64,000 nucleotides of DNA from Deltaproteobacteria bacterium (lineage in GTDB: Bacteria > Desulfobacterota > Binatia > UBA1149 > CAITLU01). The notes under the pieces were generated by a model. The model ran no database searches and was not told the origin of the DNA. It worked only from the letters and a program-made list of their open reading frames with translations. Position numbers and translations under genes: made by a program. Shown here piece by piece: positions 1 through 64,000 of this stretch. Location: NCBI GenBank assembly GCA_016218925.1, contig JACRCR010000109.1, positions 42,053 through 106,052 of the forward strand, given 5' to 3'. Every line of letters starts with the position of its first letter. The stretch's first letter is position 1.

Positions 1-722
1 TTGAGGTCGATCCGGAACTCGCCTCGCATGCGCGGATTTCCTTCGTTGACGACAAACGGGTGACGGTCTTCGAGGGCGACGCGCTGCGGCTGGACCTGCC
101 CGCGCTGATCGATTCCGGCGTTCACGTCGTCGCCAATCTTCCCTACGAGAGCGGCACCGCTATCGTTTCGTCGCTGCTGGCGCGACGAGGATTCGCGGCC
201 GACATCGTCGTGATGCTGCAGCGCGAGGTCGTCGCGAGGCTTGCCGCCAAGCCGGGCAGCAAGACCTACGGCTCGCTGAGCGTGCTGACGCAGATGACCG
301 CCGACGTCGAGCTCGGCATGGTGCTGGCGCCGCGGGCGTTCCGGCCGCGGCCCAAGGTGGAATCGCAGATGGTGCGCCTGCGCCCGCTGGCCGCGCCGCG
401 TTTCGAGGTCGGCGACGAAGCGCTGTTTCGTGAGATGGTCTACCAGGCGTTTTCGATGCGCCGCAAGATGCTGCGCAACAGTCTGGGGCGCTGGCTGATC
501 ACGCGCTTTGGTGCAGGCGGTGAAGCGGTCTGCCACCGGGTGTTCAGCGCGGCGGCGGTGGCGCCGACCGCCAGACCCGAGGAGCTTCCCGGGGAAGCGT
601 TCGCCGCGCTGTCGCGCGCGATCCTGATCGAAGACGCGAAGCTGCTCGGCGCTGCGCAGACGAGTCCCGGTGCGGCTGCCGCTGCGCGTGCCTCGGCTGC
701 CAAAGAGAACGGGCGTGCCTGA
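1..722 (+). CDS. rsmA: 16S rRNA (adenine1518/1519-N6)-dimethyltransferase RsmA/KsgA, 5'-truncated at window edge
   Basis: Frame is open to position 1. 'VVANLPYESGTAIV' matches KsgA motif IV (NLPY), and the C-terminal helical domain is typical. Confidence 0.85.
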   Translation, partial: EVDPELASHARISFVDDKRVTVFEGDALRLDLPALIDSGVHVVANLPYESGTAIVSSLLARRGFAADIVVMLQREVVARLAAKPGSKTYGSLSVLTQMTADVELGMVLAPRAFRPRPKVESQMVRLRPLAAPRFEVGDEALFREMVYQAFSMRRKMLRNSLGRWLITRFGAGGEAVCHRVFSAAAVAPTARPEELPGEAFAALSRAILIEDAKLLGAAQTSPGAAAAARASAAKENGRA

Positions 723-1533
723 GCTTCCCGAAGTCGAAACCATACGGCGTTCGCTCGAGCCTTTGGTAGTCGGCCGCACCGTAGCCAGGCTCGAACTGCG
801 AACGCCGCGCCTGAGAGTGCCGCTCGGCGAGGAGCTTCGACGCGGCGTCGAGGGGCGTTGCATCACCGGCAGCGGGCGTCGCGGCAAGTATCTGTGGTTC
901 GTGCTGGAGGACGGGCGCGGCTGGTTCTTCCACATGGGGATGAGCGGCCGGCTGCGCTTCGTCGAAGGCGCGGACGCGGGCGAGGGAGTCCACGATCATC
1001 TGATCGCACGCTTTGCCGGCGGCGATGCTCTGGTGTTCCACGATCCGCGACGTTTCGGCCTGTCGATCGTCGATGATCCGGCCACCAGCAAGCTGCTTGC
1101 CGATATGGGCCCGGAGCCGCTCGACGAGGTGGCGTTCGACAGCGACTATCTTGCGGCGTTTCGCCGCCGCACCACGCGCGCGGTCAAAGACGTGCTGATG
1201 GACCAGCGCGTGGTCGCCGGTCTCGGCAACATCTACGTCAACGAGATTCTGTTCCTCAGCGGCGTGAGGCCGCGACGCAGCATGGTGCGGATGACGCTCC
1301 GCGACTGCGCGGCGGTGGTGGTCGCCACGCGCGAAGTGATCGCGGAAGCGATCGAGCACCGCGGCTCGTCGATCTCGGATTTCCTCGACGGCATCGGACA
1401 GCGCGGCGGCTACCAGTGGCGCCATCGCGTCTACGATCGCGAAGGCCAGCCTTGCACGACCTGCCGCGCGCCGATCAAGGTCGTGGTGGTCGGGCAGAGG
1501 TCGAGCTTCTACTGCCCTCGCTGCCAGCGCTGA
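715..1533 (+). CDS. mutM: formamidopyrimidine-DNA glycosylase (Fpg/MutM)
   Basis: GTG start gives N-terminal 'PELPEVETIRRSL' (catalytic Pro2/Glu3). C-terminal zinc finger CxxC...CxxC ('CTTCRAPI...YCPRCQ'). Confidence 0.9.
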   Translation: MPELPEVETIRRSLEPLVVGRTVARLELRTPRLRVPLGEELRRGVEGRCITGSGRRGKYLWFVLEDGRGWFFHMGMSGRLRFVEGADAGEGVHDHLIARFAGGDALVFHDPRRFGLSIVDDPATSKLLADMGPEPLDEVAFDSDYLAAFRRRTTRAVKDVLMDQRVVAGLGNIYVNEILFLSGVRPRRSMVRMTLRDCAAVVVATREVIAEAIEHRGSSISDFLDGIGQRGGYQWRHRVYDREGQPCTTCRAPIKVVVVGQRSSFYCPRCQR

Positions 1534-1540
1534 GGCCGCT

Positions 1541-2416
1541 TCAGCGCGAGCGCACGTCGAGAAAGTCGCGCAGCCCGTCGCCGAGCAGGGTCAGACCCAG
1601 CACCACCAGCGTTATCGCGATGCCGGGCGCCACGACCAGGTGCGGCGCTTCGACCAGGAATGAGCGGCCCTCGGCGAGCATCGATCCCCATGACGGCGTC
1701 GGCGGTTGCACGCCCAGGCCGAGGAAGCTCAGGCTCGCCTCCGCGACCACCGCGCCGGCCATTCCGACACAGGCCTGCACCAGCAGCGGCGCGATCGTCA
1801 GCGGAAGGATGTGCATGGCGAGCACGCGCAGCCTGGTGGCGCCGAGCGCGACCGCCGCTTCGACGTGCTCGCGCGACCTCACCGCGAGCACTTCGGCGCG
1901 CACCAGACGCGCGTAGCCGGTCCATCCGATGACGGTGAGGGCCAGAACCACGTTGGCGAGGCCGGGGCCGAGCGCGGCGGCCAGCGCGATCGCCAGCAGC
2001 AGACCCGGAAACGCGAGCAGAACATCGACCAATCGCATCAGCACGAAGTCGGTCTTGCCGCCGAGGAAGCCGGCCGCTGCACCGACGGCGACGCCGATAC
2101 CGACCGAGAAGACGACGGTGGCCAGCGAGACCAGCAGCGAAACGCGCGCGCCGTAGACGAGACGCGCAAGTACGTCGCGACCGAGTTTGTCCTGTCCCAG
2201 CGGGTGCGCCGCGCTCGGTCCCAGCAGGCCTTCGGAGAGCCGCATCTGCCAGGGCGAGTCCGCGGCGAGCCACACTCCAGCCAGCGCCGTGACCACGAGC
2301 GCGGCGAGCACCAGCAACCCGGCAGTCATTGCAACCCGCCGGGGCCTGGCAACCCGCCGGGGCCTGGCAACCCGCCGCAGCGCGGTCGCGCGACTGGACT
2401 CAGCGAAGCGCTGCAT
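1541..2416 (-). CDS. peptide/nickel ABC transporter permease (DppC/OppC-like)
   Basis: Multi-TM BPD_transp_1 fold with conserved 'EAA-like' loop 'AAVALGATRLRVLAMHILP'. The true start may be the internal Met at 2329. Confidence 0.8.
   Translation of the reverse strand: MQRFAESSRATALRRVARPRRVARPRRVAMTAGLLVLAALVVTALAGVWLAADSPWQMRLSEGLLGPSAAHPLGQDKLGRDVLARLVYGARVSLLVSLATVVFSVGIGVAVGAAAGFLGGKTDFVLMRLVDVLLAFPGLLLAIALAAALGPGLANVVLALTVIGWTGYARLVRAEVLAVRSREHVEAAVALGATRLRVLAMHILPLTIAPLLVQACVGMAGAVVAEASLSFLGLGVQPPTPSWGSMLAEGRSFLVEAPHLVVAPGIAITLVVLGLTLLGDGLRDFLDVRSR
2331..2375. repeat. 18-bp tandem direct repeat (ggggcctggcaacccgcc x2.5)
   Basis: Direct reading. It encodes RRVARP repeats at the N-terminus of the DppC-like ORF, or lies in the 5' leader if the start is at 2329. 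Confidence 0.5.
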
Positions 2417-3335
2417 CGCGCATCCTCGGGTTGACCGCCACGTAGGCGAGGTCGGTGGCGAGATTGACGAGCACGTACAGCGCCGCGATCACCAGCACGG
2501 CTCCTTGGACCACCGGATAGTCGCGCGCCGCGATCGCTTCGACCAGCAGGCGACCCAGACCCGGCCACGCAAAGATCGTTTCGGTTATCACCGATCCGCC
2601 GAGCACTGCGCCGAGTTGCAGACCGACCACCGAGAGCACCGGAGTCAGTGCGTTGGGCAGCGCGTGGCGCAGCAACGCGGCGCCTTCGCTGAGGCCCTTG
2701 GCGCGGGCGGTGCGAACGTAGTCCTCTGCGAGCGTCTCGAGCAGCGCGCTGCGTGTCATGCGCACCAGCACGCCGCTCATGCCGGCGCCGAGCGTGAGCG
2801 CAGGAAGTACCAGGTGGCGCAGCGACCCGGCGCCGGCCACCGGGAGCCAGCCGAGTTCCACCGAGAACAGCAGCACCAGCGCCGGGCCGAGCCAGAAGTT
2901 CGGTATCGCTATCGCGGCCAGGCTCGCGCCGAGCGCGAAACGATCGGCGCCGCCTCCCTTGCGGGCAGCGGCCAGCGCGCCAAGCGGTATGCCCAGAGCG
3001 AGCGCCACCAGGGTCGCCGCTCCGCCGAGCGCCAGGGTTGCCGGCAGGCGTTCGGCGATCAGGGCCGCTACCGGCCGATCGCTGCGCAGCGATCGGCCCA
3101 GGTCGCCGCGCGCGGTTGCGGCCAGGGATCGACCGTATTGCTCGACCAGTGGCCGGTCCAGTCCGAGTCGGGTCCGCATCTGCTCGCGATCGACTGCGGC
3201 GGCGCTCTCACCGAGCAGCACGTCGATCGGATCGCCGGGGACCGCGTGCAGGATCGCGAACACGAGCGTTGCCACGCCGAGCAGAGTGGGGATCAGGAAG
3301 GCCACGCGACGCAGCAGGTAGGCGCGCATCGTCAC
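2400..3335 (-). CDS. peptide/nickel ABC transporter permease (DppB/OppB-like)
   Basis: N-terminus 'LLRRVAFLIPTLLGVATLVFAILHAVPGDP' is the canonical DppB signature. Overlaps the downstream permease. Confidence 0.85.
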   Translation of the reverse strand: MTMRAYLLRRVAFLIPTLLGVATLVFAILHAVPGDPIDVLLGESAAAVDREQMRTRLGLDRPLVEQYGRSLAATARGDLGRSLRSDRPVAALIAERLPATLALGGAATLVALALGIPLGALAAARKGGGADRFALGASLAAIAIPNFWLGPALVLLFSVELGWLPVAGAGSLRHLVLPALTLGAGMSGVLVRMTRSALLETLAEDYVRTARAKGLSEGAALLRHALPNALTPVLSVVGLQLGAVLGGSVITETIFAWPGLGRLLVEAIAARDYPVVQGAVLVIAALYVLVNLATDLAYVAVNPRMRDAALR

Positions 3336-3413
3336 CGGCGTCCGTCGCAGAAGGGCGTTGCGGTCAGGCCGGGGTTGCCAATGCGGCGCGGTCGCGGCTT
3401 AACCGGTGGCGAG

Positions 3414-4946
3414 ATGACAGCGGCCCTCAAACTGCGCGTCCGCCTCGCCGGTCGCATCCAGTCGCTGGTGTGGAACGAACTGCCCGCCGACTGCTCGCCG
3501 CCGCGCGCGGCTGTGCAACACGGAGCGAGGGTGGCGTGGCTGGCGGTGCAGGGCTTTCGCAGCGATGCCTGCGCGCTGCGTTCGTGTGCTCTTGCGTATG
3601 CCAGCCTCATGGCCTTCGTTCCGGTACTCGCGGTGTCGTTCGCGTTCTTGCGCGGCTTCGGCTGGAGCGGCCAGCGCCTCGAACCGATGCTGCTCGAGCG
3701 TTTCGCGATGCTGTCTCCCGAAGCGGTCGCGACCATCATCTCGTACATCGATAATACCAGCATTGCCGGTCTTGGCGTCATCGGCGGCCTGTTCGTCGTC
3801 GGTTCCGCACTGTCGGTGATGCGCCAGGTGGAAGACTCGCTCGACCTGATATGGGGCAACCCTCGTCCTCGAGGGCTGGTGCGACGCTCCGCGGATTCGC
3901 TGGTGCTACTGGTAGCAGCGCCGTTGCTGCTCGCGCTCGCGGCCAGCGTGACGGCGGCGCTGCGCACCGCCGTCTACCTCGCGTGGTTGCACGATCTCGG
4001 CGGTGTGGGTCCGGTTCTCAGCGCGCTGACGCGGCTGGTTCCATACGGGGTGGTCTGCGGCCTGTTCACGTTCCTGTACGCGTTCCTTCCCAACGCCGAG
4101 GTGAGGCTGCGGTCGGCGCTGGCGGGCGGAATCGCAGCCGGCATCGCCTGGCAGGTAGCGCAGAACGCCTACGTCGCGTTCCAGTTCGGCATGCGCAACT
4201 ACAATGCCATCTACGGCACGCTGGCGCAGTTGCCGGTGCTGATGCTGTGGATGACCACGAGCTGGTTCATCGTGCTGGCCGGTGCCGAGTTGTCGGCGGT
4301 GGTACAGAACTTCGCCACGCTGCGGCGCGAGCAGCGCGCCACCAAGCCTGGAACCGCGGCGCGCGAGAGGCTGGCCTTGGCGCTGGTGTGCGAACTCGCC
4401 GAGGCGGCCCACGCACGGCGCGCGGCGCCGACCCTCGACCAGCTCTCGCATCTGCTCGACGCGCCGCTGCGCGAGGTGACGGAAGTGGTCGTGAGGCTCT
4501 CGGCTGCCGGGCTCGTGCACATGGGCGGCGACGAACAAGCCTATTGTTTTCTGTCGCTGGCGCCGAGCAGTGTAGCGCTCGAGCGAGTCGTCGCAGTGGC
4601 GAGGGACGAAGGGCAGGGCGCGCGCAGCGGTGGTGTCGAGGCGCCGACCGCCGGCAGCTTGCGCGATCTGCTCGGCGCACTGGAGTCGTCGCGTCGACGC
4701 GCCCTCGGTGCCGCCAGCCTTGCCGACCTCGTCGACCCTCGCGCTGGCCGTCGCGAACGAGTCGGTCCTTCCCAACGGATCGAGCAAGTCGGTCCTTCCC
4801 AACGGATCGAGCAAGTCGATCCTTCTCGACGGATCGAGCAAGTCGATCCTTCCCAACGGATCGAGCGAGTCGATCCTTCTGACGATCGGATCGATCGGGG
4901 CGAGCGGGTCGTTGACGAGGAAGCGGATCCCGTGCTTCGCAACTGA
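3414..4946 (+). CDS. YihY/BrkB (virulence factor BrkB / ribonuclease BN-like) family membrane protein with C-terminal repeat tail
   Basis: Six-TM YihY-like core ('LMAFVPVLAVSFAFL', 'AIYGTLAQLPVLMLWMTTSWFIVLAGAELSA'). ATG at 3414 follows the divergent DppB start. Confidence 0.8.
   Translation: MTAALKLRVRLAGRIQSLVWNELPADCSPPRAAVQHGARVAWLAVQGFRSDACALRSCALAYASLMAFVPVLAVSFAFLRGFGWSGQRLEPMLLERFAMLSPEAVATIISYIDNTSIAGLGVIGGLFVVGSALSVMRQVEDSLDLIWGNPRPRGLVRRSADSLVLLVAAPLLLALAASVTAALRTAVYLAWLHDLGGVGPVLSALTRLVPYGVVCGLFTFLYAFLPNAEVRLRSALAGGIAAGIAWQVAQNAYVAFQFGMRNYNAIYGTLAQLPVLMLWMTTSWFIVLAGAELSAVVQNFATLRREQRATKPGTAARERLALALVCELAEAAHARRAAPTLDQLSHLLDAPLREVTEVVVRLSAAGLVHMGGDEQAYCFLSLAPSSVALERVVAVARDEGQGARSGGVEAPTAGSLRDLLGALESSRRRALGAASLADLVDPRAGRRERVGPSQRIEQVGPSQRIEQVDPSRRIEQVDPSQRIERVDPSDDRIDRGERVVDEEADPVLRN
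4757..4880 (+). repeat. 21-bp tandem repeat (x~5.5) encoding heptad (V/D)PSQRIEQ repeats at the YihY C-terminus
   Basis: 'gtcggtccttcccaacggatcgagcaa' and near-copies were read directly. Confidence 0.8.
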
Positions 4947-4964
4947 CGGCGCCGCTGCCAGTCT

Positions 4965-6551
4965 TCAGCGCTGCGCGGCAAGGTGCGCGAAGGCGAGCCC
5001 GCCGAGATCTCCGGAGGTCGCTGGCTCGAATCCCTCGACGCGCGTCGACAGCACCGTCACGTTGAGAGGCCACCACAGGAACACGTAGGGGAGGCGTGCG
5101 GCGCTGCGGCGCTGGAGCCTGGCGTAGAGTCGTTTCCTTTGCTCGGTCGCGGTCGCGCGGCGCGCCCGGACCGCGAGTCGATCGATCGCCGTGTCGGCGA
5201 AGAAGCCGCGGTTGGCTCCGGCCGGCGCCGTCATCTGCGAATGGAAAGCGACGCGCATCAGGTCGGGGTCACGGATGCCGATCCATGCCAGCGCATACAG
5301 GTCGAAATCGCCGCGCCTGACGTCGTCGAAGAAGGTTCCCCATTCGTTGCTCTCGATGTCGAGCGCGATCCCGACCTCGGCGAGCTGCGCGGCCAGCACT
5401 TCGGCGATGCGGCGTCGCAGCTCGACGGTGCTGGTCCTGTAACGCAGGTGGAAACGCGCTTGCGGTCCGTCTGCGTCGGGATCGGCAAGACCGGCGCGAT
5501 CGAGCAGACGCCGTGCACGTGTTGGATCGTAGTCATAGCGGCGCACGTTGCCTTCGAACGCCCAGTGATGTGGCGGCAACATCCCGCTGGCTACCGTGGC
5601 CTGTCCGCGCAAGACGTGGGCGACGATCGCCTCGCGATCGATCGCGTAGGCGATCGCGCGACGCACGCGCACGTCGCGCAGGAACGGGTTGCGATGATTG
5701 AAGCCGAGATATTGCACGGCATCGTATGGACCGGTAACGACGCGCACGCGTGACTGATTGCGGGCCAGATACGCGACGGCGTCGGGTTCCAGAGCGTTCT
5801 CGACCAGGTCGAGACTGCCGTGACGCAATTCCAGCACGCGCATCGTCGCGTCCGGCACCACTCGAAACGTGATCGCGGCAAGCGTCGGCGATCCGCCGAA
5901 CCATTGCGCGAACGCTGCCAGTTGCACTTCGCCGTCGCGACCGCGCCTGGCTATTCGATAGGGGCCGCAGCCGATTGGATCGTCGACGCCGAGTGCGCCG
6001 GAGGCTTGCGCAGCCGGCAGGATGCCGAGTGTGGCGCCGTCGAAGAACGCGGCGTCGGGTTCGAGCAGAACGAAACGCACGCGATCGGCGGCGACTGCTT
6101 CTACGCTCTTCACCGCGGCCAGTGCCGCGCGTTTGGGTGATGCGAGCGTTGGGTCCAGCACCGAGCGATAGGTGGCCGCGACGTCGCGCGCGGTGACCGG
6201 CTGGCCGTCGTGGAACAGAGCGTTGCGCCTGAGCCGCACCAGCCAGCTTCCGTCGCTCTGGCGCTGCCAGTCCTCGGCGAGCGAGGAGGCGTACCCGCCC
6301 TGCGCGTCGGGTTCCATCAGCGCACAAGACACCAGCGCGCTGATCCGCGAGGCATTGGCGTCGGCGACCAGACGAGGATCGAGGGCGCCCGGCGCGGCCT
6401 CGATTCCGACGCTGAGCGAGCCGCGCGCGTCACTTGGCGAGGAGGGAGAGACTCCGCAGCCGCAGAGCAACGTGGCGGTCACCCAGCAGCATGCCCGCAG
6501 CGTCCCGCGCGGACCTGCCGCGACCTCGACAAAACGTTCCAACCGTCCAGA
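4965..6551 (-). CDS. ABC transporter substrate-binding lipoprotein, family 5 (DppA/OppA-like)
   Basis: SBP_bac_5 motifs ('YRIARRGRDGEVQLAAF', 'PYVFLWWP'). Lipoprotein signal 'TATLLCGCG'. The start is inferred as TTG at about 6551, since no in-frame ATG is present. Confidence 0.75.
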   Translation of the reverse strand, partial: SGRLERFVEVAAGPRGTLRACCWVTATLLCGCGVSPSSPSDARGSLSVGIEAAPGALDPRLVADANASRISALVSCALMEPDAQGGYASSLAEDWQRQSDGSWLVRLRRNALFHDGQPVTARDVAATYRSVLDPTLASPKRAALAAVKSVEAVAADRVRFVLLEPDAAFFDGATLGILPAAQASGALGVDDPIGCGPYRIARRGRDGEVQLAAFAQWFGGSPTLAAITFRVVPDATMRVLELRHGSLDLVENALEPDAVAYLARNQSRVRVVTGPYDAVQYLGFNHRNPFLRDVRVRRAIAYAIDREAIVAHVLRGQATVASGMLPPHHWAFEGNVRRYDYDPTRARRLLDRAGLADPDADGPQARFHLRYRTSTVELRRRIAEVLAAQLAEVGIALDIESNEWGTFFDDVRRGDFDLYALAWIGIRDPDLMRVAFHSQMTAPAGANRGFFADTAIDRLAVRARRATATEQRKRLYARLQRRSAARLPYVFLWWPLNVTVLSTRVEGFEPATSGDLGGLAFAHLAAQR

Positions 6552-6627
6552 AAAATGAGCCTTTTTGAATAGAAGCGCACTCGCCCGCCTGCTACCATGG
6601 CGGCTCGTCGACTTCAGGAGGTGCGGG

Positions 6628-8790
6628 ATGTCGAGACGGGTCGGGGTAGTGGCGGCAGTGGCGGTGGGGATCCTTCTTTCGGGATCCGTGGCCGGAGCGG
6701 TTTCGGCGGGGAGTACCCACTTTCCCAGGTACAAGGAACTGGAGCCCAACGTAGCCTTCTGGCGCGACTCCTTCACCAAGTGGACCAGTAAACAGATTGT
6801 CTTCCACGACGTCGAGCATCTCGACCTCGTGTATTCGGTGCTGTCGGTCGACGACCTCGTAACGGCTCTCCCGCTCAAGCAGCAGGAGGACGCCATCCGC
6901 GCCCGCCGCAAGGCCGAGGGCGAGCGCCTGGAGGCGATGCTCGAGCGCATCGGCGCAGGCCAGTCGCGAACGGAAGAGGAGCACCGCATCGTAAGAGCCA
7001 TTGCCCGCATCGGCCACGAGCCCGAGTACGCTAGCACGCTGGCCGCCCAGATCCGCTCCCAGCGCGGGCTCGGCGACAAGTTCTGCGGGGCGATGGAGCG
7101 CGCCTACGCCTACCTGCCGATGATGAGGCAGATCATGCGCAGCCAGCAGGTGCCCGAGGAACTGGTGGCGCTGCCGCTGGTAGAGTCCGGTTACCAGATC
7201 GGCGCCGACTCTTCGGTCGGAGCCGCCGGCATATGGCAGTTCATGCCCGCGACGGGTCGTCTCTATCTCGACGTCAACGACGCCTACGACGATCGCCGCG
7301 ATCCGCTGCGCGCCACCGAGGCGGCCGCACGCATGCTGCGCAAGAGCTACGACACGTTGGGGTCGTGGCCGCTTGCCATCACCTCCTACAACCACGGCCT
7401 GGGCGGCGTGGCGAATGCAGTCAAGACGATGGGCACCACGCATTTCGGTGTGATAGCTCGCCATTACAAGGGCAAGACCTTCGGGTTCGCCTCGCGCAAC
7501 TTCTACGCCGAGTTCCTGGCGGCGAGCGACTCGGTGACTCGTGCCGAAGAGATCTGTGGCCCGATTCGGGTCGAGCCCTACAGGCCCGACGAATTCACGC
7601 TCGAGGCCAGCGCCTCGCTGCGCGACCTTGCCAAGGCCGCTGGTATCAGCGTCGACGAGCTCGAGACCATCAACCCGGCGCTTCGCGACAGCGTAGTGCG
7701 CGGCACCAGGCGCGTTCCGGCCGGCTATCGTCTGAACTTGCCATCGGGCTCGGAGGATCGATTCGCGCTCGCTTACGCCAAGACCGGTCGTTCGGGCAAT
7801 GTGGTCGTCGCACAGGCGTCGGCGGCTAGGGCAACGGCTTCCGCTTCCGAGCGGAGCATTGCCTCGGCAGCTTCGGGGCCACGCCGCCACAAGGTGGCGC
7901 GAGGGCAGACCTTGTCCCAGATCGCCAGCCACTACGGTACCTCGGTAGCGACCCTGCAGAAGATGAACTCGATGGGACGCTCCAAAATGGTACGCATCGG
8001 TCAGGTTCTCGAGGTTCCTGGTGCGGCCGGCAGCGCCCCGGCCCAGCCGATGGTCGTCGCTTCGTCAACCGCACTGAAGGCGGCGGTCAAGGCTGCCGCC
8101 GAAGTCGATACCGGCGCGGCCGGCGCAGGCAGCGGCGGCAAGCCTTCGGCGGCGGTTCAGGCTGCCGAAGCGGCTGCCGACGCGGCCAAGACCGCCGTTG
8201 CGGCGGTTCCGGCTGCGGCAGTGGTTGCGAGCACAGAGCCGACCGCGAAGGCCGAGCCCGACGCCGTGCTCACCACTACCCACAAGGTCGGGCGAGGGCA
8301 GACGCTCACGCAGATTGCGTCGATGTACAAAACCTCGGTTGATGAACTGAAGGCGCTCAACGGGATCTCCGACTCGCGCGAATTGCGCTACGGCCAGTCG
8401 ATCAAGGTACGCACCAGCGGCACCGCTATCGCGGCTTCGGCGCCGGTCGGCGCGGGTTACAAGGTCAGGACCGGCGACACGCTCTGGAGCATCGCCCAGG
8501 CGCAGGGAACCTCGGTGGAAACCCTCAAGCGGATGAATCCGAGTCTGGCCGGCAGCGGTCTGAAGGCCGGGACCAGCGTCAGGGTACCGGCCCGAGGGTC
8601 GGCGGTAGTAGCCGCGGCTGCGGCCGCCAACACCAAAGCGACTTTTGCCTCGCACCGGGTCCAGCCGGGCCAGTCGCTGTCGGGCATTGCCCAGAAGTAC
8701 GGGACCTCGGTTGACGAGATAAAGCGCGTCAACGGGATCCGCGACTCGCGCAAAGTTCAAGCCGGGCAAACCCTTAGAGTTCCGCTGTAA
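6628..8790 (+). CDS. mltD: membrane-bound lytic murein transglycosylase D-like (SLT domain plus four LysM domains)
   Basis: Signal peptide. SLT catalytic region 'VESGYQ...GAAGIWQFMPATGR'. Four C-terminal LysM repeats ('HKVARGQTLSQIASHYGTSVATLQKMN', etc.). Confidence 0.85.
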   Translation: MSRRVGVVAAVAVGILLSGSVAGAVSAGSTHFPRYKELEPNVAFWRDSFTKWTSKQIVFHDVEHLDLVYSVLSVDDLVTALPLKQQEDAIRARRKAEGERLEAMLERIGAGQSRTEEEHRIVRAIARIGHEPEYASTLAAQIRSQRGLGDKFCGAMERAYAYLPMMRQIMRSQQVPEELVALPLVESGYQIGADSSVGAAGIWQFMPATGRLYLDVNDAYDDRRDPLRATEAAARMLRKSYDTLGSWPLAITSYNHGLGGVANAVKTMGTTHFGVIARHYKGKTFGFASRNFYAEFLAASDSVTRAEEICGPIRVEPYRPDEFTLEASASLRDLAKAAGISVDELETINPALRDSVVRGTRRVPAGYRLNLPSGSEDRFALAYAKTGRSGNVVVAQASAARATASASERSIASAASGPRRHKVARGQTLSQIASHYGTSVATLQKMNSMGRSKMVRIGQVLEVPGAAGSAPAQPMVVASSTALKAAVKAAAEVDTGAAGAGSGGKPSAAVQAAEAAADAAKTAVAAVPAAAVVASTEPTAKAEPDAVLTTTHKVGRGQTLTQIASMYKTSVDELKALNGISDSRELRYGQSIKVRTSGTAIAASAPVGAGYKVRTGDTLWSIAQAQGTSVETLKRMNPSLAGSGLKAGTSVRVPARGSAVVAAAAAANTKATFASHRVQPGQSLSGIAQKYGTSVDEIKRVNGIRDSRKVQAGQTLRVPL

Positions 8791-8938
8791 ACGGTCGGTC
8801 TAGCTTCGGAAACGCCGCCGTCGCGTGCTAGGGTGCCGGCGCGTGTTCGGGTTCCCCGTGTTGCGCAGTATGGAGGGTCGGCGCTGTGTCGCCGCTCGCC
8901 GAAGTGACGGGAGCCGAGCCCGCCCGAGAGGTTGATCC

Positions 8939-9766
8939 GTGCATACCTTGATGCTGCTGCTTGCCTCCGCCTGCTACGTTGGGGCGAGCCTGTGTTACGG
9001 CGCGAGTTTCTCGCGGCGCGAAGCGCCCGGAGCGCGCGTGGCGCCGTGGCTGCTGGCCTTCGCTTTCGGCATCCACACGCTGGATCTGGGGCGCGATCTG
9101 ATCACCGACGGGGTGTTGCCGGTGGCGACCTTCGCCGGCGGCTTCTCTTTTTTTGCCTGGCTGGTGGTCGGCGTCTATCTGGCCCTGCAGGCACGGCTGA
9201 GTTTGGCGGTGGTCGGCGCGCTGGTGAGCCCGCTCGCGTTCATAGCAGTGCTGCTCGATGTGATCGTGCGCGGCGACGACGTCGCGGTTCCGGAGGCTTT
9301 GCGTAGCCCCTGGCTCTTTGTCCACGTCACGTTGGCCTTTCTCGGCAACGCGGTGTTCGCACTGGCCTTCGCGGTCGGCGCCGTCTACCTGCTGCAGGAG
9401 CGGCTCATCAAGTCGCGGCACACGGCAGGTCTGGTACGCCGGCTTCCTCCGCTGGAGAAACTCGATCGTCTGAGCGCCGGGTTCCTGATCTGGGGCTTTC
9501 CGCTGATGACCCTCGGCATCGTCAGCGGCGGGGTCTGGTCGGCGAACTCGACCGGCCACTTCTGGACCGGCGAGCCGCGCGAAATTCTGGCGGTGCTGAC
9601 GTGGGTGCTGTACGCGGGCCTGCTGCAACTGCGGCTGCTCGGCGGTCTGCACGGCCGGCGCGCCGCAAGGTGGACGATAGTCGCATTCTCGTTGCTGCTG
9701 ACGTCGTACGTGGCGGTGAATCTGCTGCGACTTGGAACGCGCCACGGACTGGGGCTGGCGGGCTGA
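8939..9766 (+). CDS. cytochrome c assembly protein family membrane protein (CcsA/HemX-like) preceding hemA
   Basis: Eight-TM protein with a W-rich motif. Position immediately upstream of hemA is typical of deltaproteobacteria and Firmicutes. Confidence 0.65.
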   Translation: MHTLMLLLASACYVGASLCYGASFSRREAPGARVAPWLLAFAFGIHTLDLGRDLITDGVLPVATFAGGFSFFAWLVVGVYLALQARLSLAVVGALVSPLAFIAVLLDVIVRGDDVAVPEALRSPWLFVHVTLAFLGNAVFALAFAVGAVYLLQERLIKSRHTAGLVRRLPPLEKLDRLSAGFLIWGFPLMTLGIVSGGVWSANSTGHFWTGEPREILAVLTWVLYAGLLQLRLLGGLHGRRAARWTIVAFSLLLTSYVAVNLLRLGTRHGLGLAG

Positions 9767-9822
9767 ATGTCGACGGGGACGGGTCGAGGTACGCCGCGGC
9801 GGGCCTCGCGCGGGAACTGGCA

Positions 9823-11097
9823 ATGAGTCGCGAACTGACAGTGGTCGGGCTGAGCCATCACACGGCACCGGTCGAGGTGCGCGAGCGACTGGCTGCGGCC
9901 GCCGTCGATGCCGCCGCGTTCCTGCGCCGTCTGGTCGCCGAGTGCGGCGTCGACGAGGCGGTGCTGCTCAGCACCTGCAACCGCATCGAAGTGGTGACGT
10001 GCAGCAAGGCCGGCCACAATCCCGCGCCGCCGCTCGAGAACCTGATGCTGGACCTGTCGGGACTCGCGCCGACAAACGGCGCTGGGATGGTTTTCACGAT
10101 GCACGGACGCGAAGCCGTGCGCCACCTCTTCCGCGTAGCCTCGAGCCTCGACTCGATGGTCGTTGGCGAGCCGCAGATCCTCGGTCAGATGAAGCAGCAG
10201 TTCGAGATTTCGGCCGGGCTCGAAACCGCCGGCCCGGTGCTGGTGCGCGTCTTCCACAAGAGCTTTTCGGTAGCCAAGCGGGTACGCACCGAAACCGGTA
10301 TTGCCGCGCGCACCGTGTCGGTGGCTGCCACGGCGGTCGATCTGGCCAGCCACATCTTCGAGTCGCTGGAAGGGCGTGTGGTGATGCTGCTCGGCGCCGG
10401 CGACACCGGCGAGACCGCGGCGCGCCACTTCATGGCGGCCAACGTCGGTCAGATCATGGTGGCCAATCGCACTTTCGAGACCGCGGTCGAACTGGCGCGC
10501 GAACTGTCGGCCACCGCGCTGCCCCTCGAGCGCTTCCGCCAGTATCTGCCGCTTGCCGATCTGGTGGTGGGTTCCGCCGGCGGCGGACAGCTTCTGGACG
10601 CCGAAGACGTCGGCAACGTGCTGCGCGAGCGACGTGGCAAGCCGATGTTCTTCATCGACCTGGCGGTGCCGCGCAACTTCGATCCGGCGATCAACCAGCT
10701 CGACGGCGCCTATCTCTACGACATCGACGATCTGGCTGCAGTAGTCGAAGACAATCTGGGCGAGCGGCGCCGCGAGGCCGTGCGCGCCGAGACCCTGGTC
10801 GAAGGCGAGGTCGACCAGTTCTGGCAGTGGTTCGAGAAGCTCGAAGTGGTACCTACCATCGTCGAGCTGCGCGAATACGCCGATGCGATACGTCGCCGCG
10901 AAGTCGACAAGACCCTGGCCAAGATGCCGACGCTTTCCGAGGAAGACCGTGAGCGGATTCACCAGATGACACGCGCGATCGTCAACAAACTGCTTCATCA
11001 CCCCACCACGGTACTGAAGGGCGAAGGATCGCCCACCGAGGAATCCAGACTGCTCACTGCGGTGCGGCGCCTGTTCGGGCTGGGAGACGACGCGTGA
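9823..11097 (+). CDS. hemA: glutamyl-tRNA reductase
   Basis: 'LSTCNRIEVV' active-site Cys motif and NADPH-binding 'LLGAGDTGE'. Confidence 0.9.
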   Translation: MSRELTVVGLSHHTAPVEVRERLAAAAVDAAAFLRRLVAECGVDEAVLLSTCNRIEVVTCSKAGHNPAPPLENLMLDLSGLAPTNGAGMVFTMHGREAVRHLFRVASSLDSMVVGEPQILGQMKQQFEISAGLETAGPVLVRVFHKSFSVAKRVRTETGIAARTVSVAATAVDLASHIFESLEGRVVMLLGAGDTGETAARHFMAANVGQIMVANRTFETAVELARELSATALPLERFRQYLPLADLVVGSAGGGQLLDAEDVGNVLRERRGKPMFFIDLAVPRNFDPAINQLDGAYLYDIDDLAAVVEDNLGERRREAVRAETLVEGEVDQFWQWFEKLEVVPTIVELREYADAIRRREVDKTLAKMPTLSEEDRERIHQMTRAIVNKLLHHPTTVLKGEGSPTEESRLLTAVRRLFGLGDDA

Positions 11098-12062
11098 AAC
11101 TCAAAGTAGGAACGCGACGTAGCGCGCTGGCGCTGACGCAGACCCGCCAGACCATGGAAACGCTGTGCGCGCGGGTGCGCGGGCTGACCTACGAGTTGGT
11201 CGAGATCACCACGACCGGCGACCGCATCCTGGACCGACCGCTTCGCGAGGCGGGCGGAAAAGGACTCTTCATCAAGGAACTCGACGAGGCTTTGCTCGAC
11301 GGACGCGTCGACTGCGCCGTGCACTCGCTAAAAGACGTGCCGTCCGAGCTCGCCGCCGGAACCGTCATCGCGGCGGTGTTGCAGCGTGAGGATCCGCGCG
11401 ACGTGCTGGTCACGCGCGACGGACGCACTCTGCCCGCGCTTGCCGATGACGCTGTGGTCGGGACCACCAGTCTGCGTCGCGCTTCCCAGTTGCTGGCGAT
11501 GAAACCGGGGGCTTCGACGCAGTTGCTGCGCGGCAACATCGAGACGCGGCTGCGCAAGCTCGTCGAAGGACAGTGCGATGCGACATTTCTGGCCGCGGCC
11601 GGACTGGCGCGGCTCGGCCTGACGCTGTCGCCTGCCCACGGTGTGGTGCTCGATCCGTTCGTGTTCGTCCCGGCCGCAGGGCAGGGCGCGGTGGCGATCA
11701 CCGTGCGCGACAACGACAGCGCTGCGGCGGCTGCCGTCGGTCAGGTGGATCACCGCGCGACGCGCGCGGCGGTGGAGGCCGAGCGTGCCTTCGCGCGCGT
11801 GTTCGGCGGCGGCTGTCATCTTCCACTCGCCGCCTACGCGCAGGTGGACGACGCCGAGCCTGGCGAGGTGCGGCTGGTGGGCCTGCTGCTGACGGCCGAC
11901 GGAAGACGCATGATGCGCGACGAGACCCGCGGCCCGGCCTCGCAGGCGGCGGCTCTCGGCACCGCGCTCGGGCGCGTGTTCCTGGAGCGCGGCGGCGGAG
12001 AGTTTCTCGAAGCCGCCGAGATCAGCGCTGCGGCGGCGGCGCTGCAGGGGCCGGACGTCTGA
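11094..12062 (+). CDS. hemC: porphobilinogen deaminase (hydroxymethylbilane synthase)
   Basis: 'KVGTRRSALALTQT' N-terminus. GTGA overlap with the hemA stop. Confidence 0.9.
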   Translation: MKLKVGTRRSALALTQTRQTMETLCARVRGLTYELVEITTTGDRILDRPLREAGGKGLFIKELDEALLDGRVDCAVHSLKDVPSELAAGTVIAAVLQREDPRDVLVTRDGRTLPALADDAVVGTTSLRRASQLLAMKPGASTQLLRGNIETRLRKLVEGQCDATFLAAAGLARLGLTLSPAHGVVLDPFVFVPAAGQGAVAITVRDNDSAAAAAVGQVDHRATRAAVEAERAFARVFGGGCHLPLAAYAQVDDAEPGEVRLVGLLLTADGRRMMRDETRGPASQAAALGTALGRVFLERGGGEFLEAAEISAAAAALQGPDV

Positions 12063-12119
12063 GATGAACGGCGGCGTCGCCCCGACATCCGCACGGGCGG
12101 GCCGAGCGCCGGAGGCGGC

Positions 12120-13685
12120 GTGAAAGGTCGTGTCTACCTGGTAGGTGCGGGGCCCGGAGATCCGGGCCTGCTGACGCTGCGGGGCAAGGAAGTCCTCGGG
12201 CGCGCCGATGTGGTGCTCTACGACGCGCTCGCCAATCCGCGCATCCTCGACTTCGCTCCGGCCGGTGCCGAGCGCGTGCTGGTCGGCAAACGTCAAGGGC
12301 GCGAGAGCGCCTCGCAAGACGTGATCGAGACGGCGATCGTTCGTCTCGCGCGCGAAGGCAAGACCGTTGTTCGCTTGAAGGGCGGCGATCCGTTCATCTT
12401 CGGGCGCGGCGGCGAGGAAGCCGAGGCGTGCCGCCGCGCCGGCATCGACTTCGAAGTGGTGCCCGGCGTAACCTCGGCGGTTGCGGTGCCAGCCTACGCC
12501 GGCATACCGCTCACCCATCGCGAACACTCCTCGCTGGTCACGTTCGTGACCGGTCAGCCCGGTGCGGTGCGCGAAGGCTACGATCTGGATTGGGAGATGC
12601 TCGCGCGCGGCGGCGGCACGCTGGTGTTTCTCATGGCGATGACGAGCATGGGCGAGATCGCCGACAAGCTGATTGCGGCCGGCTTGGCGCCGGCAACGCC
12701 CGCGGCCGCGGTGCGTTGGGGAACGCTCCCGAAGCAGCAGAGCGTGGTCGGCACGCTGGCCGACATCGCCGCGAAGGCCGGCGCCAGGCTCGCGCGTCCG
12801 CCGGTAGTGCTGGTGGTAGGCGCCGTTGCCGGTCTGTCCACTGAACTGTCCTGGTTCGAGCGCTTGCCGCTGTTCGGACGGCGCATCGTGGTGACGCGGG
12901 CGCGCCATCAAGCCGGTGTATTCGCATCGGTACTCGAAGAGTCCGGGGCCTGGGTGATCGAGTTCCCGACCATCGAGATTCGCGAGAACGAGGTTTCGCG
13001 CGAAGTGCTGCAGCGCGCGGGATCCTACGACTGGATCGTCTTTACCAGCACCAACGGCGTCGAGGCGTTCTTCGGACAGTGGCTAAGGGCGGGTCGCGAT
13101 CTTCGCGAACTGGCCGGGGTCAGGCTGGCGGCGATCGGTCCTGCCACCCGGGCGGCGGTCGAGGCCCGAGGCCTGCTGGTTGCCGCGCAGCCGGCGGAAT
13201 ACCGCGCCGAAGCGTTGCTCGAGACCTTCGGCGAAGTCGCCGGCAGGCGCATCCTGCTGGCCCGCGCCGAAGTTGCCAGAGAGGTATTGCCGGAGCGCCT
13301 GCGCGAGCGCGGCGCCAGCGTCGACGTGGTCGCGTTTTATAGAACCGTCGTGCCGCAGCCGGTCGCGAGCAGCGCACCAGTGACGCTCGACGGCCTGTCG
13401 GGCCTGCCTGCCACCGGCGAGCCGAGCCAGCCCGTGGTGGTCCCTGGCGACTTCGACATGATCACGTTCACCAGCGCCAGTACCGTGAAGAACTTCAATC
13501 TGCTGTGCGAGGGCAGGGCGCGCGAGGTGCTGCGCGGCAAGGCGGTCGCGGCGATCGGCCCGATCACCGCCGATGCCTTGAGCGCGCTCGGGATCCAGAC
13601 CGACGTGATGCCGGCCGATTACACGATCCCTGCGCTTGCCGAGGCGATCCAGGCCTATTTTGCAAATCGGCACCCCGTCGCTTAG
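12120..13685 (+). CDS. bifunctional uroporphyrinogen-III C-methyltransferase / uroporphyrinogen-III synthase (CobA-HemD fusion)
   Basis: N-terminal 'VYLVGAGPGDPGLLTLRG...GGDPFIFGRG' (SUMT). C-terminal HemD-like domain. Confidence 0.85.
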   Translation: MKGRVYLVGAGPGDPGLLTLRGKEVLGRADVVLYDALANPRILDFAPAGAERVLVGKRQGRESASQDVIETAIVRLAREGKTVVRLKGGDPFIFGRGGEEAEACRRAGIDFEVVPGVTSAVAVPAYAGIPLTHREHSSLVTFVTGQPGAVREGYDLDWEMLARGGGTLVFLMAMTSMGEIADKLIAAGLAPATPAAAVRWGTLPKQQSVVGTLADIAAKAGARLARPPVVLVVGAVAGLSTELSWFERLPLFGRRIVVTRARHQAGVFASVLEESGAWVIEFPTIEIRENEVSREVLQRAGSYDWIVFTSTNGVEAFFGQWLRAGRDLRELAGVRLAAIGPATRAAVEARGLLVAAQPAEYRAEALLETFGEVAGRRILLARAEVAREVLPERLRERGASVDVVAFYRTVVPQPVASSAPVTLDGLSGLPATGEPSQPVVVPGDFDMITFTSASTVKNFNLLCEGRAREVLRGKAVAAIGPITADALSALGIQTDVMPADYTIPALAEAIQAYFANRHPVA

Positions 13686-13694
13686 CATCCGCGC

Positions 13695-14663
13695 GTGCCA
13701 TTTCCAGAACAGCGTATGCGGCGCCTGCGTCGCAATGAAACCATGCGGAGACTGGTGCGCGAGACGCGCCTTTCCCGCGATGACCTGGTGCTCCCGTTGT
13801 TTGCCGTCCCCGGCGCCGGCGTTGAGCGAGAGGTCGGGTCGATGCCAGGTGTCTTCCAGCAGTCGGTCGATCGCGCGCTCGACACAGCGGTAAGAGCCCG
13901 CGATCTTGGCATTCCCGGCGTGCTGCTGTTCGGCATCCCCGAGCGCAAGGACGCGCGCGGCTGCGACGCGGCGCTCGATGACGGACCGGTGCAGAGCCTG
14001 GTGAGGGCGATCAAGAAGACCGCGCCCGATCTGCTGGTCATCACCGACGTGTGTCTGTGCGAGTACACCGACCACGGCCACTGCGGCGTGCTCGACGGCG
14101 AGCACGTGGTCAACGACGCGACACTCGAGCTGCTGGCCGACGAGGCACTCTCGCACGCCCGTGCCGGCGCCGACATCGTCGCGCCTTCGGACATGATGGA
14201 CGGGCGCGTGGCGGCGATCCGCGTCGCGCTCGACGAAGAAGGTTTCGACGACACCGCGATCCTGTCGTACGCTGCCAAGTACTGCTCGGGATTCTACGGC
14301 CCGTTCCGCGAGGCGGCCGAGTCGGCGCCGCAGTTCGGCGATCGACGTTCCTATCAGATGGATCCCGGTAACGGCGGCGAGGCGATGCGCGAGATCGCGC
14401 TCGATCTCGACGAAGGCGCCGATATCGTGATGGTCAAGCCGGCGCTGCCCTACCTCGACATCATCCGTCGCGCCCGCGAGACGTTCGAGTGTCCGCTGGC
14501 GGCCTACCAGGTGAGCGGCGAGTATTCGATGATCAAGGCGGCCGCCAGGGCAGGTTGGATAGACGAGCGGCGCGTTGTGGACGAGACGCTGCTTTCGATC
14601 CGCCGCGCCGGCGCCGATTTCATAATCACATATTACGCACTCGAAGTGGCGGAGCGGCTCTGA
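13695..14663 (+). CDS. hemB: porphobilinogen synthase (delta-aminolevulinate dehydratase)
   Basis: '[18 protein letters not shown]', '[14 protein letters not shown]' and '[10 protein letters not shown]' motifs. Confidence 0.9.
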
Positions 14664-14686
14664 AGAGCGCTGGCCTGAGAGAGGCG

Positions 14687-16153
14687 ATGCGCCGGATCCT
14701 CGCGATCGTGCTGGCGGCCTTGATGGTGGCGCCGCCCGGCGTGGTGCCACGCGCGCTGGCGCAAGTGGCGGAGGAAAAGAAACTCGGCGACGAGTTCCTG
14801 GCCAAGGCCCTGCCTCACATGCCGCTGATCCACGACTACGAGCTGGCCGGCTTCGTACGCGAGGTCGGCGCGCGGCTGGTCAAGACCGTGGGACCCCAGC
14901 CTTTCGACTACGAGTTCTTCGTGGTGCGCGACAATGAGATCAACGCGTTCGCGGTGCCGGGCGGCAAGCTGTTCGTCAACGCCGGCCTGATCGCACGCGC
15001 CGACAACGAAGACCAGCTGGCCGGCGTGATGGGCCACGAGATCGCGCACGCCGCCGCCCATCACGTTGTGCGGCAGCAGCAGAAGGGAGCCGCGGCGGGC
15101 TACGCGTCGTTGCTCGGGATCTTTCTCGCCATCATAAATCCGGCACTCGCCCTCGGCGCGCTGGCCGCAGGACAGGCCGCGCAGCTTCGCTACCAGCGCG
15201 ATTTCGAACGCGAGGCCGATTACCTCGGCATCGGCTATGCCCGCTCGGCCGGCTACGACCCCTCGGCGATCGCGCAGATCCTGAAAAAGCTCTACGCCGA
15301 GCAGCAGCTCAACCCAACGCAGATGCCGGCCTACTTCATGTCGCACCCGCTGACCGGCGAGCGCCTGACCAATCTGGAAGCGGTGTTGGGAAAGACCGAG
15401 TGGTCGTCGAAAGCGCCTGCCGGCAGCGACCGCATGCACCGCGCGCAAGCGATCGCGCGCGGCTATGCGCAGACCCGTGAGCAGTGCGTGCCCGAGTACG
15501 AACGCGCGCTGGCCAACGCCACGCCCGCGCAACGGCCCGAGGCCCTCGAACTGCTCGGTGTTCTGATGACCCACGGCGAAGACTACGAACTGGCCGACCA
15601 GTACCTGCGCGACGCCGAGACGGCCGGTCGCAACGTCGATCGTGAACTCGGCCGCACCGAGTTTCGTCGCGGGCACCTCGAAGAAGCCAAGGTCCGCCTG
15701 GGACGCGCGCTGGCCAAGACCCCCGACGACTGGGACGTCCTGGCCGATCTCGGCAACATCGACTATCAGGAAGGTCGCTACGCCGACGCGGCGACAAAGC
15801 TGGATCGCTCGGTACATCTGGAGGCCTACCGCGCGGAGGTGGTGCAGTCGCTCAGTCGCGCGCTGGCCAAGACCGGCAAGGAGGGCGCCGCCTACTACTG
15901 GCAGGGCCGCTTCAGCCAGATGCAAGGCGATCCGTCGCAGGCGATGGTGCACTTCCGTCACTCGATGGAACTCCTGCCCGAGACCGATCCGCTGCGCGAG
16001 GATATCGTCAAGCGTTCGAAGGATCTCGGCGAGGAGATCAAGGAAGAGCGCGCCGAAAAGGAGCAGCAACAGCAGGAGCAGCGGAGCCGGCGCGGGCCGG
16101 GCGGCATTCCGCAGATGCCGATGCCGATGCCTCGCAGCGGCGGAGGGCGCTAG
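14687..16153 (+). CDS. M48-family zinc metallopeptidase with C-terminal TPR repeats (BepA/YfgC-like), periplasmic
   Basis: Signal peptide, HEXXH 'MGHEIAHAAAH', and TPR-like C-terminus. Confidence 0.8.
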   Translation: MRRILAIVLAALMVAPPGVVPRALAQVAEEKKLGDEFLAKALPHMPLIHDYELAGFVREVGARLVKTVGPQPFDYEFFVVRDNEINAFAVPGGKLFVNAGLIARADNEDQLAGVMGHEIAHAAAHHVVRQQQKGAAAGYASLLGIFLAIINPALALGALAAGQAAQLRYQRDFEREADYLGIGYARSAGYDPSAIAQILKKLYAEQQLNPTQMPAYFMSHPLTGERLTNLEAVLGKTEWSSKAPAGSDRMHRAQAIARGYAQTREQCVPEYERALANATPAQRPEALELLGVLMTHGEDYELADQYLRDAETAGRNVDRELGRTEFRRGHLEEAKVRLGRALAKTPDDWDVLADLGNIDYQEGRYADAATKLDRSVHLEAYRAEVVQSLSRALAKTGKEGAAYYWQGRFSQMQGDPSQAMVHFRHSMELLPETDPLREDIVKRSKDLGEEIKEERAEKEQQQQEQRSRRGPGGIPQMPMPMPRSGGGR

Positions 16154-16206
16154 GATGGCCGGCGTCGTGCCAAGTCCGTCGCGGCGCGACGCGTGGGAGA
16201 GCTGAG

Positions 16207-17250
16207 ATGGCACGTGGCACCGGACTGGTTTCTTCGAGGGTGGCCGCGATGCACGGCTACACTCCGGGCGAGCAGCCGCAGGCCGGGCGCCTGATCAAGC
16301 TCAACACTAACGAGAATCCCTATCCGTGCTCGCCGCTGGTGGCGGGCGCCATCGCCGACGAAGCGCGCTCGTTGCAACTCTACCCCTCGCCGAACGCCGA
16401 CGCGCTGCGGGCCAAGGCCGCACAGGTGTACCGTGTGGCGCCTGAGCAGGTGCTGGTCGGCAACGGCTCCGATGAAGTGCTCGCGATGATACTGCGCGCC
16501 TGCGTGCTCGATGGCGACGCGGTGGCGTACGCAGTGCCCACCTATTCGCTCTATCGCACGCTGGCGCAGTCGGTCGGTGCGCGGGTGGTGGAGATTGCCG
16601 CCGACGGCTCCGCGATACCACGCGGCGTGGCCGATGCGCGTGCGCGCGTGACGTTTGTCTGCACTCCCAACTCGCCGACCGGCCGTGCGATCGCGCTCGA
16701 TGCCATCGCCGAGTTCGCACGCAGCGCGGACGGCGTGGTAGTGGTCGATGAGGCTTACGCCGATTTCGGCACCGCCACCGCGCTGACGATCCTGGCCGAT
16801 CACCCGAACATGGTCGTGACGCGCAGTTTCTCGAAGTCGTTCTCGCTGGCCGGGCTGAGGCTCGGGCTGGCGTTCGGACACGCGGACTTTCTCGCCGAAC
16901 TGCTCAAGGTGAAGGACTCGTACAACATCTCGCGCCTGGCGATCGCTGCCGGGGTCGCCGCGCTCGACGACTACGCATGGATGCAGAGCAACGTCTCGCG
17001 GGTGCGCGCGACCCGGGCTCGTGTCACCGCGCGGCTTCGCGCGGCGGGATTTCGCGTGGAGGATTCGAGCGCGAATTTCGTGTGGGTGGACTGCTCGAGC
17101 GCCGGTGGCGGCAGGCCGGTCTACGACAAGCTTCGCGCGGCGGGCGTGCTGGTGCGCTACTTCGACGTCGAGGGGCTGCGCGGCGGGATTCGCGCGAGCA
17201 TCGGGACGGATGAGCAGATGGACGTTATGCTGGCGGTGCTCGGGGGGTGA
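16207..17250 (+). CDS. hisC: histidinol-phosphate aminotransferase
   Basis: Class-II aminotransferase: 'LNTNENPY', PLP-Lys region 'TRSFSKSFSLAGLRLG'. Confidence 0.85.
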   Translation: MARGTGLVSSRVAAMHGYTPGEQPQAGRLIKLNTNENPYPCSPLVAGAIADEARSLQLYPSPNADALRAKAAQVYRVAPEQVLVGNGSDEVLAMILRACVLDGDAVAYAVPTYSLYRTLAQSVGARVVEIAADGSAIPRGVADARARVTFVCTPNSPTGRAIALDAIAEFARSADGVVVVDEAYADFGTATALTILADHPNMVVTRSFSKSFSLAGLRLGLAFGHADFLAELLKVKDSYNISRLAIAAGVAALDDYAWMQSNVSRVRATRARVTARLRAAGFRVEDSSANFVWVDCSSAGGGRPVYDKLRAAGVLVRYFDVEGLRGGIRASIGTDEQMDVMLAVLGG

Positions 17251-17348
17251 GGGGTGGGAGATCGGCGGATTTTGTCGCGTAGTACCGAGGCGCAGCGACG
17301 AGGTAGTCACGAGAGAGGCGGCGCTGGTCCCGGCGCCAGCGGCCGCCG

Positions 17349-17450
17349 TTGGAGCGAACGCACTCTTGGTTCAACCGGTTCCGCAAGCTAGCGATGCGTT
17401 GCGAAGAGAAGCCGGAGAAATACTCGGCCTTCATGCAATTTCGCCGCCGT
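17349..17450 (+). pseudogene. C-terminal remnant of an IS5-family (IS4/IS5 DDE) transposase
   Basis: 'ERTHSWFNRFRKLAMRCEEKPEKYSAFMQF' matches the conserved C-terminal signature ERTxxWxxRFRRLAxxYE...Y.AF of IS5-group transposases. Only about 34 codons survive, and they abut hisC. Confidence 0.45.
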
Positions 17451-17548
17451 CATCATTACGCTCACGCCCTTGGGATAGGCTCTTCGTGCAACGCGACGTC
17501 CCGTGTTTCTATCGCACCGTTAGCCAGAGCTGGATCGTCCGTGAGCAC

Positions 17549-19069
17549 TTACGACATATCTTGGCCGGCCTCAGTCCATGGGGTCTCCCGTTTGAAAGCG
17601 AGGCAGAACATTAGGTTCACGACGATGATTGCCATGGCACTAAACACGGTAATCGTGTCATTCTGAACCCAGTTCCCGTAAACAAATGGCACAAGCCCGA
17701 TGAGCGAGGCCGTGATGCCCCAGAAGGCGCCCTTGGCGCTCAGGCGGTCCCAGCAGACACTCAACACGGTTGGCACGGCGAAGCATGAGGCGACACCATT
17801 GAAAATCCACCACAGGCGGTCCAAGGAGAACAGGTGCTGAACGATCAAAGCCGTGATAAGCCCCAAGGCCGCAATTCCATACATCGCCGTGCGAGAACGT
17901 TTCACTGACAATGCGTCCAGGCGATCCTTGTCCTTCGTGTCCTTGGCCGTCAGAGGCAATTGAAGCCTTTCCCTCCTGAGCAACTCTCTCTCAGCCTCGG
18001 TCAGGGGCGCCATGTCGATGGCATAAAGCGACGCTGCCGCGCACAAAGCCGAATCGAGAGTGCTCTCGAGTCCGGACAGAAGGATCACAACGAAAAGCAG
18101 CGCGGCCCATAACGGAAGAAGCTTGACAACAGTCGCCACACCGATCATCGGAAGCCCGACGCCTTGAGGAAGGGCGATTCCCATCTCCGGGTTGGCGGCG
18201 ATGAAGCCAAGCACCGAAAGCGCGATCGGCACGATACCGAACAGGAGGCCTCCTACGACGAAAGCAGGGACCAAGTGTTCTCTTCTAATCGCGAAGCTCC
18301 GCTGCCAATACTGCTGATCGGAAATCGATCCTGCAATCAGTCCGATCGATGTCACAATTCCAAAGGAGAAGGCAACTTTCGGGTCGAGCACATTCCTATT
18401 CTGCGCGAGACCGCCGAGCCCCGCCTCAATGGAATTCAGACCGGCGACCCAGATTACCCAAGGGATGATCACAAAGATTCCCACGAGTATGAAAGCCATC
18501 TGCAGGAAGTCCGTTACGATCGAGGCCCTGAGTCCAGAGATGAGGGAGTAGGCCAAGCCGACGGCCAGCAGCAGGAACATGAGGAAGTTGAGCGGAATGC
18601 CGGTGAGGAAATTAAGCATCATCCCACCGACGAAGATTTGAACGGTCACGGCCATGATCTGGTACCAAATGTATGGAACCATATAGATCGTGTGAAGTCG
18701 CTGGTCGCAGAATCGGTGGCGGATCCAGTCCGGCAGCGTGTAGCCGCCGGGGATCTTGTTTCGAACACGCGGCGCTAGCCACGCAAAGACCACCAGCGCA
18801 AGAATGTTCGGCGCCGTAAACCAGAAGATGCCAGGCAGGCCCAATTCATACGCCTTTTGCACGCTCACGAAAAGCGCTGGGGCCCAAATCCAGGATGCGG
18901 CGATGCTTGGTGCCGCGAGGACCCAATGCACATCGCGGCCAGCGACCAGGAAGCCCGCTTGAGTCTTGGTCCATCTCGCGTCGCGAGAAGCGAGCCACGT
19001 CACCAGGATCATGACGATGCCGAAGAGTCCGATTAGAAGATATCCGACACCCTGCGAAACTACGTTCAT
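17549..19069 (-). CDS. sodium:solute symporter (SSS/SSF) family transporter
   Basis: About 13 TM helices. SSS N-terminal signature 'FLVAGRDVHWVLAAPSIAASWIWAPALF...YTLPDWIRHRF'. Its ATG overlaps the upstream gene's stop (ATGA). Confidence 0.8.
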   Translation of the reverse strand: MNVVSQGVGYLLIGLFGIVMILVTWLASRDARWTKTQAGFLVAGRDVHWVLAAPSIAASWIWAPALFVSVQKAYELGLPGIFWFTAPNILALVVFAWLAPRVRNKIPGGYTLPDWIRHRFCDQRLHTIYMVPYIWYQIMAVTVQIFVGGMMLNFLTGIPLNFLMFLLLAVGLAYSLISGLRASIVTDFLQMAFILVGIFVIIPWVIWVAGLNSIEAGLGGLAQNRNVLDPKVAFSFGIVTSIGLIAGSISDQQYWQRSFAIRREHLVPAFVVGGLLFGIVPIALSVLGFIAANPEMGIALPQGVGLPMIGVATVVKLLPLWAALLFVVILLSGLESTLDSALCAAASLYAIDMAPLTEAERELLRRERLQLPLTAKDTKDKDRLDALSVKRSRTAMYGIAALGLITALIVQHLFSLDRLWWIFNGVASCFAVPTVLSVCWDRLSAKGAFWGITASLIGLVPFVYGNWVQNDTITVFSAMAIIVVNLMFCLAFKRETPWTEAGQDMS

Positions 19070-22000
19070 TTTGCGCGCTCCTTTCGCTTGGTCGCGAGGG
19101 TTCCAAATCCATCCCGGAAATTTGCGATCTCCGTTTCTCGGCGGGTGAGCGCCGTTAACTCTGCGTCGGATAGTGATCTGCAGAGTCGGAAGCCCACGTC
19201 TGGGTTCGTATTCTGCGGAAACAGCCCTATCCCATAGTCGAAGGCGAAGCTGCGCTCACCCAAGTATGATGTGGCCCCGAGAATTGCTCGTCGCCCGTGG
19301 CTTCGTCCGGGGAAGTCGTGACACCATTCCTTGACGTTCCCCATCATGCCCGATGTGCCGAACGGGCCGAACGGTTCAGAGAGCACTGGAACATGCTCCT
19401 TTGCCATGCCAAGGAGCACTTCCTTGTAGACGCTCCGCCACGACATAAGCCACTGCCACAACGAGTCGCTAGCGGGCTCGGACGCGCCGGATTGGAGCGT
19501 AGCACACCAGCGATCTAAGTCGCTTTCTGGAAGAATCAGCGGGTACAGCTCCCATGGGTACGATACGTCGAGCCGCCCTCCGCGAGCTGCCCACGACCAC
19601 TCGTGAACTGCCGGAAGCCGGTAGCCTCCTCCGAACGCAGAGTAGTCGTCACGTGCGTCGCTAGCCGCCGGTTCTGTGTCCTCGGCGAAGTAACGAGGAT
19701 ATACGCACGCTAGTGATGGTTCGCATTGCGTCAGCCAATCACAGAACGCGGCACAGGCGTACCAGCTGACATACACGACCGGATGTCTGTACTGAGTGGC
19801 GAGTGGCCGATGCCTTGGATCCAGCGCAGAAGGCATCTCTTCCCAGAAGTAGAGATGGTACTCGTTGGTGAACTTGGCAAAACGAGGCCGGCTGTTTGGT
19901 CGAGCACCTCCTGCAATCGTGACATTCTCAACGCGCCAGCCGTTACCTTCCTTAGAGCTCAAGAACGCCAGATAGTCTTCGTTGGTGATTTCTCGTTCAC
20001 CGATTAGGAACGGACGGTTCAGTTCGGGTGGCATTCCCACCTGGCTCTCCGCCAGGAAACTCGGCGCTGCTTCCGCAACTGGCGGGGGCATGAGCACCAT
20101 CTCGTATCTTTCGAGCCGATTGGGGCCGCGTATAATTGCTTCGACGTCCCGTCCCCACCACGGATCTATCGCCGCTCGCTCGGCACCGGAAAGCAATCCC
20201 ATCGCATCTAGGTTGTGGCCGAGAAAGCGAAGACAGGAGGAGAACACAGAAAGGTCACGGCGAGCGGCGCAGTCAACCAGCTTGCGTCTCGCCAGATCGG
20301 CCAGCGCCTGGGGGCCGCGGCCAGCTGGCCCCAGGTCGATATCAGCCAGGAGATCTCTAAGGATGCCGGCCGCCGCCAGACCAAGGGGGACGTCGCCGAG
20401 CGCTCTGAGCCGGTCTATGACAGGGGACGACTTCTGGTCTTCGTTGGGTAGCGGGACCTGGACTGCTCGCTTGAGATTGACAGCGACATGCCTCGCCAGC
20501 AGGAAGGCGCCGCTGACCGAAGTCGCTCCCGCTGGCGCGATAAAATGCGCGGTCGCTACAAGCGCTCTTGCGCGAGTCGTATCTTCGCCTCGCTCGCTAC
20601 CCTCATCGATGGCTTCCACGGCCTCCTCACCGACCTGAGGGAAGAATTGCGACGCCTCGGAGTCGTTCGGCCTGACCGCGAAACGGAGGGCCGCGACACT
20701 TTCCGGATCTTCATTTCCGGCCAGTTCCAGGTTCGTTTCGCGCATCCGACCGTGACGAGTGCCGAGCGGGGCCACCTCAAGGAGCGTATGCGTTTGCAGA
20801 TCGGTTCGAACGGCCTCAACGTCGAGGCCGTAACGGTGCGAAATGTGAGCTGGGATCCCGTCCATACTAACGAGTTCCGTTCCCCGCGCGGCGAGATGCC
20901 AGACCAACTCGCCAAGGAGTTCGACCCGCTCGTTTGTCCCGACCCGAATCACCGCGCCAGTGGATCGTGTATACAAGTCACGGGCCTTGCCGAGCTGGAT
21001 GTTGTAGTCGACCACCGCGCCAACAAGTGCCGCAGCAAGCAACTCCGCTGGACGCGGATCAGTGGCGGACCGCGCGGCATGGTCTACCATCGCCGCCAGG
21101 AGTGCGGGGGATCTCGAACAGATCTTCACTGCTTCAAGTAGCGCTTCCGTACACGGGTTCGCACCCGCGGGTTCAGGACCTGCGGCTGGCTTCAGGAACT
21201 TACCGAGACGCTGGGCTGCTTCTGCACTTTCCTGCTCGGCCGCCACGACCGAGAGGTATGCCGATACGGACTTCCGACCAAATGGCAGGAGAGCAACGAT
21301 CTCAAAGGCGCTCGATACGGAAACGCTCGGCCAAACCTCGGCTGCGAGAAGGCGGTCTATCGACCCAAAATGCGTAGCCCTGCATGCGGTGATGAAACGG
21401 GCGCCGAGCGGCAGCGCTGAACATATTCGCTGTAGGAGTTCGATCGCGTCTCCTTCATCTCCACGGGTGATGTGGCCAACCTCTTCGAAACCGTCGATGC
21501 AGAGAGTCATGTGGCCTGCAGCAATGAATGCCTCTACAAGCCTCGCATCCCACAAGAAGCGCGCGGTCGGATATTCCCTTAGCACTGCGTCCGGGAAAAA
21601 TGGGACCGACGTGCCAAAGGCTCCGAGGTGCGCCCGTTCCTCACGCAAGTCGAAGAAGAACGCAGGTCCGTAGAGCCAAGGGGCACGCTGATGACAACTG
21701 AAAATCTGTTCGCAGAATCGGAACAGCTGCCACGTCTTGCCGCTTCCCCGCTCGCCCAAAAGAAGCACAGGGTGCCGCTTGAGGTCGGCCCGCGCCCAAT
21801 CCTTGAAGTATTCCCCAGCCGAAATCTCGCTCTGTGGAGGTGTGCCGCCGCCGTCTGGCGTATGTACCACACGCAGGAGGCGATCCTGAAAACGCGTCTG
21901 GTACTTGGATTGGTTAAAGTCGCGCCGAGCTTTTCCGAAGACAAGCGCCGGCAGTCCGTCTGGGACGGCGCAGAGCAGCCGGAACAGCTGCGAGAAGTCA

Positions 22001-22323
22001 AGGACTTCCAATCGCTCCCCGGCCGACCGCAGATTCCCGAATCGGGAAGGGTCGCAGGCGATCAAGACGCGATCCGCGTTCGAAGCGCCAATAAACGCGA
22101 GAATGCCCGGGACAGCTCCTTCTATCGGCTGGCTCTCAAGGAGCAAGATCTCTTCGGTCAGCCTCTTCGTGAGTCCGGTGGTACACAGGCGGAAACCTTG
22201 TAGGCCTCCCGCCAGAGGGGAGTCCTTAAGGCCAAGTGGAAGTATTGTGCTCGACCCGAGGCGAAGTGCTGGGTGACCGAGCACTTCGCAGACCAGAGGG
22301 GTCACGTCAAAGTGGTCGCTCAT
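19066..22323 (-). CDS. STAND NTPase (NACHT-type P-loop) fused to a C-terminal formylglycine-generating-enzyme/sulfatase-modifying (FGE-sulfatase, SUMF1/EgtB-like) domain
   Basis: Walker A 'LLLGERGSGKTWQLFRF' and Walker B 'MTLCIDGFEEV', followed by a long helical region. C-terminal 'HPVVYVSWYACAAFCDWL', 'YRLPAVHEWSWAARGG', 'MMGNVKEWCHD', 'GFRLCRS' are FGE-sulfatase motifs. An N-terminal ~140-aa domain is unassigned. Confidence 0.8.
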   Translation of the reverse strand: MSDHFDVTPLVCEVLGHPALRLGSSTILPLGLKDSPLAGGLQGFRLCTTGLTKRLTEEILLLESQPIEGAVPGILAFIGASNADRVLIACDPSRFGNLRSAGERLEVLDFSQLFRLLCAVPDGLPALVFGKARRDFNQSKYQTRFQDRLLRVVHTPDGGGTPPQSEISAGEYFKDWARADLKRHPVLLLGERGSGKTWQLFRFCEQIFSCHQRAPWLYGPAFFFDLREERAHLGAFGTSVPFFPDAVLREYPTARFLWDARLVEAFIAAGHMTLCIDGFEEVGHITRGDEGDAIELLQRICSALPLGARFITACRATHFGSIDRLLAAEVWPSVSVSSAFEIVALLPFGRKSVSAYLSVVAAEQESAEAAQRLGKFLKPAAGPEPAGANPCTEALLEAVKICSRSPALLAAMVDHAARSATDPRPAELLAAALVGAVVDYNIQLGKARDLYTRSTGAVIRVGTNERVELLGELVWHLAARGTELVSMDGIPAHISHRYGLDVEAVRTDLQTHTLLEVAPLGTRHGRMRETNLELAGNEDPESVAALRFAVRPNDSEASQFFPQVGEEAVEAIDEGSERGEDTTRARALVATAHFIAPAGATSVSGAFLLARHVAVNLKRAVQVPLPNEDQKSSPVIDRLRALGDVPLGLAAAGILRDLLADIDLGPAGRGPQALADLARRKLVDCAARRDLSVFSSCLRFLGHNLDAMGLLSGAERAAIDPWWGRDVEAIIRGPNRLERYEMVLMPPPVAEAAPSFLAESQVGMPPELNRPFLIGEREITNEDYLAFLSSKEGNGWRVENVTIAGGARPNSRPRFAKFTNEYHLYFWEEMPSALDPRHRPLATQYRHPVVYVSWYACAAFCDWLTQCEPSLACVYPRYFAEDTEPAASDARDDYSAFGGGYRLPAVHEWSWAARGGRLDVSYPWELYPLILPESDLDRWCATLQSGASEPASDSLWQWLMSWRSVYKEVLLGMAKEHVPVLSEPFGPFGTSGMMGNVKEWCHDFPGRSHGRRAILGATSYLGERSFAFDYGIGLFPQNTNPDVGFRLCRSLSDAELTALTRRETEIANFRDGFGTLATKRKERAK

Positions 22324-24134
22324 GTCTTCTGCCCCCGTCTCCCTCTCGCAACTGTGAGTGCTGTTTCGGCGAACTTGAGGGGCAATTTGCCCGCCCGGCA
22401 GAACTGATAAACGGGGTATTCACGAAGTGACTCCAGGCTGTCACCCCGAGTCTCCCCAAGAGCCTGTGTGTATACAAGGCCCGTCCGTATCCAGGCATGG
22501 TCAAGCTCCCCGATCTCCCGTCGCCGGGCGTAGTAGCTCACCGGGTGTTCCCATGCCTGCAGGACGATGCGTGTCCCCAGTGCACCTCCGTACTGCCGCA
22601 GGATTTCCGCACAGTTCTTCGAGTAGACGTCAACGTCTCCTCGCACGTCCTGGGGCACCGAACTTCGGTTCTCATCCGGGCCGTCGCTGCGGACTGCCGA
22701 GAGCGCGAGATCGCAGGCCTTGGCGAAGGCGTCTTCACTTGTATCGTAGACCGCGGGTCCCTTGCGCTGCTCAGTGGTGGACTTCAGGCAGCGAAGCACG
22801 AGGAACAGGAACCACGGATCGCCTCCGCTGTATTCGTCGAGCAAGGCGAGGGTCGCAGGAGCAGCGGGGGCTCCCAGAAAGAGCCGCAGTAATTCGTCAA
22901 GCTCGGCTTGAGACAGGGGAGGAATTCTCAAGACGGCGTGCCTGACGAACAAAGGCTCTGTCGCTCGGTCTATCGGGAGATCGTGCGCGGCTAGTAGCAG
23001 GCCGAGTTGCGGGCAATCGTCTGGCTGACGTTCAAGCCGCTGCCGAAGCGCGCCGAGGCCTTCCCAGAGGTGGTGGCGTGGGCTGTCGTCTCCGTTAATA
23101 GCTTCCTCGACTGTGTAGAATGGCAGAAAGACGGTGATTCTATTTGTAATCCCCGATGCCGTCGCGGCGTTGCTCAGGAAGGAGAGGAAATCACGGATGC
23201 AATCCCAGTGCTCTTGGTGCAGCCGGGCGTCTCTAAGATAGGAGCGCGCGAAGCTTGCCGGATTACCAACCATCTCGGGCGTGAAGATCCCCGGCAGAAA
23301 TCTACCAGTCGTTTGCTTCAGTCCGCTAGCTGCTACGAAGGCGAGAGATGCGAATAGGCAGTCGAGAGCCGCAAGTGCGGGCGGCGGAATGGTCAAACAT
23401 TTATCAAGGATATGCAGGAAAGCCGCGCTCTCGAAGCGGACGATGACATGCTTTAGATGATCGGAGCAACGTGCCTCGATGTAGTCTTGGAATCCATCAA
23501 TGAACTCGGGGAGGTACGACTGCTTGCCGCCGACCAAGAAGACCATGCGCCGCTCCGGCAAGAGGTACTCAAGCTCGGCGAAGAGGCTGGGGCGGTGCCG
23601 CATGGCTTCGGCGAATCCGCCAGGGGTTGCAAGGTCTCCTCTCGCCGTGGGTAGCGCAGTCGATGCGAGCCAGGACTGGAGCGACGCATGGCCCGCCTGG
23701 CGGTACTGCGAGGCTGCGTGAAGCACGATCGATCGCAGGATCTCAATCGCGCCCTGTTGGGGCTTGTCCGGAAGGGCATCGACTGCATCCTTGAGGGTCG
23801 TGCCAGTGTCCGGCCATGGTGCGGGTCGGACGTTTGCAACGCTCAGCGATGAGCGTTGCGCCGCGAGCGTCTCACGCCCTACGACAAGGCGGACCAAGCC
23901 TCGGTAGCAAGCGTCCGGATCGAGTTGGGAGAACCTAAGCGGCTCTGCACCCTGGAGGCCGGAATTCCATACGTAACGTGTGGTATCTTGCACTTCCTTC
24001 GGCGCGTGTAGCTCGGGGACCCACAACCAGACGTCACAACTACTATCATCCACGTGGACGATGGAAGCATCGTAACGTGGGCTGCTCGTCGCATGAATGC
24101 CGTCGTCGTCGACTGGGGCCACGAAGAGACTCAC
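22320..24134 (-). CDS. hypothetical 604-aa protein; possible degenerate (P-loop-less) STAND-like partner
   Basis: No recognisable catalytic motif. 'FLVGGKQS' resembles but does not satisfy Walker A. 'RIPPLSQAELDELLRLFLG' resembles the STAND helical motif. ATGA overlaps at both ends. Confidence 0.55.
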   Translation of the reverse strand: MSLFVAPVDDDGIHATSSPRYDASIVHVDDSSCDVWLWVPELHAPKEVQDTTRYVWNSGLQGAEPLRFSQLDPDACYRGLVRLVVGRETLAAQRSSLSVANVRPAPWPDTGTTLKDAVDALPDKPQQGAIEILRSIVLHAASQYRQAGHASLQSWLASTALPTARGDLATPGGFAEAMRHRPSLFAELEYLLPERRMVFLVGGKQSYLPEFIDGFQDYIEARCSDHLKHVIVRFESAAFLHILDKCLTIPPPALAALDCLFASLAFVAASGLKQTTGRFLPGIFTPEMVGNPASFARSYLRDARLHQEHWDCIRDFLSFLSNAATASGITNRITVFLPFYTVEEAINGDDSPRHHLWEGLGALRQRLERQPDDCPQLGLLLAAHDLPIDRATEPLFVRHAVLRIPPLSQAELDELLRLFLGAPAAPATLALLDEYSGGDPWFLFLVLRCLKSTTEQRKGPAVYDTSEDAFAKACDLALSAVRSDGPDENRSSVPQDVRGDVDVYSKNCAEILRQYGGALGTRIVLQAWEHPVSYYARRREIGELDHAWIRTGLVYTQALGETRGDSLESLREYPVYQFCRAGKLPLKFAETALTVARGRRGQKT

Positions 24135-24778
24135 CAGGGATTCTCCTGAGGTAGGCTTGGGGTCAGTTCATAAACGGCGGCGATTTGGTCGCGCACTTCG
24201 TCCGCGAGACCAAGAAGCCGTTCCCCGTCGGCCCGGACCCGATCGATGCGGGCTGCCGCGTCTTGAGCTACGTATTGCACTGCATCGGCGGCGCCGTCGA
24301 GCTCGCCGATTTGGGTCTCGGCGTTCCTAACCCAATAGGCGAGCTGATTCCCGAGCGCAGGCTGCTGTTCATCCACGAGAGTGCCAAGCCGGGTTGCTGC
24401 GGTCGCCGCTTTCTCCAGGGTGTCGCCATAGAGCCTGATCACGTCTGCCGGCGGGACGGTCGCAGCCGTCAATGCGTGGTGGTACGCCACCCGAAGGGAC
24501 TGGAATTCACGCAAGAGCTCGCGCATCCTCGGCTTCGCGGACAAGATGTGTTCGCGCTTTTTCCGCCACGCCAGGAGGTAGTCTACGAAGCCGATCGTGA
24601 GCGCAATGCCGAAAATCTCGGTGCCCAGGTTTAGGAAAAAACCGTCGAAGAAGTGCGAGCGATCCCCGAGCCAGTAGGACGCACCGATCACGGCGAGCGA
24701 GGCGACTGTCAAAGCACATGCAAGCACGGCGCCTAGATGCGCGAAACAGGCTGTCTCGATGCGTCGCCAGAAGATCAA
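24131..24778 (-). CDS. small two-TM membrane protein with cytoplasmic coiled-coil domain (first gene of the 4-gene operon)
   Basis: Two hydrophobic helices (res ~10-32 and 48-70), then a charged helical domain. The stop overlaps the next gene's start. Confidence 0.55.
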   Translation of the reverse strand: MIFWRRIETACFAHLGAVLACALTVASLAVIGASYWLGDRSHFFDGFFLNLGTEIFGIALTIGFVDYLLAWRKKREHILSAKPRMRELLREFQSLRVAYHHALTAATVPPADVIRLYGDTLEKAATAATRLGTLVDEQQPALGNQLAYWVRNAETQIGELDGAADAVQYVAQDAAARIDRVRADGERLLGLADEVRDQIAAVYELTPSLPQENPW

Positions 24779-25171
24779 CGGTAGATTCCTTTCCGACTCA
24801 GCGTGAGTGGCGGTATTCTATGAGGGATAGAACTAGCGCTTCCCGCATGGGCGGCTGGTGTCCATGGGGTCGCGCAGAGGAGCGAGGCGAGAACTCGGTC
24901 CCGCCCGTCCAGACCGACCGTGGCCCACGATCTCGAAGACGCCGAAAGCAAGTTGAACCCTTCTTCCGGGCGACCCTGCGAGGAGAGCGCCGGAAAGTCA
25001 ATCGTGCCCCCGCGGGCTACGACTGTTCTTCGCTGCGACCTTCTGGATTCGTATGGCCCGATAGTTCCTTGAATCGGCCAGCGACCGAACGCGTTCAGCA
25101 GCGCTTCGCATCCAATAGCAGTGGCGCGCCGCGTCGTCAGCTGGATCGCTCTGGGTGCGTTCATCGACCGG

Positions 25172-26029
25172 TCACCAGTCAAGCGCAGCCGACTCCTGCC
25201 ACTTGGGTAAGCGCATCCATTTCGGAGTAATGAGCACCTCCTTTCCGTTCCTCCGCTCGGCAGCGGAATAGCGTAACGAGAAGGGATGTATCGCGGCCCA
25301 GCCGCGATACATCCGACGAACCTCGGCACAGTCGTCATACGTCAGCACCCAAGCCGCGTTACACATGGCCTTCAGTCGGGCGGCGAGCGCCGCGTGGTAG
25401 TCCGCGTCCAGCGAGTTGAGGTAGAGCGTCGGTCCCTTTTCGAAGTATGGTGGATCAACGAAGAAGAAGGTGGACTCCGGGTCGAGTCTCTCGATGAACT
25501 GGATTCCGTCGTCGCAGGACACGCGGACGCGCTCGCGGTACTCGGCGACTTTCTCGCAGCGGCGGCGGAGGTCAGACTTGTTGAACCTGGCGTCAAGCTT
25601 CCACGCACCGACCTGCGTGATCCCTCCAATAGGCCCGCCGTTCATGATGATCCCCGAGCGATTGCATCGGTTCAGGTAGAACGTCGAAAAACCTCGGCGG
25701 AGCCGGGAAACGCGACCGCTGTCTCTGTACACACTTCGCTGTCGGCGCCATTCAACCATGCTCACGCGTGTCCTCGACAGCATGTCCAGAAATGGCAATG
25801 GCCGGTTGACCAGCGTCCACCAGAAATCGTAGATGGCTGGATCTGCGTCGTTGATGTAGATCCCGTGGGTCTCTTCAAGATACAAGAGCGTAAGGGAGGC
25901 ACCAGCTCCCCCTGCGAACGGCTCCGCGATCGCTTGATGTCCCAGTCCATTGATCCTTCGTATGTTACCCAGCAGACCTGCCATCGCTGACTTCCCGCCG
26001 GGGTAGCGAAGGGGGCTTGAGGTTCTCAT
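25172..26029 (-). CDS. Dam-class (D12, alpha-group) N6-adenine DNA methyltransferase
   Basis: Motif I 'LRYPGGKSAMAGLL...EPFAGGAG' and motif IV 'FFFVDPPYFEKG'. Confidence 0.85.
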   Translation of the reverse strand: MRTSSPLRYPGGKSAMAGLLGNIRRINGLGHQAIAEPFAGGAGASLTLLYLEETHGIYINDADPAIYDFWWTLVNRPLPFLDMLSRTRVSMVEWRRQRSVYRDSGRVSRLRRGFSTFYLNRCNRSGIIMNGGPIGGITQVGAWKLDARFNKSDLRRRCEKVAEYRERVRVSCDDGIQFIERLDPESTFFFVDPPYFEKGPTLYLNSLDADYHAALAARLKAMCNAAWVLTYDDCAEVRRMYRGWAAIHPFSLRYSAAERRNGKEVLITPKWMRLPKWQESAALDW

Positions 26030-27480
26030 TCAGCGGTACCTTCTTGATCCTGCTCCAACATCAGCCGGAACAACGGTTCCGTGCGTTTCCAGAACTGCAA
26101 AATATCTCGCGCGCTGGGCAGATCGGGCTGGTGTACAAATCCATGAAGTTCGCTGATCGTGAATGGTGCCGAGGGATCGTACCGGATCGCCTTCTCAACG
26201 ATCGTGGCGCTTGCATTGGTCAGCTTGGCTTTCGCAATCCGCTTTATCTCGGGCACCAGCTGCTTCATCGTGGGCACGCCGAAAGGAAGCGTTCGGGACT
26301 CCTTCTTCTCGATTCTCTCGATGATGGCCGGAAGCTCGCCGGTGCGTTGGAGGTAGTCCAGCACCGCGAGCTCGAAGAAGACCCGAAGGAGCACGGCACC
26401 AGCGTTTGGAAACTCCTCGCGCTTGAGCCTGACCAACTCGCGCCGGATGTCGCGGAGCCGGTCATTCCCAAACCGGACTCGAAAATCGCGCGGCAACACC
26501 GTGTTGCTCGGCTGTTTAGACCTCTTCGGGGCGGAGGGCTTGGGCTTGCTCCGTGACGCAGTCACGGAGCGATCCTGGATGATATCAGCCGGCACAAACG
26601 ATCCGCGTTTCTTGGCGGGATGCTCGTCGGATTTCCAGGATCTGAAGTAATCTCGGATGTCTTCGCTGGTGTTGAGGGTTCTCGAAGATTGCCTCCCAAG
26701 TGCTACATCCATCACGAGTTTCGTGAAACCGCGAAGGAATTCTGCCTTGGTTGTCGTGCCACGAATTCCGTGTTCTGGGTGAGGTTCAACCATCAGGCAG
26801 TCGCGGCCAACAGAGGAATCAAAGACGCGCTCGATCGTTGTGAACAGCTTGGCCCGGGGATTCTCGAGCTTGGCCTTCACCTCTTCAGGGAGATCGAGCG
26901 AGCGGGCCATCTCGGCGATGGCCCGTGTTTGTCGAGCGGACTGGATGTCTGCAAGCGAGAATCCAAGTTGGTCCTGTAACTGCTCATTGGTGTAGCCCTC
27001 GGACAGCTTGTCGAGAATGAAACTCGCCCGATTTTCAGCTTGCCACGCGAGAACCGGCGTCCCTATGTGCCTACCCGCGATCTGGCGGTCGGTAGCCCGG
27101 CGACTCGGGGCGACGGTGACGGGCACACTCGCGATTTCACTCGGCACCTCAATCTGCCGGGACAGGCGCTCCAACTGCCGCTGGAAGGGCCCTTCTAGCA
27201 AGCCGGGCGCGCGGAGACCTTTCAAGGCTGCCAAGCGCCTGTTCCCCTCGACTACCACAAATCGATCATTCTCTTTGATTGCCAGAAGTGGTTCGTTCGG
27301 GAAGTAGCCGCGTGCGGCAATGCTCTTGGCCACTTCCATCGCCTTGTCGTGCTCAAATAGGTACTGAATGATCTCACGCGGCGCTCGCGCCGATGTCTCA
27401 CGGCCAAGGCGTGGGTTCTTCGCATCCAAGTGGAGACTGGCGACAGAACGCCGCACGGTGGGCCAGCTGTCGGTTGCCAT
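26026..27480 (-). CDS. ParB/Srx-like N-terminal nuclease-domain protein with unassigned C-terminal domain
   Basis: 'GYFPNEPLLAIKENDRFVVVEGNRRLAALKGL' matches the ParB box II region (GxRRxxA). ATGA overlap with the MTase gene. Confidence 0.65.
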   Translation of the reverse strand: MATDSWPTVRRSVASLHLDAKNPRLGRETSARAPREIIQYLFEHDKAMEVAKSIAARGYFPNEPLLAIKENDRFVVVEGNRRLAALKGLRAPGLLEGPFQRQLERLSRQIEVPSEIASVPVTVAPSRRATDRQIAGRHIGTPVLAWQAENRASFILDKLSEGYTNEQLQDQLGFSLADIQSARQTRAIAEMARSLDLPEEVKAKLENPRAKLFTTIERVFDSSVGRDCLMVEPHPEHGIRGTTTKAEFLRGFTKLVMDVALGRQSSRTLNTSEDIRDYFRSWKSDEHPAKKRGSFVPADIIQDRSVTASRSKPKPSAPKRSKQPSNTVLPRDFRVRFGNDRLRDIRRELVRLKREEFPNAGAVLLRVFFELAVLDYLQRTGELPAIIERIEKKESRTLPFGVPTMKQLVPEIKRIAKAKLTNASATIVEKAIRYDPSAPFTISELHGFVHQPDLPSARDILQFWKRTEPLFRLMLEQDQEGTAE

Positions 27481-27750
27481 CGGTAGTCTTCTCTCCTTGG
27501 CTAGCAGAGTAGCTCAGCTTGGTTCGCCGACGGGAGGCCTCTCACGGGGCGCCCATCGTCTCGGCGATGCGCGGCGCGTTCTCTTCGCGTCGGTCTCCAT
27601 CGCGTTGTTCGGCTCACGCCGCGGGCTCGCGCCCGTTACGCAGGGCCCGGTACCTGAGGCACCGGTCACCGCGCAACCCGAGGGCGACGCCTAGGAATGA
27701 TCCACGTGAGCATCCTTGCGCCGGTCGCCATTCTTGGGTTGCATGGTGGC

Positions 27751-28545
27751 TCACACTTTGAAGACCGGGTGGCGTCCAAGTGGCTCGCATTCATCTGTCC
27801 ACTCGACCAGATACTCCGGCAGCCTCGTCGGCCCGCGCTTCGGAAACCGCAGGCGAAGCGCAGCACAACCCTGAATGCTGGTAAGTCCCCTCAGATCGAA
27901 CACCGCCATAGATCGGTAGACAATGAGCGCTACGTCGAGGGCGGCAACCCCCGCGACGAGTATCAGCAAGGCTTTCCTCGGCAAAGGCTCTACGACTACA
28001 AGGGAGATAAGGAGGATCTCAGCGAAGAAGGAGGCGAACGTCACGTAGACGAGTGCGCGTGGGAGGTGCGGGCGCGGCTGCGTCTCAACATGGGTGCATT
28101 CGAGTAGGTGAAGCGCAGTCTCCCAAGGGACATCACTCCGTCGGCACGCCTCGGTTAGTGGAGTCGTGTCGACCGCAACGCCGGCAACCGAGAGTCGCTT
28201 ATAGTCAAGTCCGATCACAAAGGCCGCCTTGCGATTGCGTGCCCGCGCGCGGTTCAAGATCACTAGCGACGAAGAAACAAGGACGAGCAGCGGAACAAGA
28301 TAGAAGAGCCCGGGCGAGACAACAGTTCCTGTCGCAGGCGTACCGCGGGCGAGGACGCATAATGCGAGCGCGGGAGCAGTGATCCCGGACGTGAACAGTT
28401 GCAGCTGCCAATGCACATCCTCGGCCGTTTCGCCGACCAACCTCATGCATTCAGCTCCATCCTCCCGCTCCCATTTCATCGGTTTGACTTCCATCGGCTC
28501 TCCGCCTCTCGCAGGACATTCGCCTTCGCCACCAATAACGTCCAT
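27751..28545 (-). CDS. hypothetical integral membrane protein (3-4 TM)
   Basis: Hydrophobic segments only; the start is uncertain. Lower-GC island context. Confidence 0.35.
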   Translation of the reverse strand: MDVIGGEGECPARGGEPMEVKPMKWEREDGAECMRLVGETAEDVHWQLQLFTSGITAPALALCVLARGTPATGTVVSPGLFYLVPLLVLVSSSLVILNRARARNRKAAFVIGLDYKRLSVAGVAVDTTPLTEACRRSDVPWETALHLLECTHVETQPRPHLPRALVYVTFASFFAEILLISLVVVEPLPRKALLILVAGVAALDVALIVYRSMAVFDLRGLTSIQGCAALRLRFPKRGPTRLPEYLVEWTDECEPLGRHPVFKV

Positions 28546-28854
28546 TGGCAGATTGCTCTCTCGACAAAAGCTAAGGCGACCCCGAGCATCAACGCGTCGC
28601 TTCCGCGCGCTGCTTCCCGATTCCCGTCGCCGCCTTGACTACGTATCACAACGCCCTTTCTCGCTCTCTATCGGTTCCTTAGCCAACCGTTCAGCTACCC
28701 CGTCCCGCTCTACTCGCATCTCTCCGCGGTTCTCGCTCGCATCTTGCTCCACGGCGTGCCGGGACGGAAGCGCAACGGTGCGTTGTGCCGCTATGTTTGC
28801 AGGGGCGGGGAGTGGCCGCAGGCTGGGCGATCTGTCTTAGGAGAGCGGTCTGGA

Positions 28855-28935
28855 TCATTCGGAGTGACGCGCGTCACTTCCGGCGTGGAAGAAGGGCCGC
28901 CGACTGGATCCCGCGCAGGGTCGACCGCGCAGCGC
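28855..28935. repeat. ~80-bp dispersed repeat, copy 1 (copy 2 at 30948-31030)
   Basis: 'ggagtgacgcgcgtcacttccggc...gggccgccgactggatcccgcgcagggtcgaccgcg' vs 'ggagtggcgtgcgtcactttgcggc...gggccgccgattggatcccgcggaggatcgaccgcg'. The two copies flank the gldG fragment, the IS200 and the PIN fragment. Confidence 0.6.
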
Positions 28936-29660
28936 GACGGAAGGATTGAGACCGCGACCGAGCCTTCGGCGGGGCTCGTTTAGCGCGCCGGGGCCGTGGC
29001 TGAGCCCGCGAGTGTCGATCAGGGCCGTGCAACGTCTCTGTGACCGAGCGGGCCCTGGGCTGATCGACAACCGCCGACCCGCGCCACCACACGGCAACGC
29101 CGGCCAGCCAAGACGGGTTCGGGTGGTACCAATACAGAGGGGCGAAGGCAGTGTGGGCCCGACCCCGTCCGAGCAACGCCGGCGAGGCGCTAGGCGCAGT
29201 CCGATCGAGATCGGCTCTTCATCTCCGGCAAGCCGACCGATGTCGCTCTGGCGCGGCGCGTTGTGGAGTTGCTGCAGGTACTTGCTCATGCCAGGAAACT
29301 GGCGTCGCCGCAGGCGGCGAACTTGAAGCTCTTGTCCTGCGTGCCGCAGAGCACGGTGGTCGGATCGCCGCCTGCGACTGCAACGCAGATGGGTCCGGCG
29401 ATGTCGCCCGCCTTCAGTTCGGCCTCGTCCATCCCGTCGAACCTTTTCGTCGTCAGGCACCGGCTTGGGTGGAAACGGGACCAGATGCCGCCGGGCGTCG
29501 GCGGAGGTCTGCTGCAGGGCCCGCACAATGGCATCGACATCGTGGTCGTAGCGCTTGGCCAACTCCTCTCAGATCGTGCGGATCTCTTCAACGATCGGAT
29601 CTTGAGCCATGGATTGTTCTCGCCCAGCTCTTCGGGCGTGCAAGTCACCGGCGGCACGAA
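28870..29660 (-). pseudogene. decayed paralogous fragment of gldG (C-terminal ~250 codons), frame-disrupted
   Basis: Minus-strand translations 'AELKAGDIAGPICVAVAGGDPTTVLCGTQDKSFKFAACGDASFLA', 'DEEPISIGLRLAPRR' and 'WLAGVAVWWRGS' align with the GldG C-terminus at 33200-33560 ('AEMKSAEDIAGPVSVGVAGTDKASALGGADDKSFKFAVFGDTSFL', 'GDEELISIAPRVV', 'LAGIAVWWRRS'). They are split across frames. Confidence 0.65.
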
Positions 29661-29749
29661 CCCAGCAGCCCGGCATGCCCTCTCGATCGCAAGCCGAGTC
29701 GCCGCGTTGGCGATGTGCGTACGGTTCTAGGTGAGCAGCTAGCGTAAGC

Positions 29750-30400
29750 GGGAGACCCCCCGGCTATGCCGGGGAGGCAGTAGTCGTTTGACAGTTCCGG
29801 GAGTGATCCACCCAACTCCCCTTCGTGAGCCGCTCAAAGCATCACGAAGAGGAGTGTTGGATGGATCAGTATCGGAACCTCAGTCCCACAAAATGGGATT
29901 GCAAGTACCACATCGTGTTCATCCCGAAGTGCCGCCGCAAGGTGTTGTACGGGACGCTGCGCCTGGATCTCGGGTCGGTGTTTCGGTCGCTCGCCGAGCA
30001 CAAGGAGAGCCGCGTAGAGGAAGGGCACTTGATGCCGGGCCACGTGCACATGCTGCTGTCGATACCGCCGAAGTACGCGGTTTCTCAGATGGTTGGATAC
30101 ATCAAGGGAAAGAGCGCGATCCACGTGGCGCGCACGTTCATGGAGCGCAAGCGCAACTTCGTGGGGCAGCACTTCTGGGCGCGCGGGTACTTTGTTTCGA
30201 CGGTCGGTCGGGACGAGACCGTGATCCGAGAGTACATCCGGTATCAGGAAGCGGAGGACAAACGGGCAGACCAGCTACAACTGTTGCCATAGAGCGCCAC
30301 CTTCAGGTGGCTCACGGTGCCGCTCGCGAGCGGCACCAATCTTAAGCCGCTTTGAGCGGCTCACGCGTTTGAAAGCCCCCGGCTTTGCCGGGGGATCGTT
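29750..30400 (+). mobile_element. IS200/IS605-family insertion sequence (tnpA-only) with subterminal hairpins
   Basis: Left hairpin 'ccccggctatgccgggg' (~29757-29775) and right hairpin 'cccccggctttgccggggg' (~30378-30396). An inverted 16-mer 'gtgagccgctcaaagc'/'gctttgagcggctcac' sits at both ends. Confidence 0.8.
29861..30292 (+). CDS. tnpA: IS200/IS605 family Y1 (HUH) transposase TnpA
   Basis: 'KWDCKYHIVFIPKCRRKVLYG', HuH 'HVHMLLSIPPKYAVSQMVGYIKGKSA', catalytic Tyr region 'YIRYQ'. Confidence 0.85.
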   Translation: MDQYRNLSPTKWDCKYHIVFIPKCRRKVLYGTLRLDLGSVFRSLAEHKESRVEEGHLMPGHVHMLLSIPPKYAVSQMVGYIKGKSAIHVARTFMERKRNFVGQHFWARGYFVSTVGRDETVIREYIRYQEAEDKRADQLQLLP

Positions 30401-30608
30401 ACTCCAGTCCATTGATTGCAGCTACTACGATGTGAACGGCATCTACCACCGCCTTGGGTGGTAGCGCGTCCGCGACGAGGAGGCCTCGCGCCAAGTCAGT
30501 GACAGAATCGGTCACTTGGAGCAGAGGGAACCCCATCAGGGCGGCTTTTCGGTTCGTGGCAGCGCTTGCGTCCCTTCCGTCGGCTTCTTGCAAGACCGCT
30601 CCGGACAC
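30399..30608 (-). pseudogene. possible truncated PIN-domain (VapC-like) gene ending at the IS200 right end
   Basis: 'LVADALPPKAVVDAVHIVVAAINGLE' resembles the PIN 'D..IAATA..G' core. The ORF stops 1 bp from the IS end. Confidence 0.35.
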
Positions 30609-30947
30609 GAAGATATGGAAACGATCGCGGCGTTCCCGCCACTCGACGGTGAGCTCTTGGTGTGGGCGGCGATGACGAGGTCGCGACTCTGGCGTCCCGT
30701 CAGGTAGTTGACGATCGTTGTTTCAAGATAAAACCCTTGGTTTCAGCTCCGTCCCGTGCGAGCAAATCGCGTGCTTAGCGTTCGCCGAACCCTCGAGTTC
30801 CAGGGCCCGGTCAATTCTCATATGCCCGCGACTCCAGTTCGAATATTGGTCCGCGCCGCGTCGCGACGGAAACGCAGCGGCGTGTGGTGCTGGGGCTTTC
30901 GCTAGGGCAGGGGGCGGGGCTACGTATTCTGCGAGAGCGGCCGGAGG

Positions 30948-31030
30948 ATTCGGAGTGGCGTGCGTCACTTTGCGGCCAGCGGTAGGGCCGCCGATTGGAT
31001 CCCGCGGAGGATCGACCGCGGAACGCGGCG
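30948..31030. repeat. ~80-bp dispersed repeat, copy 2
   Basis: See copy 1 at 28855-28935. Confidence 0.6.
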
Positions 31031-31367
31031 GGCATCCGTACGGGACAGGGGGCGACGCAGCTGTCTTCGCTGCGGCCGGCTTCCATGCTGCCGGAGGTCG
31101 TTTATCCGAACACCCGGTCCAAGGTGGAAAGTTCCGCGCGGGCCAGTGGCGAGGCGAGCGCTTACCGTGTCCCGGCGGCGGCGGCTGGCGTGTCAGCGCT
31201 CAAGTCGCGGCTCTTACACCCACGCCCGCCGGAAAGACAGCCGTCCATCCGTGCTCAACTTCTCCGTCGGCTGGCGTATCCGTTGCGACCGGTGCCGTTC
31301 GCGCGGTACAAACTTTGTGGGGAACATCTCCTTCCTGACACGCGATTCAGTCTAAGGGACTCGACCA

Positions 31368-31625
31368 ATGAGAATCGCGCAGCTCCGGCCGGAATCGAAT
31401 TGCATACTGTCGATCATCGCGGACGATGGGCGTATCGGCAAGTTCGACGTGAGTCCGTATCTCGAGTACGAGGCGTTCGAAGGTCTTCGTGACAGCGCCG
31501 AATTCGCGAAGGTGGTCAACGGCGGTTACTTCGTCGAATGGGAATGTGGTGCCGACCTCTCAGCTGACACCATCGAGGCGCGCTGGCAGGTAGTCGGGCG
31601 AGCAGCTCCGCAGACGCCTACCTGA
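31368..31625 (+). CDS. DUF2442-family small protein (usually paired with DUF4160; partner not found)
   Basis: About 85 aa. 'IADDGRIGKFDVSPYLE...FAKVVNGGYFVEWECGADLSADTI' fits the DUF2442 pattern. Confidence 0.55.
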   Translation: MRIAQLRPESNCILSIIADDGRIGKFDVSPYLEYEAFEGLRDSAEFAKVVNGGYFVEWECGADLSADTIEARWQVVGRAAPQTPT

Positions 31626-31666
31626 CCGTTTGAGGCAGACCGCTGAGATACTCTCAGCCGCTGCAC

Positions 31667-33160
31667 TTACTGCCGACTTGGCGCTGTTTCGTCTTCTGCG
31701 CCGTTCCCCGCGGCCGGCGCGTCCTTCGTTGCCGCCCCTACCTTCATCTCGACAAACTCCGCTCTCTTCATCGACAACCGCGACATCTGCGAGGCCGACG
31801 CCGTGAGCACCGCGCTGCGATCGTCGCTCTGCAGGTAGAACACCGGTGTGGTCGCGCCGGGCTCCTTGCTGGCGCCGGTGATGGCTCCGCACAGCCCGTC
31901 TTTGGTGGACAGTTCAACTCGGGCCAGCGGCTCGTCGAGCGCGTAGGCTGTCTTCGTGGCTGGTTCGCCGGCGTCGCCGACCAGCTTGTCGCCTTTCAGG
32001 TCGACGAGACTTTGCATCGCGTTGTCGGCGATGCGCTGGACCACCGCGCCGTCGCCAGCGGGCTCGATGCTCCACGGTTTGCCTGCGCCTTCGCGCAATA
32101 GCGTGAAGGTTTCGCCGTCGCGGGTGAAAGCCATCTTGACGACGTCGTCGCCGTTGCAGCGGACCAGTTTGCGGTCGCGCACGTCGTTGGCCTCGACGCC
32201 GTAGGTGGTGGCCACCCAGTCGGCGACCTTGGCGACCTGCGCAGTGGTCGGGTCTGCCGCGTCCGGCCCGTCCTGAACCCGCTCGAAGAAGGAACCGGCC
32301 GGCGCTGCTTCGTCGGCGACGCCGAGCTTGAAAGCGACCTTGCCGGTAGCGGCAAGGTCGGCCGTCACCGACAGCGACGGCGAGTCCAGGCCGAACTTCG
32401 CGCGATCGATCTCGGGTCCCTCCAAGTACGCCAGGGCTTCGATGGTCGGCAGCGTGCTGACCAGAGCGCGCACCGCTTCGGTGTCGGCTCGATCATTGAT
32501 CGGCGAGAGCAGCGCCCAGTCGTCGCCTTTCTTTTCGAGCTCGATCTTGCGGCCGGCCTTCTCGATGGTGAGCCTCGCGATGGCTTGCGGATTCACGTGC
32601 AGCAGCGACTTGCTGCGGAAGTCGAAGGCGGTCTTCTTGATCGTGGTGTGGAACAGCAGCGCCGTGAGCAGCACGTCGTCGTTGCCTTCCACGCGCACGA
32701 AGGCGTGGTAGTCGACCGGGGTGGTGTTGCCGACGATGATCGCGGGCAGCGTCTTGCCGCCGGCCACGGTCAGTTCGAGACGCGCGCGCGTTCCTGTGGC
32801 GCTCTCCAGGCCGTAACTGGTCAGAGCTTCGGCCTCGCCCTTGGGGATCCGCCGCTCGATGGCTGCGTCGCGCACCGCGCCGAGGAAGAGATCGACGGCG
32901 TTGGTATCGGCTGCGGCCTCGACCGGTGCAACCAGGCGCCAGGCGCCGTCTTTCTTGGCCAGTTCGACCGGCTTGGCGTCGGGGTAGGTCAGCTCGAGGT
33001 GCTCGACCTGGGCCGGTTCGATGTCGACGACGTGGTCGCCTTTGGCCTCGATCGCCATCTTCGGGGCTTCGAAGAAGTAGATGTACAGGCCCAGCGCGAT
33101 CGCCAGCGCAGCGATCAGCGAAGTTCGAAGCAAGCTCACGACTGCAACCTCACCAGCCAA
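31667..33160 (-). CDS. DUF4340 domain protein (GldG-associated)
   Basis: N-terminal TM anchor, a repeated beta-rich domain, and typical position downstream of gldG. Confidence 0.7.
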   Translation of the reverse strand: MAGEVAVVSLLRTSLIAALAIALGLYIYFFEAPKMAIEAKGDHVVDIEPAQVEHLELTYPDAKPVELAKKDGAWRLVAPVEAAADTNAVDLFLGAVRDAAIERRIPKGEAEALTSYGLESATGTRARLELTVAGGKTLPAIIVGNTTPVDYHAFVRVEGNDDVLLTALLFHTTIKKTAFDFRSKSLLHVNPQAIARLTIEKAGRKIELEKKGDDWALLSPINDRADTEAVRALVSTLPTIEALAYLEGPEIDRAKFGLDSPSLSVTADLAATGKVAFKLGVADEAAPAGSFFERVQDGPDAADPTTAQVAKVADWVATTYGVEANDVRDRKLVRCNGDDVVKMAFTRDGETFTLLREGAGKPWSIEPAGDGAVVQRIADNAMQSLVDLKGDKLVGDAGEPATKTAYALDEPLARVELSTKDGLCGAITGASKEPGATTPVFYLQSDDRSAVLTASASQMSRLSMKRAEFVEMKVGAATKDAPAAGNGAEDETAPSRQ

Positions 33161-33199
33161 CCCGTGCGCAAACGCGGTCGCGATGCCGCGGCATCCGGC

Positions 33200-34765
33200 T
33201 CACAGCGAGGACCGGCGCCACCACACGGCGATGCCGGCCAGCAAGATCAGTTCGGGCAGCACCAGCACCGACAGGTAGAAGACCGTGCGCGCCTGTTGCT
33301 CGCCCAGGAACGCGCGCGAGGCGCGAACCACGCGCGGTGCGATCGAGATCAGCTCCTCGTCACCGGCGAGCCAACCGATGACGCTCTGGCCAAGCGCGTC
33401 GTTGTAGAGCTGGCGCAGGTACTGGTTGGTCAGGAAGCTGGTGTCGCCGAAAACCGCGAACTTGAAACTCTTGTCGTCGGCGCCGCCGAGCGCGCTGGCC
33501 TTGTCGGTGCCGGCCACTCCGACCGATACCGGGCCGGCGATGTCCTCGGCGGATTTCATCTCGGCCTCGCCCTGGCTGAAGACGCGAGTGACGTCGGTCT
33601 CGGCCCAACTGGTAGGTGAGGTGAGCGCCAGCGGGGTCACCGAGACGCCGGCGGGCGGCTTGTCGGGCGCGCCAACCGAGCGCGATACCGAAAACAGTGT
33701 GCGCTCGGTCATCGCCTTTACCGAAGGATGCTCGCCGTACTGGGTCACGATCGCATCCATGCCCAGCGAGACTCCCTCGAACAGCCGCACCTGCTGGTCG
33801 AGAATGACGTCGTCTCCGACCTTCGCGCCCAGCTCGCCGGCCAGTAGCGCCAGTTCCGGATCACGCTGGGGTTCGAGCAACACCAGCACGCTGCCGCCCT
33901 TCTTGGCGAAGTCCTTGACCTTGGCCAGCTCGGCGGGGAAGTGGCTGCGGTCGCCGGTAGAGAGCACGACTACCGCGGCGTCGTCGGGAATCGGTCCAGC
34001 GTCGGTGGTGATCAGCGGCTTCACTTCATAGTTCTGGTTGGTCAGCGTGTCGGCGAACAGGCCAAGGCCAGAGGGGGCCTGCTTCTGCGCCACGTCCGGC
34101 TCGCCGTGGCCCTGCACGAAATAGATCGTCTTCTGCTTGGTGGTGGCGACCTTGTGGATGCCGTTGGTGATCGATTCCTCGTCGATCTTGCCGACGGTGG
34201 TCGAACGGTCGGCCTGCTTGATCTTCAGCGTGGGGATGCTGGCGATCAGTTCCTTCTGGGCCAGCTCCGGGCTGATCTGCGGATCGACGATCTGCCACTT
34301 CACTTTGGTGGTGTAGTTGCCGTAGATTTCCGAGACCTCGCGGACGAAAGCTTTGTCCTGAGGGCCGACGAAGGCGAGGATCTGCACCTCCGTGTCGAGC
34401 TTGTCGAGAACCTGTCTGGTCGCGTCGGTCAGGCTGTTGACGCCGGCCGCGGACAGATCCCAGCGCTTGCTGTAGCGGGTGCCGATGAAGTTCAGCATCA
34501 CCACTACCACCACGAAGACGATCGAATAGACCACCGCGTTGGTGCCGTAGCGCGTGGAGCGCCGGCGCAGGAACTCGGTCAAGGATCCCGAGCCCGACGC
34601 GAAGTACCAGATGACACAGACCAGGCCGGCCGCCACGTGCAGCGCCGAGAACCAGCCGAACGAGAACAGGCCCTGCTGCGGGAGCCTGGTCATCCAGTTT
34701 TCGATCAGGCCGAACGCGAGAAAAACAAGACCTGCGATGCCGAGGATCGGTGCGCGACTACCCAC
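33200..34765 (-). CDS. gldG: GldG-family ABC transporter auxiliary/substrate-binding component
   Basis: N- and C-terminal TM anchors flanking a large periplasmic domain. It follows ABC-2 permease and ATPase genes. Confidence 0.75.
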   Translation of the reverse strand: MGSRAPILGIAGLVFLAFGLIENWMTRLPQQGLFSFGWFSALHVAAGLVCVIWYFASGSGSLTEFLRRRSTRYGTNAVVYSIVFVVVVVMLNFIGTRYSKRWDLSAAGVNSLTDATRQVLDKLDTEVQILAFVGPQDKAFVREVSEIYGNYTTKVKWQIVDPQISPELAQKELIASIPTLKIKQADRSTTVGKIDEESITNGIHKVATTKQKTIYFVQGHGEPDVAQKQAPSGLGLFADTLTNQNYEVKPLITTDAGPIPDDAAVVVLSTGDRSHFPAELAKVKDFAKKGGSVLVLLEPQRDPELALLAGELGAKVGDDVILDQQVRLFEGVSLGMDAIVTQYGEHPSVKAMTERTLFSVSRSVGAPDKPPAGVSVTPLALTSPTSWAETDVTRVFSQGEAEMKSAEDIAGPVSVGVAGTDKASALGGADDKSFKFAVFGDTSFLTNQYLRQLYNDALGQSVIGWLAGDEELISIAPRVVRASRAFLGEQQARTVFYLSVLVLPELILLAGIAVWWRRSSL

Positions 34766-34776
34766 TGTCGTTCTCC

Positions 34777-35547
34777 CTATTTCCAGCGCGCCGATTCGAC
34801 CGCACGGTGGGTCAGGAACAGGAACACGACCGACACGCTGGCGAAGTAGACGAGATCGCGGGTGTCGAGCACGCCCTTGATCATGCTCTGGAAGTGCTCG
34901 GTGACCGACAGGTACACCAGGATCGACTTGATCGGTTCACCGGCGCCCTCGGCCGGCCAGCCGATCACGAACAGCAGCAGCAGGATCACCATCGCACTGA
35001 TGGTCGCGATGATCTGGTTGGACGTAAGAGCCGAGGTGAAGTTGCCGGCCGCCACGAAAGTCAGCGCGGTCAGGTAAAGCCCGAGAAAGCCCGCCATCGT
35101 AATGCCGACTTCGGGGTTTCCGTAGACGAACAGGATGGCGGGGAAGACCAGCGCGATCGCGATCATCGCGGTTACCAGGAACGCGCTGGCCAGGTACTTG
35201 CCGAGCACCATCTCGCCGACCCGCACCGGCGAGGTGAACAGCAATTCGAAGGTGGACGAACTCTTCTCTTCGGCGAAGCTTCGCATCGTGATCATCGGGA
35301 TGACGATCAGCAAGACCACGAGCAGATTGCCGAGCAGCGGAGTGATGACGGCGTCGTTGAGGTTCAGCCAGGTGGTATCCATGCCCTGCAGCATCGAGTA
35401 CTGGGCCACCAGGCGGTTGAACTGTCCGAGCATGTTGAAGAAGAACCAACCGGCCAGCAGCGTGAAGCCGGTGAGCACCACATAGGCGATCGGCGAGACG
35501 AAGACCGAGCGGATGTCGCGCCAGGCGATGGCCATGACGTTACGCAT
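34777..35547 (-). CDS. ABC-2 family permease (GldF-like)
   Basis: Six-TM ABC-2 permease. Start at internal Met 'MRNVMAIAWRDI'. Confidence 0.75.
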   Translation of the reverse strand: MRNVMAIAWRDIRSVFVSPIAYVVLTGFTLLAGWFFFNMLGQFNRLVAQYSMLQGMDTTWLNLNDAVITPLLGNLLVVLLIVIPMITMRSFAEEKSSSTFELLFTSPVRVGEMVLGKYLASAFLVTAMIAIALVFPAILFVYGNPEVGITMAGFLGLYLTALTFVAAGNFTSALTSNQIIATISAMVILLLLFVIGWPAEGAGEPIKSILVYLSVTEHFQSMIKGVLDTRDLVYFASVSVVFLFLTHRAVESARWK

Positions 35548-36313
35548 GGGCGGCGTCTCCTTCGGAACTCGTCGCCCGTCCGGCCGCCTGCGGGCCGGCC
35601 AGACCGGCATCCCCGCTGACGTGACGCAGATATTCCTCTTCGAGGCTGCGCTCGCGCACCAATTCGGCGATGTCGGCTTCCAGGGCGATATGCCCGCCGT
35701 TGATGATCACCACCTTGGCGCAGATCTGCTGGACTTCGGGCAGGATGTGGGTGGATAGGATCACCGTGCGATCGGTGGTGAGCCGCCGGATCAGCGAGCG
35801 AATCTCGATGATCTGCGCCGGATCCAGGCCGATGGTCGGTTCGTCCAGAATCAGTACCGCGGGCTCGTGGATCAGCGCCTGGGCCAGCCCGACCCGCTGG
35901 CGGTAGCCTTTGGACAGGTGCCCGCACAGGCGTCCGGCCACTTGCTCGAGGCCGCATTCCTCGATGACGCGATCCGCGGCCCCCGCTACCGCGGTGCGCG
36001 CGATGGCCTTGAGCTTGCCGACGTGCCGCAGGTAGCTGCGCACGGTCATCTCCAGATACAGCGGCGGGGTTTCGGGCAGGTAGCCGATGCGTTTTCGCAC
36101 TTCGAAGGAGTCTTCGAAGACGTCGAAGCCGTCTACCTTCACCGTGCCGGCGGTGGCCGGCATGAAGCCGGTGATGATGCGCATCGTCGTGGTCTTGCCG
36201 GCGCCGTTGGGTCCGAGGAACCCGGCCGCCTGGCCGGTGGCCACCTGGAACGATACGTCGTCGACCGCCGTGATAGACCCGTAGGTCTTGGTCAGATTCT
36301 TGACTTCAATCAT
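35540..36313 (-). CDS. ABC transporter ATP-binding protein (GldA-like)
   Basis: Walker A 'GPNGAGKTT', signature 'LSKGYRQRV', Walker B 'ILDEPT'. Confidence 0.85.
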   Translation of the reverse strand: MIEVKNLTKTYGSITAVDDVSFQVATGQAAGFLGPNGAGKTTTMRIITGFMPATAGTVKVDGFDVFEDSFEVRKRIGYLPETPPLYLEMTVRSYLRHVGKLKAIARTAVAGAADRVIEECGLEQVAGRLCGHLSKGYRQRVGLAQALIHEPAVLILDEPTIGLDPAQIIEIRSLIRRLTTDRTVILSTHILPEVQQICAKVVIINGGHIALEADIAELVRERSLEEEYLRHVSGDAGLAGPQAAGRATSSEGDAAHA

Positions 36314-36545
36314 TCGTTGTTTGGTCCGCTAGGCCGATTGGCCCGCCGCCCTGCCTTGCAAGGCATGGTCTGCGCTAACAGCGCGGCCATCTAAACACGG
36401 CTAGGACGGGAGTCAACGCCACGGTATTCGAGGTCGCGCGGCCGCGACCGAAGAAAGGCCGCCGGCGTGTCCTGCGCCGCGAAGGCCGTCCGTCCGGTAC
36501 CTTGGGTTGGTATGGACGGCCGGCCTTCGCGCGCGGATCCCTTCG

Positions 36546-39341
36546 TCAGTTGAGGCTCTTTCCCTTGAACAGCGTCGGGCTCAGCGCGCCCTGGCTGAAA
36601 ACCGACTCCCAGCAGGTGTCGGCCTGCGTGTCGACGAGTTGGACGGTGTACGAGGTTGCCGGCATCAGCGTATCGGGAAGGTTGTCGCGAACCCCGATCA
36701 CGACGATCTTGGCGCGGCCCTCGGTGCCGGCGATGATCTGCATGAGGTAGACGCCGCCGACGGCGAGCGTCGGGTCTTTGAAACGGTAGCCCTTGATACC
36801 GGTGGCCAGCCAGGGCGGCCCGGACGGCATCAGAATCTGTCCGCCGAGCGAGCCCGCTCCCGGAACATTCGGATACAGACACAGGTTGTAGGTGCCGCCG
36901 GCGGTCGGATTGGCGAGCTCGGCGAACGACGTGGCCGCACCCTTGATCCACTTCCACTTCACGACGTCCTTGGCGTTGTTGGCGTCGTCCTTGACGAGCA
37001 GGGTCGAGACCGAGGCCGCCCGGCAGCCCGTCAGCGGCTGCGCCGCACAGTCGGCCGCGCACACGGCGCTGCACCCGTCATTCGAGTCGGTGTTGCCATC
37101 GTCGCACTCCTCGGTTCCCGAGTCGTTGACCACGCCATCGCCGCAGAATTCGTCAGCGCATGCGTCCGAGCATCCGTCGCCGGAAAGAGCGTTGCCGTCG
37201 TCGCATTGCTCCGTCGTCCCGTTGTTGACGGTGCCGTCGCCGCAGTACTCGGTGACGCAGGCCGTGGTGCACCCGTCGCCTGAGTTGTTGTTGCCATCGT
37301 CGCACTGCTCGGCGCCGTCGTGGACGCGGCCGTCACCGCAGCGCGCGTCCTGACACGCGTTGGTGCAGTCATCGGTGTCGATGAGATTGCCGTCGTCGCA
37401 CTGCTCGCCGGGGCCGACGATCAGGTCGCCGCAGCGGGCGTCCTGACAGGCGTTGGTGCAGGCGTCGGTGTCGATGAGGTTGCCGTCGTCGCACTGCTCG
37501 CCGAAGCCGACGATCAGGTCGCCGCAGCGGGCGTCCTGGCAAGCGTTGCTGCACGCGTCGGTGTCGATGAGGTTGCCGTCGTCGCACTGCTCGCCGGGTC
37601 CGACTATCTGATCTCCACAGCGCGAGTCCTGGCAGGCGTTGGTGCAGGCGTCGGTGTCGATGAGATTGCCATCGTCGCACTGCTCGCCGGGTCCGACGAT
37701 CTGATCTCCGCAGCGCGAGTCCTGGCAGGCGTTGGTTCAGGCGTCGGTTTCGATGAGGTTGCCGTCGTCGCACTGCTCGCCGGGTCCGACTATCTGATCT
37801 CCGCATCGTGCGTCCTGACAGGCGTTGGTGCAGGTGTCGGTGTCGACGAGGTTACCATCGTCACACTGCTCGCCGGGGCCGACGATCTGGTCTCCGCATC
37901 GCGCGTCCTGGCAGGCGTTGGTGCAGGCGTCGGTTTCGATGAGGTTGCCGTCGTCGCACTGCTCGCCTGGGCCGACGATCAGGTCTCCGCAGCGGGCGTC
38001 CTGACAGGCGTTGGTGCAGGCGTCGGTGTCGATCAGGTTACCGTCGTCGCACTGCTCGCCCGGTCCGACTATCTGGTCTCCGCAGCGCGAGTCCTGGCAG
38101 GCGTTGGTGCAGTCATCGGTGTCGATCAGGTTACCGTCGTCGCACTGCTCGCCGGGTCCGACGATCTGGTCACCGCAGCGGGCATCCTGGCACGCGTTGG
38201 TGCACGCGTCGGTGTCGACGATATTGCCATCATCGCACTGCTCGCCGGGTCCGACTATCTGGTCTCCGCATCGTGCGTCCTGGCAGGTGTTGGTGCAGGT
38301 GTCGGTGTCGACGAGGTTGCCATCATCGCACTGCTCGGTCCCGGAGTTGTTCACCACGTGGTCACCGCAGAACTCCGTGCTGCAGATGTCGCTGCATCCG
38401 TCGCCGGCAACGCTGTTGGCGTCGTCGCACTGCTCGGGGCCTTCGGTGACGCCGTCGCCGCACACCGAACAGACATCGGGAGCCGGCACCGCCCTGGGGT
38501 CGTCGACGGGGTTGCCGTCGCCCCAACACTCGGCAAGGCCGGTGGATCGGATCCCACAGGTGTGGAAGGTGCCGGCGGAAATCTTGACGAAAATCCCGGC
38601 GAGGGGCGGGATCTCGCCTTGGTAGCCCCAGCACTCCACGGTGCCGCCGGGCCTGAGCCCGCAAGTGTGCAACGCGCCGGAAGTGATCTGGGTGAAGGTT
38701 CCGGAGAGTGGACTGGCTTGACCCTCTTCGTCGTCGCCCCAGCAAGCCACCGTGCCATCGGTGCGAAGGCCGCAGGCGTGCAACCCGCCGGTGGCGACCG
38801 AGGCGAAGTCGTCGGTGGTCGGAATCGAGTCGTCGGCGGTGCTTTCGCCCCAACACTCCACGGCTCCGCTCGGTCGCAGGCCGCAGGTTCGGTACTCGCG
38901 GGCCGAGACCTGCGTGAACGCTCCGGGCGGCGCCGTGGTCTGGCCGAAGAACCCGTAGCCCCAGCACTCGATCGTTTCGTCGTCGCGCAGCGCGCAGCTG
39001 TGATAGGCGCCGGTGCTGATCTGCGTGAACACTCCGGTAAAGGGCGTGGTCAGGACCGCGATCGGGTCACCCCAGCACTCGACGCTGCCGTCGCTGCGCA
39101 ACCCGCAAGTGTGAAAACCGCCCGCCGACACCTGCGTGAAGACGCCGCCGGGGCTGGTTATCTGCCCGGCACCGTCGTCGCCCCAACACAGTGCGAGGCT
39201 GTCGTCGGTGATGGCGCATGTGTGCGAGTCGCCTCCCGATATCGCGGTGAACCCGCAGTAGGCATCGGCCTCGGCGTGCAACGCAACGGCCAGCACGCCG
39301 GACATCGCGCACATCCACAGCTTTCGTGTGTTCATCATCAT
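36546..39341 (-). CDS. secreted RCC1-repeat / Myxococcus cysteine-rich-repeat protein; single reading frame interrupted by one in-frame TGA at ~37734-37736
   Basis: Signal peptide 'MMMNTRKLWMCAMSGVLAVALHA'. Six or more RCC1-like 'HTCGLRxDGxVECWG' blades. At least 13 copies of a 31-aa 'CGDQIVGPGEQCDDGNLIDTDACTNACQDAR' repeat (TIGR02232-like). The frame is identical on both sides of the TGA. Confidence 0.75.
37130..38400. repeat. 93-bp near-identical tandem array (~13 units) encoding the cysteine-rich repeats
   Basis: Direct reading of near-identical successive 93-bp units. Confidence 0.85.
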
Positions 39342-39544
39342 CCCGTCTCCTCGAACAGCGGCCCGCGGGTTCGAGTCCCGGCGGCTGGCCGGTCCGCGAG
39401 GCACCCCCGTTACCGGTGCGGCGGCGCGCAGGGTATCACGGGCAAACCGATCCACACCAGACGGGATTGGCGCGGTCTGCGCGACCCCGCGCGTGCGCGC
39501 TGGCTCGACTTGCATCGGGACGGGTCCTGCTCGACGGTTGCCCG

Positions 39545-42238
39545 GTGATCAAGGACCCGCAGCGCATCGTCTACCTTCTCGATATCAGCTTCTTCATCTT
39601 TCGCGCCTATCACGCACTGCCACCACTCACTACCTCGGCGGGGGTGCCGACCAACGCCGTGCACGGAGTGTCGGCGATGCTGGAGAAACTCATCCGAGAC
39701 AAGAAGCCACGCTACCTCGGCGCTTGCTTCGACACCGCACGTGCCACTTTCCGGCGTGATCTCTTTCCGGCCTACAAGGCCAACCGTCTCGAGCCCGATC
39801 CGGAGCTGAAGGCGCAATTCCCGTACGTGCGCCGTCTGATCGCCGCGCTGGAGATTCCGGTTCTGGACCGTGCAGGTTTCGAGGCCGATGACATTCTGGC
39901 CAGCTTGGCGCGTCGCTACGAGGCGGAGGGCTTCGAGGTAGTGCTGGTGACCGGCGACAAGGACCTCATGCAGTGCGTGACGGATCATGTCTCGCTGCTG
40001 GATCCGATGCGCGATCTGACGGTGCGCAACAAGGAGGTAGCAGAGAAGTTCGGGGTCGGTCCGCAGGCCGTACCCGAGGTCCTCGGCCTGATGGGTGACT
40101 CTTCCGACAACATTCCCGGCGTCAAGGGAATCGGGCCAAAGACGGCCACCGCGTTGATCGCGCACTTCGGAACCATCGAGGAGATGCTCGCCCGTACCGA
40201 GGAGATCGAGAAGCTGCCGATCCGCGGCGCGGCCGCGGTGCGAAAGAAGATAGAGGAGGGCGCCGAGATGGCGCGTCTGTGTCGCGTGCTGGCGCTGGTA
40301 CGACGCGACCTGGAAATCGAGGTCGAGCCCGCCGACCTCGCACTGGGCGCGCTGGCCACCGACGCGTTGGACGCCCTGGCGGGCGAATTGGAGATGACCC
40401 GGCTCGTGCCGCGAATGAAAGCGCTGGCCGCGCAGTCGGGGTTCGTCCTGCATCAGCCCGCAGAGGCTGGCGCGGCTGCGCCGTCGCGACAACTCTCGCG
40501 GCCCGAGACGAAGCCAGGGCCGGCGCAGGGCCAGCTCGCTCTGGGCGAGGTGCCGTCGCCGACCGCCGTGGTATCTGCGCGGCCGCGGCCGGACTTGCCG
40601 CCGGCCGGGGCGTGGCGCGACCTGAGCCCGGGCCGCCTGTTCGTTGCCTACGGCGGCGCCGACTCGGACGACTGGGTAGTGTCGCTCGGCGACGGCAATA
40701 CCACCGCGACCGTGGCTGGCGGCGACGCCGCTGCCGCAGCGCTGGCGGATCTGGCAGCGCGCGGTGCAAGCCTGGTCGGGCACGACCTCAAGACGCTGTG
40801 CCGCGAGCTTGGCGCGCGAACCGGAAGCGACGGCTTCGACCTCTCGGTGGCATCCTACCTGTGCGACACCTCAGCTGGAGACCATTCGCTGGAGGACGTC
40901 TGCACGCGTTTTCTGGGCGAGGCTCCCGCCGAGCCTCCCCACGGCCCCGAGGCACTCGAGCAGATCCGGCGCGGGTCGGAGCTGCTGGCGGCCCAGCTCG
41001 AAGCGCGCGAGCAGGTCGCCCTGTACCGCGAGCTCGAGCACCCGTTGATCGAGATCCTGGCCGCGATGGAGTCCCATGGCATGCTGCTCGACAGCGCCAG
41101 GCTGCGCGTGATTTCGGCGAGCCTGGAAGGGCGCATGAACGCGCTGGTGGGTCGGATCTACGAGGCCGCAGGCGGTCCGTTCAACATCCTGTCGCCGATC
41201 CAGTTGCGCGAGATCCTGTTCACCAAACTCGGTCTGCCCTCCAAGGGCCTGAAGTCGACCAAGTCAGGCCCTTCCACCGATAGCGAGTCGCTCGAGAGTC
41301 TGGCCGACAAGCACCCGTTGCCGGCGCTGATTCTGGAATACCGTGGCATGGCCAAGCTCAAGTCGACCTATGCGGACTCGCTTCCGCGGCTGGTGGACGA
41401 GGCCGGCCGGGTCCATACCCGGCTCAACCAGACCGTTACCGCGACCGGGCGCCTCTCCTCGAGCGACCCGAATCTGCAGAACATTCCAATTCGCACGGCG
41501 GAAGGGGCGCTCATCCGCGGCGCGTTCATCGCGCCGCCGGGAAGTCTGCTGGTCTCGGCCGACTACAATCAGATCGAGCTTCGCGTTCTTGCGCATCTTT
41601 CCGAGGACGAGAACTTGATCGAGGCTTTCCGCGAGGGGCTCGACATCCATCGGGCCACCTCCGCCGATCTCTTCGGCGTCGCGCCGGAGGCGGTCACGCC
41701 GACCATGCGTCGTGACGCCAAGGTCGTGAACTTCGGGATCATCTATGGAATGGGGCCTGGGCGTCTGTCGCGAGAGCTCGGAATCAGCCGCACCCAGGCC
41801 GACGAGTATATCAAGCGGTACTTCGCCAAGTACCCAGGAGTACGGCGATTTTACGGTAAAATGCTCGACCACGCCCGCGCCCACGGATTCGTCGCGACCT
41901 TGTATGGCAGGCGCCGCTACCTGCCCGATATCAGCAGCGAGCATGGCGGTCGCCGTCAGATGGCCGAACGTGTCGCGACCAATACGCCGATCCAGGGCAG
42001 CGCCGCCGACATCATCAAGCGGGCGATGGTGGCCCTGGCCGCCGAGATCGCCGCGGCGCGTCTCGAGTCCCGCGTGGTTTTACAGATTCACGATGAGTTG
42101 TTACTGGAGTGCCCTGCTGCCGAGGTCGAGGAAGCCACGCGGCTGGTAGCCGGGACGATGGAGCGGGCCGCGCGCCTGCTCGTGCCGATCGTGGTCGACG
42201 TGGGCAGCGGCCACAGTTGGGCCGAGGCCCATGAGTAG
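39545..42238 (+). CDS. polA: DNA polymerase I
   Basis: 5'-nuclease N-terminus 'LLDISFFIFRAYHAL'. Polymerase motifs 'RRDAKVVNFGIIYGMG' and 'QIHDELLLE'. GTG start at 39545 is inferred. Confidence 0.9.
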   Translation: MIKDPQRIVYLLDISFFIFRAYHALPPLTTSAGVPTNAVHGVSAMLEKLIRDKKPRYLGACFDTARATFRRDLFPAYKANRLEPDPELKAQFPYVRRLIAALEIPVLDRAGFEADDILASLARRYEAEGFEVVLVTGDKDLMQCVTDHVSLLDPMRDLTVRNKEVAEKFGVGPQAVPEVLGLMGDSSDNIPGVKGIGPKTATALIAHFGTIEEMLARTEEIEKLPIRGAAAVRKKIEEGAEMARLCRVLALVRRDLEIEVEPADLALGALATDALDALAGELEMTRLVPRMKALAAQSGFVLHQPAEAGAAAPSRQLSRPETKPGPAQGQLALGEVPSPTAVVSARPRPDLPPAGAWRDLSPGRLFVAYGGADSDDWVVSLGDGNTTATVAGGDAAAAALADLAARGASLVGHDLKTLCRELGARTGSDGFDLSVASYLCDTSAGDHSLEDVCTRFLGEAPAEPPHGPEALEQIRRGSELLAAQLEAREQVALYRELEHPLIEILAAMESHGMLLDSARLRVISASLEGRMNALVGRIYEAAGGPFNILSPIQLREILFTKLGLPSKGLKSTKSGPSTDSESLESLADKHPLPALILEYRGMAKLKSTYADSLPRLVDEAGRVHTRLNQTVTATGRLSSSDPNLQNIPIRTAEGALIRGAFIAPPGSLLVSADYNQIELRVLAHLSEDENLIEAFREGLDIHRATSADLFGVAPEAVTPTMRRDAKVVNFGIIYGMGPGRLSRELGISRTQADEYIKRYFAKYPGVRRFYGKMLDHARAHGFVATLYGRRRYLPDISSEHGGRRQMAERVATNTPIQGSAADIIKRAMVALAAEIAAARLESRVVLQIHDELLLECPAAEVEEATRLVAGTMERAARLLVPIVVDVGSGHSWAEAHE

Positions 42239-42269
42239 ACCGGCGATTCTCTGACTGAAAGCGGACTAA

Positions 42270-42905
42270 TTGAGTCCGACCTCGAATAGGTACCGGGCGC
42301 TGGCGTCTATGCCGCAGGACCATGGAGAACGGCGGTTGGAGCCTACCGACGGCGAACTCGTCGATCGCGCCCGCTTGGGCGATCGCGGCGCCGTCGAGCA
42401 CCTACTCGAGCGCTACCAGCGCCGCCTCCTCGGCGTGCTGGTCGGCATGGTCCGCAACCCCGAAGACGCCCGCGAGATTCTCCAGGAGACCTTCATTCGG
42501 GTCTTCCGCAACCTCGAAAACTTCAAGGGCGATTCGTCCTTCTATACTTGGGTGTACAGAATCGCGATGAACCTCGCCATCGACTACCAGCGACGCGACT
42601 CGAAGCGACCATCGGTCGAATTCGACGAAGGAGTCGGTCGCGACGAGGACTCGGTAGGCGACGGTTCGGCGCATCTTGGCGTAAACCCCTTCGAGCGCAT
42701 CCGCAGTCGGGAACTCGGGCAGAAGATTTTCGAGGCGATCGAAAGTTTGACCCCCGATCACCGCGCCGTCATAATTTTGCGCGAGATCGACGGTCTGTCC
42801 TACGAGGAGATCAGCGAAGTCCTCCAGTGTTCGATGGGAACCGTCATGAGTCGTCTCCACTACGCGCGCAAGAAACTTCAAACACGTCTTCATGAGATGC
42901 TTTAG
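42270..42905 (+). CDS. ECF (sigma-24/RpoE-like) RNA polymerase sigma factor
   Basis: Sigma-2 'FYTWVYRIAMNLAIDYQRR' and sigma-4 'LSYEEISEVLQCSMGTVMSRLHYARKKL' regions. Confidence 0.85.
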   Translation: MSPTSNRYRALASMPQDHGERRLEPTDGELVDRARLGDRGAVEHLLERYQRRLLGVLVGMVRNPEDAREILQETFIRVFRNLENFKGDSSFYTWVYRIAMNLAIDYQRRDSKRPSVEFDEGVGRDEDSVGDGSAHLGVNPFERIRSRELGQKIFEAIESLTPDHRAVIILREIDGLSYEEISEVLQCSMGTVMSRLHYARKKLQTRLHEML

Positions 42906-42920
42906 GCGGAACCGTCCCGA

Positions 42921-43679
42921 ATGGGAGTTGCACCGGAGATGACCTGCAGCGAATTCGACAAAGCCTTTGATCCGTACGTCGACGGGCTTCTCGATCCGCT
43001 GAGCGCCGCGGCGGCGCGAATGCACCTGGAGTCGTGTCCGACTTGCGATCGGATGGTCGCTCGTTGGCAACAGTCGAGGATACTTCTTTCGACGGCCGTA
43101 GCAGAGATTGCTGCGGCCGTTGACGTTTCAGGTCTCTTCACCGCGGTGGGCAGCGCGTTGGACGCCGGCTGCGAACTGGAAGATGGCGCGCTGACTCGTC
43201 CGTCGGTCACGCGCGGCGCCAGCCACCAGCGCGAATTTCATGCGGAGCGTGGCGGCGTTTCCGCCAGCGTCGATATCGCGGCTCGTACGGCGCGGCCGGC
43301 CGCGAGAATGAGGCGTTTCTCCGCCATCGGGCGCTTCGTCGCTGTAGCCGGTGGGTCGGCGGTGGCCGCCGCGGCGTCGATAATGCTGCTCGCGCCAGGG
43401 ATGACTCTGCCGGTGCAGGTGGCGACCGAGACGACACCTTCAACCTTCAGCCTGGGTTCGTCGCTGCGGCTGAAGCCGGTGACGTTCACCGCTCCGGAGC
43501 GTCGCGACGGCGGTGTCTGGAGGCCGCTGCTGCCGGTGCCGGCGCTGGTCGACGCGCTCGAAGCCGGCGAAGGGCGCACCGTTTCCACGTGGGTACAGCC
43601 GCGTACCCAGACGCGCGTCATCTGGGTGCAGAGTCGGAACTCGGGGCCTACGCTGCAGACGGCCGGTTACGATAAATGA
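42921..43679 (+). CDS. anti-sigma factor, zf-HC2 type, single-pass membrane
   Basis: 'HLESCPTCDRMV' HxxxCxxC zinc motif and one TM. Immediately downstream of the ECF sigma gene. Confidence 0.7.
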   Translation: MGVAPEMTCSEFDKAFDPYVDGLLDPLSAAAARMHLESCPTCDRMVARWQQSRILLSTAVAEIAAAVDVSGLFTAVGSALDAGCELEDGALTRPSVTRGASHQREFHAERGGVSASVDIAARTARPAARMRRFSAIGRFVAVAGGSAVAAAASIMLLAPGMTLPVQVATETTPSTFSLGSSLRLKPVTFTAPERRDGGVWRPLLPVPALVDALEAGEGRTVSTWVQPRTQTRVIWVQSRNSGPTLQTAGYDK

Positions 43680-44338
43680 TCGGAGGTTTTCGGATGGCCG
43701 CTGCGGCAGCGCTGGCTGCCTCGCTGGCCGCGGGCACGGCAGTGGCCGAACCCAAGACTACGATCAACATCTCGGCAGTGATGGCGTCCAACTCGGGCCA
43801 GGGCAAGAGCTTCGATACGCGCCTGAAAGACCTTCGCGACGAACTCAGGCCGCTTCGTTTCAAGAGCTATCGGTTGGTTTCCAGCGAGTCGCGTACGCTG
43901 CGCGGAAGCGGCGACCAGTGCGGCATGGAGCTTCCCAACGGCCGCTACCTGAACATCACCACTCGCGAGCACACACGCGATCACCTCCGCATCCACATAC
44001 TGCTCAACGAAAACAACCATCCGGTCATCAACACCGACGTCAAACTCGAGCCGGCCTCGGTGGTGCTGATAGGAGGGCCGCACGATGAACACGGCACGCT
44101 GATCATAACGATCGGTACCAAGGCGTTGGCCGAGGGACCCAAGTCGAGCGGTAAGCGCGACGCAGCGGCTCAGGGCTCGGCGGCGGCTCACGCTGCGGCG
44201 GCCGCCCACGCCGCGGCCGCCACGCCGTCATGCAAGCCGTCGGCTCCGCTCAGTCGGGCGCCGGCCCGCAAGTCGTTGCCGTCGGTAGTTCCGCCGCCAT
44301 CGCTCAACGCGCTGGTTCCGGGCGGCAGCGACAAGTAG
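43676..44338 (+). CDS. hypothetical secreted protein (signal peptide), co-operonic with the sigma/anti-sigma genes
   Basis: 4-bp overlap with the anti-sigma stop. N-terminal signal 'AAAALAASLAAGTAVA'. Confidence 0.45.
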   Translation: MIGGFRMAAAAALAASLAAGTAVAEPKTTINISAVMASNSGQGKSFDTRLKDLRDELRPLRFKSYRLVSSESRTLRGSGDQCGMELPNGRYLNITTREHTRDHLRIHILLNENNHPVINTDVKLEPASVVLIGGPHDEHGTLIITIGTKALAEGPKSSGKRDAAAQGSAAAHAAAAAHAAAATPSCKPSAPLSRAPARKSLPSVVPPPSLNALVPGGSDK

Positions 44339-44350
44339 CGGACGGGAGAT

Positions 44351-44668
44351 TTGGCCATGGCCAGCGATTTCGAAGAAATGATGCGCGAACTCCGCCGCGG
44401 CCTCGATGACATCTTCACCAAGGTAGACGGCGCGGAGCACGAAATGCCGCGCGGCGGCCTCTCCACGTTCTTCTCGCCGGTGGATCCATACAACCGCTGG
44501 CCGGTATTCGCGCCGCTGCTCGCGGCCGTCGGCGTCGCGGCGCTGGTGGCTTTTTCCGGTGTCGCGATGGTGGCCTTCACGGCCATGATGCTGGCTCTGT
44601 CGGCGGTCTGGTTCCTGCTCAGCGAAGTGTTCGGCTACGAACTGTCGCTCGCGCCGGTTTCTCGCTAG
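44351..44668 (+). CDS. hypothetical small membrane protein
   Basis: About 105 aa with two C-terminal TM helices. Confidence 0.3.
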   Translation: MAMASDFEEMMRELRRGLDDIFTKVDGAEHEMPRGGLSTFFSPVDPYNRWPVFAPLLAAVGVAALVAFSGVAMVAFTAMMLALSAVWFLLSEVFGYELSLAPVSR

Positions 44669-44707
44669 CCGGCGCTCTCAACCGCCGCTGCCGACGGCGC
44701 CACCACA

Positions 44708-45076
44708 CTAGCGATCCGCGGCGGGCGGATCCAGGGGCCGCGTCCCCGGCGCGTACTTGAGCACCTGGACCTTTTCCATCGTAACCAGACCTTCGGTCAC
44801 CATCTCGTCGAGGACGACCGTCAGGTGTTCGACGTGTTCGGCGGTATCGACGACCTCGATCACGATCGGCAGATCTTCGGAGAGCCGCAGCAGGTGCGTA
44901 GTGTGCAGCACGCTACGAGCGCCGAAGCCTGCGATCCCGTGGAATACCGTGGCACCTGCGAAGCCCTCCTTGCGCAGTCGGGCCAGCAGCGCCATGTGCA
45001 ACGGCTCGTGGTGCCATTTGTCCGACTCTCCGATGAAGATCCTCACCAAGACCTGTTCTCCGCTCAGAACGCGCAT
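44708..45076 (-). CDS. DUF190 (PII-like) protein, typical CrcB companion
   Basis: 'VRIFIGESDKWHHEPLHMALLARLRKEGFAGATVFHGIAGFG' fits DUF190. Downstream of crcB. Confidence 0.7.
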   Translation of the reverse strand: MRVLSGEQVLVRIFIGESDKWHHEPLHMALLARLRKEGFAGATVFHGIAGFGARSVLHTTHLLRLSEDLPIVIEVVDTAEHVEHLTVVLDEMVTEGLVTMEKVQVLKYAPGTRPLDPPAADR

Positions 45077-45100
45077 GAGATGCTCCTTGCCCTGCGTAGC

Positions 45101-45484
45101 TCAGGGGCCGACCAGCCAGCGGGCGGCGGCCCAGCCCGACAGGCAGGCCGCGAGGCAGCCGATCACCGAGACGACGATGTTGGTGACCGCGACCGCCCAG
45201 GCCCCGTCTTGCAGGTACTTCATCGTTTCGTAGCTGAAGGTGGAGTAGGTGGTGAAGCCGCCCATCACGCCGGTGCCCAGCACCAGTCGCAGCGTGGGTG
45301 GTAGCGTCGTCGCTTCGATGCCGAGGTACATGATGATGGCGAGCAGAAACGAACCTATCGTGTTCACCGCCAGAGTGCCGTACGGGAACGAAGTCCCGAA
45401 TACCTGCAGCACCCAGCCCGACAGCAGGTAGCGCGCCCCCGTGCCCACTGCGCCGCCGAGGCAGATCAGCAGAAACCGCGTCAT
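45101..45484 (-). CDS. crcB: fluoride ion channel CrcB/Fluc
   Basis: Four TM helices; 'GTGVMGGFTTYSTFSYE' signature. Confidence 0.85.
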   Translation of the reverse strand: MTRFLLICLGGAVGTGARYLLSGWVLQVFGTSFPYGTLAVNTIGSFLLAIIMYLGIEATTLPPTLRLVLGTGVMGGFTTYSTFSYETMKYLQDGAWAVAVTNIVVSVIGCLAACLSGWAAARWLVGP

Positions 45485-45527
45485 CGCTTCACCTGATCTT
45501 CACGCATCGAGCCATTGCTGCGGCAAT

Positions 45528-46019
45528 CTAACCGAGGTCCCAGCTGAACGGACCGACAGGAGTGGGGATGCCGAGGATCAGGGCGCACGCGGCGGCCGCT
45601 GCGTCGCAGGCCGCGGCATCGTGGAGGTTCTCGTCGAACGCGTCCGTTTCGGGGCGCGGCGCCACCTCGGGCAGCGGGGCCAGCGGGTGACATCCGCTGG
45701 TGAACGCCGCGTTCTCCAGCCGGTACCAGAATATCGGCAAACCCGAGCGCAGCAGTTGCTGTCGCCGGCCTTCGCATAGTGCATCCACGCCGGCAACCAC
45801 TACCGCGCCCGGCGGCGGTGAACACGAGGCCTCGTCGCCGTCGTCTCGCACGACCGCCACACCGGCGGCGCGCAGATACAGACAGGCCTGTGCGACGCCA
45901 CGCGCAGCGCCGAGAACCAGCACGCGAGATCCGAGCAAGCGCTCCTGGCCCTGCGCTCCGATGCCAGGAACGATGACCTGACGCGAGTATCGCTCGAGTT
46001 GCTCGTCGCTCAGCGGCAT
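45528..46019 (-). CDS. short ThiF/MoeB-like (E1-like) protein, 163 aa, probably truncated or minimal
   Basis: 'LERYSRQVIVPGIGAQGQERLLGSRVLVLGAARGV' shows YSRQ and GxGxxG, but the C-terminal half is absent. Confidence 0.5.
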   Translation of the reverse strand: MPLSDEQLERYSRQVIVPGIGAQGQERLLGSRVLVLGAARGVAQACLYLRAAGVAVVRDDGDEASCSPPPGAVVVAGVDALCEGRRQQLLRSGLPIFWYRLENAAFTSGCHPLAPLPEVAPRPETDAFDENLHDAAACDAAAAACALILGIPTPVGPFSWDLG

Positions 46020-46026
46020 CGGCGTG

Positions 46027-46266
46027 CTACTCGATCACGTTTTTCTCGATCGGTTCGACCTTGACGCCCTGACCCGCGATCCACTTGACGGCGGCGTTGA
46101 TCTCGTCCTGGTCGCCTTCGAGTTCGAGTGCGACGATGCCGATGTGGTCGGAGACGGAGGCCGCGCGAATGTTGGTTACCACGCGGAACTTCTGCCCGAC
46201 CCAGTAGATGACGGGTTCCTTGATGCGGTCTTGATTGTAGGTGAGATAGAAGCGTTCGATCGACAT
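46027..46266 (-). CDS. small NIL-domain-like protein
   Basis: 79 aa; 'VTNIRAASV...GIVALELEG' resembles the NIL (MetN C-terminal-like) fold. The assignment is tentative. Confidence 0.4.
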   Translation of the reverse strand: MSIERFYLTYNQDRIKEPVIYWVGQKFRVVTNIRAASVSDHIGIVALELEGDQDEINAAVKWIAGQGVKVEPIEKNVIE

Positions 46267-46275
46267 TGGTTGATC

Positions 46276-47259
46276 CTATATTTCGGCTGCCAGTTGGTGA
46301 CGGTCGCGCCAGCCGAGCCAGAGGTTGGTTGAAAGGTAACGGTCGCCGAAATCGGCGAGGATGACGACGAGGACGCCGCTGGCGAGGTTTCGCGCGACCT
46401 CGAGGGCTCCGACAACCGCCGCTCCCGAGGACTGTCCCAGCAACAGTCCGTCTTTGGCGGCGAGGTGGTAGACCATGTCGTAGGCGTCCTCGGTGCTGAC
46501 GCCGACGACACGGTCGAGTTTTTCCGGGTGCCAGATGCCGGGCACGATCGAAGTGGCCATGTGCTTGAGGCCCTCGATGCCGTGAAAGGAATCGGCCGGC
46601 TCGACCGCGATCGCCTGCACGTTGCGGTTGCGCTCCTTGAGGAAACGTCCGGTGCCCATCACCGTTCCGCTGGTGCCGACGGTCGCCACCAGGTGGGTCA
46701 CGCGCCCGCCGGTCTGCTCCCAGATCTCCGGTCCGGTGGTCAGGTAGTGTGCCTCCGGGTTGGCTTCGTTGTCGTACTGATCGGGCTTGAAGTAGCGCTC
46801 CGGGTCCTGCGCCAGGATCTCGCGGCACAGCAGCAGAGCGCCGTCGGATCCCTCCATCGGACTCGAGTAGACGATCTCGGCATCGTAGGCCTGCAAGACC
46901 CGCTTGCGCTCGCGCGAGACGTTCTCGGGCATCACGAGCCTCACCGGGTAGCCGAGCGCGGCGCCGATCATCGCCAGCGCGATGCCGGTGTTGCCCGAGG
47001 TCGATTCGAGGATCGTCTTGCCGGTGCGCAGTGCGCCGCTCTCGAGACCTCGGCGTACCATGTTCCAGGCTGGACGCGCCTTGACCGAACCGCCCGGGTT
47101 GAAGCCTTCCACCTTGCCGTAGATGACGACTCCCGGTGCGACCTGTTCGCGCAGACAGCGCAGTTCGACCATCGGCGTGTTGCCGATCAAATCGACGACG
47201 CCTAGAGCCTCGGCTGTGGTCGACAGCCGGGGTCTGACTGCGGCGAACGCGCCGTTCAC
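46276..47259 (-). CDS. cysM: cysteine synthase (CysM/CysK family, PLP-dependent)
   Basis: PLP-Lys 'NPGGSVKAR', 'TSGNTGIALA' and 'GTSGT' motifs. GTG start. Confidence 0.85.
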   Translation of the reverse strand: MNGAFAAVRPRLSTTAEALGVVDLIGNTPMVELRCLREQVAPGVVIYGKVEGFNPGGSVKARPAWNMVRRGLESGALRTGKTILESTSGNTGIALAMIGAALGYPVRLVMPENVSRERKRVLQAYDAEIVYSSPMEGSDGALLLCREILAQDPERYFKPDQYDNEANPEAHYLTTGPEIWEQTGGRVTHLVATVGTSGTVMGTGRFLKERNRNVQAIAVEPADSFHGIEGLKHMATSIVPGIWHPEKLDRVVGVSTEDAYDMVYHLAAKDGLLLGQSSGAAVVGALEVARNLASGVLVVILADFGDRYLSTNLWLGWRDRHQLAAEI

Positions 47260-47270
47260 GCCGGTGTACC

Positions 47271-47582
47271 TCAGGCCGCGGCCAGCGGGCTCGCCACGGA
47301 CATGGGCGCGCCGCCTGCGATCGCCGGGACGATGGAAATCTCGTCGCCGTCCTTTACGGCAGAGCCGGTATTGTCGAGGAAACGGATGTCGTCACCGTTG
47401 ACGTAGAGATTGACGAAACGACGGATCGAACCGTCAGCCTCGCAGATCCTCTCGCGCAGCCCCGGGCAATTCTTCTCGAGGTCTTCGAGGATGGCGGCGA
47501 TCGTCGCTCCGTCGGCCGCGACCGCGTCCTTGCCACCGGTGTACTTGCGAAGAGGGGTAGGGATTCTGACCCGAACAGCCAT
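47271..47582 (-). CDS. MoaD/ThiS-family sulfur-carrier protein (CysO-like) with C-terminal extension beyond the Gly-Gly
   Basis: Beta-grasp-sized ORF ending '...ISIVPAIAGG' followed by 12 extra residues 'APMSVASPLAAA'. Confidence 0.65.
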   Translation of the reverse strand: MAVRVRIPTPLRKYTGGKDAVAADGATIAAILEDLEKNCPGLRERICEADGSIRRFVNLYVNGDDIRFLDNTGSAVKDGDEISIVPAIAGGAPMSVASPLAAA

Positions 47583-47663
47583 GATAAACGTTCCTCCTTG
47601 TTGTCGTCTGTTTCGTCGTCGTCATTGTTCGGCGGCTGGCAGTGCCCGCCGCCGAGTCGTCGA

Positions 47664-48923
47664 TCAGGCCGATGCCCGCACCTTGGAGCTCTGCTCGAGC
47701 GTCTGGTAGAGCGCGTCGAACTCTTCGAGACGCGCACCGATGTTGAAAGGCACCGGCACTGCGTCGGTCACGGCCTCCAGCGTCTTGTAGCCGTTGCCCG
47801 TGACGCTGATCACGATCGACTCGTTGCGCGGGATGCGTCCCTGTTCGATCAGCTTCTTGGTCACGGCCACCGTCGTGCCGCCGGCCGGCTCGGTGAAGAT
47901 TCCCTCGGTTCGAGCCAGGAGGCGAATGCCATCGACGATCTCTTTGTCGGTGACGGCTTCGCCCCAACCGCCCGACTTGCGCACGGCGCCGAGCACGTAG
48001 TAGCCATCGGCGGGATTCCCGATCGCGATCGACTTGGCGATGGTGTTGGGCTTGACGGGTTCGATCAGGTCGGCGCCGCGATGCAGAGCGTTCACGACCG
48101 GCGAGCAACCGGCCGCCTGGGCCGTGTAGATCTTCCACGGGGTGTCCTTTACCAGCCCCACTTGCACCAGTTCCTCGAAGGCTTGTGCGACCTTGGGCAG
48201 GATGGTGCCTCCGGCAGTCGGAACGACGATGTGCTGGGGAAGCTTCCAGCCGAGTTGCTCGGCCACTTCGAAGCCGTAGGTCTTGGCACCCTCGGTGTAG
48301 AACGGCCTGAGGTTGATGTTGACGAAGGCCCAGCCGTACTTGTCCGCTATCTCGGTGCACAGACGATTGACGTCGTCGTAGTTTCCGGAGATCGCCACCG
48401 GCGTGGGCTCGTATATCGCCGAACCTATCACCTTGCCGCGCTCGAGGTTGTCGGGAATGAATATGAAGCAGCGAAGCCCGGCGCGCGCGGTGTGGGCCGA
48501 CACCGAGTTGGCGAGGTTGCCGGTGGATGCGCACGAAATCGTGTCGAAGCCGAATTCGATCGCGGCCGAAACGGCCACCGATACCACGCGGTCCTTGTAC
48601 GAGAAGGTGGGATGGTTGCACGAATCGTCCTTGACCCACAACTCTTCGACCCCGAGCACCTCGCCGAGGCGGTCGGCCTTGACCAGCGGGGTGAATCCCG
48701 AGTGCAGGCCGATGCGCGGTTCGCCGGAGACCGGAAGCAGCTCCTTGTAACGCCACAGATTGCGCGGACGCGACGCGATCGTCTTGTGCGACAAGACCCT
48801 CGCGATGGCGTCGTAGTCGTAACCGATCTCGAGAGGTCCGAAACACAACTCGCACACGTGCAGCGGTTTCCAACTGTACGACTCGCCGCACTCGCGGCAT
48901 TTCAGGCCCGTGGTAAAGCTCAT
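47664..48923 (-). CDS. thrC: threonine synthase
   Basis: 'HPTFSYKDRVVSVAVSAAIEFGF' PLP-Lys motif and a good RBS (GGAGG). ATGA overlap with the upstream E1-like gene. Confidence 0.85.
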   Translation of the reverse strand: MSFTTGLKCRECGESYSWKPLHVCELCFGPLEIGYDYDAIARVLSHKTIASRPRNLWRYKELLPVSGEPRIGLHSGFTPLVKADRLGEVLGVEELWVKDDSCNHPTFSYKDRVVSVAVSAAIEFGFDTISCASTGNLANSVSAHTARAGLRCFIFIPDNLERGKVIGSAIYEPTPVAISGNYDDVNRLCTEIADKYGWAFVNINLRPFYTEGAKTYGFEVAEQLGWKLPQHIVVPTAGGTILPKVAQAFEELVQVGLVKDTPWKIYTAQAAGCSPVVNALHRGADLIEPVKPNTIAKSIAIGNPADGYYVLGAVRKSGGWGEAVTDKEIVDGIRLLARTEGIFTEPAGGTTVAVTKKLIEQGRIPRNESIVISVTGNGYKTLEAVTDAVPVPFNIGARLEEFDALYQTLEQSSKVRASA

Positions 48924-49678
48924 GATGCTTGCCTCCTCAGAAACGATTGAGCGGATCCGGCGCGATCGGCGTTGCGATCCTCGCGTGAGCCGCAAAAACA
49001 GTCGGGACTCGGTGGGAAATCGACGTGGCGCATTCGAACTCCGCCGAGTTGATAAATGAACATACGGCCCGCACGCACCCGCCCGGGCTCGAACAGGCGT
49101 CGCAGCGCGGTGATCGCCTGCATCGAGCCGACGACGCCGGCCACCGGCGCCAGGATTCCGAGCGAAGCGCAACCTTCGTTGCCCGACGGGGCAGCCTCGG
49201 GAAACACGCAGGCAAGGCACGCGGAGACGCGCGGCTCGATCAGCATCCATTGCCCGCCGATACGAACCACGCCGCCGTGGACAAGAGGCACGCCGGCTTC
49301 GACGCAGAGGCGGCTGAGCAGGAACTTGGTGCGCGGATCGTCGGTGCCGTCGATGACTATGTCGTGGGCGGCGACCAGCGCCGGACCGCTCGCTTCGTCG
49401 AGGCGCAGTCGCGCAGTTTCCACCGTCGCACCGAAGTCGGCCGCGAGGATCTGCGCGGCGGCTTCGACTTTGGGACGCCCGACGTCCGAGTCGCGGTAGA
49501 GCACCTGACGCTGCAGGTTGGAAACCTCGACTCGGTCGGGGTCCACCAGGGTGAGGCGCAGGTTCTGCGCGAGCCGCGCCGCGCTGCTGGCCAGCGTCCG
49601 CGCCGCAGCGCAGCCGAGCGCGCCCGCACCGACGAGCAGTACGTTTGCGGGACGCGACTTGTGATTCTTCGAGTACAA
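48920..49678 (-). CDS. MoeZ/MoeB/ThiF-family E1-like adenylyltransferase for sulfur-carrier proteins
   Basis: 'VLLVGAGALGCAAA', 'DPDRVEVSNLQRQ' and zinc CxxC...CxxC motifs. The start is inferred as TTG at 49678, immediately after the leader hairpin. Confidence 0.7.
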   Translation of the reverse strand: MYSKNHKSRPANVLLVGAGALGCAAARTLASSAARLAQNLRLTLVDPDRVEVSNLQRQVLYRDSDVGRPKVEAAAQILAADFGATVETARLRLDEASGPALVAAHDIVIDGTDDPRTKFLLSRLCVEAGVPLVHGGVVRIGGQWMLIEPRVSACLACVFPEAAPSGNEGCASLGILAPVAGVVGSMQAITALRRLFEPGRVRAGRMFIYQLGGVRMRHVDFPPSPDCFCGSREDRNADRAGSAQSFLRRQAS

Positions 49679-49711
49679 AAAAGCCTCTTCCTCGGGTGGT
49701 AAGGAAGAGGC
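49675..49711 (-). terminator. intrinsic terminator/attenuator hairpin of the SAM-I riboswitch; 3' stem arm doubles as the SD of the downstream TTG start
   Basis: Stem 9 bp, loop 11 nt, then UUUUUUG. 'GGAAGAGG' lies 7 nt upstream of TTG at 49678. Confidence 0.65.
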
Positions 49712-49850
49712 AAAGCACCAAGGCTCGGTCTCGACCTTATCTTCCACTTCGAATGCTCGCGAAGTGTGGGACTTAGCACCTGCACCCGCCTTGCGGCCGG
49801 CCGGTTGCTGTGGCATCGCAGGGCCCGATCCCTCCGCCACTCTGAATAAG
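49683..49850 (-). promoter_or_regulatory. SAM-I (S-box) riboswitch with terminator-type expression platform
   Basis: Minus-strand leader 'CUUAUUCAGAGUGGCGGAGGGAUCGGGCCCUGCGAUGCCACAGCAACC...GGUGCUAAGUCC...GAAGAUAAGG' carries the S-box core (P1 CUUAUUC/GAAGAUAAG, GGAGGGA...GGCCC, GCAACC, GGUGCUAA.UCC). It is followed by hairpin GCCUCUUCC-N11-GGAAGAGGC and a U6 tract. Confidence 0.75.
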
Positions 49851-49860
49851 GTTGCGTCGC

Positions 49861-49888
49861 TTATAACGGCGCAGGGGGGCGCTGTCAA
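49861..49888 (-). promoter_or_regulatory. sigma70-like promoter for the riboswitch-led operon
   Basis: Minus strand: TTGACA, 17-18 nt spacer, TTATAA/TATAAG. The predicted TSS lies about 5-10 nt upstream of the riboswitch P1. Confidence 0.55.
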
Positions 49889-49990
49889 AACATTTTCCGC
49901 CGCGGCTCGAGGGCCGACCGGCCTGCTGCGGCTTCGCTCTGGCGCGCCGGCCTCGTTTGCTTGGCGGCCTTCTCGTGGAACACTTCGCCG

Positions 49991-50728
49991 ATGACGAGTG
50001 AGCGCATCCTGCTCGAAGGGGCCCATAACTTCCGCGATCTGGGCGGCCTGCCAGGCCCAGGCGGCAGGCGAGTGGTGGCGCGCCGCGTCTTCCGAGCCGA
50101 TCGCCTCAGCCACCTCACCAAGGCGGATTCGGCTCTGCTGAGCGGCCTCGGAATCACCAGGGTATTCGACCTTCGCAGCAGCGCGGAGCTGGCCGGTGAC
50201 GGGGTCGGCGAGTTCGCGGCAGCCGGCGATCGCCATCGCCACGTTCCGCTGGTGCAGGTCGCGCTGAGCGCCGGCGACCCGACCATCGATTGGACAAAGA
50301 TCAACCTCCACGATCGGTACCTGGAGATGCTGCGCGTGGGCGGCGAAGTGATCCGCACGGTGTTCGAACACATCGCGGGCGCGGGTGTGAGCGGTACGGT
50401 CTTTCACTGCACCGGGGGCAAGGATCGCACCGGAGTGCTGGCAGCCGTGCTGCTGCGCGCGCTCGGCGTCGACGACGAAGTGATCGTCGAGGACTACGCG
50501 GTGTCGGAGGTCTATCTGGAGCCGATCGTCAGGCTCTATCGCGAGAGCCTCGAGGCAGAGGGCCTCGATCCGGCGGCCATCCTGTACCTGTGCGGCAGCC
50601 CTCCGCGGCGCATGCGTGACATGCTCACCGCGATCGACGAGACCTGGGGATCGATCGACGACTATCTCGGTGCGATCGGCGTCACCGAGGCGATCGTGAC
50701 GGAACTGCGCCGGCGTCTGCTCGGTTGA
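49991..50728 (+). CDS. protein tyrosine/serine phosphatase (Tyr_Pase family)
   Basis: CX5R active site 'HCTGGKDRTG'. Confidence 0.8.
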   Translation: MTSERILLEGAHNFRDLGGLPGPGGRRVVARRVFRADRLSHLTKADSALLSGLGITRVFDLRSSAELAGDGVGEFAAAGDRHRHVPLVQVALSAGDPTIDWTKINLHDRYLEMLRVGGEVIRTVFEHIAGAGVSGTVFHCTGGKDRTGVLAAVLLRALGVDDEVIVEDYAVSEVYLEPIVRLYRESLEAEGLDPAAILYLCGSPPRRMRDMLTAIDETWGSIDDYLGAIGVTEAIVTELRRRLLG

Positions 50729-50741
50729 GCGGCGGCCCTCG

Positions 50742-51470
50742 TCACCTGGCAGTTTGCGGCGGCGCCGCCGGCACGCTGGCCAATCTCTGCTCGGCCCGCA
50801 CCGCGGCCTGTGTCCCGGGATACTTCCGGATCACGAAACGGTAGCGGCCCGCCGCCGCCTCCTGGCGCTCTCGCTCGCGGTAGTAATCGCCGACGACCAG
50901 TTCATGGCTTCCGAGGCTCTCGCGCGCCTGCGCTGCGCGGTGCCGCGCAAGATCGGCCCACAGCGACTTGGGGAATTGGTGTCCGAGCTTTTCGAATTGC
51001 CTCAACGCGGCTTCCGAAGCCGAGCTGTCGCGATCGCTGGTGTTGCTCTGTTCCAGATAACACATGCCGATCGTGTAGCCGACGAAGGGCAGCAGCGGAC
51101 TGACGGGGTAGAGCCGTTCGAAGTCGTTGAAGGCATCGATGGCCTTGCTGAACTCTCCGGTGAGGAAGTAGGCGTGCGCGATGTTGAGACTGGCGATCTC
51201 GGCCTTGTCTGAGAACGGATACTGTTCGAGCATGACCTTGTAATCTTCGATCGCGGAGTTGTAGCTCTCCTCTTCGAAGGCGAGCGAGCCCTCGCGGAAC
51301 AGCTCGTTCTCGGGTCTGATCGCCGGAGATCCGCATGCGCACACCAGGCACGCCAGCAGACCGGCCAGCCCGAGGCACCGGAGGCGCGCAGCCGGCTTGG
51401 TGAGGGGTCGCGCAGCGGCGCCTGCTCGGATCGGCGAGGGGCCTGGCCGGGGGGTCTTCGAGTTCAGCAT
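50742..51470 (-). CDS. outer-membrane lipoprotein with TPR repeats, BamD/YfiO-like
   Basis: Lipobox 'GLLAC'. TPR motifs and C-terminal 'VGDYYRERERQEAAAGRYRFVIRKYPGT' typical of BamD. Confidence 0.6.
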   Translation of the reverse strand: MLNSKTPRPGPSPIRAGAAARPLTKPAARLRCLGLAGLLACLVCACGSPAIRPENELFREGSLAFEEESYNSAIEDYKVMLEQYPFSDKAEIASLNIAHAYFLTGEFSKAIDAFNDFERLYPVSPLLPFVGYTIGMCYLEQSNTSDRDSSASEAALRQFEKLGHQFPKSLWADLARHRAAQARESLGSHELVVGDYYRERERQEAAAGRYRFVIRKYPGTQAAVRAEQRLASVPAAPPQTAR

Positions 51471-51529
51471 CTCGCCCAGGCTAGCGGCGAAGCGCGCGCC
51501 GGTCCACCCGCGAGGTCTGCGCAGTGATC

Positions 51530-52879
51530 TCATTCGATGTAACCGAGCGAACGCAGGTGCTCGAGCTGCGCGCGGTCCACGGCCTCACCGGGTCTGGGCA
51601 GGGCCGGCGCAGGCTGCGAGGTGGCGCCGGTCTCGTAGGTGGCGACGTGTTCGACGGGGCGGTCGGCGATGGAGGGGTCGAAGAGGCCGGTCAGCACGTG
51701 TCCGTCCATGTCGTCGCCGACCGCGTAGCCGAGATAGTGCAGCAACGTGGGGGCGACATCGTAGACCGCGGCTCCCTCGATCGTGGCTCCCGCGCGAACC
51801 CCGGGCCCGTTGGCGAGCAGGATTCCCTGGCTGCGGTGCGCTCCCGACAGGTGCAGGTATCGGTGCTCGGTGACAACATTGTCGCCGACCGCCGCTCCGG
51901 CGCCGTGATCCGACATGATCAGCACCAGCGGCGGTTCCTTGTAGTGCGCGAGGATCTCTCCGACACGCGCATCGATCCAGCTCCAGTAGCGTTCGATCAC
52001 CTTGCCGAATTTCTCCACCTGATCGGGCGGCACGTCGCCGAACGGTTCGGGGTCCATGAACTTCCAGAACCCGTGCTGCACATCGTCGGTCCCGCGCAGA
52101 TACACGAACAAGGCCTCGGGCAGCGGGCCGTCCCTGAGCAGAGCCTCGGTGGCGCGGGAGTAGAACAGGTCTCGAGAGTAGGCGCGGACGAAGCGATCAT
52201 AGACCAGGAAGTCGAGCGAAGGCGGCTCGCCTTCACGGTGCGTGGCACGCGAGGGATCGTAGGCGAAGTCCATGAACGACGGCATCGCGGAGATCGCCTC
52301 GCTCTCCTTTACCGGGGCCAGCGTGCTCAGATAGCCGGGCGGAAAGGCCTCGTCGTCGATGCTGCCATAGTGGGCGATGTCGCTCACCAGACGTCCGTTG
52401 ACCGGCTCGGCCGGCCAGGTGACGTACCAGCCGACCACGGCCACGTCGAGACGCTTGTCGCCGAGGATGTTCCACAGCGTTCGGCTGGTGAGCTGAGTGC
52501 GATCGACCGGTCGTGGGTTGCCCGGACCCTCGGGGAAGCGCACGAACCAGGTGATGCCATGCTTCTGCGGCGTCTTGCCGGTCGCGATCGACGTCCAGAT
52601 CACCGGCGAACTGCTGACGTCGCTCGATTGGAGTTTGCCTGAGGCGCCGCGGCTGCGCAGCCTCGCCAGGTTTGGCATCAGACCGCGGGCGATGAAGCCA
52701 TCGAGCAGGTCCCAGGTGCCAGCGTCCAGCCCCAGCACGACCACGCGGGGCGGATGAGCGGAGGCGGCCACAGGATGCCTGGTCGCCGGTTCTTCGTTGC
52801 ACGCCGCGACCACAGCCGTGGCGACGCAAAGGGCGGCGAGCAACGAGCGTCGTCCGGCGCGAGTCGGGATGGCGGTGCT
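51530..52879 (-). CDS. alkaline-phosphatase-superfamily lipoprotein (type I phosphodiesterase/nucleotide pyrophosphatase-like)
   Basis: 'VVVLGLDAGTWDLL' metal-binding start and 'LVLIMSDHGAG' motif. The TTG start before lipobox 'VVAAC' is inferred. Confidence 0.65.
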   Translation of the reverse strand, partial: STAIPTRAGRRSLLAALCVATAVVAACNEEPATRHPVAASAHPPRVVVLGLDAGTWDLLDGFIARGLMPNLARLRSRGASGKLQSSDVSSSPVIWTSIATGKTPQKHGITWFVRFPEGPGNPRPVDRTQLTSRTLWNILGDKRLDVAVVGWYVTWPAEPVNGRLVSDIAHYGSIDDEAFPPGYLSTLAPVKESEAISAMPSFMDFAYDPSRATHREGEPPSLDFLVYDRFVRAYSRDLFYSRATEALLRDGPLPEALFVYLRGTDDVQHGFWKFMDPEPFGDVPPDQVEKFGKVIERYWSWIDARVGEILAHYKEPPLVLIMSDHGAGAAVGDNVVTEHRYLHLSGAHRSQGILLANGPGVRAGATIEGAAVYDVAPTLLHYLGYAVGDDMDGHVLTGLFDPSIADRPVEHVATYETGATSQPAPALPRPGEAVDRAQLEHLRSLGYIE

Positions 52880-53095
52880 CAACGCCGGCAATTCTGGCTC
52901 AGAAGCGCGGCGAAGGCCACCCAGCGCACCGGCCCACGCATGCAGGCCGCGCAACGAAACGTGTTCGAACTCGGCACGAAGTGCGCTCGCTACACACCAC
53001 CGCGTCGACTCGCGCGACGCGGTGTCAGGCCGCACCTGCAGCTACGGCCGAGGCGATTGCCAACGGCGCGGCTCGGGTGCACCCTGCCGACCGTC

Positions 53096-54046
53096 GTGAT
53101 CGATCGGCGGCTCCAGTTCATCGTCGGCAAGGGTGGTGTCGGCAAGTCCACGCTGACGGCTGCGCTAGCGCTGTCGTCGGCCGCCAAGGGCAGGCGCACG
53201 CTGGCGATCGAGCTTGCCGCACCCGGCGGCGTTGCGCGCCTGTTCGGTGTCGCTGCAGCGGCGGGCAACCAAGCCGTCGCGGTCAGGCCCGGGCTGAGCC
53301 TGATGTGGATCGAGGGGGAGTCGGCGCTGACCGAATATCTGTCGCTGGTGGTGCCGATCAAGCGTTTGCTGAAGACGGTGTTTTCCAGCCGGCTGTATCG
53401 AGTGTTCGTCGCTGCGGCGCCTGGTCTCAAGGAACTGATGGCGATCGGCAAGATCTGGTACGAGGCTCAGAAGACCTGCGCCGACGGATCGCCGCTGTGG
53501 GAGCGCATCTTCATCGACGCCGGCGCTTCCGGCCACAGTCTGCAGTACTTGCAGATGCCATCGGCTGCAGCGGCGACTTTCCAGAGCGGCCTCGTGCATC
53601 GCGAATCGATGCGCGTCGAAGCCTTGCTGAAAGATGCCGAGACGACCTGCGTTCACGTCGTCGCGACGCCCGAAGAGATGCCGCTCGGCGAAGCCGCTGC
53701 AATCGTCGCGCGTCTTCGCGACCCGCTGGCGCTGCCGCTCGGCGATCTGATCGTCAACCGATGCCGCCCCGCACCGCCCGCCGGCGTCGCTGCTGCGGTC
53801 GAGGCGCTTGCAGAGATCCGGATCGAGAGCGGCGACGAACCCGTGCGGGGCGCACTGCTGGGCGCCGTCCGCACCGCGCTCGGTTGGCAGCTCATCCAGG
53901 AGCAGGGCCTCGCACACATCACGGCCGAGACCGGCATCGAGCCGCTGCGTCTGCCGCTGCTGGTGCGCGAAGAGTTCGGCCTTGCCGAGGTCGAGGAGGT
54001 GGCGCGCAGTCTGGACGGCCGAGCCGTGGCGAAGGATGGCTCGTGA
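53096..54046 (+). CDS. ArsA/GET3-family (anion-transporting ATPase-like) P-loop ATPase, copy 1
   Basis: Deviant Walker A 'FIVGKGGVGKST'. GTG start is inferred. Confidence 0.7.
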   Translation: MIDRRLQFIVGKGGVGKSTLTAALALSSAAKGRRTLAIELAAPGGVARLFGVAAAAGNQAVAVRPGLSLMWIEGESALTEYLSLVVPIKRLLKTVFSSRLYRVFVAAAPGLKELMAIGKIWYEAQKTCADGSPLWERIFIDAGASGHSLQYLQMPSAAAATFQSGLVHRESMRVEALLKDAETTCVHVVATPEEMPLGEAAAIVARLRDPLALPLGDLIVNRCRPAPPAGVAAAVEALAEIRIESGDEPVRGALLGAVRTALGWQLIQEQGLAHITAETGIEPLRLPLLVREEFGLAEVEEVARSLDGRAVAKDGS

Positions 54047-55209
54047 ATCTGCGCGACCTTCTTCAGACACAACGCATCGTCGTTTGCGTCGGTAGCGGCG
54101 GGGTCGGCAAGACCACGATCGCCGCGGCGCTGGCACTGCAGGGCGCGATCGCCGGCCGGCGCGCGATGGTATTGACCATCGACCCCGCGCGCAGGCTCGC
54201 CCAGTCTCTGGGGCTCGATACGCTTCGTCCCGGCGGTGAGCGCATTTCGGTCGAGCATCTCGGCGGCGAAGGTCTGTGCCAGGGCGGGACGCTGTCGGCC
54301 GGGATGCTCGACCAGAAGAGCGCCTGGGACGAGTTCATCGCCCGCCACGCGCCGAGTGCCGAAGTCCGCGACACGCTGCTCGCCAACGAGTTCTATCAGC
54401 ACCTGTCGCGGTCGTTTGCCGGCTCGACCGAGTACATGGCGATCGAGGAACTGTGTCGCATCGACGAGTCCGGTGCATTCGATCTGATCGTGCTGGACAC
54501 GCCGCCGACCGGCCACGCGCTGGAATTCCTGGAAGCGCCGCAGCGCCTCGAGGATTTCTTCGACCGCGCCACGATGGCGTGGCTCGTACGGCCGACGATG
54601 TCGGTAGGGTGGTCGGCGTGGAAGACGGCGAGCAAGACCGTGCGCTTCGTCTTCGAGCGCATCGAGGATGCCACCGGCCTCCAGGCGCTCGCGCAGATCG
54701 CCGACTTCTTCGTCGCGATCGAGCACCTGATCGACGGCATCACCGAGCGCAGTCACAAGGTGAAATCGCTGTTGCAAGGACCGGGCACTGCCTTCGTGCT
54801 GGTATCGGGTCCCGACGAGCAGGTGCTCGAAGACGCCGACGAACTGGCCTCGAAGATGCGGACCCTGGGGATGCCGCTCAAGGGCGTGGTGATGAACCGC
54901 GTGCACGCTGTCCCCGCCGGCCTGGACGACGACGATGCGACCCACGCCGCGCTCGGCAGGATAGACGCGGCATTGCAGAGCGCCGGTATCGACGGCGACG
55001 CACGAGCGTGGCTCGTGACCACGCTCGAAGGCGTGCGCGTTCAGGCGGCGGCCGAGGCCGTGCGGCGCGAGGCGTTCGAAGCTGCGCTGCCGGCAGGGGT
55101 CGTCGTCGCGTCCGTCCCCGAGCAGGGTCGCGACGTTCACGATCTTTCCGCGCTGGCGACTCTTGGCGGTCTGCTCGAGGGGAGCGATGTGGCCGGCACC
55201 GAGCGGTGA
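54043..55209 (+). CDS. ArsA/GET3-family P-loop ATPase, copy 2
   Basis: 'VVCVGSGGVGKTT'. GTGA overlap with the copy 1 stop. Confidence 0.7.
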   Translation: MNLRDLLQTQRIVVCVGSGGVGKTTIAAALALQGAIAGRRAMVLTIDPARRLAQSLGLDTLRPGGERISVEHLGGEGLCQGGTLSAGMLDQKSAWDEFIARHAPSAEVRDTLLANEFYQHLSRSFAGSTEYMAIEELCRIDESGAFDLIVLDTPPTGHALEFLEAPQRLEDFFDRATMAWLVRPTMSVGWSAWKTASKTVRFVFERIEDATGLQALAQIADFFVAIEHLIDGITERSHKVKSLLQGPGTAFVLVSGPDEQVLEDADELASKMRTLGMPLKGVVMNRVHAVPAGLDDDDATHAALGRIDAALQSAGIDGDARAWLVTTLEGVRVQAAAEAVRREAFEAALPAGVVVASVPEQGRDVHDLSALATLGGLLEGSDVAGTER

Positions 55210-55324
55210 CTCTCGCGCAGGCTTGCGTCTCGTGCTTGCGGGCCGTATCACGCCGGGTTCCGAGTCGCTGCGCCGGTTGGCGGCGCGGCGTACCTGGCGC
55301 GACACACAGACGAGGAGGAACGCC

Positions 55325-56020
55325 ATGAGATCGTACGACGTCGCGACTTCGTTTGTCGCCAGCATCGCCCGGGCCGGTTCAGGCATGCAGGTGGGCAGTC
55401 TCGGGCGTCGCCCGCAGATGCCGCTGGAACTGTACGAGTTCGAAGCGTGCCCGTACTGCCGCAAGGTCCGCGAAGCCCTCAGTGTGCTCGACCTCGACGC
55501 GATTGTTCATCCCTGCCCGCAAGGTGGTCGTCGCTTCCGCACCGCGGCGGCGGAGCGCAGCGGCAAGATGCAGTTCCCGTTTCTGGTCGATCCGAACACC
55601 GGCAAGGAGATGCTCGAGTCCGACGACATCGTGCGCTACCTGTTCGAGACCTACGGAGACGGGACGGTGCCGTGGGCGCTCGCGCTGCCTATCATCACCG
55701 ACGTATCCTCGGGGCTGGCCTCGCTGGCGCGCCTGGGCGCCGGCCGTTCGTGTCGGGCGGCCACGGCGCCCGCGCGGCCGCTCGAATTGTGGAGCTTCGA
55801 GGCGTCGCCGTTCTGTCGCCTCGTGCGCGAGCGGCTGTGCGAACTCGAACTGCCCTATCTGCTGCACAACGTCGCCAAGGGCAGCCCTCGCCGCGACGCG
55901 TTCGTGGCGGTCTCGGGCAGGATGATGGTGCCGTACCTGGCCGACCCCAACACCGGCAGCGGGATGTTCGAATCGGCCGACATCTGCGCCTACCTCGACC
56001 GTACCTACGCCCATGCCTGA
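55325..56020 (+). CDS. tandem glutaredoxin/GST-N-like thioredoxin-fold protein
   Basis: Two repeats, each carrying a 'CPYC'-type motif: 'LYEFEACPYCRKVREAL' and 'LWSFEASPFCRLVRERL'. Confidence 0.55.
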   Translation: MRSYDVATSFVASIARAGSGMQVGSLGRRPQMPLELYEFEACPYCRKVREALSVLDLDAIVHPCPQGGRRFRTAAAERSGKMQFPFLVDPNTGKEMLESDDIVRYLFETYGDGTVPWALALPIITDVSSGLASLARLGAGRSCRAATAPARPLELWSFEASPFCRLVRERLCELELPYLLHNVAKGSPRRDAFVAVSGRMMVPYLADPNTGSGMFESADICAYLDRTYAHA

Positions 56021-56261
56021 GCCCCGCCGCCCGCGGCGGGGTCAAGTCGCGCCTTTCGATTTGTCGCCTCGACCGGTCGCAGCCGAGAGCGAGGATAGAG
56101 GGGGGCCGGCGCGCCGCGGGCACGCCGCCGCGCGGGTTCGGGGCTCTCGGCCGGGCCGCCGCCCCGGGGACTTGGCCCACCAAGACGCAGCGCGAAGGTT
56201 GACTGTAGACACAGACTCCATAAGGGAGAGAGTGTCGGAGTCGGGCCCCTAAGGCACCTGG

Positions 56262-57428
56262 ATGATCCCCGGAACGATCAGTATCCTTCTCGTCGAGGAC
56301 GACGAAGACGATTTCGTCGTCACCCGCGACCTGCTCGCGGAGGCCCAGGGACGGACCTTCAATCTGGTTTGGGCGCGCACCTACGAGGACGCCGTCCGAG
56401 AAATCCGCGCGCGCCATTACGACGTATATCTGGTCGACTACCGGCTGGGTGGGCGAACCGGGCTGGACCTGCTGGCCGGAGAGCTCGAACAGGGCCGCCT
56501 GGGTCCTGTGATCATCCTGACCGGACAGGGGACCCACGACGTCGACGTCGAGGCGATGAAGCTCGGCGCGGCGGGCTATCTGGTAAAGGGCGAACTGCGC
56601 GCCGGCGAACTCGAACGCACCATCCGGTATGCCATCGAGCGGCACGAGGCGCTTCCGGGCGACGGACGCGGCATCGAGAACCAGCCCCACGTCAAGCGCG
56701 CGCGCGTGGTCGCGTTTCTCGGCGCGAAGGGAGGGGTCGGAACCACCAGCGTGGTTGCCAACGTGGCCATCGTGTTGGCCAACCGCGGACTGAGAATTAC
56801 CGCGATCGAGGTACGCGGCGACTACGGCGGACTGACACGCCTGCTCAACATCGCACCGCTCGGAGACCTCGGGCAGCTTCTGGCCGGAGACTCGGGTGTG
56901 GTCGACCCCGATACACTCGAAGAACACATCGCGCTGCACCCTACCGGGCTGCGGGTACTGGCCGCGCCGCAGTCGGTGGAGCACTTCCGGACGCTGAGCG
57001 CCGGTCAGGCCACGGCTATCATCGAGGCAGCCGCGGTCGGCACCGATCTGGTCCTGCTCGACCTGCCCGCGAGCGCGGTCGAGTCCAATCGCGAGGCCTT
57101 GCGTGCTGCCGACCTGGTGGCACTGGTGCTGGATCGTGAGCCGTCATCGCTCACGGCCGCGCGGGTGACGCTCGACCTTCTGCGGAGCTGGCGGATCGAG
57201 GCTCCGGTGGGCACCGTCATCGTCTCGCGCGTGACACTGCCCGAGGCGGTCCCGATCGCCGAGATCCACGCGCTGCTGTCGCTGCGCAAGTACGGGATCG
57301 TGCCGGCTGCGCCGGATCTGTTCTACCGTGCGGCCGCCAGTTACACGCCGATAGTGGTGAGCAGACCCGAGCACATCGTCTCCAAGGCCCTCGACGAACT
57401 CGCCCTGTGCATGTTGCTGCTTCGCTGA
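56262..57428 (+). CDS. response-regulator receiver domain fused to a CpaE/MinD-like (ParA-family) ATPase domain
   Basis: REC: 'ILLVEDDEDD...DVYLVDYRL...GAAGYLVK'. ATPase: 'VAFLGAKGGVGTTSVVANVA'. Confidence 0.8.
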   Translation: MIPGTISILLVEDDEDDFVVTRDLLAEAQGRTFNLVWARTYEDAVREIRARHYDVYLVDYRLGGRTGLDLLAGELEQGRLGPVIILTGQGTHDVDVEAMKLGAAGYLVKGELRAGELERTIRYAIERHEALPGDGRGIENQPHVKRARVVAFLGAKGGVGTTSVVANVAIVLANRGLRITAIEVRGDYGGLTRLLNIAPLGDLGQLLAGDSGVVDPDTLEEHIALHPTGLRVLAAPQSVEHFRTLSAGQATAIIEAAAVGTDLVLLDLPASAVESNREALRAADLVALVLDREPSSLTAARVTLDLLRSWRIEAPVGTVIVSRVTLPEAVPIAEIHALLSLRKYGIVPAAPDLFYRAAASYTPIVVSRPEHIVSKALDELALCMLLLR

Positions 57429-57440
57429 ACTGAAAGATCG

Positions 57441-58628
57441 CTACGCGGGTTTGGTCGCGAGCGCTTTGTCGAGAGCGGATCGCAGAGTCTCGGCCGCCTG
57501 GCCCGGTTGCGACCGGTGCTCCTGGACGAGCGCGCGCAGGCTGTCGGCGAGGATGCCGTCGCGGCCCGGATCGTCGATGACCTCGAGCGCCCGTTCGGCT
57601 TCGTCGTCGCGCCCCATGCGTATCATCAGGCGAGCGTATTGCAGCGCCAGTTCGGCGTCGCGCGGGAACCGAGCACGCAGCTTGGCGTAGATCTTCAGCA
57701 ACCGCGCGCTATCGGTCGGTTCGAGCAGACGCTCGAGAGCGGCGAGCACGACGGCGGTCGGTCTGCGCTTGGCGCTCTTGAGCAGCAGCCGCAGCGCCGC
57801 CCGTCTGCGCCCCTGCGAAGCCAGGATTTCCGCCCTCTCGACCACCGCCGGCGCGAAGTCGGGATTCAGTGCGACCACCGCGCGCAGTCCGGTCTCGCGA
57901 TCGGCGCCTTCGGAGTGCTCGATGGCGTGCATGCGGATTTCGACCAGGCGCTCGCGCTCGCCGCCGTCGTTGGGCAGCAGGTCGACGAGTCGTTGTTGCA
58001 CTTCTTCGGCGCGCTTCCACGACGAGGTCGCGACCAGCGCGTCTCTCAGCATCCGGTAGAGCACCACGCTGGCCGGGAAGCTGACGACAGCGCGTTCGAG
58101 CGCGCTGGCAGCGGCCGCGTTGTCGCCGAGCGCGCGGCAGCATCGCGCCAGTCCATGCAGCAGCAGAGGATCGCTGCCGAAATCGGCGAGGCCTTCTTCG
58201 AGCACCCGGCGTGCGTCTTCGAAGCGTCCCTCGGCGATGTAGGTCTCGGCGTGGTCGACTACGTCGCCGGCTACCGCGCCGCCGTGTTTCAAGGCTTGCG
58301 CGAGCAGCACGCGGGCCTTGCCGCACTGTCCCGCCAGCACCAGGCCTCTGGCTTCGGCCTTCAGCGCGGTGGCGCGCTCGGCGGCACGGCGCGCACGCTG
58401 GATACGCCACTGGCGAAGGGCCCAGCGGCCCTCACGGGCGAGCAGGACGATGAACACCAGCAACGCCCCGCAACAGACCGAGCCCACGATGAGCCACGCC
58501 AGCGGCATCGTGTACTCGTAGCCGGGAGCCAGCGTGAAGGTGGTGGGTTTGGAATTGAAGTAGACCAGACACGCCACCGCGGCGATCAACGCGATGGCGA
58601 GAAAGAAACTCGAGGTTCGGCGCAGCAT
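57441..58628 (-). CDS. membrane-anchored TPR-repeat protein (HemY_N/LapB-like architecture)
   Basis: Two N-terminal TM helices followed by multiple TPR-like helical repeats. Confidence 0.55.
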   Translation of the reverse strand: MLRRTSSFFLAIALIAAVACLVYFNSKPTTFTLAPGYEYTMPLAWLIVGSVCCGALLVFIVLLAREGRWALRQWRIQRARRAAERATALKAEARGLVLAGQCGKARVLLAQALKHGGAVAGDVVDHAETYIAEGRFEDARRVLEEGLADFGSDPLLLHGLARCCRALGDNAAAASALERAVVSFPASVVLYRMLRDALVATSSWKRAEEVQQRLVDLLPNDGGERERLVEIRMHAIEHSEGADRETGLRAVVALNPDFAPAVVERAEILASQGRRRAALRLLLKSAKRRPTAVVLAALERLLEPTDSARLLKIYAKLRARFPRDAELALQYARLMIRMGRDDEAERALEVIDDPGRDGILADSLRALVQEHRSQPGQAAETLRSALDKALATKPA

Positions 58629-58683
58629 TGTCAGGTGCCTGGTGGCGCGCCGCGCGGCTCCCGGCTGCTCCGGGACTGCGGGC

Positions 58684-59064
58684 TCACGCCAGTGCGATCT
58701 GTTTACCCGCCGCGTCGTCGTAGTTCCAACGAGGGGCCTGGTTCCACAGGCGCTCGAGGTCGTAAATCTGGCGGACGTTCGGCTGGAAGACGTGGACCAC
58801 GATCGATCCGTAGTCGATCAGCGCCCAGCGGCCGTTCTCCAGGCCTTCCACCGAGACCGGCTCGATGCCGTGGCGCTCGGCGAGTCCTTCGCGGATACGC
58901 GCGACGATGGCTTCGACCTGGATGTGCGAGCGTCCGGTGCAGATGACGAAGGCATCGGCGATGGACGAATGCTTTTCGAGATCCAGGACGACGATGTCGA
59001 GAGCTTTGCGATCCGCGGCGAGGTCCGCCACGGCGACGGCGAGTTCACGCGAGACGTCGTTCAA
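58684..59064 (-). CDS. rsfS: ribosomal silencing factor RsfS (Iojap)
   Basis: 'LDIVVLDLEKHSSIADAFVICTGRSHIQVEAIV...GRWALIDYGSIVVHVF'. TTG start overlapping the nadD stop (TTGA). Confidence 0.8.
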   Translation of the reverse strand: MNDVSRELAVAVADLAADRKALDIVVLDLEKHSSIADAFVICTGRSHIQVEAIVARIREGLAERHGIEPVSVEGLENGRWALIDYGSIVVHVFQPNVRQIYDLERLWNQAPRWNYDDAAGKQIALA

Positions 59065-59729
59065 TGGGCGCTTGCTCCGTAGAGTTGGTGCTGGTGGATG
59101 AAGCGGGCCACTGCCGGCCCGGTGAGATGTTCGATGGGAAGGCCGAGCGCGACGCGGCGTCTGACCTCGGAAGCCGAAACTTCGAGTCCGTGGATCGGGT
59201 GGCCTACGACCACGTGGCCGCTCTCGTGCAGGTGACAACCAACACTCGGATCATAGCGAGTCTCGCCGCGGGCAGCAACGGGGGGAGGTACCGCGGCTAC
59301 GTCGCATGCGCAGCCGGGCCTGCTGGTGACGATCAGATTGCACAGACGCGGGAGTTCTCGCGGGCGACTCCAGGTGTCGATCTCCGCGTAGGCGTCGGCG
59401 CCCAGGATCAGGAAGAGCTCTGCCGCGGGGTGGATGCGGGCGAGCTCTCGCAGCGTGTCGACGGTGTAGGACGGACCCTGCCGGCGTACCTCCAGGTCGC
59501 ACACCTGTAGCAGCGCGTCGCCGGCGGCTGCCAGCGCCAGCATCTCCATGCGCTGCTCGATCGGCGCCGGTGTGTGGTCGGGCCTGTGCGGAGGCCGCGC
59601 GGACAGCAGCAGCAGGACGCGGTCGAGGTCGAAGGCCGCCGCCACTTCGCGGGCACTGGCCAGATGACCGAGATGGACGGGATCGAAGGTGCCGCCGAGG
59701 ATGCCGAGGCGTAGCGGGTCAGCGCACAT
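59061..59729 (-). CDS. nadD: nicotinate-nucleotide adenylyltransferase
   Basis: 'LGILGGTFDPVHLGHL' (H/T)xGH motif. Confidence 0.85.
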   Translation of the reverse strand: MCADPLRLGILGGTFDPVHLGHLASAREVAAAFDLDRVLLLLSARPPHRPDHTPAPIEQRMEMLALAAAGDALLQVCDLEVRRQGPSYTVDTLRELARIHPAAELFLILGADAYAEIDTWSRPRELPRLCNLIVTSRPGCACDVAAVPPPVAARGETRYDPSVGCHLHESGHVVVGHPIHGLEVSASEVRRRVALGLPIEHLTGPAVARFIHQHQLYGASAH

Positions 59730-61008
59730 GCCCCTGACCGCGCACGACGTACTTGTAGGTGGTCAGTTCGCGCAGGCCCATCGGCCCCCTGGCATGAATG
59801 CGGTTGGTCGAGATGCCGACCTCGGCGCCGAAGCCGAATTCGAAACCGTCGGTGAAACGGGTCGAAGCGTTCTCGTAGACGGTCGCCGAGTCGACTTCGC
59901 GAAGGAAGCGATCGGCGCGCTCGCGCGAGCGTGTGACGATGGTGTCGGAGTGTCCAGAACCGTTCTGGTTGATGAAGTCGATGGCCTCGTCGAGGGAATC
60001 GACGACCTTGATCGCCAGAATGAGGTCGAGGTACTCGGTGTGCCAGTCCGCCTCGCTCGCGGTCGCGATGCCGGGCAGGATGGCGCGCGTGCGCTCGCAA
60101 CCACGCAGCTCGACGCCGGCCGCGCGCAGCCGCGGGGCCAGCATCTCCAGGAAGGGACGCGCGACGTCGGCGTGCACGAGCAGGTTCTCCATCGCGTTGC
60201 AGACGCCGGGGCGCTGAACCTTGGCGTTGAACGCGATGTCGGCGGCCATCGAAAGATCCGCGCCGGAGTCGACGTAGGTGTGGCAGATGCCTTCGTAGTG
60301 GCGGATCACCGGCACCCGCGAGTGTTCGGCGATGGCGCGCACCAGCCCGGGGCCTCCACGCGGAATGATGACGTCGATGGTGGCGTCCTGGCGCAGCATC
60401 GCTTCGGTGGCGCGGCGGTCGGTCGAGCGCAGCAGTTGCACCGAGTCGGGCGGCAGGCCGGCCGCGGTGATTTCAGCGGCCAGCAGGTCGGCGATCGCCG
60501 CGTTGGAACGGATCGCTTCCTTGCCGCCCTTGAGAAGTGCAGCGTTGCCGGACTTCAGGCACAGCGCCGCCACGTCGGCGGTCACGTTGGGGCGCGATTC
60601 GTAGATCACCCCGACCACGCCGATCGGGATGCGAACCTGGCGGATTTCGAGCCCGCGCTCGGTCGTCCACTCGCGGATGATTCCCTCGAGCGGATCGGGC
60701 AGCGCGGCCACGATGGCGACGCCGGCGGCCATCGCCTCGATGCGCTCAGGGGTGAGTGTCAGCCGATCGAGCAACGCCGCGCCGAGCCCGCCGGCGCGGC
60801 CGGCCTCGACATCGACCGCATTGGCCTGCGCGATCGCTCGCGCCTCCTGGCGAATGCGCGCCGCGATCCGCAGCAGAGCCCCACTGCGCTGCGCGTCGCT
60901 GGCGTGGGCGAGACGACGCGCGGCGGCGCGCGCGCGACGGCAGATGTCGGCGACGTGCCTCTCGATGTCGGCGTCTTCGTCGGAGCGCTGTGGCGCGGTC
61001 GTGCTCAT
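59719..61008 (-). CDS. proA: gamma-glutamyl phosphate reductase
   Basis: Aldehyde-dehydrogenase fold; 'IPIGVVGVIYESRPNVT' and 'NGSGHSDTIVT'. Confidence 0.9.
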   Translation of the reverse strand: MSTTAPQRSDEDADIERHVADICRRARAAARRLAHASDAQRSGALLRIAARIRQEARAIAQANAVDVEAGRAGGLGAALLDRLTLTPERIEAMAAGVAIVAALPDPLEGIIREWTTERGLEIRQVRIPIGVVGVIYESRPNVTADVAALCLKSGNAALLKGGKEAIRSNAAIADLLAAEITAAGLPPDSVQLLRSTDRRATEAMLRQDATIDVIIPRGGPGLVRAIAEHSRVPVIRHYEGICHTYVDSGADLSMAADIAFNAKVQRPGVCNAMENLLVHADVARPFLEMLAPRLRAAGVELRGCERTRAILPGIATASEADWHTEYLDLILAIKVVDSLDEAIDFINQNGSGHSDTIVTRSRERADRFLREVDSATVYENASTRFTDGFEFGFGAEVGISTNRIHARGPMGLRELTTYKYVVRGQGHVR

Positions 61009-62249
61009 CGATGTTTCTCTTCTTTTCCGTCGCTCTGCGCGCCCGATGCCAGCGTGTTCGCGGGACCTCGCACCTCGGTGGCGTCGGCGCGCGCGATCTG
61101 CGCCGCCGACGAGTCGGCGAGCAATACCAGGTCGTCCCTGTGTATCACCTCGTCGCCGGCGTGATAACCGAGCAACTGCTGGATCCTGGCGCTGGCCTGG
61201 CCGCACAGTTTCGCGCATTCCGAGGAGTCGTATGCTACCAGGCCACGGGCGATCTCGACGCCCGAGGGGGCGATGCAGCGCACCGCGTCGCCGCGCGCGA
61301 AGCTGCCGCGCACTTCGCGGATGCCAGCGGCGAGCAGGCTGCTACCTCTGCCGGTCAAAGCCTCGGCGGCGCCGGCGTCCAGCAGCAATTCGCCGCGCAG
61401 CGCCAGCCCGTAGGCGATCCAGTGCTTGCGTCCGGGGATCGTCACTCCGCGCGGCAGGAACAACGTTCCGGTGTGATCGTCGGGGTCGACGACGCGCGCG
61501 AGGGTTCCGGCTCTTGTGCCGCTGGCCACGATCGAGGGAATCCCGCGGTGCGCAGCGCTCCGCGCAGCCAGCAGCTTGCTCTTCATGCCGCCGGTGCCCA
61601 CTCTCGAGCCGGCGCCACCAGCGGCGCCGCTCTCGAGCCACGCATCGATGTCGTCGACTTCCTCGATCAGCGGAGAGTGGCCGAGACTCGGGTCGCTCGC
61701 GTACAGCCCGTCCACGTCCGACAGCATGACGAGCAGGTCGGCATCGACGAGTCCCGCCACCAGCGCGGAGAGGCGGTCGTTGTCGCCGAACTTGAGCTCG
61801 TCAATGGCGACCGAGTCGTTCTCGTTGACGATCGGCACGATGCCGTGGTGCAGCAGGTGTTCGAAGGTTCGCTTGGCGTTGAGGTAGCGCGTGCGATCCT
61901 GCAAATCGGCGGCGGTCAGCAGCACCTGGCCGACGTGCTTGTGGAAGTCCGAGAAGAAGCGCTCATAGAACGCCATCAAGCGGATCTGGCCGATCGCAGC
62001 TGCGGCCTGCTGCTCGGCGATGTTCTTGGGAACGCGCGTCAGCCCGAGCCGCGAGAGACCGGCCGCGCGCGCGCCTGAGGTGACGACGACGATCTGGAAG
62101 CCCTCATCGACCAGCCGCGCCAGTTCCGAGCTCAGGCGCCCGACCTGCTCCTGGTTGACACCCGAGGCGGTGGTCAGGATCGAACTGCCGAGCTTGACGA
62201 CGATGCGCCGGGTGCGCTCCAGGATCGCTCTCTTGTGTTCTTCATGCAT
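61005..62249 (-). CDS. proB: glutamate 5-kinase (with PUA domain)
   Basis: 'RRIVVKLGSSILT', 'VPIVNENDSVA' and C-terminal PUA domain. Confidence 0.9.
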   Translation of the reverse strand: MHEEHKRAILERTRRIVVKLGSSILTTASGVNQEQVGRLSSELARLVDEGFQIVVVTSGARAAGLSRLGLTRVPKNIAEQQAAAAIGQIRLMAFYERFFSDFHKHVGQVLLTAADLQDRTRYLNAKRTFEHLLHHGIVPIVNENDSVAIDELKFGDNDRLSALVAGLVDADLLVMLSDVDGLYASDPSLGHSPLIEEVDDIDAWLESGAAGGAGSRVGTGGMKSKLLAARSAAHRGIPSIVASGTRAGTLARVVDPDDHTGTLFLPRGVTIPGRKHWIAYGLALRGELLLDAGAAEALTGRGSSLLAAGIREVRGSFARGDAVRCIAPSGVEIARGLVAYDSSECAKLCGQASARIQQLLGYHAGDEVIHRDDLVLLADSSAAQIARADATEVRGPANTLASGAQSDGKEEKHR

Positions 62250-63297
62250 GGGAACTCTGGTCGCGCTCCGACTGCCCGAGCGCAGCGGCGGCGATGCGCC
62301 GCTGATCGACAGCGCCTCCGATGGCGCGCAGCAGTTCGCGGCAGCCCTGTCCGGTAGCCGCAGAGATCGCGTACACCTGATGGCCGCGCGCGCCCAGCAG
62401 GCGGCGCAGCTCGGGGAGTTGTTCGACCGCGCCGGGCAGATCCATCTTGGTGGCGACCAGCAGCAGCGGGCGCGCGCCGAGATCCTCGCCGTAGGCGTGG
62501 AGTTCGTGCTGAACCGTGTCGAAGTCCGCCACCGCCCGCTCGGCGCTGCACCCAGAGGCGTCGATGAGGTGAACCAGCACCGCCGTGCGCTGGATATGAC
62601 GCAGAAAGCGGTCGCCCAGGCCGAGGCCCTCGTGAGCCCCTTCGATGAGGCCCGGAATGTCGGCCAGCACAAAAGTCTTGTCGTCGGCCCAGCGCACCAC
62701 GCCGAGCACCGGCGCGAGCGTGGTGAACGGATAGTCGGCGATCTTGGGCCGCGCCGCGCTGACGCGAGCGAGCAGGCTCGACTTGCCGGCGTTGGGCAGG
62801 CCGACCAGGCCAGCGTCCGCCAGCAGACGCAGTTCCAGGCGCACCTCGCGCTGGACGCCGGGGGTGCCGGGATCGGCGCGGCGTGGCGCCTGGTGAGTTG
62901 CCGTGGCGAAACGCGCGTTGCCGCGCCCGCCGACGCCGCCGCGGGCCAGCAGTGCCACCTGGGCGTGCTCGGTCATGTCCGCGACGATCTGGCCGGTCTC
63001 GTCATCGACGAACACCGTCCCCACCGGTACGCGCAGGAAAACGTCTGAGCCTTTCTTGCCGTGCTGGTGCTTGCCGCGCCCGTCCTCTCCGCGCTCGGCT
63101 TTTATCGCGCGCTTGGAGCGCAGATCGAGCAGCGTGTTCTCGCCTTCGTCGGCGATCGCATAAACGCTGCCGCCGTCGCCTCCGTCACCGCCGGAGGGGC
63201 CGCCTTTGGGGCGATAGGCTTCGCGAAGGAATGCGGCGCAGCCGTCGCCCCCGTCACCGGCGACGACGCGCAAGCGCGCTTCGTCGACGAAATTCAC
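62242..63297 (-). CDS. obgE: GTPase Obg/CgtA
   Basis: Gly-rich N-terminal domain. G1 'GLPNAGKSS' and G3 'DIPGLIEGA'. Confidence 0.9.
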   Translation of the reverse strand: MNFVDEARLRVVAGDGGDGCAAFLREAYRPKGGPSGGDGGDGGSVYAIADEGENTLLDLRSKRAIKAERGEDGRGKHQHGKKGSDVFLRVPVGTVFVDDETGQIVADMTEHAQVALLARGGVGGRGNARFATATHQAPRRADPGTPGVQREVRLELRLLADAGLVGLPNAGKSSLLARVSAARPKIADYPFTTLAPVLGVVRWADDKTFVLADIPGLIEGAHEGLGLGDRFLRHIQRTAVLVHLIDASGCSAERAVADFDTVQHELHAYGEDLGARPLLLVATKMDLPGAVEQLPELRRLLGARGHQVYAISAATGQGCRELLRAIGGAVDQRRIAAAALGQSERDQSSHA

Positions 63298-63307
63298 AGG
63301 AACGCGA

Positions 63308-63562
63308 TCAGGCCGGGAGGACGCAGACTCGAGTGCGATCCTTGCCGAAAGGTTCGTACTTGACCACGCCGTCGTTGAGGGCGAAGAGGGTGTAGTCGCG
63401 ACCCATCCCGACGCCGGCTCCCGGATGGATGCGGGTGCCGAGTTGGCGGACCAGGATGTTCCCGGCCACGACGCTCTGACCGCCGTACTTCTTCACGCCA
63501 CGCCGCTGACCGCGGCTGTCGCGACCGTTACGGCTGCTTCCTTGACCTTTCTTATGCGCCAT
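63308..63562 (-). CDS. rpmA: 50S ribosomal protein L27
   Basis: '[16 protein letters not shown]...[11 protein letters not shown]'. Confidence 0.95.
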
Positions 63563-63577
63563 TGGTCGTCTCCGAGG

Positions 63578-63889
63578 TCAGTCGACAGAGGTGATCTGCA
63601 CGGTGGTTTCGTACTGGCGGTGTCCGCGGCGGCGCCGGTAGCCTTTGCGCCGCTTCTTCTTGAAGACCAGGATGCGCGGGCCGCGATCCTGCTCGACGAT
63701 GACGGCCTTGACCGAAGCGCCCTCGACCAGAGGGGCCCCGACCTGTACGTTGCCACCGTCTCCGAGGAGGAGTACCTCGCGGAACTCGACGTTCTGGCCT
63801 GGGTCGCCGACGAGCTTCTCAATCGTCAGGCGCGCGCCCGGGCTCACTCGGTACTGCTTTCCACCGCTTCGAATCACCGCATAGGACAT
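63578..63889 (-). CDS. rplU: 50S ribosomal protein L21
   Basis: 'MSYAVIRSGGKQYRV'. Confidence 0.95.
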   Translation of the reverse strand: MSYAVIRSGGKQYRVSPGARLTIEKLVGDPGQNVEFREVLLLGDGGNVQVGAPLVEGASVKAVIVEQDRGPRILVFKKKRRKGYRRRRGHRQYETTVQITSVD

Positions 63890-64000
63890 CGTCAAATTCC
63901 TCGAAAGTCCCGCAGACTGGCAAGGGGGGCGTTTGAAGTCAACGCGCGGGTACGGCCGGGCTGGCCGTAGCGCGACCCGCACCGGGAGACTGCGCGCGCA

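Follow-up and report, generated by a model that had tools for sequence, protein, structure and literature searches.

A SAM-I riboswitch lies upstream of a six-gene operon on the minus strand of the window, a 64,000-nt stretch of DNA from an uncultured Binatia MAG, and the operon most likely makes homocysteine, the precursor of methionine, via a sulfur-carrier protein. An earlier note on this DNA had proposed both the riboswitch and the sulfur-transfer operon, and the main elements of that reading were all supported by our analysis. Taken as a whole, the model of a SAM-I aptamer acting through a terminator and an antiterminator on a thiocarboxylate-dependent homocysteine operon is one that we hold with good confidence. 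Since the pairing of a SAM riboswitch with homocysteine synthesis was reported for Streptomyces in 2024 and is thus already known, the finding in the window is correct but mostly ordinary, and current understanding is not overturned.

The leader carries a canonical SAM-I aptamer

An Rfam search, which the earlier note had suggested as a check, placed family RF00162 (SAM-I) at 49852..49734 of the minus strand. The cmscan match scored 77.3 bits (E = 2e-16; gathering score 44.4), covered model positions 1-108 of 108, and was the sole gathering-level Rfam match across the 64 kb window. All upper-case consensus positions were matched in the alignment, with one non-standard pair in P3, and the S-box core elements do stand in the canonical order that had been claimed. 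In P2, the internal loop that contains GA (GGAGGGA ... CGAUGCC) agrees with the RF00162 consensus at the level of the alignment. Folding, also suggested as a check, gave a divided answer: folded alone, the aptamer adopted the P1-P4 four-way junction as its minimum-free-energy structure, but P1 did not form in the minimum-free-energy fold of the full leader. We did not count the latter against the aptamer, because the isolated aptamer folds canonically. Among 38 homologous leaders, 95.8% of cells were paired, compared with 38-48% when the partners were slid, and 15 aptamer pairs were changed on both sides, that is, covarying. Sequence and predicted fold together confirm the leader RNA as a canonical SAM-I riboswitch, and SAM binding is predicted.

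The same region could also be read as coding, namely as an N-terminal extension of the E1 adenylyltransferase encoded by the first gene, in an open frame that runs from 50407 to 48920. The ORF listing indeed gives a 495-aa ORF across the leader, and in L082, a syntenic relative reached via a homologue of the sixth gene product (sE1, see below), a gene caller had E1 begin 13 codons ahead of the TTG codon used here. Against this stand the Rfam E-value of 2e-16 and the compensatory covariation. Moreover, the upstream peptides are unconserved, the frame in L009 is broken by a stop five codons upstream, the window and L082 differ by a 1-nt indel in the hairpin loop that breaks the frame upstream of the TTG, and the ThiF profile match starts only at residue 9 past the TTG. 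We therefore rejected the leader as coding sequence on the grounds of covariation, unconserved peptides and the frame-breaking indel, and regard such an extension as scarcely credible.

As the earlier note held, the aptamer is preceded by its own sigma-70-like promoter. Direct reading of the minus strand gives a -35 hexamer TTGACA (49883..49888) and, after a 17-nt spacer, a -10 hexamer TATAAG (49860..49865). Of the TTGACA-17-TTATAA first described, the -35 hexamer stands, whereas the hexamer at 17 nt is TATAAG, and TTATAA lies only 16 nt downstream. Of the 38 homologous leaders, 29 have TTGAC at a distance of 35-57 nt upstream of the aptamer, and L082 has it too. In the same register, the -10 of relatives takes the form TAnnnT (TACCCT in L001, TACTCT in L003 and TAGCGT in L004); the window hexamer lacks the usually conserved final T, as does that of L082 (TATAAA). 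A consensus promoter scanner called no promoter at the leader because it demands T at -10 position 6, so our call is based on direct reading and on conservation in relatives. Transcription is predicted to start at A49853 or A49852, at or beside the first aptamer nucleotide.

The terminator overlaps the Shine-Dalgarno sequence and the start codon

Downstream of the aptamer, scanner and folding located an intrinsic terminator hairpin at 49711..49683 of the minus strand (-17.6 kcal/mol), which reads GCCUCUUCCUU-ACCACCC-GAGGAAGAGGC and is followed by UUUUUUG. The terminator and its U6 tract are as first proposed, but the stem, closed by a 7-nt loop, is 11 bp long (10 Watson-Crick pairs and one G-U) rather than 9 bp. 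The U6 tract (49677..49682) runs directly into the first gene: its last two U and G49676 form the start codon, and the TTG start (49678..49676) is therefore the final three bases of the TTTTTTG tract. By direct reading, the Shine-Dalgarno (SD) region GAGGAAGAGG (49684..49693) lies wholly within the terminator 3' arm. This embedding had been recognised correctly, although the spacing had not, since the end of GGAAGAGG is 5 nt from the TTG and not 7 nt. L001, L003, L004 and L082 share both an in-frame TTG at the same position and an SD within the terminator 3' arm, and it is only in the window's Binatia subclade that the terminator overlaps SD and start codon.

Suboptimal and nascent-RNA folds point to an antiterminator whose 5' half comprises the P1 3' strand and the 3' end of P4 (GUGGAAGAUAAGGU, 49734..49747) and whose 3' half comprises the terminator 5' arm and loop (49711..49696). 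The best terminator-free suboptimal fold pairs 49747-49734 with 49711-49696 at -21.4 kcal/mol, compared with -26.8 kcal/mol for the terminator state, and in the nascent RNA before the terminator 3' arm the antiterminator helix is present in the minimum-free-energy fold. Since the terminator state is the more stable of the two, switching would have to be kinetic. The terminator 5' arms of relatives repeat the P1 5' strand in CUUCUUAUC-like form, which is the classical S-box design, and about 29 of the 38 related leaders have a homologous hairpin and U-tract past the aptamer. The leader is thus predicted to contain the parts of an S-box OFF platform, namely a downstream terminator and an antiterminator that competes with P1, both conserved in relatives.

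We propose that at high SAM the ligand would lock P1 and so keep the P1 3' strand occupied, upon which the 11-bp hairpin with its U6 tract would form and RNA polymerase would terminate at a U-tract that already holds the start codon of the first gene. At low SAM, the P1 3' strand would instead pair with the terminator 5' arm and loop as the antiterminator, allowing readthrough and leaving the SD of the terminator 3' arm single-stranded. A full-length mRNA refolded into the terminator state would be poorly translated for the first gene, because both SD and TTG lie inside the terminator. Judged from this geometry only, dual transcriptional and translational control is plausible. For riboswitch biology, the leader would then be a compact case in which a single hairpin serves as terminator, SD mask and start-codon context.

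A purely translational switch would place the same elements differently: the hairpin at 49711-49683 would only mask the SD, the U-run would be incidental or part of the start region, and elongation would be unaffected by SAM. The position of the SD and start codon inside or adjoining the hairpin fits this reading, and so does an actinomycete relative whose aptamer ends 13 nt before the ATG with no terminator, which implies translational control there. Translational riboswitch platforms are, moreover, common outside Firmicutes. Nevertheless, a G+C-rich stem with 5-8 U is conserved past the aptamer in about 29 of the 38 leaders, and most such stems are separated from the downstream start codon by 60-100 nt or more, which makes SD masking impossible. 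In the subclade with the overlap, 6-8 U are retained although the start codon requires just two. We consider the purely translational switch unlikely and favour control through the terminator and antiterminator.

The riboswitch is linked to a ThrC-like gene in six phyla

The second gene of the operon encodes a ThrC-like enzyme, and Rfam found SAM-I upstream of the homologous gene, on the same strand, in 9 of 11 Binatia loci. A derived covariance model extended this to 37 of 80 loci, in Binatia, Planctomycetota, Acidobacteriota, Zetaproteobacteria and Chloroflexota, most of them with a terminator. In addition, an actinomycete locus from Nonomuraea carries SAM-I at 68.7 bits together with a ThrC-like protein and a carrier that are 53% and 48% identical, respectively, to those of the window, so that the linkage is observed in six phyla, the five above and the actinomycete. 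With SAM-I missing in the other 43 of the 80 loci, the linkage is common, not universal; among 12 of the SAM-I-less loci, Rfam at gathering threshold detected no other riboswitch, only a tRNA. The carrier gene follows the ThrC-like gene within 400 nt in 49 of the 80 loci. Across phyla, the pair of aptamer and ThrC-like gene occurs with three expression-platform layouts. In the riboswitch regulon survey of Sun et al. 2013, we found neither thrC nor sulfur-carrier genes mentioned as targets of SAM control.

The operon encodes a sulfur carrier with its putative activating and acceptor enzymes

Pfam and NCBIfam profiles identify the six genes, in order, as E1, ThrC-like, ThiS/CysO-like, CysM, NIL and short E1-like, matching the operon content and order given in the earlier note. 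All are on the minus strand, and no convincing internal promoters or terminators were seen in 44400-48950; crcB and DUF190 may be co-transcribed. The first gene (48920..49678) encodes a 252-aa MoeB/ThiF-type adenylyltransferase that starts at the TTG (Pfam ThiF 2.8e-52, profile positions 19-236). It spans MoeB residues 30-248, with E1 residue 9 aligned to MoeB residue 30; it lacks the N-terminal RYSRQ segment, and it ends at the equivalent of MoeB residue 248 with no rhodanese domain. The original label 'MoeZ-like' therefore overstates what is a minimal MoeB/ThiF-type E1.

The second gene (47664..48923), whose ATG overlaps the E1 stop codon (ATGA), encodes a 419-aa ThrC-like PLP enzyme with an N-terminal 4-Cys zinc ribbon (Pfam PALP 2.1e-65). 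Solved threonine synthases align to it only from about residue 55 and lack this extra zinc ribbon. The third gene (47271..47582), 81 nt downstream, encodes a 103-aa ThiS/MoaD-fold sulfur carrier of CysO/MetO-like type (Pfam ThiS 3.1e-16), whose top solved-structure match is M. tuberculosis CysO (3dwg_C, 7e-24). Its PAIAGG motif, conserved across phyla, runs to residue 91 and leaves a tail of 12 aa, so that processing would be required to remove the 12 residues past Gly-Gly. A motif regex found no JAMM/Mec-type protease in the 64-kb window or in the Binatia loci, and such a protease may be encoded elsewhere in the genome; convincing matches to the JAMM motif HSHxxxxxxPSxxD occurred only in six non-Binatia loci. 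More generally, the accessories listed by GapMind, Mec (JAMM) and MoeZ (E1 with rhodanese), do not occur at the locus and may lie elsewhere in the genome.

The fourth gene (46276..47259) encodes a 327-aa CysM/CysK-family PLP enzyme. It scores 349.5 bits with TIGR01136 (cysKM; cut-off 344.15) and 365.6 bits with TIGR01138 (cysM), under the cut-off of 394.2, and its top solved structure is E. coli CysM (2bhs), at 248 bits versus 200 for M. tuberculosis CysM. Next comes a stand-alone NIL-domain protein of 79 aa (46027..46266; Pfam NIL 3.7e-12), which is present in 40 of the 80 related loci and forms a fusion with the carrier in L043, L056 and L057. The last gene (45528..46019) encodes sE1, a 163-aa protein that sequence matches and an AlphaFold model identify as a miniaturised, degenerate paralogue of the E1 adenylation domain.

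The ThrC-like enzyme is probably a MetM-type homocysteine synthase

We propose that the product of the operon is a protein-thiocarboxylate sulfur relay. The E1 would adenylate the C-terminal Gly-Gly of the CysO/MetO-like carrier, the ThrC-like enzyme, if of MetM type, would form homocysteine from O-phosphohomoserine and the carrier thiocarboxylate, and CysM may draw on the same carrier to make cysteine. With the relay under the riboswitch, SAM would therefore feedback-repress an alternative homocysteine route.

Homocysteine output via a protein thiocarboxylate had been suggested before, and it gains support by analogy from the MetM/MetO precedent and from the Nonomuraea locus with its SAM-I, ThrC-like and carrier genes. 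Papers that cite Hasebe et al. 2024 (Appl Environ Microbiol 90:e01247-24) attribute to Streptomyces albulus a ThrC homologue, MetM, which works with the carrier MetO from O-phosphohomoserine (PMC12172450; 10.1101/2024.10.14.618325; 10.64898/2026.09.15.751699), and they place a SAM riboswitch in front of metM (PMC12172450; 10.1101/2024.10.14.618325). It is probable, judging from sequence comparison, that the ThrC-like enzyme of the window is a homocysteine synthase of this type, where orthology to MetM is drawn only from the actinomycete proxy locus and the gene context.

We weighed this assignment against a genuine threonine synthase, in which case the operon would be a CysO/CysM-type cysteine pathway and SAM would control the O-phosphohomoserine branch point. 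The protein scores 271.6 with TIGR00260 (thrC) against a cut-off of 167.1, the family is named 'threonine synthase' in every database record seen, the nearest solved relative of the carrier is M. tuberculosis CysO, and a CysM gene is present. However, a SAM-OFF switch would then cut threonine at times of ample methionine, a logic that runs the wrong way, and according to the GapMind preprint (10.1101/2024.10.14.618325) MetM is 'often misannotated' as threonine synthase. The carrier follows the ThrC-like gene in the 49 of 80 loci noted above, often without CysM, and the unit of SAM-I, ThrC-like gene and carrier also occurs in an actinomycete, as described for S. albulus. Furthermore, the extra zinc ribbon and the coexistence of paralogues in the same loci set the ThrC-like protein apart from housekeeping ThrC: a second, more ThrC-like paralogue occurs in several loci, with 25-37% identity at the same locus in Nitrospirota and Acidobacteriota. 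We judge the threonine synthase reading to be very improbable, and retain the MetM-type homocysteine synthase.

For annotation, the riboswitch linkage provides independent evidence for a role in methionine synthesis of a gene labelled 'threonine synthase'. For metabolism, it matters that the homocysteine route of Aquifex and other autotrophs was listed as unknown in 2018 (PMC5764234) and that the ThrC-like family is present in Aquifex and other autotrophs of that list. An A. aeolicus MAG (L064) encodes a 59%-identical member of the family, and Aquifex aeolicus also has a solved threonine synthase, 2zsj.

A degenerate E1 paralogue raises the possibility of a heteromeric E1

The AlphaFold model of sE1 (pLDDT 87.7, pTM 0.85) has ThiF, Uba4 and MoeB as its top structural matches, with TM of about 0.65, and members of the sE1 family are solely unnamed 'hypothetical' proteins with no Pfam domain. 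sE1 keeps an ERYSRQ motif, and GAARGV replaces the glycine-rich ATP loop. The co-occurrence of an E1 without the arginine-finger segment and an sE1 that retains it is the most novel side observation of this work.

An arginine finger missing from E1 and retained in sE1 suggests a heteromeric bacterial E1, although MoeB and ThiF can reportedly do without the arginine finger. We tentatively offer a joint hypothesis, which we think has somewhat less than an even chance of being right. In this Binatia lineage the sulfur-carrier E1 would consist of two different subunits, with an sE1 of 150-250 aa that has no ATP loop but a strict ERYSRQ lending the arginine; both genes would be under one SAM riboswitch whose terminator gates E1 translation; and the MetM/MetO system would include the NIL protein as another, so far unrecognised part. 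If true, the E1 pair would be a bacterial counterpart to the eukaryotic design in which one adenylation domain is inactive and the other active.

Comparison with known systems

The leader belongs to the same aptamer family as the met/cys S-box leaders of Bacillus subtilis (yitJ, metE) and shares with them the arrangement of terminator, antiterminator and anti-antiterminator (P1), including a terminator 5' arm that mimics the P1 5' strand. Classical B. subtilis S-box leaders keep a good distance between the terminator and the ribosome-binding site downstream of it. In the window leader, by contrast, the terminator 3' arm is itself the SD, and the U-tract ends in the start codon.

The metM-metO locus of S. 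albulus, as described in the papers citing Hasebe et al. 2024, resembles the window in having a SAM riboswitch, then a gene for a ThrC-homologous enzyme, then a ThiS/MoaD-fold carrier. We drew this likeness through the actinomycete proxy of the same layout, whose enzyme and carrier show the 53% and 48% identity given above. The window differs in that its riboswitch precedes an E1 gene, its operon adds CysM, NIL and the degenerate E1 paralogue, its carrier bears the 12-aa tail, and its host is an uncultured Binatia MAG. The proxy differs in its expression platform as well, since its aptamer abuts the start codon, whereas the window terminator overlaps SD and start codon.

With the CysO-CysM-Mec and MoeZR system of M. 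tuberculosis (PMC3227635), the operon has in common a CysO-like carrier, a CysM-family enzyme and a carrier-activating E1. It departs from that system in having no nearby Mec/JAMM gene, an E1 without rhodanese, SAM control and a MetM-type enzyme as predicted here; its CysM also scores higher against E. coli CysM (248 bits) than against the O-phosphoserine sulfhydrylase of M. tuberculosis (200 bits). In the HcyS/HcyF/HcyD/MetY pathway of Wolinella succinogenes (Krishnamoorthy & Begley 2011, cited in PMC5764234), a ThiS-fold thiocarboxylate likewise supplies the homocysteine sulfur, the E1 is likewise rhodanese-less, and carrier residues past Gly-Gly need removal as well. The acceptor there, however, is the O-acetylhomoserine sulfhydrylase MetY, whereas the putative acceptor in the window is of the ThrC fold (fold type II) and would take O-phosphohomoserine, and no protease gene was seen at the window locus.

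Finally, the pair of E1 and sE1 recalls the eukaryotic heterodimers SAE1-SAE2, APPBP1-UBA3 and yeast Tcd1-Tcd2 (PMC13139853), in which a degenerate subunit keeps the trans-acting N-terminal arginine and its partner has the intact ATP site. Unlike the subunits of those eukaryotic E1s, the putative partner in the window is only 163 aa long, and its gene stands last in a bacterial sulfur-carrier operon.

A SAM-I aptamer behind a predicted promoter

An earlier note on this DNA, made from sequence alone, proposed a SAM-I riboswitch at 49675-49888. An Rfam scan recovered RF00162 (SAM-I / S-box) there, on minus-strand positions 49852..49734; the match scores 77.3 bits (E 2e-16) over model positions 1-108, well over the gathering score of 44.4. 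This was the sole gathering-level match across the whole 64-kb window (Rfam 15). The riboswitch class is textbook SAM-I: the aptamer carries every highly conserved consensus core nucleotide, and its P1 strands are ACCUUAUU and GAUAAGGU. When the 119-nt aptamer was folded in isolation, its minimum-free-energy structure (-47.4 kcal/mol) was the P1-P4 four-way junction. P1 is absent from the minimum-free-energy fold of the full 201-nt leader, which is no objection to the assignment because this helix is ligand-dependent. The aptamer is predicted to bind SAM.

Direct reading of the minus strand gives a -35 element, TTGACA (49888-49883), and, after a 17-nt spacer, a -10 element, TATAAG (49865-49860). 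The earlier reading, TTGACA-17-TTATAA, had the -35 and the spacing right but not the -10, since TTATAA would leave a 16-nt spacer and is the poorer match. A consensus promoter scanner reported no promoter on the leader, because its consensus demands a T at position 6 of the -10. The close syntenic relative L082 has TATAAA, likewise with no T at that position, and the nearest relatives carry TTGACA-N17 followed by TACCCT, TACTCT or TAGCGT. Of 38 homologous leaders, 29 carry TTGAC at a distance of 35-57 nt upstream of the aptamer, a conservation that supports the predicted promoter. Transcription would start where P1 begins, at A49853 or A49852.

The terminator contains the Shine-Dalgarno sequence and start codon

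Downstream of the aptamer, an 11-bp stem with a 7-nt loop, followed by TTTTTTG, forms a terminator-like site at 49711..49683 (minus strand, -17.6 kcal/mol); the terminator with its U-tract had been anticipated, with a stem of 9 bp. The best terminator-free suboptimal structure pairs GUGGAAGAUAAGGU (49747-49734, minus strand), comprising the P1 3' strand and the end of P4, with GCCUCUUCCUUACCAC (49711-49696, minus strand), comprising the 5' arm and loop of the terminator. A nascent transcript that ends before the terminator 3' arm also has this antiterminator helix in its minimum-free-energy fold. The window leader thus has both terminator and antiterminator geometry, matching the classical S-box layout in which SAM-stabilised P1 is the anti-antiterminator. 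Suboptimal folding gave -21.4 kcal/mol for the antiterminator alternative versus -26.8 kcal/mol for the terminator state. Since the terminator is thermodynamically favoured, we infer that the switching decision must be kinetic, with termination under kinetic control.

In the frame of the first operon gene (E1), no ATG or GTG was found from the hairpin down to the Rossmann motif VLLVGAGALG. The sole canonical start is a TTG at 49678-49676, at the end of the U-tract. The purine-rich GAGGAAGAGG (49693-49684) forms the 3' arm of the terminator, in agreement with the claim that the Shine-Dalgarno sequence lies in the terminator stem. The 3' arm also precedes the TTG as described, although GGAAGAGG ends 5 nt, not 7 nt, ahead of it. 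Shine-Dalgarno sequence and start codon are therefore embedded in the terminator, and the hairpin, if formed on full-length mRNA, would also block translation of E1.

Four close relatives (L001, L003, L004 and L082) share the layout CCUCUUCCUU-loop-GGAAGAGG-U6-8-G, and their TTG is likewise in frame. The hairpin loop is 1 nt longer in the window than in L082, and this difference shifts the frames upstream of the TTG between the two. On this ground we rejected a conserved start upstream of the TTG, as well as the GTG start that a gene caller chose for E1 in the L082 leader, at L082 3357, whose upstream frame is not kept in the window. An open frame of 495 codons traverses the riboswitch (48920-50407, minus strand); with a conserved upstream start ruled out, we regard it as spurious. 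In databases, E1 proteins of the window's clade probably start too far upstream, and such false N-terminal extensions would hide the riboswitch.

Conservation of the riboswitch-gene linkage

We compared 80 related loci carrying the ThrC-like gene, one genome per species. Of 11 Binatia loci, 9 had a SAM-I match at the Rfam gathering level; it sits in front of E1, as in the window, and 0.85-1 kb upstream of the ThrC-like gene. A covariance model derived from these Binatia matches and run on all 80 loci detected a same-strand upstream SAM-I in 37, distributed over Binatia (12), Planctomycetota (10), Acidobacteriota (9), Zetaproteobacteria and relatives (5) and Chloroflexota (1). Outside Binatia the riboswitch usually lies 100-300 nt from the ThrC-like start. 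In a 38-sequence alignment, 95.8% of cells hold standard pairs, versus 38-48% with partners slid, a pairing somewhat inflated because the alignment was fitted to the model; in 15 of 30 pairs both partners vary. The linkage of riboswitch and gene is conserved. No other Rfam riboswitch was found in the 12 SAM-I-less loci checked.

A convincing hairpin with a U-tract follows the aptamer in about 29 of the 38 leaders. In most phyla this terminator lies far upstream of the start codon (Planctomycetota and Acidobacteriota loci), and in other Binatia the distance is 60-100 nt. Its overlap with the initiation region is a derived trait, confined to a single subclade of Binatia (the window, L001, L003, L004 and L082). 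The leader of Nonomuraea gerenzanensis has no terminator at all, and its aptamer abuts the start codon. One aptamer-gene pair is thus seen with three platform layouts: abutting, distant terminator, and terminator overlapping Shine-Dalgarno sequence and start.

Three Acidobacteriota loci (L033, L046 and L066) have a different operon architecture: SAM-I lies ~1.2 kb upstream of the ThrC-like gene, an intervening gene has no match among the operon proteins of the window, and a carrier gene is absent from the 3 kb downstream.

Gene content of the operon

Family assignment by Pfam and NCBIfam reproduced the six genes and their order given in the earlier note. Along the minus strand these are E1 (49678-48920, 252 aa), a ThiF-family adenylyltransferase; the ThrC-like PALP-fold enzyme (48923-47664, 419 aa), whose start overlaps the E1 stop (ATGA) behind the Shine-Dalgarno sequence GAGGAGG; a ThiS/MoaD-family carrier (47582-47271, 103 aa); a CysM/CysK-family enzyme, CysM (47259-46276, 327 aa); a stand-alone NIL-domain protein (46266-46027, 79 aa); and sE1 (46019-45528, 163 aa), a small degenerate E1 paralogue whose match to E1 profiles is confined to their first ~55 positions. 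The E1 alignment covers E. coli MoeB residues 30-248 of 249 and reveals no rhodanese domain, so E1 is of the MoeB/ThiF/HcyF type and the label 'MoeZ-like' had to be dropped. CysM resembles E. coli CysM (2bhs) most closely, and the O-phosphoserine sulfhydrylase of M. tuberculosis less so.

The closest solved relative of the carrier is M. tuberculosis CysO (3dwg_C, 7e-24). The carrier gene lies within 400 nt downstream of the ThrC-like gene in 49 of the 80 loci, and its C-terminal PAIAGG is conserved across related loci; the tail behind this motif has 12 residues in the window and ranges from 0 to 12 or more overall. JAMM-type protease ORFs (HSHxxxxxxPSxxD) near the operon were found in only six loci, all non-Binatia, and none in the window, whose carrier tail would have to be removed. 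In some Planctomycetia (L043, L056 and L057) the carrier is fused to a NIL domain, and in L065 to an E1.

The NIL protein occurs in 40 of the 80 loci and, in many phyla, keeps its place beside the ThrC-like/carrier pair. Another homocysteine pathway, the unrelated DUF39 route, likewise requires NIL/ferredoxin proteins (PMC5764234). GapMind lists no NIL protein among the steps of the pathway of MetM and MetO, the homocysteine synthase and carrier of Streptomyces albulus.

On the same strand, 3' of the operon, follow crcB (fluoride channel) and a DUF190 gene (45484-44708; gaps of 43 and 24 nt), an order also kept in L082. We found no convincing internal promoter or terminator in the operon region, no terminator between the operon and crcB/DUF190, and no fluoride riboswitch at the Rfam gathering level. 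Both genes may be co-transcribed with the SAM-regulated operon, which would be odd.

A truncated E1 and its small paralogue

In 10 of 10 informative loci where E1 is without RYSRQ, the N-terminal segment bearing a trans-acting arginine finger, the operon ends in a small E1-like gene of its own (the window, L001, L003, L004, L005, L006, L009, L013, L018 and L020). The missing segment has no room upstream, because the leader abuts the start. A separate sE1 gene is absent where E1 has RYSRQ, namely in Binatia L007 and L008 and with all of the at least 20 non-Binatia E1s. sE1 retains LSDxQIERYSRQIIVPGIGxxGQxRLL, with GAARGV replacing GAGGLG (a degenerate ATP loop). The sE1 family consists of 13 clusters, whose members are unnamed 'hypothetical' proteins with no Pfam domain. 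An AlphaFold model of sE1 (pLDDT 87.7, pTM 0.85) matches ThiF, Uba4 and MoeB over its whole length (TM ~0.65). Arg11 of ThiF and Arg14 of MoeB act in trans, from one subunit of the dimer to the other, yet are reported as non-essential (PMC13139853). Since sE1 tracks E1s lacking RYSRQ and the arginine acts in trans, a heterodimer in which sE1 donates its arginine to the truncated catalytic E1 is plausible.

Relation to the MetM/MetO system

The exact ThrC-like protein is labelled 'threonine synthase' in the database (Deltaproteobacteria MAG; close relatives from Candidatus Binatia). Solved threonine synthases (B. subtilis, T. thermophilus, A. aeolicus and M. tuberculosis) align with it only from about residue 55, and the N-terminal four-Cys zinc ribbon, invariant in the ThrC-like family, is extra relative to them. 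In S. albulus, homocysteine is made from O-phosphohomoserine by the ThrC homologue MetM with the carrier MetO, and a SAM riboswitch lies upstream of metM (Hasebe et al. 2024, as relayed in PMC12172450). GapMind 2026 calls MetM 'often misannotated' as threonine synthase and counts MoeZ and Mec as accessory steps. A 33% identity of B. subtilis ThrC to MetM is likewise attributed to Hasebe et al. 2024.

As an actinomycete proxy we took the N. gerenzanensis locus, obtained by tblastn of PLSDB. Here a ThrC-like gene follows 13 nt after the end of SAM-I (L081 4816-4973, 68.7 bits), and its product has the same zinc ribbon and is 53% identical to the window's; 3' of this gene lies a 91-aa carrier that ends in AGG and is 48% identical. 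Judged through this proxy, the window's pair is very probably orthologous to MetM/MetO. The operon would then carry out thiocarboxylate-dependent homocysteine synthesis, and possibly cysteine synthesis.

Aquificota also hold ThrC-like family members, 59-60% identical to the window's (L064, Aquifex aeolicus MAG; L072, Aquificaceae), and in L072 the carrier gene adjoins the ThrC-like gene. Aquifex aeolicus was named in 2018 as being without every known homocysteine pathway (PMC5764234), a gap that this family may fill.

The riboswitch is real and its first interpretation was essentially right. The pairing of a SAM riboswitch with a MetM/MetO-type operon has a precedent, reported for S. albulus in 2024. 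Of modest additional interest are how compactly terminator, SD and start are packed, how widely the linkage is conserved, and what was seen for E1/sE1 and NIL.
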